Shown piece after piece: positions 1 to 64,000 of a DNA stretch of 64,000 nucleotides (positions are counted from its first letter, which is position 1; the number at the start of each line of letters is the position of its first letter). This DNA comes from Dipteris shenzhenensis (lineage: Eukaryota). Location: assembly GCA_047967505.1 (NCBI GenBank), contig CM106538.1, one strand, 5' to 3'. The position numbers were made by a program, and so were the translations under genes. A model generated the notes under the pieces. It did not search any database. It saw only the letters and a list, made by a program, of their open reading frames with translations, and was not told where the DNA came from.

Positions 1-1989
1 CAGAACCAAGCTTTCGACCTCTTGTGTTGGACTATCGATGTTGATGCTTCCCGGCTTCCATAAACTCTCCCAAGAAATATTTCAATTGATCGACCTAGGA
101 ACATACGGAATGGGATGTGAACCCAATAAATCGAGGCTACCTGTGCCTTTGCCTCTACTATTTGGTGAGAATAGTGAACACTTCCTGAGTGGAAACATCT
201 CTAATTTCATTGGACTCTTGGGAGGATCGAGACCCTTCTTTCGCCCTCTATGCCTACCCTTGCCAAATCGATTCAAAGCTCCCCTAAAGCAACCTTTCCT
301 TTGTTCTCACATGTGCCTGCCTCATCTTGGCAACTGCCTCTCCGAATATAGCATTTACCTCTTCAGCAAATGTTTTCTTCTCCACCTGCACCACAAGGTC
401 TACTATAGACACATTAGCAGGGGGCACCTATGATCTTGTCACCCATTGACATTGGGTAGCATCCCTCACTTCACCTATGAAGATGTTGGCATGATGTTGA
501 GGGTGGCTTCTCTGGCCCTCCTCAAGTCCTTGTGTGTCTAGCATCTAGGAGATGCTAATCATTGGTGTAGAAGTGGGTTGTGGTTGATGACTCCTATGAG
601 TGTGCATTCCATAAAACAAAAATGGGACAAAGATATTAGAGAAGCTATACTGTCATCGGATGGAAGCACATTGAAAGGGGTGATCAATTAGAGAAGCAGT
701 CATGTTATCGAATGGAAGCACATTGAAAGGATGATCCACAAGAAGCCATTCGCCGCTTTGCACATTAGCATCAATGCAATTTTCATCGTACTTCTCATCT
801 AAGACCTTTGCATATGTGGTGCAAGATGCCTCGTTAATGAGTGGTTCTTCAGATGGGCCTTTATAGATGAAGCCAGGTTGTTTGTGGTGCAAGATGCATT
901 GCTAATGGCAATTATTCAGGGCTATATTTCATCTAATTCACCCCCACGACACAGGTGGAAATGGCACCCTTTCTAGGAGCAGCGCTCAAGACTTTTTTGG
1001 CTCTAGCAACAATGAGGTGCTTACCAACATCCTTGGCATCTACAAACAGTCATGTACCTTCAATGACCAATTCGATTTCCAAAAATCCGCATACACCAAA
1101 GGGCTTGCATGTTCATGAATTGATTAGAGCTAGCAATACCATTTCATCCATACGATGGCTGATTAAAGCATTAACATTGAGGATCACCATGTTGCCAATG
1201 GTCTAGGAAGAAGGAGTTGAGAGGATCATATGGGCACCAAAAAACCCAACATTGAAATGAAGGAAATGTTGCATAGTTGATTCAAGGAGTGGCAATACTC
1301 AATTTGCTATTTTGCATACAAGAAAGCATTTATACAGAGCTCTTGCATGTAGAGCATTGATGAGTGTGAAGGAAGGCTTCCATGGCCTAGATGAAAATTT
1401 GGTCAAGCATTAGCATTTGGCAGAGTCTAGAAAGGAAGGCTTCGATGGTGCGCATGACAATTTGACTGAGATAATAAAGAGAATTAAGTTAGTGGTAATA
1501 GACATAGGCCCCATCTATAGATATGGAGAAATTATCTGATCAATGAGGGTAGCAAGCTACGCTTTTTTAGGCAACATCCGATGTAAAAACATATTTATAT
1601 GTGGCTCAAGGAGAGCTTCAAATTTGAATAGATTGCATTATGCTACATGCCTAAAGCTTTCACAAAAATGATTCACACATTCTCCTCCTTCTTAATTGCT
1701 CCCTTTAAGCTTATATTACAATGGTATGTTTTGTCGTAACAACGGCTCAATGTGCTCCTGCCAATAGACTGGCAGATTGTGGGAGGTCCTAACCTAATCC
1801 TGGGATCTACGTGGGATGCCTTGCTATCGTGGGTGGCATTGATGATGTGGGTTGTCCTTCTAGCATGTCGTCGGATGACATAGTCTATCCTACGGCATGT
1901 CATCATGTCATTTTAATCTCCTTGAGATTAAATGATACATGCATGGAAGGCCTTGATTTGTGACATGTGTGTGGTTGTCTTTATGCATG

Positions 1990-3000
1990 GATGATCCATA
2001 GAGCAATGGTCACCATCATGCATAGTGTTTCCAATAGCTTGAAGAATCTAGTACCGACCAATCCAGTTGGCGACGAGAAACTCTCAGCAAGACCCTTCTT
2101 GCAAACATGGTAATTAATCATTACATGGTCTCCAAGGAAAAAGGTGACTAGCTGATGACACTTGTTATATGAGATGCACTGGCATGCTTGAGTTTGTCAT
2201 AAATGCTCAAGGGCCCAATCCTTAGCCTCACATCCCTTTATCTTGTTTCCATCAATGAGGCCAACTTCAAGGACCAAGGTAGGAGGTCAACCATATAAAA
2301 CTTCACAATGGCTAATTTGGGTAGATTAATGGATTGTTGTGTTGTAAGCTACTACCACAAATGGATGGGAAACATCCCAGTTGGCATGTATCGAATCGAT
2401 GTACATGGCCAAGATTAGTTTAATAATGTGATTGATTCATTCAGTAAGACCATTGCAATTTGGATGGTGAGGATTGGTGAATTGCTATTTCATGTAAAGG
2501 CAATCAGCAACAACAATCTTCATGACTTCGGATCAGAAATTGGAACCTTGATCAGAGAGGATCTGCTCCAAACACCCATGAGGGAGAATAAGGTGCTATA
2601 AGAGGAAGTCAGCTACCTTGGATGCAAGTGCAACCTTTAATAGAGGAGATTGTATACTTTGGCTAGCACTATAATGTCCTTATGTCCAAAAACAAAAGTG
2701 GGAAATGAGCCCATGATGTCAAATGCAACAAGCTCAACTTGTCGAGAGGTTGAAATTGCAGGAGATTCCTGTTGAGCACCATGGTTGGAGATTTGAAGCT
2801 TGGCATGTGGACATGATTGGAGATACAAATGTAGTGAGTGGTGCATTTTAGGCCAGAAAATAAGAGCTTGGAGCTTAGTTAGAACTTTTAAAACCCCAAG
2901 ATGCTCACTGAATGAACCATCATGAATTGTGTGTAAGTAATAGTTGTGGAATCTAGAGGGGATATACACATGCAGCTAGAATGGCAGCTTGTGATAGTGA
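1990..3000 (-). pseudogene. Degenerate Ty3/gypsy integrase fragment
   Basis: Minus-strand translation gives HTIHDGSFSEHLG..FWPKM (zinc-finger region), VAFDIMG, and HPNCNGLTE..NWD..VVAYNTTIH, with many stops and frameshifts. Confidence 0.7.
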
Positions 3001-3879
3001 AGTAAGTCATCAATGAGGTCAATAGGACATCCCACATCATCAGTCCCACCCATAAGAACAAGGTACACCACATAGATTCCATGATAGGTTAGGCCATCCC
3101 ATGATCTACCAATCCATTGGTGGAACTATGTTGAGTCTTTTGTGGCTCAGCCTAGTGGAGAAACTCTATTTGAGCTTCTACAAAAAAAAGCAACAGTACA
3201 AGGTGGAGGATGATCAAATGGAGACATAAACACCTCTATGCCTCCAATCGCTCTTCTCCCACCAAATGCAAAAGATTACCAAAACTACAGGCCTGGACAT
3301 TTTGAATGGCCTAAAGGAAATGGCAGTGTTTCCAGGAGTGCCCATAATGATTGCAATAAAAGCATTAAGGCCATTCCTAAAAGCATCACGATCGGGTAGA
3401 CATGGTCAAGATTGTGATTGCAATGGAACATCAAGATTATCCTATTTTATTAGGATTTACATGATTGGGGCTTTGGGGAGATGATAATCAAACTTGATGG
3501 TAAGAATGTTTGCATACTAACCAATCCTTGGAAGGTGCCAACTAGTTGCCGACCTAAGGAAGTGGAAGTACTTGATCCCTTTCCTTAAGATGCTGAGTCC
3601 CAATAAATGGAGTTCTAGATCATTCCCGTTGGTGAGCTTGACGTATTGTAAGTTGTAGCAAACATCAAATGCAAAATGAAGACCGAGCAGATAGCAGCTT
3701 AGAAGGACATGTATCCAAGTCATTTCATATAAGTTATTGTGGGTTAAAGGGAGATAGGTGAAACCCCATTGCTATCACTTGACTTGAAAATGAATAGTTG
3801 ATACCCAATCTGACTCAAGAACTTAATATTGGCATGGAAGAGGAGCTGAGCACAGTTGTGGTTAGTGCCAATCTGACAT

Positions 3880-4998
3880 TCGAGCAACTATGTGTGATCA
3901 AAGAACTATTTGTTACATATAAAGATGTCTTTGCCTAGAATTACACCGATCTTTGAGGTGTTCCTCCTGAGATATGTCAACACAGAATCCCTTTGGTACT
4001 AGCTACCACACCAATTAGACAACAAAGATACAGGATGAATCCTCATTATGCCAAGTAAGTTAAAGCTAAACTGAATCAAGTTATTAAGGCTAGATTTATT
4101 TATAAAGGTTGAATCAACTTATTAAGGCTAGATTCATTTATGCCATTGATCACAATGATTGGTTGTTTCCAATAGTGATTGTGCCTAGGAAGAATGGCAA
4201 GCTTCGTGTTTGTGTGGATTATAGGAAGATGAATGAACAAACTATTCCAGATCCATTTCCTATACCTTTTATAGATGGAATTATTGATCACATTGTGTAG
4301 GACATGAGATGTACTCATTTATGGATGGTTATAGTGGATATAATTAGAGTACTATGGTGCATGGGGATCAATCTAAGACATCATTCATAACTAAGTAGGG
4401 AGCTTATGTGACTCGGGTGATGCCATTTGGCTTAAGTAATGCCCCCTCTACTTTTTAGAAGTTTATGTTGGAAATTTTTTGAGATTATTTGACCAAGTTC
4501 ATTGCCATCAATTTGGATGACTTTTGCATCTATTCATTAGATACAGATCACTTGACTTTCTTGGAAAGGTATTCCAATGATGCAGACAAGAAAGTATCTC
4601 TTTCAATCTAACAAAGTCAGTGTTTTGTGTATGAGTTGGTGTATTGCTCGGATATGTGATTTTCAAAGATGGTATTTGCACCAAGCTAGGTAAAAATCAT
4701 GCTATAAAAGCCATGCCTGAGTCCACTAACCTAACGCAATTGCGTTCATTTGTGGGTTTCATTAGTTTTTATAGGAGATTTGTAAAGGACTTTTCCAAGA
4801 ATGCAACTCTGTTATATGAGCTCACCAAGAAGGATACTAGATTTAAGTGGAAACTTGAGTTATTAGAGGTTTTTCAAGATCTCAAAAGTTGAGCTGTGAC
4901 CACTCCAATTTTAAGGCAACAAAAGGTGAGATGTCATTTTTCATGTGCATGTTGATGCTACAGGGTATGTTTTAGGAATTATATTGGCTCAACTAGGG
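3880..4998 (+). pseudogene. Degenerate Ty3/gypsy RT-RNase H fragment, same broad lineage as the intact element
   Basis: PIVIVPRKNGKLRVCVDYRKMNEQTIPDPFPIPFID, HEMYSFMDGYSGYN, MPFGLSNAP, LDDF, LRSFVGFISFYRRFV, HVHVDA; multiple stops. Confidence 0.9.
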
Positions 4999-5080
4999 TA
5001 CGTCCTTTCTCTAAGCATCTTGGTCTGAGCACATTTTTCTGAGCATGGCCTATATTGTGATTTCATAGACAATTTTATCA

Positions 5081-5212
5081 TAACATCACACACCATTTAG
5101 TCATAAAACTACCCCAAGAAGATACTATATACATTTCTACCCCACAAAGATGCTGCTAACATCACACACCCTTTAGTCATAAAACTACCCCACAAAGATG
5201 TTATATACATTT
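5081..5212. repeat. Imperfect direct repeat (~76-bp period, 2 copies)
   Basis: taacatcacacacc(a/c)tttagtcataaaactacccc..gat..tatatacattt starts at ~5081 and ~5157. Confidence 0.7.
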
Positions 5213-5774
5213 AATTACATTTCTTTCCAATAGTATTTAGGGCTTATAAGATCCCTTTATTCACAAAACTACTTTTCATGTATACTTGATTTCAACACCC
5301 TCCACCTATATCATCCATCATTCATACTATCATGATAGATAGTGATTTATTGATGAAATGATTGCAAGTCACATGGTGAAGAATTTAGGGTGCAAATTTG
5401 CATGCATCTATGCTGAAACATTTATTAGTTGCATCAAGGAGATACTTTAAGATTCAATTCACCATGATGATCATTTGTACACAACTCATAGTTTTGACAT
5501 GCAAACCTTAACTAAGATATGACATGATTGTCACATCTCTAGCAAATAGAAAAAGTTTTATGAAACCAACATGCTCAAAATTGAATATGCAATATTGAGA
5601 TTAATATTCATGGTGGGTACTCACATGATGTACTAATAGTTCTTCAATATGATTACTACATCTCTAGCAAATAAAATAGGTGCAAGACACCACAAAAGCT
5701 ATGCATGTTCAATACTAGGGCATCACAAGCAAAATGAATTGCTTGAAGGGAAAAACTCATGTCAAATCACTAGA

Positions 5775-8700
5775 CTCAATCTTCTTTACTAATGTCATCC
5801 ACATAGATACTGCGATGATGCCTTCTCTCTTCGATGGGGGCATTGAATGCAAAGTCATTACACATCATCTCAGCCATAGCACCTGCATAAGAGGGCAAAA
5901 AGCTTTAAAAAATCAATCAATATCAATGCCTCATTGATAATAATATTCTCCAACAAATAGTTTTAAAAAGATAAAACACGAGAGTAACATACTTACTAGG
6001 CGTCTGTAAGATTAACAACCATTTCCACATCTTTGGAATCATTTAGAGTCCCATAGTTGCTTAACACATTTCCCTTTCCTTTCTGTCCATCCAAAAATGG
6101 TTGCAATATAGAATTGCAAATGTCAGGATCATTCTCAATAGATAAGCATGCTCTCTTAGAATGCACACATGCTTTTTGCATAGAACCAGTCCTAGCACCT
6201 AAGTCCACCACATGTCCAGAAATTGGACACAAGAACTCCAAGAAGTACAACATCATGCATGGAGCCTTCTCCAATGCACCTCTCCATGGAATACTCTCTC
6301 CATGTTTTATAGTCTGCTCACTTGTTGGCAAATAATGATGAAACAAACTACTTTCAAAAGCAATGCCCAATTTGGTACCAACCACGGAAGCATTTCTAGG
6401 ATTACAAACACAAGACATACCAGCCCGATGAAGAAGGCATAAAACCACAACATCCACCTAAAGACAAGAAAAGAATTAAATGTATACTTAGTACAAGCCA
6501 TTTCATTATACAAGAGCATAAATTCTTTCAACAGGTCATTGTATGACAATTGTCTCACCTTATGATCAATACCACCAACTTTGATTGTACAATATGCATC
6601 TAAGCATTGCATGTACATTCGACATGCAAACTCCAATCTACTGATCCTAGCATAATGCTCAACCAAATGAAGAACATGAGGAGCACACATAACTAGGATC
6701 CAGCCAGAATCTGAAACAATTGTGGCTACTACTAGCAAGGAGTAGCGTACATGGTCCTCTATTAATAAATTCCAAGATGGAGATGTGGAATCCTCTATTC
6801 CAAGAGCTTCTAGCTGTGTATGTAGATCAATAATGAAAAATCTGCAGCCCAAGCAACACTCTTACCATTTCTTGTTTTTCTTTCACCTCCAAGACCCACA
6901 AAGTATTCCTTCATGTTTATATAGGCTTGTGTGAAGTTTGAGACAGACAATTGCTTCGCAAACTCGACATAATCATAGCACCAAACCTTGCAATGTGAAG
7001 CATCACATGTGCCACTCTGATTCAAAGTTAGAGAGTTCAATGGAATGTACAAAAAGCAGACAGACCTATCTTTCCATTTACATCCTTTCAAAATGGGTGT
7101 AGACTGTAGTACCTGCACATCTGTACCCACACCACATATGTAAAGAAACAAAGTGATAACAACATATGTTACACAAACAAATAACAGCTTGAAAAAAGAT
7201 CAAGAGAACTTACCATTATTAGTACCAAGATTTTTTGGTGGCCTACCACCCTTCTTTAGTTCCATACTTGAATCTTTGTCCTTTTTAATCATCTTCTCAA
7301 GTGTTTTTTGAACCTTAATGACTGCATCATCCTCGTGGATTGAATTTGATCTTGATGAACCCATCTCTCCCTTTTTATGCTATGTGTATAGCTCTACCTC
7401 CTCCTCGATGCAACATCCTTTTTCATATCAAGCCACCATGGGTAGTTCTTTCTCTCCCACTCAGAGAGCACTTGCTTCCCTTCTTTTTCTATCATGTTTG
7501 GAGAGTACATATAGAATTTTAAGTCCTGAATTTTTGTCCATACTCGACATATAGGAAACAATTTTTTAATCTTACCAATAGCTTTTAAGGATTGCAAGAA
7601 TTTGCATACAATAAGAGTCTTAGTACAAAAGTGAAATACTTAAGGATGGATTTTTAATTGAAAAGGAAAAAGCATGTATTGCTTACCTAAATACCAATCA
7701 TCGAGATGCCCTCGTCATCTCCATTTGTCCTGTTGCAGCTATAGCAACAGTCATTGAATCCTTTAAATCTTCATAAAGTTCAAGTATGTTCATTGCTTGT
7801 ATTTCCCCAAAATACTCTCTCAACGTAGGATCTTGAGGAAGCACAAAGATAGCTTGTTGACTAGCAACCAAGACCTGAGAGAGTAACCTCTTAGATTCAC
7901 AAAGCAACTGATCCATCCATGCCTCTTTCACCATCCACTTTATGAATTCTCTATCAGCTTTTGGCATCCCATAACTTGTTCTCAAATTTGAATCTGACCC
8001 TAAGATTCTGAGGGTTGCTAGTTGTATCTCCTTTGAGACTTTTGCAATGGAGATGTTATGCAACTTTTCCAATGTGACAATGGATGATTTATCATCAAAT
8101 GGGAGGCTCCACAAGATATTAAACCAATCTTCACCATTTGTTGGTTTGACAATAGACAGAATCTACATATAAACAATACATGCAATCATCACACTCAACT
8201 GTATTTTTTAATCATACAATACATGCATATCCCATACCTTGATCATTTTGTAAACAAACATCATATGACCAATCTCAAAAAACACTTGAACACTTTAAAA
8301 AGTCAACTTTATGTTAAGAATCATTAAATTAAACATACCTTGATCATTTTTCGACCATACTTGAGATTCAAATCCTTTCGAATACTTTTAAGTGCTTTCT
8401 CCATATCAGTAACACTCAAATTTGGTTGAAGTTCCTTAAGCTTTGCCTCATAATCTTGCTTGTATAGTGGCTAAAATATATTCCAAAGAAATGAATGACT
8501 ACAATGAATTAGTTAGTTATAATTCAAAAGACATCCATGACAAATGGTATGAAACTTACTACAAATACCATTCTCCCTAGCATAAGAGATGTCAAAGGAT
8601 ACCAAGTACTTGATCCTTTACTGCTTTCATTTGCCCTATGCTTTTCAAGTGTCTCTTTTTCTTCCTCAAAAAATAGTGATAAGTACTCATTCTCATCACA

Positions 8701-9625
8701 CGAACACATTGTATTTGTGTTGTACAAATAATCCTTGAGAATTGCTCTTTCATTAAGGCTGAAAAATAAAAATTACATAGCTTCAAACATATTAAGAATC
8801 GTTCACAAAACCGTTAAAAGCTCGAAAAAAGGTAACACATATAAGCAAGAACTCGCACTTACAGATTGAACCTTTGAAGAGCAGCTATTAGCTTCATTTC
8901 TGTTCTAGAGTAATAAAACTTGCTAAAACTCGAATATGCCATGCCTTTGATGTCTTGAATTTCTCTTCAATTAGAGACATCCATGCAACAGTATGGTGAT
9001 TCCCCTCCCACACAAAAAACATCTTTCAAGACAAAAATGACCATTCATCATCATCAACAATCTGTGCCTCAAATTTTGCATTTACATCCCTCCAACAAGA
9101 ATCCCATGATTGTTCAATTTCATCTGTCACCTCTTGCGAAACACCATCCAGAAGTGTTGTAGATAAAATAAGCATTCCTTTCTGTTGAATATATTTTTCT
9201 GCCTCTAGAGCTTGCTTTAGGCTATCCATATCAATTCGTAGGCCTCTCACTCTTGTGTTTACAACACAACGACATAAAGGGATCAAGGGAGCAATCTTTC
9301 TAGGATTGATTGCAAGAGATTCAATAACATCCTTCCCTTGGCCAATATCAAGTGTAGCAGGAAACTCTTGCTCAAACTCCTCATCCAGTTGTTTATCCTC
9401 TTTCTTTCTCTTCTTAGAAGATTCCTCCACAATTATATTAGTGTCTTCAAAGTCTTCAATCTCCTTATCCTCTTCAACTCCAATTTCAACCTATTTTTGA
9501 ATCTCTAAATTTGGTGTAGATTCCACTTGCAAACTTCTCTTGCTACTTGACCTTCCACCTCTCCTGCCTTCTCGTTCTCCTCTTCCACCTCTCCCCCCTC
9601 TCTCAGAAGTTCTTATTTTTACCAT
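5775..9625 (-). pseudogene. Spliced (~8 exons), decayed gene: N-terminal ParB-like domain plus C-terminal beta-class amino (N4C/N6A) DNA methyltransferase-like domain
   Basis: GT donors at ~8862, 8559, 8338, 7686, 7213, 6558 and 5996, most with matching yag acceptors. ParB-like FVWEGNHHTVAW at ~8975-9015. MTase motifs in beta order: AADF/IIDL (~6820-6850), VSDSGWILVMC, and EKAPCMMLYFLEFLCPISGHVVDLGARTGS..ACVHSKRACLSIENDP (~6125-6275). Several stops and frameshifts. Confidence 0.7.
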
Positions 9626-9669
9626 CCTGCCAACGTGACAAAAATCGGTGAGAAGAACTTACGACGTGA

Positions 9670-9842
9670 TGGAGAAAGCAAGGCGAGAGAAGAAGGAGCG
9701 AGGCAAGGGAGGGAGGGATACAAAGAGGGTACAGAGGCGAGGGAGGGAGGGACACAAAGAGGGTATAGAGGCAAGGGAGGGAGGCGAGGCAGAGGGAGGG
9801 AGGGAGCCACACAGAGGGACAAAGAGAGGGAGGGAGGGAGGT
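9670..9842. repeat. GA-rich (gggagggaggc) low-complexity repeat
   Basis: Repeated gagggagggagg / ggcaagggagggagg units, related to the 10580-10894 block. Confidence 0.75.
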
Positions 9843-10124
9843 AGATGGTTGTTGGCAGCATATCACGGCTGATGTAGGACAAGAAGATCAAATGGGAGTG
9901 GCTTCAGGGGCAAGAAACCATTGACAAATTTATGCACCTTCCAAAGCCTTTCTTAGAACTGCCTTTTTTTAGCTCAACATAAAATTGGCTTTACATTACT
10001 TTCTTTTTTTTCGTGAGAATGAAAATTGTATTAGATCAAGAGTACAATTTGGAAAACCTTCGCAACCCCTTCTTTTTTCAATTATTCTCTATTGTGAAAT
10101 TCTTACTTGGTTATCACAACTACC

Positions 10125-10578
10125 AATAGCCCTGGAAGGTCGAACCAGCAGCATCTCTAGAACAAGCTTCCATAAATGCCAACCCTCCCTCAACCCCGCA
10201 AACCTACTCCGTGCCCCTACCAAATTCACAAAACCGTTTGCATCCTCTTTGTAATCCACGAAAAGCTCTGCTTGCAACCATGACATCTAAAAGAAGACAG
10301 ATCTGGGGGCACAACAACACGATATATTTTGCCAGGGTAGTGGTGTTCAAAGTACTCTTGTAGTGGTCTCGTCTTTGCTACTAACGTCCTAGGAATCCCA
10401 TGAATCATAAGTGTAAATGCAACAATATAGTTTGTTGTTACCTCTCCATGAAATCGTGTGGATACAAGCCTTTTATCCAAAGCTTGTATACACAGATGCA
10501 TCACTCCCACCATTGCAACCATGAACAAAAAATGGCCCCATAATAATGAAGAACCCTTTTCTACATGTATAACTATGG
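10125..10578 (-). pseudogene. Captured fragment of an OSCA4/CSC1-like (At4g35870-type) channel gene
   Basis: IHVEKGSSLLWGHFLFMV..STRF..AFTLMIHGIPRTL..PLQEYFEHHYPGKIYRVVVPPDL matches the OSCA4.1 N-terminal region as I recall it (HIKKGSGLLWLHF..FTIMVQGLP..YPGKVYKFIVPMDL). Truncated at both ends. Confidence 0.75.
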
Positions 10579-10579
10579 C

Positions 10580-10894
10580 CCGTTGCGTGGGAGGGAGGCT
10601 GCATGCAGGAGGGAGGCAAGGCAAGCGAGGGAGAAAGGGAGGGAGGCGAGGTGAGGAAGGCAAAGCGAGGGAGGGAGGTAGAGCGAGAGGGAAGGAACGA
10701 GGGAGCGAGGCGAGGGAGGGAGGCTGCACGCAAGAGGGAGGTAGGCGAGGCGAGCGACAGAGGGAGGGAGCGAGGGAGGGAGGCGAGGTGAGGGAGGCAA
10801 AGCGAGGGAGGGTAGAGCGAGAGGGAAGGAGCGAGGGAGCGAGGCGAGGGAGGGAGGCTGCACGCGGGAGGGAGGCGAGGTGAGGGAGGCAAAG
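10580..10894. repeat. GA-rich tandem repeat, insertion target of the LTR element; resumes at 20549-20692
   Basis: Units such as gggaggcgaggtgagggaggcaaagcgagggagggtagagcgagagggaagg occur on both sides of the insertion. Confidence 0.85.
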
Positions 10895-11368
10895 TGTTAG
10901 CCCTCTCTACTCTGAAGACTAACTCGAAACGCACTACTGCGACAGATTTACATGCGTAATCGTACTTCAGAACTGCGTATGAAAATTCATAGAGTAGAAC
11001 AGTGATCGACAGAATCATTCATGATAAAACAATAAGGTAGATGCAATAGAATCTCTGTATTACATTTCTCCGAGCAGTACAACACCGTACTCTCTGATAC
11101 ATAGCACTGATCCTTGCTCCGATCCTCATCAATGAGCCCCCTGAATGATCGCTCTCTTCTCTCTTATCTAACCGGCACACATAACTCCTTCACGGTTGCC
11201 GTGACGGTTGCCGTGCCTATTCAGTTCTCCGCCTAGTCCTAGAACTTCCGTCTTTTCATATCTTACTATAAACTAGATACAACGTATTAATGATAATGAT
11301 CTAAGGACTAATGATCTAAGGACTCCCCCCCTAGTTCCTCTTTGCTGTTGCTGCTTTTGCCCTTAACA
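10895..11368 (-). repeat. 3' LTR (474 bp)
   Basis: tgttagccc...cccttaaca, near-identical to 20070-20543. Confidence 0.97.
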
Positions 11369-11370
11369 CT

Positions 11371-11384
11371 TGGCACTCCCGGTG
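11371..11384 (+). other. Second, inverted PBS-like site at the position where a PPT is expected
   Basis: + strand reads LTR-aca ct TGGCACTCCCGGTG; the element-sense strand reads CACCGGGAGTGCCA, like a tRNA 3' end. No purine run abuts the 3' LTR. Confidence 0.6.
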
Positions 11385-11425
11385 AATCGGATTCCGGATC
11401 CGCATCCGAACCCACCGGTTCTCCG

Positions 11426-13810
11426 CTACGGTTCATCCTCGACGTCGCCACCGTCATCGTCCGCCGCCGTCGCTGCTGCCGCTGGAACTGCTGCAGCCGC
11501 CGGCGCCGGTACTTGTACTGCCGGAGCCGCTTGCGCCGGTCGAAGTAAAGGTAGCTGCTGCGGGTTGAGAGCATGGGCATCCACAAAAATTTGGAGCTGT
11601 CCATAGAAAGGTGGTGCCGCCGCCCCCGCCTGCTAAGCTACTGCCGCCATCCGATGAATATAGCGGCATGCTGTCCGCAGGTCGACCAACAGAGCTGCTC
11701 TCTCAACATGACTCGTTCTCCGCAGCTGTTGTAGCTCCTCTTCATGCAGTCGGGTCTTCTCAGATAGAGCGAGTTCGAGATCGGTTACCCGCATAGTGCG
11801 ATCTGCTTTCTTCGCCACACCATCCAGTCGTTTCATTACCCGCCCCAATTCCTTGGTTTGGGCACCTGTTGATTGTTCTGCCGTAGTAGCTCTGAGCTTC
11901 AGCAAATCGGCCATGAGGCTCTTCACCTCAACTTCATGTTGATGGTGCTCTTCTTTCCGGGCGAGCTTGAGTGCCAACAGCTGAGATCTGGCATCCTCAC
12001 ACTGCTGTTGCACCACCGCGACGTGTTCTTTCAGCTGCAAAAAGTGCCTTGCGTCAAAGGATTCCCCGTCCGCTGGCTCCGGAAAAGCTGCCACAAAAGC
12101 GGCTGCTGCGTCCGCTTGGGGTCGTGGCTTCATTGCGGGAACCTGTGCGATCTCGGGTCTTTTTCCTCTGGCCTTCGCTCGTCGGAGGGCTTCTTCCAGT
12201 TCGGCGATCCGTTTGACATAGCCTTCGGAAGAATCCACCGGTCCCGCCGCTGTCTGCTTCCCGAGAGTATTTGCCGATGTAGAACTTCCACCCTCCAATT
12301 GTGCTGCAGTTTCCGTCACCGGTACTGGTGGTAAAAATGCTGTTCCTGCGCCCCCTCCCGCCGGATCATCCTCATCCCTCCGGGCCAACCGTCGATCGAG
12401 AGGCCTGCAAGCCCGCTCCAGCTCTACGCGCAATTGACGTTGATGATCAAGAAAAATACCCTGCATCTCTGCGACGAAGGCTTCCGATAAATCCAACAAA
12501 AGTGCCTCGTCCAGCATGCGTGTAGAGCTAGAGGGTTGCCGGTACGCCATCACTTCCGCTTCCAACAACTGCACCCTGGCGGTCGCAGTTGTAGCCTTCT
12601 CCGTCAATTGTTCCGTCAGCCGCAGGTGTTCTTGAGTTTGGGCGACAATCGCCGTCCTTGCTTCCTCCATATCCTGCTGTCGCCGTGCATCCATCTGTTG
12701 GAATCGTAACAACTGCTCCTGCAGCTGTTGATTGCATTCGAGCAGCCTGGCATTTTCCTGGCGCAACCTCGCCTCATTCTCCTCCAGCTGCCCCTTCTGA
12801 AAACATTGGAGCAAGCGCTCCGCCAACCGTCGTGCCGTGACCAGATCATAGGTCTCCACCGGCGGAGATAGCTGCAGCTCACCACTCCCCCTTGGGACTA
12901 CACGGGTTTCCTCCTGACATGCCTGTCTCCTCGAACTGTCCTCCCGAGTGTGGACTGAGCTTTCCCCTGGCAAGGCCTCCGCTTCCGGGTGGGTTTTCTT
13001 CAACATTGCTCCGTCCGGCACAAGAGCCAACTTTCTTTTCAATAAACTGGCCATGCGGCTCGATGTTGCTGAGACCGCTGGCCTACTCCTCTGGCTGCCC
13101 TGTGGAACTTCTGCCGGAACCACCACCGCAGGTACTACCGCCGTAACCTCCACCGCAGGTACTACCGGAGTCACCTGGTTCCTTGGCATCAGAGCTCCCT
13201 CCGTTGTTGATCTTGCTGGTTCCACCTCCTTGGACTCCTTGTCCGAAGCATCGTCTGTGGACTCCTCCACCTCCACATACGACCCTGGGACTACCGGTTC
13301 CGCATCTGGTCCGAACAAAAGAAATAAGACTTGCCCCATCTGGGATGTTGCCGTTGGCTTCAAGAGCTTCTTGGCCACCTCCAGAATTCTGTCCGCGATC
13401 AGCTTCGCCCAGGGAACCGGTTTCCCTTGCTCCGCCCTCTGGAAATAGGTAAACTGGGTCTGTCCCAGTAGCTCTGCTTTCACCTTCTGCCAGAGTGCCT
13501 CCGCAATAAACTTGTAGCAGGTCTTCTTCGAAGCATCCAGCTTCTTCATGTTGTACTCCCCCTTGCAACCTGCGCCGAGAGCTGCCTCCATGGCACTGCT
13601 GGTAAGCTTCGTGACTTTGCATGGACCATCCACCGGCAAGTGCAACCGGGCCGCTACCAGCTCCTTGCACAAGGTGAAAGTCTTTCCATACACCACGACC
13701 TTGCGCCCGCGTGCAAGCTGCGCCAAGATATCTTGCGCCAATGGATGAACTGGTGTCGTAGCCCATGGCAAACCCGCGAACTCCACCAGACGAGTTCGTG
13801 TCAGCCAAGA
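11426..13810 (-). CDS. Extra ORF (Athila/Tat eORF-like N-terminus plus long coiled coil), in frame with pol; internal TAG at 11633
   Basis: The 717-aa ORF 11633-13786 extends in frame up to the TAG at 13811 and down to the TAG at 11426 (QAGAAAPPFYGQL..DVEDEP*). N-terminus VVVYGKTFTLCKELVAARLHLP; heptad-rich C-terminal half. Confidence 0.75.
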
Positions 13811-16800
13811 CTACACAGCCTCATCCCCAACAGGTAACGGATTGATCAGATGGAAGACCACCATAGCGGCGAGAAGCTGGGATGCGAGGGAGAAGAGTTC
13901 TGGAAAACAAAGAGTTGGAAATAAGCCCCCTTTTGCTTCCAAATTGCCTTTTGGATGCCCTGGTGAACTCCTTGTTTGCATGCAACGATCAAGTGTCCCA
14001 TCATCTTGATAAAAGCCGCACTTCGAAGATTCAGTAGATTGCATGGCGGCGTCCTCGCTCCGCAACACGAAGCTTTGCTCCCACCGTTTCTCGGAATAAA
14101 GTGAGTGATACCACACGTGCGTACTAATAGCCCCCATCATCGGTTTCTCCACCGAAATGGCTACAAATGCATTTGAAATGATCTTCACAGGTGGTATCTC
14201 CGGAAATGGGTAAGGTGGCATGGGCCCTGTATATGGTCGGAGACGAAATCCATTTACCGGCTTCTGCAACAGCTCCCCCTGTAGTGTTCCTAATCGGAAC
14301 GTGCCGTCACCATAACGCTCCACCACCCAATACGGACCTCCCCACCGTAACTTCAGCTTACCCGGATGCGGACCCATCCGAGTGTTAAACAATATCACGG
14401 CATCTCTCCGTTTGAAGGTCTTCTTCTTTGAATGACAGTCCACCCAGACCTTCCGTCTGTCCTGGACTACCTGTGCAAGATACGCACTGTTGAACCGCTC
14501 CTCACCCAGCCGATCCAGCTGTTCAATCCTCCGGTCTACGGACTCGTCCTAACCCAATTTCTCTGCCGCTGCAATCCGCAGACTCGGTACTAGGAATTCC
14601 ATGGGGACCACTGCTTCAACTCCGTAAACCAACTTGAATGGCGTGAACCCCGTCGCAACCTTATAGGAAGTCCGGAACGCCCATAATGCGGAGTAAAGTT
14701 TTTCATCCCAATCTGTCCGATTTTCATTGACCAGCTTTTTCAGAATGACTAGCAACACCTTATTCGAGGACTCCGCCTGTCCGTTTGCCTGAGGGTAATA
14801 CACTGTGGACTTCTTATGAATGATTAGGTGCCGGGTAACCAGTTCCCGTAACACCGCATTAAGGAAATGCCCACCTTGATCCGTGACGAGCTCAACCGGA
14901 CATCCGTACCGTGTCATAATGGCTTCATAAAGGAATCTGGCCACAGCCTTTGCCGAATTATCCTTCAGTGCTCTGGCCTCCACCCATTTGGTACAGTAAT
15001 CCGTCGCCACCAGGATATACCGGTTACCTGTCCTCCGCGCCGGCGGCGAAAACGGACCTACAAAGTCCAGCCCCCACTTCATGAACGGTTCGAGGGCCAG
15101 TATGGGATTATGCGGCATCCGGTCCCGACCTGATGGCTGGCCCAACCTCTGGCACACATCGCATCTTTTGACGAACCTATGCGCATCCCCCATTAATGTT
15201 GGCCACCACAGACCTCCTTAGAGTACCTTCCGTCCGGTTACTTCTCCTGCGAAGTGTCCACCGCTGATTCCTTGGTGAGCCTCTTCCAGGATGACCTCCT
15301 GCTCATGTGGGTACACACACCGTCGCAACACACCATCTAGCCCCTGCTTATACAATTGGTCAGCAATGATCCGGAAGTCTCTGCTCTTGAGCGCGAGCCG
15401 TTTCCGCTGGTCTCGCGACATTCCGTCGCGCATCTGGCCCGTGTCGACAAAGTGAAACATGTCGTCGTACCACGTCTTTGGAGCTGCCGGTACCACCGCC
15501 TCCAGTTCGAACAGCTGGGCATCCGGAAAATCGTCTTCCACACCCATCGGGTCTTCGCCAGATTCCAACCGCGAAAGGTAATCCGCTACGGCATGTGTAC
15601 TTCCTGGTCGATGGACCACCGTGAAGTCGAACTCCTGTAAAAGCAGCATCCACCGGGCCAACTTTCCAGTGAGCTCGGGCTTGTGTACCAAATACAACAA
15701 GGCGGAATGATCCACATGAAACGTGAACCGATTCCCCAACAGGTAGTGACGAAACTTTGTTACGGAATAAATCATCCCCAATGCTTCCCGCTCCGTCGTA
15801 GAGTAATTCCGTTCGGCTTTTGACAACCTGCGACTTGCATAATACACCGGTCGGAACCACTTGCTTGTCGCTTCCTGCATGAGGACACTACCAATAGCCA
15901 CGTCCGAGGCATCCACGAAGACATGAAACATCTTCGTCCAATCTGGCGGCTGAACCACCGGTGCTGTCGCCAACATCAGTTTGAGCCGTCGAAAAGCTAA
16001 GTCACAAGCAGGAGACCAGACTACCGGTACTTTGTTGAGTTGGTCATACAGTGGTGTTGCCACATCCGCCAGATACCGCAGCATTCGGCTGTGCCATTTA
16101 ACCTGCCCTAGGAATCTCCCGAGCTGCTTACCGTTGCCAGGAACCTTTGCCTGCCGAATCGCTTCGACCTTCGCCGGATCTACCGCAATGCCTTCCGCCG
16201 AGACAATGCAACCCAGCAGCATACCGCTGCCCACGGCGAATGCACATTTCATAGGGTTCAGACACAACCGTGCCTCCCTACACCAGGTTAAGCATTTCTT
16301 CAGATGCTCAAGGTGCTGCTCGCGACTCCCGAAAACACTGAAATCGTCCAGAAATACCTGCATAAAGATTAGTAAATAATCATGAAATATTTCTTGGACC
16401 ATGCGTTGAAATGTTGCCGGAGCATTCTTTAGCCCAAATGCCATCACCAGGAAAACAAATGCTCCCCACTCCGTGATGAAGGCTGTTTTCTCTCGATCTT
16501 CTGGTGCCATCTGCACCTGGTTATACCCACTGAAGCCATCCAGAAAAGAATACATCTCGTGACCTGCCACTGTATCCAGCATAGTATCATTAAACGGCAA
16601 TGGAAACGGATCCGTGATTGTCGCCGCGTTAAGCTTTCTGTAGTCAACACAGACCCGCAACTTCAAATTCTTTTTCGAAACAATCACTATTGGCGAAAGC
16701 CACGTTGCACGGTCAACCGGATAGATAAACCCGACCTTTAGCAGCCTGTCCAGCTCCTCCTTCACCCTCTGGGCATAGTTTGGGTTCATTCTATACCGTT

Positions 16801-19800
16801 GTTGCCGAACCGGTATCGCATCCTTCTGCAGATTGATCCTGTGCTGATAGAATTTGGGATCGATGCCGAGCAAATCTTTGTAGTCCCAGGCGAACACGTC
16901 TTTGAAGGATTTCAGCAATGTCTCCAATTTTCCCCGAAATCCTTTATCGAGCTTCGCACTGACACGGACGTTCTTTGGCTCCTCCTCCGTCCCGAGGTTA
17001 AGATCCAGCAGCTCGTCTTCTTTGACCCTCCGCGAGCGACGGAGTTCCTGCTCGAAAACTCTTTCCGCCTCCGCCACTCCCGCTTCGTCCGGCATGTCTC
17101 CTGTGCCTTCCGGTAGACTCCCTTCGACTGGTTCTTTCGTGGAACTGGATGACTCCTGCGTAGCCGAGGGAATCTGATGCTGATATTGCTTTAAAACGGC
17201 AACCACATCGACCTCGAACAAGCTTACCAGCTCCGTATTCCTACTGAAGTAGTCATCCTCCTCTTCGACCCCCATTCCGTCCATCATATGGATACCTTCC
17301 GCCATCGTCGGTCGGAATGGTGTCCTCAGCCCTTGTTTGGTATGTACCGAGAGCTTCAGCTTCTTTTTTCCTTTCCGAATGGTGATGCGGTCTGATTGCC
17401 AGTCTTGTTTCACACGGGCCTGCCGCAACCACGGTCTTCCGAGCAATAACGGGTATGACCCGCTAATATCCTCCATCTGGAGAATCACCGCAGCGATTTC
17501 GAACTTCACGCCGCAAACCTCCATTTTCAATCCACGGAGCAATCCTAACGGCTGCACTCTCCGTTGGTCTGCCATCCGAACGGCGAAGGGTGCTGATTCC
17601 CATTTTGTGATACCCAATGGCACCAGCATTTGTTCGGACAGGATGTTGACCCCAGACCCTCCGTCCAGCAACACCCCTCCCACACGGCTGTTCTCCAGTG
17701 TTACGGAAATTACCGGGACCGCTTCGTCAAAAACAGGAGGCTGTACTTCCGCTTCAGGCTTTGCAGATCCGTCTGACGACACTTCCATTGTTACCGCTTC
17801 CATCTCCGACTCCATCGCCCTGACTGGTTCCGTCAATTGTTTGATGAGAGAACTCCGGAAATTGGGTACCAATGCTAACAATTGCTCCATTGTCATGTGT
17901 ATTTGCTGTTTCCGCAAATCCTGCCATAAATCATATGGTTCAACACCCTCCTCGCCGGTCATCAGGCTGTCCTTCTGACTGGTAGGTAGACAAGTCGCTT
18001 CTGGCTGCTCTCCTTGCAGGCGCCTTGCCACCTTCGCACCATTCTCCGTCACCGAGACTGCCTTTTCCGTGCTCGGCCTAGGTAACACCGTTGGGGTTTG
18101 CTGGACCCATTCACCGACCGTCGACCGCACCTTTTGTTGTGCCTGCCAGTCCAACGCCGTAGGTCTCCCCTTCTCTTGCTGGGCTTTGTATTCCCGCACC
18201 TTTTCCTGGGATCGTGTGACCACGAGCACATCTCCGCTCGCACTTCCTCCCACTTTGCCTTCAACAGGGACACCCGCCGGTACTTCCGGTACTTCTTCGG
18301 ACTTCGGACTAGGCTCCTTGCTATCCTGTTGCTGACTGGCATCATCGCATTCGATAATCAGAACCGCATTCACTGCTGGTGCGGACTTGCCATCTCCAGA
18401 TCCCCGGGTTGCTTCCCTTTCCGCCTTGTGGCGCTTGAATAATTCGCAATCTACCTTTCGATGTCCGGGTTGATTGCAATAAAAACATAGGAACGTCCGT
18501 TCCCCTGCTGGTTCATCTGCACCTGTTCCAGCCGTTCTCGGCCGCCAAGGTCTTTTCGCCGGTGCGGCTGGTACCGCGGCTGGTGCTGCGGCTGGTGCCG
18601 CAACTACCGCCGCCACCGCTGGTGTCGGGGCTATTCGTGCGTTATAGCGGCAGATCTCCGTGGTATGCGTCGCTGTTTGGCAAATCGCACACCACCGCTC
18701 ATTCAAACCGCATTCCTCTGCTAAGTGTCCTGCATTCCGGCACCGATTACACCAAGTATCCTTGCGAACTTTTGAAGAGGACCCTATTCCACTATCCCAG
18801 CTTTTGGCTCCGGCAGCAGATCCTTCCGGAAATGACTTCCCTGCCGCTTTTCCAGCCTTCCGCCTCATGGAACGTTTGTCCTCCTCCTCATCCGACTGAT
18901 CCGACTCCTCCTCATTATCGGTATCGGAGTCTCCCTCAGCCTCCTCATACTTCACTTTTCCTTTCCTTCCCTTGGAAGTAAACAGAACTTGTTCCGCCCT
19001 CACCGCTGCTTGGACGACTTCTTCCAATGAAAGAGCTTCCAGATCCAACGATGCCAGGGACCTTTTCAATCCTTTATTCAGCCCCTCCATGAAGTAAGCA
19101 TTTTGGATGGGGACTGCCGGGGTAGTTGTTGCATCGAGGCGGCGGATCAACGACCGAAACCTGGCCGCATACGCCTCCACTTCTTGGTTCTTCTGTTCCA
19201 GTTTCCCCAGTTTGGCCAGGACATGAACACGGGTCTTGTCCTCCCGAAACCGGAGCAAAAAGGCATCCCGCAGTAGATCAAACGTGGCGAAATGGGTAGC
19301 TCCATATTGCGCGATCCATACTGCCGCCTGCTTCTGCAGTGTCGGGATGAAAGTCGCCATCTTCATAAGATCTGTCGCCTGCACTGGTGGAGCCGTATTC
19401 ACCATCCATGCCATCTCAAATGACAGTATATGTGCATCCGCATCCTCCTTATCCCGTCCCGAAAACTTGGGGTACTTCACCGTCATCCTGGGTACCAGTG
19501 GTGGAATAGCCGCGCTACTTACCGCCGGAACTCCACCCCCGCCTCCGCCTCCACCGCCTCCACCTCCCCTACCGGGATCTGGTGACGGACTTGGGGCTCC
19601 GCTTCCTGCAGGCACACCACCCCCCCGTCTCCTGGGACTCGGTGGTGGGGAATTCCGCAACGGTGACGCTTCGTCTTCCGGAGGAGTACTTGTTAAATCG
19701 AACGGGCTACTGCGTCCGGAGGATTCGCCTTCCTCCTGAACACCGGAAACGACTGGACCTTCCTCTCCTGGGATCAGCGGAGGTGTGTCAGAGCGGCTAC

Positions 19801-19963
19801 TACTCTCACTATCCGTGAAGAAGCCGAAGAGAAGATCACGTTGAGCCACATATTTGTCATGCCGTTCCTCGCGGGTTGTACGTGCCGATACTGGAGTTGC
19901 AGGCTACCGAGGCCGTTCCGGAGAGCGCGATGTTCCCCCTGGCGCACTCCCAGCGTCATTCAT
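13811..19963 (-). CDS. Gag-Pol polyprotein with in-frame stops at 19904, 15218 and 14549
   Basis: Three CCHC knuckles, protease LLDGGSGVN, RT FLDD, RNase H FVDASD, integrase HHCC plus WGLDF/TDQG/GQAE, and GPY/F motif WGGPY. ORF-track pieces 15218-19849, 14549-15193 and 13811-14443 share one frame; in-frame ATG at 19963. Confidence 0.92.
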
Positions 19964-20050
19964 GCGCTAGTCCATGCACCGAGGAATCAGAGTATTACAG
20001 ATGGGGAGCATCCAACCTCTCCGGGGTATCCACCGCGACAAACATGGAAA

Positions 20051-20066
20051 TCTTCCGTGGTCGCCA
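20051..20066 (-). other. Primer binding site (probably tRNA-Arg)
   Basis: TGGCGACCACGGAAGA lies 3 nt inside the 5' LTR; its complement ..CGTGGTCGCCA resembles tRNA-Arg 3' ends. Confidence 0.8.
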
Positions 20067-20069
20067 AAG

Positions 20070-20543
20070 TGTTAGCCCTCTCTACTCTGAAGACTAACTC
20101 GAAACGCACTACTGCGACAGATTTACATGCGTAATCGTACTTCAGAATTGCGTATGAAAATTCATAGAGTAGAACAGTGATCGACAGAATCATTCATGAT
20201 AAAACAATAAGGTAGATGCAATAGAATCTCTGTATTACATTTCTCCGAGCAGTACAAGACCGTACTCTCTGATACATAGCACTGATCCTTGCTCCGATCC
20301 TCATCAATGAGCCCCCTGAATGATCGCTCTCTTCTCTCTTATCTAACCGGCACACATAACTCCTTCACGGTTGCCGTGATGGTTGCCGTGCCTATTCAGT
20401 TCTCCGCCTAGTCCTAGAACTTCCGTCTTTTCATATCTTACTATAAACTAGATACAACGTATTAATGATAATGATCTAAGGACTAATGATCTAAGGACTC
20501 CCCCCCTAGTTCCTCTTTGCTGTTGCTGCTTTTGCCCTTAACA
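20070..20543 (-). repeat. 5' LTR (474 bp)
   Basis: Near-identical to 10895-11368 and adjacent to the PBS. Confidence 0.97.
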
Positions 20544-20692
20544 CAAAGCAAGGGAGGGAGGGAGAAAGAGCCAGAGGGAAGGAGCAAGGGAGCAAGGCAC
20601 GGGAGGGAGGCAACACGCAGGAGGGAGGCTATGCGAGCGAGGGACAGAGGGAGCAGCGAGGTGACGGAGGCAAAGCGAGGGAGGGAGGGAGA

Positions 20693-21026
20693 TAATTAAA
20701 CTCGTGAAAATGAAAGGCTCCTAGACCCCTTTCATCGATGAAAGGGGTCAATTGGCCTTTCATTTTCGTGAGTTTAATTAAGAAAATGAAAGGCTAATAG
20801 ACCCCTTTCATTGATGAAAGGGGTCTATTGGCTTTTATATTTCTTAAGGGCTTTGGCTTTTATATTTCTTAAGGGCTTAAAAGGCCGTTTCGTCGATGAA
20901 AGGGGTCTATTGGCCTTTTAAGCCCTTAAGAAATATAAAACCCAAAGCCCTTAAGAAATATCGATGAAAGGGGTCTATTGGCCTTTTATATTTCTTAAGG
21001 GCTGTGGCTTTTATATTTCTTAAGGA
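20693..21026. repeat. Nested palindrome / foldback array with core cccctttcatcgatgaaagggg
   Basis: An ~88-bp imperfect palindrome at 20693-20780 centred on ATCGAT; further full or half cores at ~20801, ~20890 and ~20960; inverted tatttcttaagggct arms. Confidence 0.9.
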
Positions 21027-21030
21027 TTGC

Positions 21031-22484
21031 CAGAGACACCCCAAGAAGAGCAAGGTCTACAAGGGAAAACAGACCACTAGCTAGATTGACATATGCTCAA
21101 AAAGCAAAAGCAATTTAGGTTGAAACTACCAATTATTCTCTTATGACTACCATCATGGCTATAGGAGAGTCAGTGTACTTCGAAGTCGCAGTTGATATGC
21201 CAAAATGGCAAACTTCTATGAATGAAGAAAAGTATTTTGCTAATCTATGATACATGAAGTCTGATGCAGATCATACTCCCTACTATAAAGTTCAAGGGGA
21301 AGATATTACTATTGCACTTTTGTACTTAGATGATCTGATTGTGACTAGAAGCAGTGATAGGTTGATGAAGAAGTTGAAACAAGACTTATCTGTAGAGTTC
21401 AACATGAAAGATCTTGGACTTATGCACTATTGTCTTGGTATTGAGTTCTGTAGAGCTTCAAAAAGCCTCTTCATGAGTCAGCTACAATATGTTGACAATC
21501 TTTTAAAGAAGTTTCATATGGCAAATTGCAAGATTGCAATAGCCACTCCCATGGAAAAGAGTTTGAAAATTACAAAAGACTAAAAAAATCCCACAGCCAA
21601 TGATAGATACTATCGGCACCTCATCAGATCTCTTATATACCTAACTATCACATGGCTAGATATTTTTTAATGCAATAAGCTCATTAGCACAGTTTATGGC
21701 AAATCCAAAACAGTCTCACTAGAATGCAGCCAAAAGAGTCTTGAGATACATCAGAGGTACAACACAATTTGGAATAGAATACAGAGGAACTCATCCAAGG
21801 TTACATGGATACCGTGACGATGACTATGCCCGAGATCATGAGACCAAAAGATCCACACAGGGATACGAATTTTTCCTTGGCAAAGGAGCTATATCATGGT
21901 TATCAAATAAACAACCAATTGTTTCTTTGTCTTTAATAGAAGCAAAATATAGGGCACTCACAACAGGTGCATGTGAAGCTATATGGGTTAGAAGACTATT
22001 GTCAGAAATAGATTACTTTGATGAATCAAAGCCAACATCAATATATTGTGATAATCAATCAGCTCAAGCATTGGCCAAGAATCCAATATATCACTCTAGG
22101 ACAAATCACATTGATGTCAGAGAGTAATTCATTAGAGAAAGAATGAACTTACTTGGTGACATCACATTGCAGCATTGTGATAGCAAAGAGAATGTTGCAG
22201 ACATCTTTACCAAACCACTTGGAAAAGAGCTTTTTGAGAAGCACCAATAAGCTCTTGGTTTGATGCAGAGGAAGGAGATTCCTATTAAAGGGGTGTGATG
22301 GAATGTAATGCTCAACACTTCTTGGATTCCCTAGAATCATCATCTTGAGTGAAGGCCTACCTAATGATGTTGATCTTGAGGGAAGGTGTTGAGAAACCAT
22401 CTCTACATCATGTGTTCAATATTGTTCCTAGCACTAACACATAAAGTGCTATAAAGGAAAGGGTTAGATGCCCTAACCCTAACG
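21031..22484 (+). mobile_element. Degenerate Ty1/copia 3' portion (RT, RNase H, PPT, short LTR)
   Basis: ALLYLDDLIV, MKDLGLMHYCLGIE, GAISWLSNKQPIVSLS..EAKY, IYCDNQSA, ADIFTKPL; PPT cttgagggaagg followed by tgttgag at 22387. Confidence 0.88.
22387..22484 (+). repeat. Short (~98 bp) copia LTR
   Basis: Follows the PPT; homologous to the reverse complement of 40111-40214. Confidence 0.6.
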
Positions 22485-24659
22485 ATAAAGGGGTTTGTAT
22501 ATATTCTACATTTTCAACTAAATCTAGTGTATAGTTAGTCATTTGTGGTGTGCTCTCTAGCCGTGCCCTCTCTCCTCATCACCACTCTTCTCCTCTCCTC
22601 TCTCCATATTTTGTTAGCAAGATCTTTTGTATTTTTGATGTGTCTACTAAAACGTTTACGATGCTACCTTTTACTACATATTGACCATTAAATCGAAGCT
22701 CTCTTATTTGTGAGAAAGATACTCTTGGAGAAACTAGTCATTCTTCTATTTCATGTAAAATGCATACTTCTTGTATTAATTTGGTTGATTCACAGATATT
22801 TGAGTAGGAGTAAAGTTTTTAGGTAACCTATTTTTATGTATAACCATTCTACATTCTTTGCATACACAGTACTCTTTCTCTTTATATAAATTGAGTAAGC
22901 TATGTCCCATTTCAATAATCCATTCAAAATCCTTTTTCTTTAGGAAAGAAGTTTTTTAAAAAAAGTAAGCATTCACATGGGAAACATTCATGGCATGGTG
23001 GTGTGTCTTTAATAGACTTTCTATATTTTAAAACCTTTTTAGAAGGATTGCCAAACATTATTTCATACCTTGATTTATCTATATTTTCATTTGTTATAAT
23101 AGATCTTTTCCTTTTCTTGGATTGTGTTTGAATTGTTTGTTTCTCTTGAATTTGGTGTGCTTCTACATGTTTGAGTTATGAATCATGTTTATCTTTCTTG
23201 ATCTCTTGGACTTCATGTATTATTGTATGTAAAGGTAATTGTGTAGATGAGAAAGTATTTTGAAAATTGTAGCTATACTTCTTAGACCTTTTCTTCATTG
23301 TTGTCACTTATTGTACTAAGTTGATTGTAAATGATTTCTCCAAAAGTTTTTTTAATTGAAGTCCTTATGAAACATACATGGGAAGATAAACATGTTTGGG
23401 TATTCCATAACCAATTGTACTACTTTTTGTTTACAAGTAGATATTAAGCTTTCATATTTCTTATAATTAAAAGTATTATTGTTATTGTGATATATTTCTA
23501 TTTTAAAACTATAACTTTCAATCATTTGAGCATCCAAGGGAGAAAACATGACATTATTATCCTCTAATATTTTAAAATAGTCCTCCATACATTTTATTTG
23601 AGGGTACAATGTAAATATGTAATTACTTTTCATCCATTCCTCATAGTTTGTTTTATCAACCCCAACATTTGAGTGAATATCATGTTTGATGTTATTCATG
23701 ATATCTTTCCTTAATTTCTCTTTGGTTATATGAAAATTTAAAAATTATGAGAAACAAGTGAATATACATTTGTTATTTGGAAAGTCTTGTATAAAAGAAG
23801 AATGTATATCAAAATGTGTATTGTCTATTGTCATATCTATTTGATGATGTACAAAAAATGGTCTTGTGACATTGAAGTTTAAATAAGATGGTGCTAAATG
23901 TTGGCCATTTTTAGAAATCCAAACTTCTTGATATGAGTCAAAGTTGTGCTTTCACATAGTGATCTCAAATTCTATCCAACAACCTGTAAATTTGAATTGA
24001 ACAACCCACAAAAATTAAGTTTTGTATCTTATGGATTGATTGAAGAACTTAAGGAAAAAAAGGAAAGAGGGTTGAAATTCTTTTCAATTTATTGAGAGAT
24101 ATTAAAACAATAGAAGTGAATCCAATTGAATGCAATGAACTTTGAAATGTAAACTATGCTTCCAAAAAATCATAAGCACAAATTTCAAATGTTAACATAG
24201 CAAAAGCAAAAACAACTTGGAGAATAAATTGCTATGAGTGAAGGGAGTAAAGTAAATTTAAGTTTATTACTCAATAAAAGTGCTATAAGAGAAGGGAGCA
24301 ACCAAGTCTTCTTGCTCTAAGTCTTAATAATTTCTGAAGTAGTCTTTGAACATGCTGCAATGGACAAGCATATAACTCCTTCAAAATATTGTGTTGCAAC
24401 CCAATGAGCATAATATACTCAAAGACTCTTTGGAAACAAAAAGTCTCTCTCTCTCATCCAAAAGATTCACATCTTATTATAGAAAATTATAATCAAAGTT
24501 AGAGGGGTGCATGAGAAAATCTGATTCGTTGTCGATCCAAGTATTGCTATTCCAAATGATCTTTTATTAATACCCAAAATTTCAATCATACAACATTTTT
24601 GAAATGCATTTTAATTATCAAAAAATGAAAATTTTGCTTAATAGTAGAAAATCACATAA

Positions 24660-27498
24660 TTTTATCTCTCATAGCACTTCTCCTTTTGCATCCCCAGTAC
24701 TCCTGGTAGAGAAAAACGATGGTTCATACCGCATGTGCATTGACTATAGAGACTTGAATAAGGCAACTATCAAGAATAGGTTTCCAATCCCCAGGATAGA
24801 TGACCTATTGAATGGATGCTCAATTTTTCACTAAGATTGATTTAAGGTCAGGCTACCATCAAATAACTATGAAACAAGGAGATGAGCACAAGACAACCTT
24901 TGCACAGGGAGAGGTTTATATGAGTTCAAAGTGATGCCTTTTGGATTGACCAATGCACGACTACTTTCTAGGTACTCATGAACAAGATTTTGTAGCCTCT
25001 TCTTTACAAATGTGTGTTGGTATTTTTTGATTACATCCTCATTTAGAGCAAGGATAAGCAAGAACACATCAGACATGTCAAGCAAGTGCTAGAAATTTTG
25101 AGGTTCCATCATGTTTCTGCTAAAGCCAGAAGAGGTTGAGTATCTTGGTCATATTGTTGAGTAGGGATGGAATTTGGGTGGATCCAACCAATGTTAAATG
25201 CATAATGGAGTGGCCACAGCCACAGAATCCCACCCAACTCAGAGCTTTTTGGGTCTTGCTTCTTTTTACAAGGGATTTATTGAACATTTTGCCAAGAGGG
25301 CAGCCCCTCTCACTGACTTGTTAAAAAAGGATGCCTTCAAGTGGTCAAAAGAAGCACAACTCTATTCTAAGACAACAACATTAAGTTATCACATTTGCGA
25401 GTAGGAAATTTGAGGCCAAGGAATTGAACTATCATATTTATGATCAGGTTATGTTGGCTATCCTACATGCTTTTGAGAAATGGCACAAATACTTGTATGG
25501 TAGCACGATTAAGGTTAAGATGGATCATAGGACACTCAAGTACCTCCTTACGTAGCGCAATTTGTTTATGAAGTAGAAGAGGTGGTTGGCTACAATTTAG
25601 TCCTACAATTTCGACATTGAGTACATGAAGGGGAAAGAAAATGTGGTTGTTGATGCCTTGTCTAGAATGTGGGCTTGCAGTTAGTATGCCGTTTCCACCA
25701 TCTATCAGGAGTGGATTCATGAGATTCATGAAGAATATATGCAGAATTCCAAGGCAGCTCCCATACTTTTGGAGTTGTTGGAGCCTTCAAGCTAAGGGCA
25801 TGTTCAATTTAAGTTGTATAATGGGCTATTGTACTACAAGGATAGATTTTATCTAATACCAGACTCAAAGTATAGCTTCTTATTTTGCACAAAATGCACT
25901 CATCTCCTATGCTAGGACATGTGGTATGATTAAGAAATATGAAAACATCAAACAGAGCTTCATCTGGGATGGCATGTGGCAGATGTGGTTAAGTATGTCA
26001 TTGAATGCTTGCCTTGCCAATAGAATAAGGTGGACAGCTAGCTACCTATAGGTATTTTATATCCATTACCTATTCCAAAAGGAAAATGGACTCACATAGC
26101 TATGGATTTGATCACAATGTTGCCTTCTACAAAGAGGGGATGGGATAGCATTTATGTGGTGGTGGGGATAGAATGACAAAATAGGCTCACTTCATACCAC
26201 CAAGATCGGTATTCAACATAGCATACCTTTAAGCATCATGGATTTCCTCAAGAAATTGTCAGTTAATGATGACAAAGATGCAAAATTCATGGGTCACTCT
26301 TTTGGCATGAGTTATTCACAGCAGTGGGTACTCTCCTCAAACCTAGCACTACTTACCACCCTAAGATAGATGGATAGTTAGAAAGGGTGAACAAATGGGT
26401 GGAGAAATACTTGGGACACTTTTGTCATGATACATAGAAGTCCTGGGATAAGTGGTTGGCTCTTGTTGAATTTTGCTACAATAGTACCAAGCACCTTTCT
26501 ATTGTCATGAGCCCTTTTGAAAAAATGTATGATGTAAGGTTGGGATGCCACCCTTAATTGTAGACATGGCTATGAAAAATCGGCAAAAGCAAGAAGTGAC
26601 TTGGAAAGAATGGAAGCCCTTTTGCAATTGGCTAAGAAGAATATGCAGGACGCCAAGCCAAGTGGAAGAAATATGTAGATGAATGCAGGAGGTATCTATC
26701 TTTAGAAGAAGGAGATTATGTGCATTTATGCCTCCATAAGTACCACTATGCCTTGCTGAAAGGTAACAGCAACATGAATCTTGCTCACATGTATTATGTT
26801 GCCTATAAGATCATATGCAAAGTTGGAAAGGTGGCATATGAGTTGGAGCTTCCCGGTACCTCCAAGATTCATAATGATTTCCATGTGTCCTTATTGAAGC
26901 CACATGTAGGACAACATGTCCAACTCCTTCCTAAGATACCACCTATGGATGAGGAGGGCCACATCCTCTATGTCCCAGAGCGCATCATGGGTTTCAAAGA
27001 CCATGTACTCTAAAACAAGGTCTACAGAAAGCATTGTCCAAGACCATGCCTATCTCCTACTAAGCTAACTAGTAGTTGTTGTTTGTTGCTGCACTTTTTT
27101 TATATCGAGGATGTAAAATTTTGAGGGCAAAATTCTATGGGAAGGGATGGTTGTAATGAAGAGGGGAAAAGGGCTATTTGAGAGCCCCTTTAGAGGCCTT
27201 TTAGGTGGAAAATGTGGAGGGACTATATAAATCTCCATCCACCAATCATTGTACACTTTTGATGTGACCTCTAATCTTATCAAGTCCCACCTCCTTCCTC
27301 CTATGTTCTACTTACACTCTCTCTCAATCTCTCTCTTCCCCTCACCCTTCTCCCTCTCTACCTCTCCCTCTACCCCTTTCCTCAGTTCTCACTCCTTCTC
27401 CCCCATCCTCTCACTTCCTCTTCCCACTTCTATCTCCTTACACCAATCTGTCCCTAGTCCCTTCCTTACACCAATCTGTCCCTAGTCCCTTCCTTACA
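24660..27498 (+). mobile_element. Degenerate chromovirus-type Ty3/gypsy (RT, RH, INT, chromodomain remnant, 3' LTR ~27152-27498)
   Basis: [73 protein letters not shown]; purine tract then tgtaatg...ccttaca. Confidence 0.85.
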
Positions 27499-28299
27499 CT
27501 GTCACAGCAGGTGGAAGATATGTTCCTGTCTACCAAGAGGTTGGATCTAGTTGGAGCAAATGCAGCATCATCTATAAGCCCCCATGAGAACTGTGGTATT
27601 TGGCTTTTTTAGTAGGGAATCATCGAGCAAAATGTGACCAGAGGAGAACATATATGGCAGCTGATGAAAGATACAATAAAAATGAAGAAAGGCAAGTGTT
27701 TGATGGAGAAAGATGCTGAGTATCTAAAGCTAATGTGGAGCAGTTAAGGAAATTTAGTTGAGTTCCCCTGTGGGTGGAGTGAACAGTGACTCACATTGAG
27801 GATGAATTGCATGATCCCCATGATGGATACAAAGATGTGCCTTTAGGGTGCCTCCGTATTAATTGATGACACACTCTACATGAAGGTCAAGAAAGTGCAT
27901 CTAGATCTACTCGACCTAATATCTATGAAAGACATATAGCTGATGTGGTTCCTCCACATGAAATGTGACACATTCAACTCGACAAGTGGGTCGTATAGAC
28001 CCTATGGTGGCAAGCAACCGCTATACACTTGGGTCATATAGTCGATTGAGTTGACTATATGCTCCAGTATACCTAGTCTATGGAGTAGACCAAGTCGTAA
28101 AATCTGGAGAGTGAGCAAGGAGGCTCAAGGTAGCTCAAAACATCAAGGTGAAGTTCCAAAACTTTAAAGGCACTGATGATGATGAAGACTCATATAGTCA
28201 TCTACAAAGCTTTGTATGACTCTGTCACATTAATGGAGCTACTACAGACGAGGAGTACATGGATTATTTTCCTTGTACTTTGGTCAAGGCTGCACAAAG

Positions 28300-29600
28300 A
28301 TGCTTCAACCAGTTCGCATTTGGGTACTTCCCTGATTTGTTGCCATGTCCCAAGCTTTCCTGCATTGATTCAGACAAGAAATCAATGAAGAAGATGTCCA
28401 TACTCAACTAAAATGAGATGAAGCAAAACAAAGGAGAATGTATCCAAGACTATTTGTTACAAATTCAAGTTATTATTAACTAATTGTCTATTGTACCAAA
28501 TGACAAGTCCATGTGAGCTTGATTGATCACTGCGTGTACTCATATTGACTTGAGGAAGCCATAAATTGTCAATCAAACTTGGACCTATGAACAACTACTT
28601 AACAAAGTAGTAGCCTTGGAGAAAAGTGAAGGTCTCAAAGGTAATCCAAAGAAAAAGTATGCTAAATGAAGAAAGCGCTCAAAGAAATGGGCATCCATGG
28701 CAAGCCAAATTCTAGTGAGAAATGTTGCAACAAATGCTCAAGGAGTGGACACACAAAAGATGGTTGCAAGATGAAGTACTGCAACACTTGCGCTAAGTAT
28801 GGACATGATTGCTTCGAGTGCTGGTTCAATGCCAAGAAATGATCTGTAGCTTCTCATCAAGTAACAACTAATGTCAAGATAGGAGGTAAGTCACCTCAAC
28901 CTGACAACAAAGGTAAAGGGAAAAACGATAAGGAAAAGGTTGATCCTTCTAAAATTAAGTGTTATTATTGTGGAGAAAATCATCTTTGGCAAGAATGTCC
29001 TATTTAACATTGAGAGAAAAGAATTAAATCCTGAGTGCAGTCCTAAGTGCAGAGCAGTTGCAGTCAAGTTACTTGATATGGTGGATGCACAAGTAGTCAC
29101 TAGGCAATGACTCAACACCTATAAATGTCAATTGGAAGGCACAAAAAGAGGTTTTTTGCAACCAAAATTATTTGTGTTAACTATATGGCAAGGCACTAGT
29201 AGTTGAAATGTGACTCAAGCAACCAATCACTATCATCAAGCTAGGTAAATCATCAAAATCTAAGGATAAAAGTGTGGAAATAGAGAATACTTTTCTAGAG
29301 CAGAGCTAGGCCAAGCATGGGAAACATTTAAGAATATGAAAGTTAGTCTTACTTTTGTTGAGTTTCCAGATTGCCTCCAATTGTCATGACTCTTTCATTA
29401 AGTAGTTTTAAGAATCTGAGGCAAAGTCAAAGGAAGTGGATGCTTGGGTTACTATGCCTATCATTGATACAACTATGGTGGGGATGAAGAGGTCCCAAGT
29501 ATCACGGTCAAAGTTAAGAAGCAAACTATTCCAGTGTGATTGTGGATGGAGGATATGGAGTCAATGTCATCTTTGAAGGACTCACAACTCTATTGAAGTT
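28300..29600 (+). pseudogene. Degenerate gypsy gag-protease fragment with three zinc knuckles
   Basis: CNKCSRSGHTKDGC, CNTCAKYGHDCFEC, CYYCGENHLWQEC; protease VIVDGGYGVNVI at ~29540. Confidence 0.7.
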
Positions 29601-31429
29601 CAAACACTTCTCAAACATTTTTGGCAGTTGTATCCACAGTCCAATAGAACCTTTTGGTGGATGACTCTATGTACAAGTGCAGCAAGAATCCCCCTAGCAT
29701 GTATGTGATAGTCCCAAGGATGAAGGACCAGTATCCTACAAATGTATAGGGTTTCATGATGGGCTAACCTCAAGCTATGGTTGCATAAGTGGTTGCTATC
29801 AGTTGATCGGGTGGAATGGGCATCAGTGAGCTCATTTAATGCAATTGCACGAGCTGAGAATCAATTTACAAGGCCCTCTCCTATCACATTATCTCTCCTC
29901 CTTAGTCTTCTCTCCCCAAAAGTTTCGAGTAGAGTGAACTCCATCCTTGGCTTCTTCAACCGCACATCGAAGTCAGCTTGAAACTAGAAGAGTTTGATCC
30001 TTTAGTGTCATATTTTGCTACTGCCTCATACCTCCACCCTTTCCCTTGGCTATTGTTGTGCCTTCCCATGGAAGAACCAATGCATGATGTCAGAGTCTTA
30101 GTATGTGTGAACCCCTCTCATCCCTCTTGCAAAAAGAAATGCCCTCCATAGGGTGAAATACACACCTAATGAAGGGGATATTCTAATAGCCACTCCTACT
30201 AGCACAAAGCCCATCTTCCTAAAGGGTGGATAAACCTAAGAAGGAGGTCTATATGCTACCCACATGGCAACCTATGTAGTATGTATTTCCCATGTGGTAA
30301 CTTGCTCGTCTTTCCCCTTGCTCCTTATCTCTCTACAAGTGTCACCCCCCCATGATCTTCTTAATTGGGAAGTTACAAATGAGCCAAGTTGCATTATTTC
30401 ACTCGGTTTATTTTTTAATTCATTTAAAATGTTAAAAAAAATTCCCAAAATTATTGTTTTCTATTTGTTACAAATAAAGAAAATTGTTTGTACAGATACC
30501 CTACTAAATTTGTATGAATAAGCAAGCTCTAAGCAAGACAAAATATGTTTTCAATCCTATTTCCTCTTATTTGGCCAAATATGCAAAGTACTAAATAGAT
30601 CTTCTAGCATCCCTTTTCTTAGTTTTCATTTCTTTGTAGTAGTAGAGTCTTGTTTGGACAGAATTTGCATGTATCTTCTATCTACATAACCTCATGGTTG
30701 TCCATACTTTCTCAGGTCAACACTAAGTTGGTTTTAGTTATTTCCTTTTCCTTTGTAATTCTTTAATGTTTAAAGTTAGCTATATTCCACATTTGCAAAG
30801 ACCTAATCTAGCACTCTTCTCTTTTGATCTAGTTGTGTGTTACAGTTTGAGTTAAATTGTAAATTTTTGCATACATTGATTTGAAGTTTGATAAGATGTA
30901 GGCCACTAATTACTAAGAGTACTCACCTCTCACAAGAGATTTTTGTTATAGTTTGAGCTAAAGTCTAAATGTTTTGCATAGTTCCATTCAAGTTAAGTTT
31001 GTAAGTCATAGGTTGCACTCATCTCTCTCAACTACAATTCTAGTCAAATCACAAATGTTTTGAACAGTTTCATTTTTAAGTTTATAGAGACCCAGGATGG
31101 CACTCATCTCTCCCAAAAGTTTTGTGCTACAATCTAAGATAAAATTTAGAAGTGTTTAGAGTTCTAGTTGTCTCAGACTATGGCACCATTTCAAGGGTGT
31201 GTTGCAATCCTAGTTCATGAAAATGATGAAATTTCTTGCATTTTTATGCTTTAGTTGGCGCTAAAACCAATTCGAATTCGGTGTTGCAACTTTGTTGTTA
31301 GCCGGGTCCATATGCATGATTAAGTGCAACAACACTTAAGATTTGAGGTGGCATAGAGTTAGGTGGTATCTTGGAGCTATGGAGGGGCACATGGATGGTA
31401 GAGGACGGTTGAGGTGAACATTGGCTTTC

Positions 31430-33934
31430 CCACCTATACATTGTATGAGCCTTTCATTTTCAGAAAGAGAGATACCCACCTAAGTTTAGGTTTTGGGGAT
31501 TCATTTAGTTTTACAACTCTCTTTCTCTCTTTTTGCTTTCTCTCCATGCTAGGAAAGATTTCCCTCCAACACTTTGCATAGTTGTTAGCTTGAGTTAGAA
31601 CACCCATCAAAGTACATGTCAAGCATACTAGAATGTTACTGATAAGGACTATGTTATGATTGACATTGTAGGAGTCGAGAAGGTCCTTCACTAGATCTAC
31701 ATCAAATGCCTCCTTCCTTCGCAAATTTGAAGAGTCGGTTGCTTTTTAAAAGTATGAGAATTGCTCAAAGATGAAATCTATAATGGGGTGGGGTGATGAG
31801 ATGCAAGAGGTAGCATGCTTGCAGGCTTGTTGTTCCTCCATTTAACACTGAGACAAGGGAATACTGAAAGAGATGGAAGAGGAGTTGTGGATGCAGCAAC
31901 AGGATGCGATGGTGGAAGCTGTGGAATCAGAAAACAAGCAAGCAATGGTAATAAGACTCTGGTAAAGAAGGATAGGGAGCTTGTAAAGTGCAAGGAGCAT
32001 GGAATATGGATAAGCAATAGGAATGGGAAGACAATAGAAGGAAGCTAAATATGGTGGTCTCTTCAGGGATAATGTAGTATTATTCTTCCAATACCCCCAT
32101 TTATCCTTATTATGAGCTCTCCTTAATGTCATTGGACTTATAAATGTCATGTGGTTGGTGTTCCTAATTTACATCTTGCTTTGTAATTTCCTTCCCTTGG
32201 ATGCGATCTAAGAATTTGACTCTTATTAGGTGACTGCATGGAATACACATGGATACTAAAGTTTCTACAGCCAAGTGTTTCTCTGAGTTTACCAATACTA
32301 AGTCTGAATCCTCAGTTGCTTAGTATGGTTTCACCTTTCTTCCATTGTAAATTTTGGGAACACCTCAGCTAACCTATAAGGTTTGTTCTTCCAACCAAGT
32401 TAGAAATTTGTTTTTATGGGACCAGCTTAGCAGTATAGAGCAATACAAGCATCCCTTTCTCCACTAGTAGTAGCAATAATATGTCGATCATGCCACATCT
32501 TTCTGCACCTTTGAATGATCTATTGTGACCATGTCGCTCAAAGAAACAATTCATCTAGGTGGGCTAACTGATGCAATTGTCCCTTGATTGCCTCGGGTTC
32601 TCACCTAGTTGATGCTTGGCTGCGATGCGAACACTTGGCACAATGAATTCCAAAGGAACAGTTGCTTCAAGACCAAAGCCCAAAGGTTGTCAAATGATTG
32701 GTGCCTTTATAGGTAGTATGATAGGACCTCAATGTGGCATGCAACGTAGCATCCCAATCACCCTTATGAGATTGCACTGTCTTAGTAAGAATGAACTTGA
32801 AGTCTTATTTCTTGACCTAGCTTCACCATTACATTGAGCTTAATATAGGTAGTGGAGACTGTATGCATGATTTTTAACTCAAACTTGAGTAATTGCATCA
32901 CCTCATTCAAGAAATGAGATCCTTGATCACTGAAAATATGAATGGGGCATCCATATTTTCATATAATATTCTTAAAGAGGAATTGAGTAGTGATTTGAGT
33001 TGATTTGTCTCAAAGATCCTTAGCTTTGGCCCACTTAGTGGCATTATCATTTTGTGACAACCACATACTTGTTTCTTGTGTGTCAAGCACATTTCAAAGG
33101 ACCAATGAAGTTGAGTTCCCATCACTAAAAAGCTTCCCAAGGCTGAGTAGGCTACAACGGAATGGATTGGTTGGACAACAACCAACTAGTTTTTTCATAG
33201 ACATCACATTGCGTAGATTTCTTACTGGCATTAGCAAAGAGCGTACCCTGCCATAATCCTACTTGCAACACTGACGTGGCGATGCTAGCATTGCAAACTA
33301 GTGGGACTCTTCATTTTGAGCTGTGAGTTCAATTTGGAAATGGCCACTAGAGGGACCCAAATGAGCTTCTTGCAACAATATAGCTCATTCATGAGAAAGA
33401 ACCCATCTACATAAGATTCCATCTCTGCGCATTGTCGGTAATGCTAACCACCAATTAAAATGTACTTCTAAGACTTCAACGCTAATTGTATGTGTTTATC
33501 ACAAGGCATATGCTCAGGAAATATCCCCTTAGACAAGTAATTAATCACCTTGGCATACTCGCTTTCAAAGACATCAACTACAAAGGGCTCAGCATCGGGC
33601 AACTCATTGTCTACCCCCTCACTATCATTAGGTGCAGGCAACTGAGATATACTATCGGCACCCTCATGTGTTTTTCTAGGATTATGGATGATTTTAAAAT
33701 TAAACTCCTGAGAAGAAGCATCCACTGAACAAATTGGCCTTGAATGTCTATTTTGGTAATTAGATAAAGCAAGGCTTGATGATCCACATAAAATACAAAT
33801 GGATTGCCAAGCAAGTAATGCCTCAACTTTTGACCACTAAAAATCATGCCAAGAGCTTCACGCTTAGTAGAGCTATAATTAGATTTTGTCAGAAGGTGAG
33901 CAATCAGTTGGCATAATACATGCCTGTAGTTGAG
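31430..33934 (-). mobile_element. Degenerate gypsy RNase H-integrase with a downstream extra-ORF remnant
   Basis: NYSSTKREALGMIFS..LRHYLLGNPFVFYVDHQALLYL; integrase remnants at 32300-33400; eORF-like FDVDLVKDLLDSYN..VLISNILVCLT at 31434-31724. Confidence 0.75.
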
Positions 33935-36900
33935 CAAGGATTTCTAATTTTTGAGCAAAACCATCTGAGCATTTGAGCAAATTGGATCAGAATGTAGTTT
34001 TTTTGTGTCAAAGTTTATGAAAACAATCCAATTGTATGGACCCCTTTTGTAAAGAAAGGGGTCATATTGCTTAAGAAAAGAAATGGATATCCTCATTTCT
34101 AACTAAACAAGTTTTCTAACTCTTGAAGTTCATGAAATGAGGCCATGATTATGAAACTGTTTTGTAAATGAAGGGTCCATATTGCTCAATAGAAGAAGTG
34201 GTTATCCTTGTAAACTAATCAACCACAACAACCAATAACCAAAAAACAAATCTTCAAATAAGTTTTCAACCTATGCAAATGAAAATGAAGACATGATTTA
34301 TCACATAGAAGACATGTTTAAACTTTTGTGATGTAAAATCATCCTTCAAAATGTCCTACCACAATTATCAAGTGGAGAATAATTAGCACACTATCCTTGT
34401 GGTTCAAATTACTTATGGAAAAAAGGATTTCTTATATCCAATCCAAGGTACAAAAGGAAATGTAACAAATATAGCCAAATTTTAAGTCAATATTTTACAC
34501 TCATAGTTTGGTATTTTGCTACTAGTTGTGTTGAGTTCATGTTATTTCAAATAAGTTTCCTACAAAGCGTCCTACCACAATTACCAACAAGTGGAGAAAC
34601 AAACCAAAAATTTACACAAGGAGAAATGCAAAAGGCTCCAAAAACATTGTTTTTGTGGTTCAAAATCTTCATGGAAAAAATGATTATTATAGATATCTTT
34701 TCATTTTGTATTCATCATGAAGATTCAATCTTCTTTGTGGTTCAAAATCCTCATGGAAAAAGAATTATTATAATAGCCCTTCCATTTTCTGTTGACCATC
34801 ATGAAAGTACAGTCTCCAAAAACTAAACCTCAAGGCATGTGGGACAATGCCTGGAATATCTCTTTTTTACTCAGGGTGGCTTGGTGAACAAACATATTAT
34901 TTCTGCTATCCAATCCAAGGTATGAAAGAAGATGTAATAAATATGTTTGCATGGAATATAGGCATTCAATTTGCATGATCGTCTAATGAAGTCTTCACAA
35001 TTGCAAGAAGGAAATGGAGAAATGTCAACCTTGTATTCAATACCTTTTTGCATTGATCCTTCTATAGAGACAATGAACTCAACATGCTCCATGGCCTTCA
35101 CGACTGTTGTGTCCTTAACAATGCATTTCATGACCAATGACCTTTGAATTCTATCTTCCATTTCTTTGGGAATTTTGTTTCGCCATCTGATTGCTTTGCC
35201 ATGTCGACGCCGATCTTCATGCAATACTATTGTTTCATCATGGGCTTGAATTGGTGAAGCACAACTTACACCCACCATCAGAGTTGACGCTCCTAATATG
35301 ACAAACCCCGAGCTTGTCAACCTAGCAATCTCTACACTTGTCAAGGATGTTCCTGATTGGTGAACCTTCCACCTTCCGGGTGATGGTCCTGGAATACCTG
35401 TAATGCTAGTTGATGGCTTCCACATGTGGGTTACATCATTTCCACAAAACCAAATCATTTGGGAGTGCACTCCAATTGGTGTTTGAATCCTCCCAAAGAA
35501 TGATGGTGCAACAACTCCACGTCGATTTTCACGATCCTTTATATTGACAAGCTTGTTACATGTTCCTCCTTGTCCAAGCCAAGCATAGCAACAGACTTGG
35601 CTTGTTACAAGAACTCTTCGTAATGCGCAATTTGCATCATGCACTTCATATTCTTGTACACTCTTGGAATTATCATCCTCAAAGCTCTCTGTTGCAAATT
35701 TAGTAGTAGATTTTGGAGACATGGAGTATCTTTTCTTATTTGCATAACTATACTCAGGGCGGTGGCTATCATCCTCACATATATTTGAAGGCATTGACTT
35801 TGGCCTTTTCCTTCGCACAATCTTGTCATCTCCATCATTAAAACATACTTCAGATGCAACACTCATTTCCTTTGCAACATCACTTGTTAGATCAACAACT
35901 GTTTTGGCACTAATGTCAATCCAAGATTTTGAAGATCTTTTTTTTAAGGTCTCTAGACTCGGTCCACTTCCGATGAACTGGCCCTTCAAAAAAGATGTGT
36001 ATCTAGAGCTTTGTAAAATTGCATTTGAGAGGTCACTAATAGAGGCATTGTAGAGACCAACATATTTGACATGGTTCAATCCAGCCCTCCAACTACCATC
36101 ATGAATAGACTCTACTAGATTTGTTCGAGGTATCAAGTACTTCTCGTTCTCTAACATACTCTACAAACCAAGCATTGTAGAGATATTGTAATTGCAAAAT
36201 TATATTATTAACATGATTTAAAAAAATTCAAGAGAAATACAAAACCAACCTCTATAATGTAGTGGCCCCAATGGGAAATCCTAGCATGCCACCATGCAAA
36301 CCAAGTTTCAAGCCGTGGCAAGTCTGAATCACTTGCATGGCCTGCATTCCACCATGCCCTTAGGCTTCTCATTTCGACTTCTGCAGCTTGCTCTGTAGAG
36401 GCATCCTTCCAGCGTCTACATCGGATTTTTAATTCCTCGTGGCTGCCAACTTTTATACATACCTTTGCATGGGAATGAAGACTTTGCTCCCAATGGGAAA
36501 GGCAAGAACGCTCTTTCCCTTCCATTATATTGTCAGGGCCACCATTGAAAGTGGCATGTACAACCCTCTAGTTGGCTTGGGCCTCATCTACCATGAACCC
36601 TTTGAAATCTACATTGTCAAACCCTTCTGAAACCATTACTTTGTTGAGAGTATCCCAAAATAGAATTTGTGTGTTAGTATCTTCCACCTTGAAGTCACAA
36701 GTTGCAATTGTTTGCAACTCTTGGATAAAAGGATTATACACATGGCAAGCCATGGTAGTCCAATCTTTCATTCGCTTCACAAAGTCAAACAACACCCAAC
36801 AATGACCCAGTTCTCCTCCAGGTCTCATTTTATTTACCAAATCAACCCCTAAACCAGAACCTTGGGTAGACATTTTAAATACATGACACCTGCTGAATGA

Positions 36901-37890
36901 ACTACGTTGCAATTGTCTAGGAAACACTACACTTTGGAAATAATTATATCTACAATGTCTTTTCAAGTATAAAATTCCATCTAGCCCATCTGACACAGGT
37001 CGAGAGTTGGTCAATATTCATTGTAATAACATAATTTAATAAACCAATGCAATAACAAATATTATGGTAATTACCTTCTTCTGTCGAGCAAAGGTTCACA
37101 TTGTTTTAGCAAATCTTGTAGCTCAACATCCGACATCTTAATCCCATATTGCACTTTCTTAGACAATAAAGTTTCCATAATAATGTCTTGGAAAATTATA
37201 TTTTGTATCCCTTTAGGGCATACAGCACCACCAGCCCTCACCATTTCAGAAACTTTAGTTTTAATGGCATCCTTTGTTCTCCTAGTCAAACCATCTCCAA
37301 CAGGATGATTATGATGGCCATGGTGTATGACTGCATGAGTAAGATTCACACCATCTCTACATTCTGGCATGCAAAGTAACATTTCACAGTAACATCTCTC
37401 CAAGCAAATTGGTGGACGACCACAATGTATACATGATAAGGAGCCATATGATTCAATTCACACATTTGTTGGGGCCACTCTAATCAATCTCCCATCCCAT
37501 TGTGTCTCATTCTCTATCCCAATTCTTATTTTATAACCACAAGTTGCATTTATACAATGGAGGTGACCTCCACATTCCTTTCTACGAACCACACCAGGAA
37601 ATACTATATTTGTTGTAATAGGATCACTCCAAACATGACCATCAAATTTTGACTCCGTACATTTTGTGCGATGTTTCACTGAAGTAGCTGGTAACTCAAA
37701 GAAAACATCACCATCATAAGTAGAAGGAAACTCATCCACACTGACGTGCATTTCAACCTTCTCATAGGCCTCACACAATCTGTTCTTTATAGGTAGTTGC
37801 ATAATAATCTCAATGACACTATGTTTTTTGTCATTCTCAATGTTGCTAGCTGAATCATGTTTCCTTGCCTCATCATTTTTATTGCAAACA
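33935..37890 (-). mobile_element. MULE-like DNA transposon, decayed spliced transposase with GCM-like N-terminus, DDE core and SWIM finger
   Basis: DGHVW..CGGHLHCINATC (GCM-like), HHGHHNHP, WVLFDFVKRMKDWTTMACHVY, GFMVDEAQAN, CLSHW (CxxH), SWIM CNCEDF..PCKHIY; terminus-like caaggatttctaatttttgagc at 33935. Confidence 0.75.
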
Positions 37891-38900
37891 GAGTTTGCAC
37901 AAGTGCATTTTCTTTGAATGCCTTTACTTTTGCAAAAGTTCATGAATGATGAAGACATGTATTCACCTCCTATGTCTGATCTCATGACTTTGATCTTTCT
38001 GCCTGTCTAGTTTTCAACCATGGCTTTGGATTCTTGAAATCTAAAAAGACTTCAGATTTCTCTTTCAAAAAGTAGACCCAACAATATATGCTGTAGTCGT
38101 CAATGAAAGTCAAGTAGTAAAGTGAACCACTGATGTTGCGGTTATGGGCACAACCCCATACATCTGTATGAATCAAATCAAGAATACCTCTAGCTCGAGA
38201 GGTGCTTCTACCAAAATTGGTTCGCTTTTGTTTACCAAAGCAACATGCTTCGCAAAGGTTTCCAAGAAACTGAAGTTTTGGAATCCCAATTGCCATATTT
38301 TGATATTGAGTTGTATCAAGCATTTGAAATTGATATGTCCATATCTCTTATGCCCTACTGTGGAAAGTGGCATCTATTACGGTTGAGCTGACATGGCATG
38401 CAAATTTGGTACTAAAGCTAGCATTTTGAACAAGCATCCTTCCTTGACTACTTTTGCTAATATCCTCTAGATTTGTCTCTGATTGTGCATTCATATCCAT
38501 TAAAGATGACTCAATAGTTGTGTTTCGTTGTTTGACCAACTGATAAGAGGTTCTTACTAAGCTTCAAAACATAGAATACATCTTTTACCAATCCTTTCAT
38601 ACCAGTGAAATTGTCAATAGGGACAATGCATTTTCCTTGAACTGGATTCGGTGTGTTATCTGCCATGTAGATGACATTCTTATGTCCTTCTAATGGTGGT
38701 TTCATCTCTGTGAACCGTTGTTGATGTTTTGCCATATGAGATGATGTGTCGCTATCGATGTACCAAGGATCTTGACATGCTTGATCAACTTGATAACTGC
38801 ATTTCCCTTTTGAATTGCAATCTATATCAAGATACACTATTTTAGTCTTCTGCATATTCTCACTTGCAAGAAACATATTCTTAGGTTCATTGGCATAATG
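37891..38900 (-). pseudogene. Degenerate Ty1/copia protease, GAG-pre-integrase and integrase fragment
   Basis: WYIDSDTSSHM, LSKNLLSVGQ, HKRYGHIN..CEACCFGKQ, LDLIHTDVWG, LTFIDDYS, RSDIGGEY. Confidence 0.9.
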
Positions 38901-40110
38901 ACTGTGACTTGAATGTCCATCGTTGCAATGATTTCCTCTTTCTCAAAATTCCCTCGATTGCTAGTGGATCACTGCTGAGGTGTCAAGAGGGTGCACATGC
39001 AGTGTGCACAGTGTGCCTGTAGAGGGTTACTATGCATGTGTGGGGTCAATGCCATGTGGTAGTGATGAGGTGGCATAGGTGATTGGACTTGATGATGTGG
39101 TTGATGACATGGATCAGGTGATGTAGCACAGATGACATGGTAATCAGCAATGCATACATGGAAATCAATGATGATGTGGCATGATGATTAGATAGGGTGA
39201 TGTGGCAATATAGTCAGATAGGCTAACATGGACAATGATGATGTGTCAATGGATAGGGTGCCACATGGCTCCCTCTGGCCAACCCTAGGTTGGTGATGTG
39301 TCATCTTGCGAGTGCACCACGTGTTAAGAGGATGAGCCTTGGACGAAAAATATTAGATTCTGTCACAATATGTTAGATTCCAACAACGGAATTTCGGACG
39401 TCGGTTTCGTTGTTGACAAATCGTTTGGTAGGAGTCGCTTGGCCATTGTCATTGAAGGGCTCATTGAGGCTTTGTTGATCATGAAGTTTGCTGAAGCAAG
39501 GAGCTTTGGAGTCAATCAAGTATCGTATGAAGCTAGAGTTGGGCAACATTGTAAGCAGTTGGGCTAGAGAGCCCGAGTTGGTATTCATGGAGAGTCATTG
39601 ATGGAGAGCTGGGTTGATGTGGAGGAGTCATTTGCTGTGGTCCCATCTGGTTTGCTCATTGCGGCTGGCGGCTGGCCGATGGCACTATAGGATAGATGTA
39701 GTTGGAGGCGTAGATGATCATTTATGGTGGCTACTCACTATTGTTGCTGATTGTGCTTTATGCTTGTTGTTGTGTCACATGCAGTTGTCCGCTCGTTGGC
39801 TAACTGGCAAGGCTGGAGGTCTTTGTTGTAAAGAGCTGGGGAGTCAGAACTTTGGAGCAAATAGTGAGTCATATTGACTCGAGGTTTTGGAGGCATAGTT
39901 CGAGAAGCTAGTGAGTCGATGCAACTGGTGCAGCATGTAACTTTGATGGGCTAGCTAAGACTTTGGCAGCTGGAGATCATGTGGCTGTGCAAGAGCCTTA
40001 GGTCATTGGAGGGCTTGCTAAAGACTATAGTAGGCATTGCATAGCTAAGGAGCTCATAGTCTAGGGTAGAGGCTATAGGAGTTGCTTGTCTAAGTTGCCC
40101 TACAGATAGC

Positions 40111-40214
40111 TGTTAGGATTAGGGCATCGAACCCTTTCCTTTATAGCACTCTCAGACTATGTGTTGTTACTATGCACAATATTGAACATATGATGTTGAG
40201 ATGGTTTCTCAACA
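40111..40214 (-). repeat. Short (~104 bp) LTR, same family as 22387-22484
   Basis: Reverse complement reads tgttgagaaaccatctc...gtgctataaaggaaagggttcgatgccctaatcctaaca. Confidence 0.65.
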
Positions 40215-40365
40215 CTTTCTCCATTCTATAGATGAAGACACAAGAATAATAATTGGTATCAAGAAAAGAATGGAGTATCAGTCAAGTTACCTTATTGGAA
40301 ATGTTAGACCATTGACACTCATGAATGCAATGCATTCACTATTAAAAATTCCTTTATATCAATGC
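40215..40365 (+). pseudogene. Small Helitron Rep N-terminal fragment
   Basis: IIIGIKKRMEYQSSYLIGNVRPLTLMNAMHSLLKIPLYQ aligns with VMIKRRMQYLHYYMSGLVQPTTTMCAMHELLQK*LYQ at ~59730-59840. Confidence 0.65.
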
Positions 40366-42170
40366 AAGAGTTTTCCCATTTTTCGAGCGAAGCAAAATCC
40401 GAGCGAAACATTGCAAAAAATGTCTAAATTTTGAGTTTCCATGAAGAGATTTGAATCTTTAGACTAGACCTTATGATTTTCGTACTATCGTCTCTACCAA
40501 CTTTTGCCTTCTGAAGGTTTTCCTTTGGGTTTTTCTAATTCTTCTTGTTTGCTTCATCTTTGTCACTTCCATACTTCCTCCCTTGAACAACTTTGAGGTC
40601 AAAAATAACAAGTACACTCTCTCACTTGATCTTAATCTCTAATTTCTCCAGTTTTGACAAAACAAAAGCTTCTTCTGTTTCATTGTTGCTCTCTACTCTC
40701 TCTTCTTGCATTGTTCTTATTGTTTTTCTTCAACCCATCTATTTCCTTTGTAGATTTGCTCCCAGTCATTATGAACAAGATGGTTGTTGTCTATGGTCCC
40801 GAAGTACAACAAAAAATGCTATTGGTTTTCAAAGAGGAGACCAATGAGTTGGCTCTTGACACCCTGAGAGTATCATTTGATTTGCAAGATATGCCCTTCA
40901 CATTGAAGCCGTTGGGAATTGCTGTTGAGGACATTAAGCTAGAACCTATGAAGCTTCCAAATGGCGACTCAGGTTATCTGATTGATCCTGGTTTTAGTAG
41001 CACTTATAAAGTTTTCAAGGTTCCGTCATGCTCAAGAGTGAGCATAGACGTTGATGAAGATGTTTCTATGCCAAAAAATCCAAGCTGCAACTACAAAGTT
41101 TACAAGGGAGTGTCACGCTCAAAAGTAAGAATAGACGTTGATGAAGATGTGCCTATACAGAAAAACCCAAACTCCTACTTCAAAGTCCACAAGAGAGCTC
41201 CTAGCTCTAAAGTGAGTATTGACGTTGATGCAGATATAGGCATGGGGAATCTGCCAATTGCAAGTGTTCTTGAACTGATACGTTCTTTGCCTCAGGGTTC
41301 AAGTTGCGTTCAGCATTGCAAAGCATTACAAAAACTATGTAGCTTGATGAGCTTCCTAAGACATATGATAGATATGTTGCATTTGAACTTCCTCCGTGTG
41401 GTTCGAAATCTTCAATGACTGGAATGGAGAGGAAACATGCCCGTCATCACTGGATTGATTATGTTACTTGTACTAGTGATAGTTTTCTTGGGGTGGTCCG
41501 TTTCAGCAGGTGTGCAGGAAATTTGAGATGTATCAATATGGAATGTCCCTACTAATCTAGAATGAATGTTTCAAATGTGACGCAATGGAAGGGACTATTG
41601 AAACGAGTATGTGAGCTTGGCTTGATCAGGGAAGAGGATGGAAATCTTGTTTGTCACCATTATGTGCTAGCTCCAAAATGTGTTTCTACTTGTCCTGATG
41701 TGATGTACTTTTGCATTCCCAAGGACCACGCAACCACAAGATGTGCTATTCATCTTGGAAATCATCCTCATCCCCATGAAGAAGGTACCAGCAGAGTGGA
41801 TGAGGACAACATTGAGGAGATGTTAATGGCAAGAGCGAAGATGAACCCATTCACGATGCTAAAGCAACTTGTCACAGGTGTGGGTAGAGACATGATATTG
41901 GATATGCTTATGGGTGATCCTGTGGGAGAGACCACAGAGATTGGAGATGAGGAATTTTCCAAGTTGTTGGAGTTTGCAACACCCCTGTCTAGTAAGAAGA
42001 GGATTGAGAAATGATTGTAGCATGCAAAAAAGGCCCAAGGCATGACATCCAAAGGTTTTGAGGCTGTGCTAGATCTAAAAAAGAAATGCAAGTACCCTTT
42101 CATTCACAATGTTTTGTTTCATGGACAACTAGATGCTCAACATCAACTACATGTGTTCAAATCTTCTTGT
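40366..42170 (+). mobile_element. Second GCM-type MULE-like transposon, 5' portion
   Basis: Terminus caagagttttcccatttttcgagcgaa; HHWIDY..GVVRFSRCAGNLRCINMECPY..TQWKG and CAIHLGNHPHP are homologous to 37100-37700; truncated before the DDE core. Confidence 0.7.
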
Positions 42171-42649
42171 GAGCTATTAAAAAGAGAGTGAATCGAGCTA
42201 GAACCACGAGAAGACAAGATCCAGAAGACCATGTCAAACTCGTAGAGGGAGACTCCATTGATGATGGACAAAAAAGGCTAAAGTAGTGCCGAGAAGCACT
42301 TTGGGTCAAAGCTACTTTAGAAGCGTTGCAGGCAAAGATTTACACAAGGAAGTGGTGGGCTTGCAAGGGAGATAGAGCAAATGAGGACATGTTTCGAATT
42401 CTTAGGAAAAAGCATGCTAATGAAATGCTAGATTGCATTGTATAGGGTAACCAAGTAATAGTGGACTCGGGAGAGATTAGGAAAAGTGTTGCCTCTCAAT
42501 TTCAAAGCCTCCTAGGGGAACCAAAAGTGATTACAATAGAAAAGGAAAGGAATGGGGAACTTGTCTGTAAGGCTAGAAGAAAGTGGTAGCAAGTTATGTT
42601 GCCCACTATCCAGACATAGAATTGATGCTAGAAGAATTGAAGGGAGCAG

Positions 42650-43760
42650 TGGATCAAAGGGCAAAAGGAAAAATCCTCGAGGAAGATGGGCTATCAATTG
42701 AACTTTATCAAGTTTTTTGGAACACAGTAGGCCCCTACCTGCTAAATCTCTAGGAGGAATCTATGGGTAAAGGTTTCTTGGACCCAAGGATAAACTCTAG
42801 AATGATCAAGCTAATCTCGAAATGAGGCCCTAAGATGGAGTTAAAGAATTAGCTCCCTCTAACAATGCTAAACACCAGTTACAAAATATTTGCAAAGGCT
42901 CTAGCCTTAAGGCTCAAGGACAAGATGCAAACCTAGATGAGGGAAGACCAAAAGGGATTCATCAAGGGCAGACACATTTTGAAGGCAATACTCACACTGT
43001 GGGAGGACCTGGAGCATGGAGATGAAACCCTTCAAGATAAGCTTCCTCAAGGTCAGTGTACAAAGCGTATGACAGAATGGAGTAGGGCTTCATTCTCTTT
43101 TCCTTTCAGGACATGGAGATTGGTTCCAAGTATGTAAATTTTGTCAATACCTTGCTTCAACACACACAAGCAAAGGTTGAGATAAATGGCAGTGTATCTC
43201 CTCCCTTTGCACTTAGGCACTCAGCTAGATAGGGTTGCCCCTTAGCTCTACTACGTTTTGCTATTGTGACAGACGCTCTTGGGTTGTTAATTCAAGATGA
43301 AGTGGACAGGGGCACGTTAGGTGGTATTCAGATAGAAGAAGGAAGAGGACATATTATCTGCCAACAATTCACGATGACGACTGGTATCTTGGAAGCTAGG
43401 AATCCCCCTGCCCGCCCCGCCCCCCCCCCCCCAAACTCTTTGTTGATAAAGGGTGCAAGTTCATAAAGGAAGGAGAAATTTTCAGACTTCTTGGAATTCC
43501 AATGGGCTTAAGGCACTCAAACAAGGATAGATGGGCTTGGGCAATTAATAGAATAAGATCCAAAGTGCAAAGATGGCAGGGATTCCAACCTACTCTTTCT
43601 AGAAGAAGTTTGTACTTAATCACTATATCTATCCTTCTCTAATCGATTTTATCTTCTAATGGTTCCCACCAAAGAAAGGCTTTGACTAGGTAAACAACCT
43701 TTTCTAAACCTTTCTAGAGAGGGTAATTGGGCCAAAGAAAGATGGCCGAAGTAAGCTGGC
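42650..43760 (+). pseudogene. Degenerate L1-type LINE reverse transcriptase
   Basis: PLTMLNTSYKIFAKALALRLK, EDQKGFIKGRHI, R*GCPLA, QF.DDT, LLGIPMG; many stops. Confidence 0.85.
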
Positions 43761-45443
43761 AAGTTTGGGTGATTGTGGAGGCAAACATTAGTTCTTTGAT
43801 TCACTTTTGTACCCACACTAATTTTGTTTCATTGTAAAAAAGATTGTGCTACCTACAAGAAAGAGTAAATGTGGATGTAAATGGGGTTTTAAATCAAGAA
43901 TGAGCTTTATAACACTCTCCATGCCATGAAGAGAAGTGATGTTTTCTTGAAACAAAGGTAAGATTTCAGCTTGCCCTATGGAAACTACTTTAAGAGGCTA
44001 AGCAACCCTTCGCAAGCGACCTTTAGAGATGAACGAAGCATGGCATGCCACACATGCGACTTCTGTCGTTGCCTAATTTGCCTTTGTTCTTCCCTAACCA
44101 AAAATTGTTTTCTAAGATTTTTTAAAAATTTAAGAATAATAAATAAATAAATAAAATATAGATAGAGGAGAAAAGAGGGGGTGGGCAAAGCCGCAAGGTC
44201 TAGCTCTCAGAACTTGATTCAAGGCAAAGCCCTACACTTGCTAGCCCTAATAACTTGATTCAAACTCTGATAAGAAACTTACCCCCGATAGCCAATGCAA
44301 ATCTCCAAAATCGAGTCCCACCTCCGCTTCCCTGATTAGCAATTTCTTATACGCCCTTATCTGTTGCCAAACAAAGGGGAGCTTCACGTTCTCCTTTTGT
44401 AAAGTGCAATTTGTATAGATTAGTCCAGCCTCGTGCAGAGAAGGGCACCATGGGAGAGAGGTTCATGACAAGCAGCCACAAACAAAGGCGGACAATATCT
44501 TTAACTCCGTTGAAAATCAGGATGCTCCTCAGCACAATGAACCAAAATTTCTAATCCCGAAAGTAACGTTATGACCTCCTATGTGTGCTGTTGAAATACT
44601 ATTGGACTTTACAGGGAAGCTTTCACCTTAATGTTAACGTCTCAGCTCGTCGACATAGCAGAAGTCAGAACAATCCCTTGCCCCTTGTGTGTAATACTCC
44701 CTTATCCCTTTCCTTCAAAGCTCTATATTTCTTTAGTAGTTTAGTTCAAATATTTAACAATCTTATCAATTTGAATCTGACTATGTACAATTAAAGGAAG
44801 GCTTCAAGCGTGAAGTTCCCCTTAACGTTCTTCGTTAGCATCTTCAGTAAGACTGTATCACTGTGATTTGGTATAAACATCTGACGAGTAGCACCCTTAT
44901 ATCTTAGAAGAGCTTTTGCAAAACTATTCAATCTTAGAAACTAGGTGTTTGTCACAAGCATCAGTTGATGAAAAATATTCTCATTTCCACAGTCATGCAA
45001 CAAATGAGTGTGTTCAAATTTAAGTTCGGAAGCTATGTAAGATGTATTTTCTGGCGTTTAAAGACTTAAACATCAGTTTTTCTGCTGGCTCAGCCTTTTG
45101 TATAAGAGGCCCAAAATGTGGTGGTCACCAAATCTTTGAACTCCCTTGACCAAAGATGTTTCCATAGGGACAGATTATCAACTTAAGCTAAAGATATCTG
45201 CGTCATTATTCAATGCAATCAAGCGTCGAAGGATAAAGGAGTCTCTGCAAATCCATCAGCAAAGCAGAAGGCTTACCGTCCTCACAGATAAATTGTTCTC
45301 TTATCAAGGGATTATTTAAGCTGTTGACATTTGTTGCCAATGCCTCTGCTATTTTCATAGAACCTATGCAGAGTTTCCACCTCAGGAACTCTCATTTCCA
45401 GATGGTTATCTATATCAGAACAGCTGATGCTACTCAGTTCTCA

Positions 45444-46378
45444 TCAGTTGAGACACTGAGCTCGTTCCCGCATGCTCTTCACAAATGCTTCCAGGTTTCT
45501 GAAGGAAGAACCTCCCTGTTTCACAACCTTCCCTGCCTCACTTTTTAGCTCTGCAGCTCGCTTCCTCCTCTCTTTCCCTTCCTTTCCTTCCATTAGAGCT
45601 CTCACCGCTCTCTCAACTTCTAGACGGTCTACCTTCCCATCACCCTTCCTTTCAAATTCTAGGCCGACTTTCCATTCGTCCACCAGAAGTCGGGCATTCA
45701 CTTTCTGCTCTGCAATGTCTGGCCAACAGAGCATGGGTATCCCTCCAAGAGCTATGTTCTCCAATATGGAATTCCACCCACAATGGCTTAGAAACCCACC
45801 CACTGCAGGATGCTTTAAGACGTGTAATTGTGGTGCCCAAGAGATGATCAGGCTTCGATCTCTGGTGTGGTCCAGGAAGTCCTCAGGCAAAACATCAGAG
45901 AGAGAGCCATCTACAGCGTCTTGACGAATGACCCAAAGGAAAGGCTGTTGACTGGCTTCTAAACCCAAAGCTAGTTCTTTCATTTGCTCGGGATCAGAAT
46001 AGGTGGAAAGGCTCCCAAAAGAAACATACAGAACAGATGAAGCTGCTTGAGTGTCTAGCCATGCTAGACATCGATCCTCCACCTGCCAAAAGCTGACTTC
46101 TTGCTCGATGGTCAGCGATTCATCTCCACTTGGCAGAAGCAAAGGTCCGACGGTGTAGACCGGGCATTTAGTTCGCAGCGTATTGACAGCTTTAGGTTCC
46201 AGTTCAAAGCAACTGTTCAGAACAAGGCCTGCTGCCTCGTTCAAACGCTCGAACAATTTGAGAGTGAACTGAAAACGATAAAAAGTGAGATCCTGCGTCT
46301 GCATGGATGGAGGAAATTCGCTGGGAAGAAGTGGAGGAGCTCCCGGGCAAGTTATGCGTTGCTTTGAATCAGCTTTAG
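45444..46378 (-). CDS. UDP-glycosyltransferase (GT1, UGT85-like), exon 2
   Basis: Open frame from the cag acceptor at 46379-46381 (phase 1); PSPG box WAPQLHVLKHPAVGGFLSHCGWNSILENIALGGIPMLCWPDIAEQ at 45705-45839; C-terminal GGSSFRNLEAFV. Confidence 0.95.
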
Positions 46379-46590
46379 CTGCAGGCCCCCCGCAAACCGT
46401 AAATCATTAAGACAGCATGAAAATTAAGTCCTATGCATACTATTTCCCGTTGAGATTTACGGAAGCTCTACTGAAAGCATGCCAATTTCTCTATCTGTTT
46501 CATTAAATGCACATCCAAACATTGTGTTTGCTGGAAGATCAAAGTCCAGCGTGCAATGCTTATGCGCAAACGATCGATAGCCGTCCCTAC

Positions 46591-47167
46591 CTTTGAAGGG
46601 GATGATGCCCTTTGAGAGGAGCTCGGGGCAATACGACATAACGCAGCAAGCAGTGGCGTTGGAGGTGAAGAAGGCGAACAGGGGGATATCGAATTTGGTG
46701 GCAAGCTCTTGAGACCAAGGGACGAAGACATCGGAGATGATGCAAGAGATGGGCGGGCCGTTGAGTGGAAGCTGGTCGGCGAGGAGCTGCTCAACGGGGG
46801 AGCGCATACCAAGGCAGGCTTGGAGCTGGTGGAAGAAGGTAGAGCGGGGGTGGGAGGGGGGGAGGCCATCAGGGACAGGGAAGGTTTGGATGCAAGCGGA
46901 GCGATGGCCATTGAGCTGTGGTTCGGAAGGATGGCGATGGGAGGAGGAGGAGCCTGAGCGAGAGGCAGTGTGGAGGGAGACGATGGAGGTGAAGAGGAAG
47001 GAGGAGGAAGCAGAGAAAGAGGAGAGTTTACGAGCGAGCTGAAGGAGGGGGTTGAGGTGGCTTGGGAGGGGGAAGGAGAGGAGGAGGATATGGATCATGG
47101 GAGCTTGCTTATGATTTTGTTGATCTATTGCTGCTTCCATTGCTATTGCAGTTGTTGCTGCTTCCAT
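46591..47167 (-). CDS. UDP-glycosyltransferase, exon 1 (spliced product ~503 aa)
   Basis: HILLLSFPLPSHLNPLLQLA (catalytic His), PDGLP, ISCIISD; donor AAAG|gtaggg at 46590. Exons of 577+935 nt give 504 codons. Confidence 0.93.
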
Positions 47168-47204
47168 TGCTGTTGATTTTTTACTGAAACTGAAAGAAGT
47201 TATA

Positions 47205-47990
47205 AACTCTGAGCTACACCTTTCGCATATGTTTGGGATTGGAACTATCCACTATGAGCTGCACTTTCTCATATGTTTGGGATTGGAGTTGGTGTGCTTT
47301 AAGGAACCTTACACCTTCGTCAACTAACACCCTTCACACACATCACACACATACTTTTGGGATGGAGATTCTGTTGCCTCGCTAGCCGAACCTTACACAC
47401 ATACCTTTGGGATGGAGATTCTCCTGCTTATCGCCAGCCGAACCTTACAGAACTTACTATACACTCTTAGCTTACTCCCTTCGCACATATTAGCTGACAG
47501 GATGGGATTACTTGAGCTGACAGGATCTTCACTCATATGTTTGGGATCGCCTTTCAACACATTTGTTTGGGAAGGAGATCCTGCTCCTAATTAGCCTTTC
47601 AGACTTTGCGTACATTGTCAGCTACCTACACCCTTCGCATCTGTTTGGGATTGGAGCTCCTCCTCCTTTGCCTGCAGGACCTTTACGCTCTCTAGCCAGC
47701 ATTCACTGTGCGCTACACCTCGGATTGAAGCATCAGTCATTTCTTATCGACGGATTTTACCTCCTTTTCTACGGATCTCTTGCTTCCTCCACCTTCGTAT
47801 CGACGGATTTGTTGATCAGTTCTTCCCTGCGTATCGAACGGAATTGTTGGGTGCTCCACCTGCGTATCCATGGATTTGTTGGGTGCTCCCTCCACCTTCG
47901 TATTGACGGATTTGTTGGGTCCTTCGCTTCTTATCGACGGATTTGTTGGGTCCTTACCGACGGATTTGTTGAGTTCTCCGCCTCGTATTG
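47205..47990. repeat. Clustered short repeats upstream of the UGT
   Basis: ~8 copies of cat(a)tgtttgggat(t)ggag-like motif at 47225-47660 and ~6 copies of atcgacggatttgttggg-like motif at 47745-47975. Confidence 0.7.
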
Positions 47991-49344
47991 TTGGATGCTC
48001 TTTCTTCGACCGATCTCTCTCTCTCGCTCGCTCGCTCGCTCCCTCGCGCTCTCTTTCTGTTTCTCTCACATTTTGAGTTACGGATTTAGTTGGGTCGCGC
48101 TGCTCTATCCTCCTCTTTCAAATTTCTGTTTCCGATGTTTTAATTAGTAAGTACCAAGCTCTGCTTTTTGTCTCTGTCATTTCAACTATGGCGTTTCGCC
48201 GGAGAGACCGTCGCACCTCCGTGACCACACACACAAACAATAAATCAGAGAGTAGAGGTCGCAACACAGCTCAGTTGGTTCCTCTGACTGGTCCCTCACC
48301 TTCTCTCTTGGTCTCTCTTTCGCTTGCTCTTTCGTGACGGTCCACGCATTTGTTTGGGTCCCACTATCACTTCTCCTCTCTCGCTCGCTCACCGGGTCTT
48401 TCCTCTCTCTCTCTCTCGCTCGGGCACACATACACTAATAATCGGTCCGTTGACCGATGGTCAGCGTCGTCACGTCCGCTCCTTATTTAAGAAATATAGA
48501 CGCTGGCCGTGCTCAATAGAAATTTCAATAGAGCAGTTAAGACAGCAATGGTTTGAAACAAATATGACACAATTATTATTATAACTTTGTCTCCTTCAAG
48601 AGGTATTCTCGAAAGAAACTTGCCGATTTGATTAGCGGCTGACCGGCAAAGAAAAGCACCTCTTGACTCTTGAGTCCTTAGAGTTGAGCCCCATGAGATC
48701 TCATTTACCCTTGGAATCAGAGACTCGATTGGTAGCACCTAGATCAGGGCACATGCCCAATCAGAGATGCAGCCTGCTGGGTACACTTTCCTGAAATGAG
48801 TGTAGGAGAGGAAGGCCTCCTGGGCACACTGGTCTGGGCTTCCCTCTCAAAGGCATTTGGAGCTTTGGCGGTTGAATGGAGAGGGAGGTTTGCCACCGCC
48901 AAACATCTATTCCACAGCTGGGTGGAGCTCAAGGCAAGGCATGTACATTTGGCACATCCGATTAGCTCTTTGTAGATCCAACTTTGGCTGGCTTCATTCA
49001 ATCACGTGTGGCCATGGATTGCCTGCTGAAACATTGAATTTCCCTTCCTATCTCCATGCATGTGGCTGCACTCTTGGAGGGCATTCCCGCGGTCGTGGGA
49101 ACATTGCTGCAACGAACACGATGTTTTAGGCTTGTTATAGATAGACAAGATGAAATTCTTTACAAGACGTTGGTCGAAATTATCTCCCTCCTACTTTCAC
49201 GCCTAACATTGTCCAAATCCTCGATGATGGGCATGAAAATAGGACAGCCGATAGTGTAGGCAAATTCTTGGGACAATTTCTATTTCGTGCCTCTACGTAG
49301 GTTTCGAGAGAGGAATTCCCCTATGTGGGAATGCCCTCTTAGCG

Positions 49345-49690
49345 GTAGTGCTAGAGTGGACATTTCTAAGTGTAAGTTTAAAAAAAATAATTAAGTCTGT
49401 TTCTAGCACAGCTATTAGCGCTTTTTCCTCCTTTCTTCTTATGGGGAAAGAAACTTGCCAATTTATTTGATTGGGGGTGACCGGCAAGAAAAAGAACCTC
49501 CTTGGTGGTAGTGCTAGAGTGAACAATTCTATGTGTAAGCTTTCAAAAATTAATTAAGTTTGTGTGTAGCAGAGTATTAGCGCTTTTTCCTCCTTTCTTC
49601 TTTTGGGGAAAGAAACTTGCCGATTTATTTGGTTAGGCGGTGGCCCCTTAGAGGTAGTTCTAGAGTGGACATTTCTAAGTGTACATTAAT
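49345..49690. repeat. Tandem repeat, ~150-165-bp period (2+ copies)
   Basis: gtagtgctagagtggacatttctaagtgta starts at ~49345, ~49508 and ~49654; a partial copy lies at ~48611. Confidence 0.75.
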
Positions 49691-50169
49691 TAAGTTGTGT
49701 ACATTTCAAATCGTTATTTATCAAGATCATCCTACAAAAATTGCCTTTTAATAGCCCAACACCCGTTTCTCTTTTACATATAAAGTGCTTGCTTTACCAC
49801 TATACTATGGGTCCTTAGCCCCCAATGATCTAACCCCTCCATTCTCATTAACAGAGACAATGGGTATTTTTCTTTAAGCTATTATGATATTAGAATATTG
49901 GTGATAGTTCATATAACTTTCGAAATGGAGGTAGTTTCAATGAAGAATAGTGACATTTCAACATTCACCCAAACAATGATAGCCTAGAAAATTTTCAATA
50001 TTTAAAGTACTATGATTTCAAGCCATGACAAATGTTGAACACTTTTATTTTTATGGGGGCACACAAACATTATCAAACTTTTTCTTATTGGACAAGAACT
50101 TCATATGTGACTTCAACATCTGAACAATGATTTCAATCTTAACGTGTACACGTTTTAAAATTCAACTTC

Positions 50170-50335
50170 AAGTGGTAGAAGTAGTCACCATCATCATTGT
50201 AGTCCTAGCTGTAATTGTAGTAGTAGTAGCAATAGTAGCAAGTAGTACCAATAGTAGTACCAGCAAAGTCGTCATAGTAGTAGCAGTAGCACTGTCACTA
50301 CTGGTAGTGTTAGCAGTGGAAGTAGTAGAGTAGGA
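50170..50335. repeat. Degenerate (GTA)n microsatellite
   Basis: gtagtagtagca-type triplet runs. Confidence 0.7.
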
Positions 50336-50898
50336 GTTCCTTTAAACATGAATTTGTCCAATGAGGTGTGCAAATCTCTAAAAGTTGAAACTTAGCTATG
50401 AAAATTTTGTGGAAATAAATGGATTTGACCACAAGCTCTAGGCTTGCTTTTTTAAGTTGCGTCCTTTCTTTATTCAAAGCACGTAGAAAACTCTACAAGC
50501 TGAACTCCTTTCTAGAAACATTTTGTGGGAATGGTTCAATTTGAAATCTTAAAACTTCAACATATAAATTGAATTTTCCTATGTAGAGGACCACCCTTAT
50601 GAAACCGTCAATCAATTCGTGCATGTCACTTCAACACATGTAAATTGCATGACTTTCGTATTTATGTCCACACTTTTTTCAATGGACACTCCATGAAGTG
50701 TACGTGACCTTTCCCTTTCTTCCCTTTACTAACTTTTGTAGCCTTGTATTGATTATATGAATATGTTAAGAACATCTTTGTGATATTCTAGGGATGTCCA
50801 CATAGTTGTGTGTTGTCATTTTGAAAATTTCAAGGAATTCCATCAAAAGAAAAGAAATTATATATTACCCTAGAAATGTGGTGGGTTGTTTACAAAGA

Positions 50899-51236
50899 AA
50901 AGAAACTCTCATCAACCACATACACTCCAAATGTACTAATGTGTTGTCTAAAGGATATGTACTCTTTCAAATTGGAGGGTTGCTTCACCTTAAGCTATCT
51001 AGTCATGTTGCATTTAAATAGATGAATCATTGAGATGTTGCACACTGAAAAGAATACAATTGAGATGTTGCACTAAAAAGAAACTCTCATCACCTCAAGA
51101 ATACACTCAAAAGCTATTCATGTGTTGTCTCAAAGGTCTATATTCTTTCAAATTAGAGGGCTGCTTCACCTTAAGCTATCTAGTAATATTTCCTTTAAAG
51201 AGATGTATCATTGAGAGGTTGCACACTAAAAAGAAT
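50899..51236. repeat. Direct repeat (~180-bp period, 2 copies)
   Basis: aaagaaactctcatca...ctttcaaatt.gaggg.tgcttcaccttaagctatctagt...ttgcacact.aaaagaat occurs twice. Confidence 0.7.
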
Positions 51237-54150
51237 GCCTCAGCTGACTTGATTATCTCCCCATTTTTTATTGCTTTCTCAAGATCTTTTTGCATCATAC
51301 TTTGAAGATGTTTAATAAAGGCATCCAAGCCTTTCAGTTCATCTACGTCAAGTGCTTTGTTCTTTGCAAGAACAAATCTAGTTTCATCCAATGGAGTTAT
51401 TCTATGTAATAAAGCATATGATTCACTCCATAAATGATCTCCATCCACTAAGTAGTGCTTCCATTGCATCACTGGAATATTCGTTATGCATGCTAAATCA
51501 AAAATAGTGTGGATTTGTGTGCCCATTCTTTTTGGATTTGTGTGCCCATATAGATCAAAAATAGTGTGGATTTGTGTGCCCATATAGGCAGAGAACCTCA
51601 AAATTGACTACATGACCAAGTGATGACCAAAGTTCAAAATATTGGACTCTAGAAAACCCAATCCAAATCTACCACAAAATTTGATTCTTCATTTGTTTAT
51701 GGAATTTTTCCTTCAGCAAGATTTTCTTAGTTGTTGATGTAGCTCTTCTTCAGAGGATACGCTTTATTCTCTTTAGAGATGTAGTGGGAGTTATTCCTCT
51801 CCTCTTCTTGGGCTTGTCTCTTGGAGAGCAACTGTAGAGAAAACCTTTTTAGGTGGCAATACTCCATAGTATGATTGGGTACTCCACAGAAGGCACATAT
51901 CTTTTTCTTGGTGTTCACCTTGATGAAATATTCACCATTATAGGGCTTTACTCTCATTCTAGGCTTCTTTAAGAATGCTTTCCTCTGAGATACATAATCA
52001 ATGTTAGAGGAACAATATGATGAAGGCATATTGGGAAGGTCTTACCGCTAATGTGGCAGTGTCTAGTCCTTTATAAAGAAGTCTCCTTCTCCACAAGTAT
52101 AATTGGTTGGAGAGATAATTAGATACCCCAAACTCTTAGCATAAAGGAAATACAGTGTTTGTTGCTTCAAAAAATAGCTTTCAAGCATATTCAATCCAAA
52201 ATATATTAGAAATGCATTATGAACATTTACCAAAACTGTCAAACTGCAGGACATTGCTCCAAAGATAAGACTGAAAAATGGCTCACATCACTTCCAATGT
52301 TCAAACATCCAAAAGACCAAAGATAATTGAGATAATAATGAAACTTTTCAGCACTTAACCATATTCAATGGTTCATATTAGAAGCAAATATCACTGTTAC
52401 CCCCAAATTGAATAGTTTGAAGTTGGAGGGTTCAATTGAAGCTGAAGATAAAAGCTTTGAGAGGGATTTCAAAGGCAAATGGAAGCTCTTATTGAGGGCT
52501 ACTTCTAGCATAGAGGAATCACAAAATTTCGTGTTGTGTCACCATGGAGAGATGTGCTATTTCGACTGGTTTTTTGATGTTTTCTCCTTATTCTAGCAAG
52601 CATTGGTCTCAAATTTCATCAACAGTAAGATCATAGTGTCGCCCAACTATGACCAAGAGGGTTTTGCAAAATTGTCTCCCAACAGGCCAAATTTCGAGCT
52701 AGATTGGCGAGCAAAGAGCGAAGCGGCACGGTTGCTCACAGTAAAATTCCTTCAATCCCAATGGTGAAGAGGTGCACCCTAGCATGGGGAAGCTGGATCC
52801 AGAAGCATTTTGAAAGTTAATGGTTTGATCTAGAGAAATGATGCTGCAAGATTCGGGCAGAATTGGGAAAAATGGGAGAGATATGGAAGAAGGTTGAAGA
52901 TGATGATGAGGTGGCAGTCTAGGAGTCTAAAAGCTCAAGGAGGATCATGGCTCTGATACCAAATGTTGGAATGTGGAGGAGAGTAGATGCATTGTGGCAA
53001 GAGGAGTGAGAACACAAAAGATGTAGCAATGGGTGTTCTATTGATTTAAGAGGGAAATCCCTCTTTTATAGAAATGGAGAGAGGGTGGACTAAATCAATG
53101 GCACCTCTCCTACATCAAAGGAGGTAACTCCTAAATCATAGGAATTCCACAATCATAGGCATCACCCCATGTGGGGGCCTTTGCATCACATCATCACCTG
53201 TGTCATGGTCTATGGCACTAAGTGTGCCTCTCCTAAAACACACACACAACCATATGACTGCTAGTGGATGCACACATGTACCTAGCAAGCCCTTGATCAC
53301 ATATCCCAACAATGTTGTTGTATACTGATCCATGCCATCAATGGTAATGCACATGGACTTTTTGACATGCACAATAGCTTCCTCTCTCCAAGAGACCTAC
53401 AACAATCTAGCATCTTGCACATGAGTTAATTGGATTGTTCATCATCTTATATATATTCCTCGCTTGTGCTCACATTTACTATGTTCAATGGCATTTTTCA
53501 ATTCATCACATGTCTTGCATTTTGACATCCTTTGCTCTGATGGTGTCTTGACATATGGAAAAACTGTCCACGCCAAATTTTATACAAGGTTGGCCTTGAA
53601 ATCATGCTCTCTTCACTATCTTGTAAATTTTTATTGACTATTTCTAGCACAGCCTTCTATGTCATTCCCAAAGGAAGATGATGTTGGCATTCCACAATTC
53701 CATCCACATTATTTGTGGAAGATGAGGCTGTGGTAATGCATGATTGTCAAGGATTTTCTTTAATGTTGTAGCTGCATTTCTAGTGCTTCTTTTTCATTTA
53801 AGCTTGTAGGCATTTCCATGAATTTTATGAACCACCTTGTCTTTTACCTCTACCCAGATGGTCCAATATGTACCATGTGATAGTCCAATTAACCATTGAT
53901 ATCCTCGATTACATATAGATGTCCCATTAACCATGGGTTTCAATTTGGGTTTACAGTGTCTTGTCCTGGAGTCCTTATCACCTTGATGAAGAAAACTCTT
54001 GAAGAAGATAGTTATGTCTATTAGTCCCTGTCTTACTCCAAAAGCCGATGTGCATGGCTTCACAATCATCTTTTGTAACTTTTCTCATGCAAAGTTTCTT
54101 GCAACAAACGTGCATAAGAGTCCTTTCAATATTCTCCTAAGATAACATTA
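51176..54150 (-). pseudogene. Decayed DDE transposase of IDGMDQ type, split by an LTR element
   Basis: ISRPTLYK..FPYVKTPSEQRMSKCKTCDEL (~53500-53600), SMCITIDGMDQ (~53325-53360), and C-terminal-like GHTNPHYF*F..PVMQWKHY (~51450-51530). Confidence 0.55.
51600..53311 (-). mobile_element. Truncated LTR retrotransposon: 5' LTR 52964-53311, tRNA-iMet PBS and decayed gag
   Basis: 348-bp tgttgg...ccaaca LTR; TGGTATCAGAGCC at 52949-52961 followed by ATG; knuckle CAFCGVPNHTMEYC at ~51860-51900. Confidence 0.8.
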
Positions 54151-54569
54151 CATGTCTCTTGGGTTCTGGAATTGGTGCCATGATTCATCAACTCTTGACA
54201 CTCACATACTTTCTTTTTATGAATAGTGTCTTGTGTTTCCGAGTTGTGAGTTCATTATCTAGCATTGAATCTATGTCTCTTGAATCATCATCTCTAAAAT
54301 CAAATGCAAAGTGCCCTTGGGAATTATTTGATGTCACTTTGTAATATCTTGGAATTAATAGACAACTTATTCATTAAAGTCTACCTGTTGCCAATGCCTC
54401 TTGAATTTTGTGGTTGAGTTATTTCTCCTTCACAATTACATGTTCTGCCATCCATATGCTCCATGCAAGTAAGTACATTAGGGACATCTTAAGTCTTAGA
54501 TGTTTCTACCATCTCTGTCCTTCATTCCAATGACAACATTATGAGCATGATCATTAATATCAACAATTT

Positions 54570-54790
54570 TAGTGAGCATGTTTGAGTCGCTTGCAATACA
54601 AGACAAGTCTTTTGTACTCGCGAGCATGTTTGAGTCGCTTGCAATACAAGACAAGTCTTCTATACCAATGAGCATGTTTGGGTCACTTGCAACACCAGAC
54701 AAGTCTTCTTTACCAGTGAGCATGTTCGAGTCACATGCAACAAGAGACACGTCCTCTATACCAGTGAGCATATTGGAGTCACTGGCAACC
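54570..54790. repeat. 48-bp tandem repeat (~4.5 copies)
   Basis: gagcatgtttgagtcgcttgcaatacaagacaagtc at 48-bp spacing; gives 16-aa repeats on both strands. Confidence 0.85.
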
Positions 54791-56951
54791 TCACTTGCAT
54801 CAACATCACTTATTATAATGTCCTTAACAGGGGAAAAATTAGGGGCGAATTTTAGCCCAAGGGCTAATTTAGAAGCTTTCGCAAGTTGGTTGGGCTAATA
54901 TTTAGAGCTTTAAATTTGATAAATTAGGCAAAAAATAAGGTGGGCTAATTTTAAGAGCCTCAAATTTGATAAATTTACCCTAAAAGTGTTAGCAAGGCTA
55001 ATATTTATAACTCTATATGGGGAAAGATTCGCCCATTGACCTACACTATCATAATCTTGTTCCCTCCTTATTTTTTACCTTGGTCTTTTCTAGGGGATGC
55101 AGTCTTTCTCCATTGAGATTTTGCTTTCAAATCTTTCTTCATATAATTTCCTCCATTTCCTCTGTCATTGTGACTCGCATTAAATCCCTCATGCTTTCAG
55201 CCTTCGCATCAACCAATATTTGCAGCATCACTGATTCGCTTGTAGTGTGACATAAAATGCATGCTTTGATGAAGTTTGTGTTCGCGTGCAGAATTGGAGA
55301 AATTTGAGAAGCCCGTTGTGGCATCCTGTGAGGAGGAAGTTATGTCTATAGAGTCGCTCTTCTTGCATATACACTATCAGATGTCCAGAGACCGATTGTT
55401 TGTAAGCGCAGCGGGTCTAGTTTCCTATTCGGCCAATTGCATGATCAAGACCCCATTTCCTGTCGAGCATATCTACGTTCTCATAGATCTTTCACGATTG
55501 AAGAGGACTTGCAAGAAGGGTGCAAGCATTGACAATCATCCCAAGAAAACATTGAAGTTGGGCTTTGAAGTAGTGGTGTCGCAAGCCTGCTCCAAGGGTG
55601 AGTTACTATTTGGACTTGTATCGTGGTGTCTTCTGGTTTGGATCCATTTCTTTCCTTGCTCACAGGGTGTGCTCACATCATGCATTGAATGGTTAACACC
55701 ATCTAAACTTTGGAGACCATAGTATCGAAGACATTGCGACACCTAGGAACACCTGCTTGTCTGAAATACAAGATAACCTTTTATATAGGGCCTCCCCTGT
55801 CAGGTGACTATCCCGAGCTGCATGTGTCGAAAATAGCACCCTGAATTCTATTGTCTGTGAAGGATAAAAAGTTTGTTGAAAATTGAAATAGTAGTGCTGA
55901 TTGAAAATGATGAAGCGTAAGCAGTACAATTGATTTTAGTACTGATAGTATTCAAAATCAGATCAATAACTTTTTGTCCTCGCAAGCCTGTCGAATCTAA
56001 AGAATAACAAATGTTATTTTGCATACCTCCCCTCAAGCAATAGTTTTACTATATCTAGACCTGTTCTGATATGAAGGATAATCACATATGATCTCTCCCT
56101 CTCCCTAATGGCATTCTATTGAAAATTTGATGTTGTATGTCAATACTATTTTTTTTTCTTTAGGAATAGGAATCACAGCCTATCCATCAACAAGTATTGA
56201 TTTTAAACTTTAACATACTGTAAATTATGAATTGCAAAATCCTCTCTTTCTATTGTAGACATTGCACATGCATTCATTGCTAGGGAGCTTTTTTTGTGTG
56301 ACTGAAATATGAGGGCGGAGAAAGGCTTGTGTATGGTGAGCAAAATCTTGAGTTGAGTCCTACTTGCCCATGACAATCACTCAAAAGAAACATCCATTGC
56401 ACTAAGAACCTATCCCTTTAAGAATGCAAACTTTTTGCACTGTTGAGCTGCTACCATTCCTTTCAAGATTTCATGTGGCTCTACCTTAAGTTCTTGCAAC
56501 TATTCGTCTGGCTACTAATGAATCCATTCTGGTATTGCTTCAATAGATGGTTGATTCCATATTTATTGCACACAATTAAATATCCTTTGTCACCTTGTAG
56601 ACGTTGTGGTTAATTGGTCCACACATGCCATGGGTTTGTTGCAAGTGGCTGTGAGTCAAATACAACCACGGTTGAACCTTCACATGGTTTTCTTTATTCT
56701 CCAAACAATTGCATGCACACCTGAAGGAAAACAACAATGCGTTGCATCTTGCCACAACATAGAATGCATATAATAACTCTCACACAAATAAATATTTGTC
56801 CTTAAGTCCAGCACTCGAAAACTCATTGGTTGAGAATGAGGAGAGTGTTGCACAAGATATTCCCACTAATTCAAGGGAATTGCTGCCATCCAATCATAAA
56901 TTGGGCCATTCCAAGGTGCTCCCAATCTTGAAATAGCTGAGCTATCGGAGT

Positions 56952-57386
56952 ATGTGGACCATTGGTTTGCATTTGAGGGATGCATACTGGCAAAATATGG
57001 AACTTACAAAGCAAGGGATGCCACGTACATGCGCGTGGACCTCACCAATTTGGATTGTTTATGAAACAGTGACCTTGCACGTTCCTCATAATTATGTTTT
57101 ACAATTAGAGAATATTTTGGAGGTGGATGAATTTTATCAAATCGAGGCCCTATCTATAGCGAAGAAGAGCACTAGAGAAGGTGGAACCTTTGATGTGTCC
57201 CTGCGTATCAATGCAATGATAAGTGTAGTCAAAGTAGATCCTTTTGATGGAACGCTCTACCTTGTGCCTGAGAAGACTATTAGCGCATGTGTACCATGGG
57301 TGGTGCAACAAATGCAAAGTGGAAGAGTCCCATTTACATCAGTGATGGAAACAATTGCTTTCCTTGTGGGGTTAAGGTTGACCTAG
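56952..57386 (+). pseudogene. OB-fold (RPA-like) fragment, probably Helitron-associated
   Basis: ETVTLHV..VLQLENILEVDEFYQIEALSIAKK..FDVSLRINAMISVVKV has the pattern of an RPA70-type OB fold and lies upstream of the Rep remnant on the same strand. Confidence 0.4.
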
Positions 57387-59299
57387 ATATGTCTATGAGA
57401 TGACCAAGCAAATCATGATAGCAGATGGCCCAAATCCAGAGGATTGCACAATGGTAATACCTTTCCATGGAATCTTTTTAGCTACATAAAAAAAGTGATG
57501 TACCTAGCAATGCGCATGTGATTGTAGCTATCTTGCATGGCTGATCGTCAATCCATTTTATCTCACCTGATCTAAGAGTTTCCCCATGGGGGGATTGTGA
57601 TGTATGTTGTGAGGAACATCTCTTACACACGTGTGTGTCATTCACTTGCTATTTTTATTTCATTGTCCTTGCAGTAGTACCCAAGGGTAGGCTTCGCAAA
57701 AGGCTGCTATCTGCATTTGGGCACCAAGTTTCTGATCTAGGCTACGACCAAAAGTTTTGACGACCAAAAATGCAGCTCCCTCTTTAGTATGCATGTATTA
57801 TCTTTGAAACATTCCTTGCCTAAACTAATCAAAACATTCATCTTATGCACCCGTGCAGGGCAATGGGATGTTGCAGTTTGTTGACTTGAATGGGCCACTA
57901 GTTGAGTTTTGATGTGGTGAGTGCGCAAGTTCTTGAGTGAGCTGTGATCCTACTCACCCCTTCTGCTACTTATGCGCTAGCCTACAAGACATTATCCGAA
58001 TTCCTTCGCTGAAAGGATGTGTGGTTCTCCGTGATGGCACATATGTTGTGAAGCTTTGCAAGGCTTATGTGGGATGAGCTATTGTGACTGTGGCTCCCAC
58101 TACTACATGCACAGCATGGTTGCCACCAGGAACCTCTTGCTTAACCACCACCCCTCTGGATATTTCACCATCAATTGTGCCGATTTCATTGTGACATTTG
58201 ATGCTGGTGTTTGAGCTGGCCATTTGCTAGCTTGTCGCCTGTTGCATTCACCACAGGCACACATTAGCCACCGTAAATAAATTGTGGTGGACTGATGTAC
58301 ATACAATCACAACATTGCGGGAGCATATTCATATTGCAATAATAAAAGTATTTTCTTGGTATGTGCTCAAGAAAATCCATGAAATGCCACAAGCATCATA
58401 GCATGAGCACAACAGGTGTTGTTGCTAGCATGGTAGAGTCAATAATGTGTGGGCTCCTGGTGTGTCCAGTAGGCTTTACAAAATAAGCTCTGAATGTTGT
58501 AGATGATGAATCTTTTTGAAGTGCAACTATGCATGTTTAATCCCACTACTTTGCAAGTAGACATACCACATACAAATCCAATGCATGTGCATTCAGCACA
58601 ACCAATGAGCAAACTCCCACAAGCAAGTAACATCTTCACGCAAGAATAGCACTACCCTTCCAAATGGAAAACCACTTTAGCATTGACATATATAACCTTG
58701 CTTAGGACACAGAGTGAATCAATAATAAGAACAAAGACTACACATAATTGCCAGTATGCTTGATACACATTGTAGGGGAAAACGCGTGAAATATTGCTAC
58801 GGATCGAGCATGAGCACCTCCTACAAAACAATGCAAGGGAGAGAGTACCCCTACATGATTTCTTTGGTGCGTCACCCTCTACTAAGGAGGCTCCTTTGCA
58901 AAAATTAGACATATCATTAGTGCTTAAGAATTCCACAAACCCAAAAGAACTTATGCATGATTGCTTGGCACACATCTCAGAGGCTTGCTTTGTCTCTTTT
59001 AGAGTTTTCTATTGGACTAGGGATCCATGCCTATTGAGGTAGAGGCGACATCACAGTTTCTGGAATACAGGCATGATGCACGATACTCTGTGTGCACCGT
59101 TTGTGACAAGATTTACAAAATGTGGGTAGTGCTACCAAGCACTACTGAAATTGCAGAACCAGCCATGTAGTAGACCACTTTAACTACAACCCCTTGCAAC
59201 ACAGCAGCACAGCAGTGCGCAGTTAATGTTGGTATCAAACAATGCTCAAAGTAGTCGTGCAAAAGAAAAAGAACCACTGTTAATGCCCGGTCCTTGTAC

Positions 59300-62050
59300 A
59301 AGAAAAAACTGGAAGACACACCAAGCTTCTCTTATGAGTGCTACAACAACAACTTAGAATTTCATGCAAAGCTGCATAAGCTAATGCCAACAAAATATTC
59401 GCTCTTCCAAAATATAGATGTCCACCTCAGTGAGGCAATGATCAATCAGCGATGCATTTTCTCGAGTTGCTACAACCAAGTACGTCAGGGAGTGACACCG
59501 AAATTCGCATCCAAGAATATGTTCCTTCCACCTACAAGCTTGTACACATCTACATTGATCCGAATCAAAGAGAGGCTGGTTGCAAAATGAATACCATTCA
59601 CTCAAATTAGGGAGCTCACATATGAAGGGCAATATGGTTTGCATGGGAGCATTGCTAATGTTTTCACTAATACTGGTAGGGTATAACGTGTCTTGCCAAT
59701 GTTTCTTTCAGACTATGCTACAGTTTTAGTCATGATCAAAAGGAGGATGCAGTACTTGCACTACTACATGAGTGGTCTTGTGCAGCCTACAACAACGATG
59801 TGTGCAATGCATGAGCTTCTACAAAAATAACTTTACCAAGAGAACAATGTTCAAATGAACCCACTATGGTTGTCACACATTCTTGCATTGCAAGCAATGC
59901 AAGAGCAAGACGTGCAAGATGAGGAGACAAATGTTCAGCCTGACCCTAAATGCAACATAACCATGCATACTTTGGTCCATGGGCTATACACAAGCTAGCA
60001 AATTGTCGACTTCCAAGACAAGCTAGTAGTTGTTGCACCATCCAAAGGATTCTCATCACTAAGCCTTTTTAAAGACAAGCACTACAAGGAGCTAGCATTC
60101 TCGACATTGTTCTATGGGCAGCCCTGTACATATGGCATCCCGAACTGAACAAGCTACCAAGAGATTGTCAAATTGTGGGAATTGCTACATATCGACAAAA
60201 TAATGAAGGTTCTTGCTCAACAAGTTCTTTCTTCCACATGGGTTTGAATGCGGAAAGGACAACTGAGAGGGTCAGTACTACAAGCGAGGGAGGCACTAGA
60301 GGATACGAACATAGAGAGGCTGCTGCAATCAAAGATTGGGTTCTGCAATTTTATGTGCCTATGTACATCTACAAATTACAAGCATCGTTTAAAAAGAGAG
60401 TTGTTTGCCATGGTGTGCCAGATTGGGCCGGCCACATTCTTCGTCACTTTTTCCACATGCTCAATCATATTGCTAAGCTGGAAAATCATCTTATCAACAA
60501 GAGTCTCCTCTCTTCCTCTTGCACTTGGATTATAATCCATTTGTGTTGGGTTTTAAGTTGAAGGCATAAACTCATCATCTTGTTCTTGGCTAGTCTCATT
60601 TCTTCTTTCATTACGAAAGGAGAACTCCCTATCAAGAGGTTCTTGAAGGAGAGACTGCTATAAATCTATTTGTGGGTTATCTTACTCAAGATGTGTGTAA
60701 CTCTCACCTAATCCATCCTCTTCAGAAGGGGGTGAAGGTGTTCTTTCTCTCTCTCCTTGGGGTAATGGAGGAAAAGGAATAAGTTCATTGTTATATCTCC
60801 CTTCCCCTTCCATTCTTTCCTTTTAGTAATACAAGAGAGAAAATGACTTGCTGTAATTTCAAAAAAGGGGTTTATTTTACAACAAAAGTCAAGTGTTGTA
60901 GAGTTGGTAGTACTTATCTGACTCCCGCTTCGTTTTCGTTGAGAAAACACTTAAAATGATCTCCTCTTCCTTCTCTTTTAAGCTTTTCTTCTTGTATTTC
61001 TGCTGTAAACTGGTACACTCTGTTTGGGCTACTTGTTTTGAGCGTATTGGAGCTCTAGATACCGTCATAGGGGGTACTTAATGGGTGGATCACCTCCTTA
61101 AAATCTTGTTCCGATCCGACTTTCCGTTGGGAATAACGGGGGCATCCCTTTTCCTCACGGTTTAAGGATTTTAAGGGTACATTCACACCCCCTGGGGGGG
61201 GGGGTGTCACCGTTCGACACAACTTACATGAAGAGTCTAAAAATGGTATACGCGACATGTGTTTGACCCCATCACAACAACTCGATACTACATCCACAAG
61301 TTCCAAGCTATGAAAGACTTGCTTAAGAAAGACAACACCATCTTAGGCCAACTCGCAGACTTTTTCTTTATCATGGAATTTCAAAACAGAGGAAGCCAAC
61401 ATGACCATAGTTTGCTATGGACTATAAATGCACCCACATATGGCTCGTCTGAGAACAAACTCATCAATGCATTCATTGATAAGTACATCACGTCAGACTC
61501 CGCGCTACTCGAACTCCTAGAGAAAGACATCCAAAGCCACAGGCATAAGAAAACTTGCAGGAAAAGATGGAAAGATTGTAGGTTTGGTTTCCCATGCCCA
61601 CCCATGAATGCGACAAAAATTCTTGAGCCAGTAGCCAGCAATGAGGACTTGTCATCCTATAAGGGTAAAATGAAGGAAATATCATCCTTCCTTGTGCAGC
61701 CTTCTACACTCACATTAGACTTTGACACATTGTTAAATGAGCTTGAGATATCCAGTTGTTGACATTGCAAAGTAGCATCACTCAACCAACAGTATTCTTG
61801 GAGAGAAAGCTTGCCAATATGTACCCAAATAATTTCAACCCCACAATCTCCAACTTGTGGTGGCAAGCATACATGGACATCCAATTCATTTTGAGCCCTC
61901 ACGGGGCAGCATCATATTGCACATCATACATCACCAAAAAAGATAAGGAAACAAACATCACTATTCAGGAGGCTCTTGACTCAAGCATGCAGAATGACGA
62001 GCCTGCAAAAACGAGTGGATCTGCAAGGTAGGCAATGCTATACTCAACAC
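59300..62050 (+). mobile_element. Decayed Helitron Rep (HUH endonuclease)
   Basis: ERLVAK*IPFTQIREL..GQYGLHG; ELFAMVCQIGPATFFVTFS; EFQNRGSQHDHSLLW; HRHKKTC..CRFGFP; MDIQFILSPHGAASYCTSYITK. Confidence 0.9.
60458..61228 (+). mobile_element. LTR-like insertion interrupting the Helitron Rep
   Basis: Non-Rep sequence between TFFVTFS and DPITTTRY; contains ctataaat and ends attcacacccc..gggtgtcacc..cttaca. No clear TSD. Confidence 0.5.
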
Positions 62051-63486
62051 ACCCACACTATTGGGATGCCAACATACACAACTTGGGTGAGAATCACACC
62101 ATTAATTGGCCCCATTGATTGAGCCATACTCTAGGGTGGAAAGGAACATCCAAGGCACATTGATCCAGGCACTTCAACAACATGAAGAACACATGTGCGA
62201 TAATATTGACCACATCCTATGGCAAAGTGCTATCTTTTTCAAGACCTTGTAATTCATTCTGAGGCTTTCATCCACATCGAGTGACTACCATCTTCCTGCA
62301 CTCATTTTCAATGCTAATGGCAAGATCAATGTCCAAACCACAAGCAAACTCTATTAAAGAGTCATCCTCTTAGAGGCTCACCACATATGTCTCTTTGAAC
62401 AGATGGTGGATACATGCTTCTTGGAAACTGAGCAAAAGGTTTATGGTGTGAAGGATTAATTGGCATGTTCCACAACCCACTAGGTTACATGCTTGGCTTC
62501 CCAACTCTATGATCATAATCGGCCATAACCCAAGAATGGGTAATAAAATGGCTCCGGGGGTATGTTAACTCTATGTCAACATGCACTCAAGCAACGTAGA
62601 ATGTGTGTGTAGAGTAGCGGCAAAGCTCTACTTGTACTTACATGAGCCTAGGAATAATCTCTCAAGAATCTCTTTTAGGAATCCTAGGAATCCCTCATGC
62701 GATTCCTATATGCACATCCTACATGCAAGTTCTAGATCTCCTAAATATGCATTCTACATGCAATTCCTACATGGAATCTCTACATGCCATTACTATATGC
62801 GCATCCTAGATGCAATTCCTACATGTAGAGAGAGAAATTTCTACAATTCCTATATGCAAACAAAGAAGATCTCCAACTTGTATAAATATCTCATGATGGA
62901 ATGAAGCCCACACTCTTTGGGGCATTGTGTTCAGTTCTACTTTGGTGTGCTAGGTAATTGTCTCCAATGTCCATGCTCCCTTGCACTCTCACGTCTAATA
63001 GCATATTCTACCCTTGCCTCCTACTCCCTCCTCCTCCAAGCCTGCAACTCCTCCTGGGTCCTCTCCTCTTCCCTTCTTCTCTCTCTCCCACAACCCCTTT
63101 GCTCTTGCACCTTTCTCTCCCACTCCTATGCTTCTCCTAAACCCTTACTCTCCTAGATTAGTTTTTCAACCCTTGACCTCCAAGATCCATGAGGGAGATG
63201 AGTTCACCACCATGTACTTTATTCTGAACCTTGGATCCTCTTTCTAACCTTGAATCTCCTTCTGAATTCCAAAACCTTCTTCTGAATATTGAAACTTATT
63301 CTAACCTTAAATCCCCCATGGAGGCAAAATCCTTCATTCTCCCAACCATGTTGTTGAATTTTTGTTTCATCAAGCATATGTGCAACATCTACTTTTCACA
63401 CTTGAGCCTACATCTCTTACCAAAATATATTCCAAGATCCTATGCTGCACATATTCTTCTACAACAACAATGACATTGATATATCA

Positions 63487-64000
63487 GTACGTGATGAGAG
63501 ATTTGAACAACGGAAGTGGAACGAAAGAGGGTGAGAGAGAGGGAGAGCCAAAAGAGAGAGCCACACAAGTTTTGGTGGGTGCAAAAGACCCTAATCTTCT
63601 ATGTCATCCATATGTATATGTGTTTGAGTATTGTACATAACTGGGGTTAAGGCACAGTGTCCTTTAACCACCACAACCTCCCACTTAAAGGCCAATGTGC
63701 ATTTAAGGGAGAAGAACCAGTGGACATACTATCCAATGCCCAACAATACATGACAATACTCAAACCACTGATAGTACATGATGAGAGGTTTCAACAACGG
63801 AAGTGGAACGAAAGAGGGTGAGAGAGAGGGAGAGTCAAAAGAGAGAGCCACACAAGTTTTGGTGGGTGCAAAAGACCCTAATCTTCTATGTCATCCATAT
63901 GTATATGTGTTTGAGTATTGTACATAACTGGGGTTAAGGCACAGTGTCCTTTAGCCACCACAACCTCCCACTTAAAGGCCAATGTGCATTTAAGGGAGAA
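63487..64000. repeat. 287-bp tandem repeat running off the window end
   Basis: caacggaagtggaacgaaagaggg at 63508 and 63795; the copies are nearly identical. Confidence 0.9.

Follow-up and report, generated by a model that had tools for sequence, protein, structure and literature searches.

A conserved mixed-sequence motif ending in CCA as the putative plus-strand priming site in a clade of non-chromovirus Ty3/gypsy elements

How is the second DNA strand primed in an LTR retrotransposon in which the sequence abutting the 3′ LTR is not a polypurine tract? To our knowledge, priming of the plus strand from a polypurine tract (PPT) that resists RNase H is treated as universal among retroviruses and LTR retrotransposons, and a PPT is what annotation tools search for. 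The plus-strand primer's 3′ end sets the edge of the LTR at U3. The question is raised by a Ty3/gypsy element located in the 64,000-nt stretch of Dipteris shenzhenensis DNA analyzed here (the window). Comparison with related elements indicates that the stretch preceding its 3′ LTR is, as judged from sequence, a conserved, clade-specific plus-strand priming site and not a polypurine tract.

The element spans 9,649 nt of the minus strand (10895-20543) and is delimited by a pair of direct repeats. Its features, all on the minus strand, are as follows, beginning at the 5′ end of the element.

20544..20548, minus strand: target-site duplication CTTTG on the 5′ side; the same pentamer lies outside both LTRs.
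20070..20543, minus strand: 5′ LTR of 474 nt, TGTT...AACA, identified as a direct repeat, with 3 differences from the 3′ LTR.
20067..20069, minus strand: 3-nt spacer CTT leading from the LTR to the primer binding site (PBS), from sequence reading.
20055..20066, minus strand: PBS TGGCGACCACGG, with 11 nt complementary to the end of human tRNA-Arg(UCG/CCG); the same 11 nt occur in the related locus L003.
13811..19903, minus strand: gag-protease-RT-RNase H-integrase in a single frame with in-frame stops, assigned by the Pfam families Retrotrans_gag, zf-CCHC, RVT_1, RT_RNaseH and rve.
11633..13810, minus strand: post-integrase open frame (ORF3) of 725 aa in the pol frame, without a Pfam family, from translation and Pfam search; weakly alike to the related element L088.
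11379..11418, minus strand: imperfect hairpin CCGGTG..TCGGAT / ATCCGA..CACCGG, its 3′ arm overlapping the conserved motif (folding z −2.2).
11371..11384, minus strand: conserved 14-mer CACCGGGAGTGCCA, from a pattern scan and the comparison with L088.
11369..11370, minus strand: dinucleotide AG separating the CCA from the LTR, shared with L088 and mirroring the CT(T) spacer on the PBS side.
10895..11368, minus strand: 3′ LTR of 474 nt, identified as a direct repeat.
10890..10894, minus strand: target-site duplication CTTTG on the 3′ side, from sequence reading.

The LTRs are those of a Ty3/gypsy element, with TG..CA ends, a length of 474 nt and the flanking duplication CTTTG, and the Pfam domains gag, zf-CCHC, RVT_1, RT_RNaseH and rve follow one another in the Ty3/gypsy order. 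The protease has no Pfam match at E ≤ 0.01, and the sequence LLDGGSG...LLGRPWL is legible in the translation. Gag, RT, RNase H and integrase are all encoded on the minus strand, in agreement with the orientation given in an earlier note on this DNA, and this fixes which site occupies the PBS position and which the PPT position. The gag-pol-ORF3 frame (11633-19903, minus strand) comprises ~2,750 codons with three in-frame stops, one within the integrase zinc-finger region, one past the integrase core and one ahead of ORF3. Three stops alongside only 3 differences in 474 LTR nucleotides mean that the copy is young and has taken few hits, or else that read-through is programmed. ORF3 aligns with the corresponding extension of L088 at 23% identity over 186 aa (E 5e-7), in the N-terminal domain only. 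The L088 extension is 1,011 aa long, fused to pol (L088 12701-15736), and likewise belongs to no Pfam family; a search for ORF3 homologues among proteins of similar length found none. By eye, the remainder of ORF3 of the window element is coiled-coil-like. In the gag region at 19530-19570 (minus strand), where ~13 glycine codons occur, contigs from unrelated organisms stack as a low-complexity artefact.

The Tat-type archaeal RNase H (aRH) is absent from both the window element and L088, which carry RT_RNaseH / RT_RNaseH_2 alone; in Neumann et al. 2019 (PMC6317226), the Tat clade is defined by this extra archaeal-type RNase H domain. The PBS TGGCGACCACGG and the missing PPT set the element apart from Athila in a comparison of these two features. 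The element is embedded (10226-10894 and 20549-20700) in a C/T-rich array of CCCTCCCTCGC-like units, repeat family D3. Tandem duplications also occur elsewhere in the window, at 63486-64000, 50920-51236 and 41000-41173, with periods of 287, 181 and 87 nt.

On the sense strand, the 3′ LTR is preceded by ...GGTGGGTTCGGATGCGGATCCGGAATCCGATTCACCGGGAGTGCCA-ag-TGTTAAGG or, in a longer reading, ...TTCACCGGGAGTGCCA-ag-TGTTAAGG; the short form of the junction is CACCGGGAGTGCCA-AG-TGTT. The earlier note had reported that no PPT is present here, and indeed no purine run of at least 7 nt turned up when the 300 nt preceding the 3′ LTR were searched. The last 12 nt before the LTR are 75% purine and are broken by T and CC. 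The site was also correctly described as not purine-rich and as ending in CCA 2 nt from the LTR, the 14-mer occupying 11384-11371 and the AG 11370-11369, and the mirror-image TGGC reported on the inner flanks of both LTRs is real. Of the two hairpins proposed, one at each site, only that at the 3′ site withstood comparison with shuffled sequences. The 3′ hairpin (11418-11379) consists of 12 bp in two 6-bp steps and has a folding energy of −24.5 kcal/mol (z = −2.2), with 8 of 200 shuffles folding equally well, whereas the PBS hairpin (z = −0.21) is no better than shuffles, 70 of 200 being as good. The 14-mer is present in a single copy in the window. Taken alone it is within chance, a match with at most two mismatches occurring in 22 of 100 window shuffles, and its significance derives from its conservation in L088.

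At the other end of the element, downstream of the 5′ LTR, the sequence reads ACA-ctt-TGGCGACCACGG, the only match in the window compared with 0.03 expected by chance, in line with the PBS described in the earlier note. Its first 11 nt (TGGCGACCACG) pair without a mismatch with ...cgtggtcgcca, the 3′ end of a human tRNA-Arg(UCG/CCG) as given in bioRxiv 10.1101/2021.02.06.430044. L003, a 63% identical relative, has these 11 nt behind its LTR as well. The PBS of the window element is probably of the ordinary tRNA type, for an arginine tRNA. The PBS of L088 differs, reading ct-TGGCGACTCCGCTGGGG (TGGCGACTCCGC), and the relatives L009 and L010 possess an Athila-type PBS plus a PPT. An 18-nt PBS, TGGCGACTCCGCTGGGGA, is common to L088 (6311-6328) and L016 (about 1730), two elements with only ~40% alike pol. 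Across the wider group the PBS type varies (arginine-like YCG, a second arginine-like type, and Asp/Asn) and the LTR ends are constant, ...AACA. The PBS of HERV9, tggcgaccacgaagggac, is complementary without exception to the final 18 nt of human tRNA-Arg(CCG/UCG) as printed in bioRxiv 10.1101/2021.02.06.430044. It has been argued that this PBS merits the label W rather than R (PMC4724089), a label that conflicts with the match to that tRNA-Arg.

A protein search groups the window element with gypsy elements of bryophytes, ferns and gymnosperms, with ~49% identity to Riccia and Marchantia proteins and 66% to metagenome proteins. A scan of metagenome contigs provided 80 loci (L001-L080), and a scan of contigs from prokaryote genomes provided mis-binned eukaryote-like contigs, including L088. 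The closest metagenome relatives (L001-L004, L019, L036, L037, L056 and L068; 57-65%) are short and never reach the 3′ LTR, and L005 and L006 (47%) likewise end before it. There is no DNA match outside pol between the window element and loci L001-L080. In IMG/VR no close protein relative was found, and the degenerate junction pattern was without a match.

The closest relative with a recovered 3′ junction is L088, a complete element with ~65% identical pol and 64% integrase identity, whose pol frame of 2,444 aa is unbroken. Its LTRs measure 1.65 kb, versus 474 nt in the window, are 93% alike and are unrelated to the window LTRs. Its sequence at the 3′ junction is ...GCTCCACCAGGTGTGCCA-ag-TGTTGGCGG (short form CACCAGGTGTGCCA-AG-TGTT). 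Of the 16 nt that precede the LTR, 14 are identical to those of the window element, and both the AG and the TGTT are shared. The 14-mers differ at two internal positions, which lie 3 nt apart. Over the rest of the 200 nt upstream, 66 of 155 positions match, and no sequence similarity is found upstream of the 16-nt block. When the window 16-mer was slid over the 2,590,380 positions of all fetched loci, at least 14 of 16 matches were reached only at the L088 junction. L088 also lacks a PPT, no purine run of at least 7 nt lying nearer than 162 nt to its 3′ LTR. The CCA end, which the earlier note proposed to seek in relatives, is kept, and both clade junctions recovered carry the CCA block despite diverged LTRs. 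Neither outcome that the earlier note named as refuting its reading was encountered. The proposed conservation of the hairpin was not borne out: the only local stem in the L088 junction region, of 7 bp, is situated upstream of the motif, and its fold is not significant (z +0.40, 131 of 200 shuffles). The T-arm-like GGTGGGTTCGGAT of the window element is missing from L088 as well.

Two plant-type gypsy elements were encountered on contigs filed under bacterial metagenome-assembled genomes (MAGs), L088 on G001:C10 and L089 on G002:C103. The GC content of G002:C103 is 62-64% over 170 kb and 45% in the last 3.4 kb, which hold the element; that of G001:C10 climbs from 42% to 53-58%. Both contigs are likely chimeric or mis-binned.

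In an integrase tree of 13 rows, restricted to alignments of at least 300 aa and hence without L002, L019 and L131, the window element groups with L088, L001 and L004 in a clade supported at 97/99. The junction was recovered for two of these four members and bears the motif in both, giving two independent junctions in all. The motif of the clade is CACC-R-GG-W-GTGCCA, after which come AG and then TGTT, where the LTR begins, and from these sequences the motif appears to replace the PPT in a non-chromovirus Ty3/gypsy clade. Outside the clade, G-rich tracts lie 0-3 nt from the LTR in L009, L102, L103, L105, L114 and L131, so that, leaving L088 aside, 6 of 11 loci that have an LTR pair carry such a tract (L103 and L114 represent one family). 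Among the same 11, the LTR boundaries of L034, L039, L047 and L066 are too uncertain to score, and L041 has a G-rich tract 4 nt from an uncertain LTR boundary. L141 and L145 (48-50% integrase identity) contain the G-rich tracts AAGGGGGGGAGGA and GAAGAGGGGAGG, respectively, ~30 nt past the pol stop, with the LTR start taken from a single copy. The clade motif together with ordinary G-rich PPTs outside the clade indicates that the non-purine junction is, on sequence comparison, a derived and conserved trait of one clade. As for abundance, 15,399 contigs of one sequencing run align to the element at 80% or more, and the family is present in four runs. These contig numbers and the intact pol frame of L088 are the basis on which the elements of the clade are judged successful. 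One contig of run X1 departs from the letters of the element past the LTR start and may represent the flank of a solo or 5′ LTR, or a variant junction.

Because the primer end defines the LTR edge, the plus-strand primer is expected to end 0 to 2 nt from the TG, which would make the conserved block the plus-strand primer site. The somewhat favored source of this primer is the element's own RNA, cut by RNase H. The primer would then be an oligoribonucleotide of element RNA ending in ...GUGCCA (or ...CCAAG); in full it would read ...GAUUCACCGGGAGUGCCA, the element sequence upstream of the CCA being ...GAUUCACC. RNase H would spare the primer and cut precisely by sequence and not by purine content, for which imperfect PPTs elsewhere offer a comparison. 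The conserved AG would correspond to the two extra bases trimmed by integrase, and the linear DNA would finish in ...AACA-CT at its two 3′ ends, CT being the dinucleotide that integrase usually trims. This AG/CT symmetry of the ends suggests that the primer ends at ...GCCA-3′.

An element-encoded primer needs no new player, and the arrangement resembles PPT priming in HIV-1 and Ty3 (Metaviridae) in that the site is immediately upstream of U3, the 3′ terminus of the primer dictates where the LTR begins, conservation at the junction continues into the LTR start and two extra bases lie beyond the TG. The tract itself, GGGAGUGCCAAG in the window element and AGGUGUGCCAAG in L088, differs from those of PPT systems in its fixed internal UGCC and its CCA end. 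RNase H would thus have to spare a tract with an internal UGCC, and we know of no RNase H-resistant primer that, like this one, contains two C's and a U in its interior. Ty1 reportedly has an imperfect PPT with flanking determinants of plus-strand priming, as Wilhelm et al. are said to have described in 1999, and is similar in that a short, partly purine primer plus flanking sequence can serve an LTR retrotransposon. However, the Ty1 tract is not known to contain cytosines or to end in CCA, and Ty1 belongs to a different superfamily; here cytosines and a CCA end are found in another superfamily.

The element-encoded primer also fits the lineage-wide conservation of the junction in ATHILA, where families and species of the lineage retain the sequence at which the internal region meets the 3′ LTR (bioRxiv 10.64898/2026.03.20.713144), and it fits the PPT-flanking motifs reported for fission-yeast elements. 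The resemblance to ATHILA extends to a junction kept as the LTRs diverge and to a non-chromovirus plant gypsy element with extra coding capacity behind pol. The same preprint gives ATHILA a PBS TGGCGCCGTTGCC (tRNA-Asp/Asn) and a junction with a real PPT (10.64898/2026.03.20.713144), in contrast to the arginine-type PBS and missing PPT found here. Since ordinary PPT junctions are also conserved across families, conservation cannot separate a tRNA primer from an element-encoded one. What the element-encoded primer does not require is a G-CCA end that is exactly tRNA-like, nor the mirror position of the PBS.

These two properties are what a tRNA primer would explain. A host tRNA, possibly an arginine tRNA, with the 3′ end ...CACCGGGAGUGCCA could pair with the minus-strand DNA and be extended to plus-strand strong-stop DNA, an alternative that is considered unlikely. 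The 3′ site presumably resembles the T-arm/acceptor end of plant tRNA-Arg(TCT), and we take the ends of eukaryotic tRNA-Arg(UCU) types to be similar. The G-CCA end 2 nt from the LTR mirrors the CA-N2-3-TGG at the PBS, and the block of 14 nt has the length of a PBS, accommodating the CCA, the discriminator, 7 acceptor and 3 T-stem bases. Both differences between the window element and L088 fall at would-be acceptor positions 67 and 70 (the numbering is inferred), where isodecoders commonly differ, and the site is constant while the PBS switches tRNA between the two elements. The PBS of the window element is itself arginine-type, to the extent of the 11 nt complementary to the human tRNA-Arg(UCG/CCG) end cited above.

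In retroviruses, every isoacceptor for a given amino acid can be packaged by way of the synthetase. In its fullest form, the alternative would have both strands tRNA-primed in a bryophyte-type gypsy clade, with an arginine-type tRNA at the PBS and a second tRNA ending ...CACCRGGWGUGCCA placed 2 nt from U3 and replacing the PPT; this scheme, too, is regarded as doubtful. The likeness to tRNA-primed PBSs, whose plant types are treated in Neumann et al. 2019 (PMC6317226), consists of a CCA 2-3 nt from the LTR terminal dinucleotide and a block of 11-14 nt conserved across families. Unlike a PBS, the element RNA is here in the tRNA sense and not complementary to it, such that a tRNA could pair only with minus-strand DNA.

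Several observations weigh against a tRNA primer. No tRNA with such an end was seen in the window, in L001-L080, in two long MAG contigs or in four MAGs. The 64,000-nt window holds no tRNA gene, and ARAGORN detected no tRNA on loci L001-L080; the two long MAG contigs yielded one tRNA-Gln only, in the bacterial-GC part. A T-loop-plus-acceptor pattern gave 5 matches in the four contaminated MAGs, none of them a tRNA, and a reversed-pattern control performed similarly. In a literature search with 8- to 14-mers from the two motifs, all matches were to primers, Cas12b guide RNAs or a Toxoplasma U6 snRNA. If one tRNA were common to the hosts, it would be mismatched 7 nt from its 3′ end in at least one element. 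Both elements would have T at position 61, which is C in tRNAs, and the T-arm-like sequence of the window element is not shared by L088, the region of which folds no better than shuffles. Neither the window junction nor the L088 junction matches the Rfam tRNA model (RF00005) at E ≤ 10. A literature search on plus-strand primers found no precedent for a tRNA-primed plus strand.

The functional unit might instead be the overlapping hairpin, for example a tRNA-like minihelix with a single-stranded ...CCA tail recognized by the reverse transcriptase. The window hairpin beats 192 of 200 shuffles, but the L088 stem lies upstream of the motif in a fold not above shuffles and similarity ceases upstream of the 16-nt block, making this reading very improbable. 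Least credible of all is conservation for a non-priming reason, either as the end of a small protein or as a chance match: although both elements read P-G-V-P-S-V with both differences at synonymous third positions (CCG/CCA and GGA/GGT) in a frame that is open in both (109 and 325 codons) and continues into the LTR, differences 3 nt apart necessarily both fall at third positions in some frame, the translations are alike nowhere beyond those 6-7 residues, the block stops exactly at the LTR boundary, and chance is excluded by the single position in 2.59 million, the homologous junction, that reaches 14/16.

Two further arrangements were considered and rejected. In the Ty3 bipartite PBS, a tRNA-related sequence near the genome 3′ end is complementary to the 5′-PBS tRNA. 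The junction described here is similar in having a tRNA-related sequence near the genome 3′ end; unlike that of Ty3, it matches neither strand of the acceptor end of the PBS tRNA. A bipartite PBS, in which the site pairs with the 5′ strand that the PBS tRNA has set free, was discarded because in neither element does the site correspond to the 3′ end of the tRNA to which the PBS points. A PPT inside U3 was also discarded: the LTR start is purine-rich, but it is the 3′ terminus of the primer that fixes the LTR boundary.

Hepadnaviruses illustrate that plus strands can be primed by something other than a polypurine tract; their primer is the capped 5′ end of the genome, translocated. What is new here is a successful clade that lacks a PPT and keeps a 16-nt mixed-sequence motif ending in CCA, in what would be the plus-strand priming site. 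Either RNase H selects the primer by sequence and not by purine content, as the element-encoded primer would entail, or a tRNA primes the second strand, which, if true, would be a new replication scheme. LTR annotation based on the PPT will miss or mis-score such elements.
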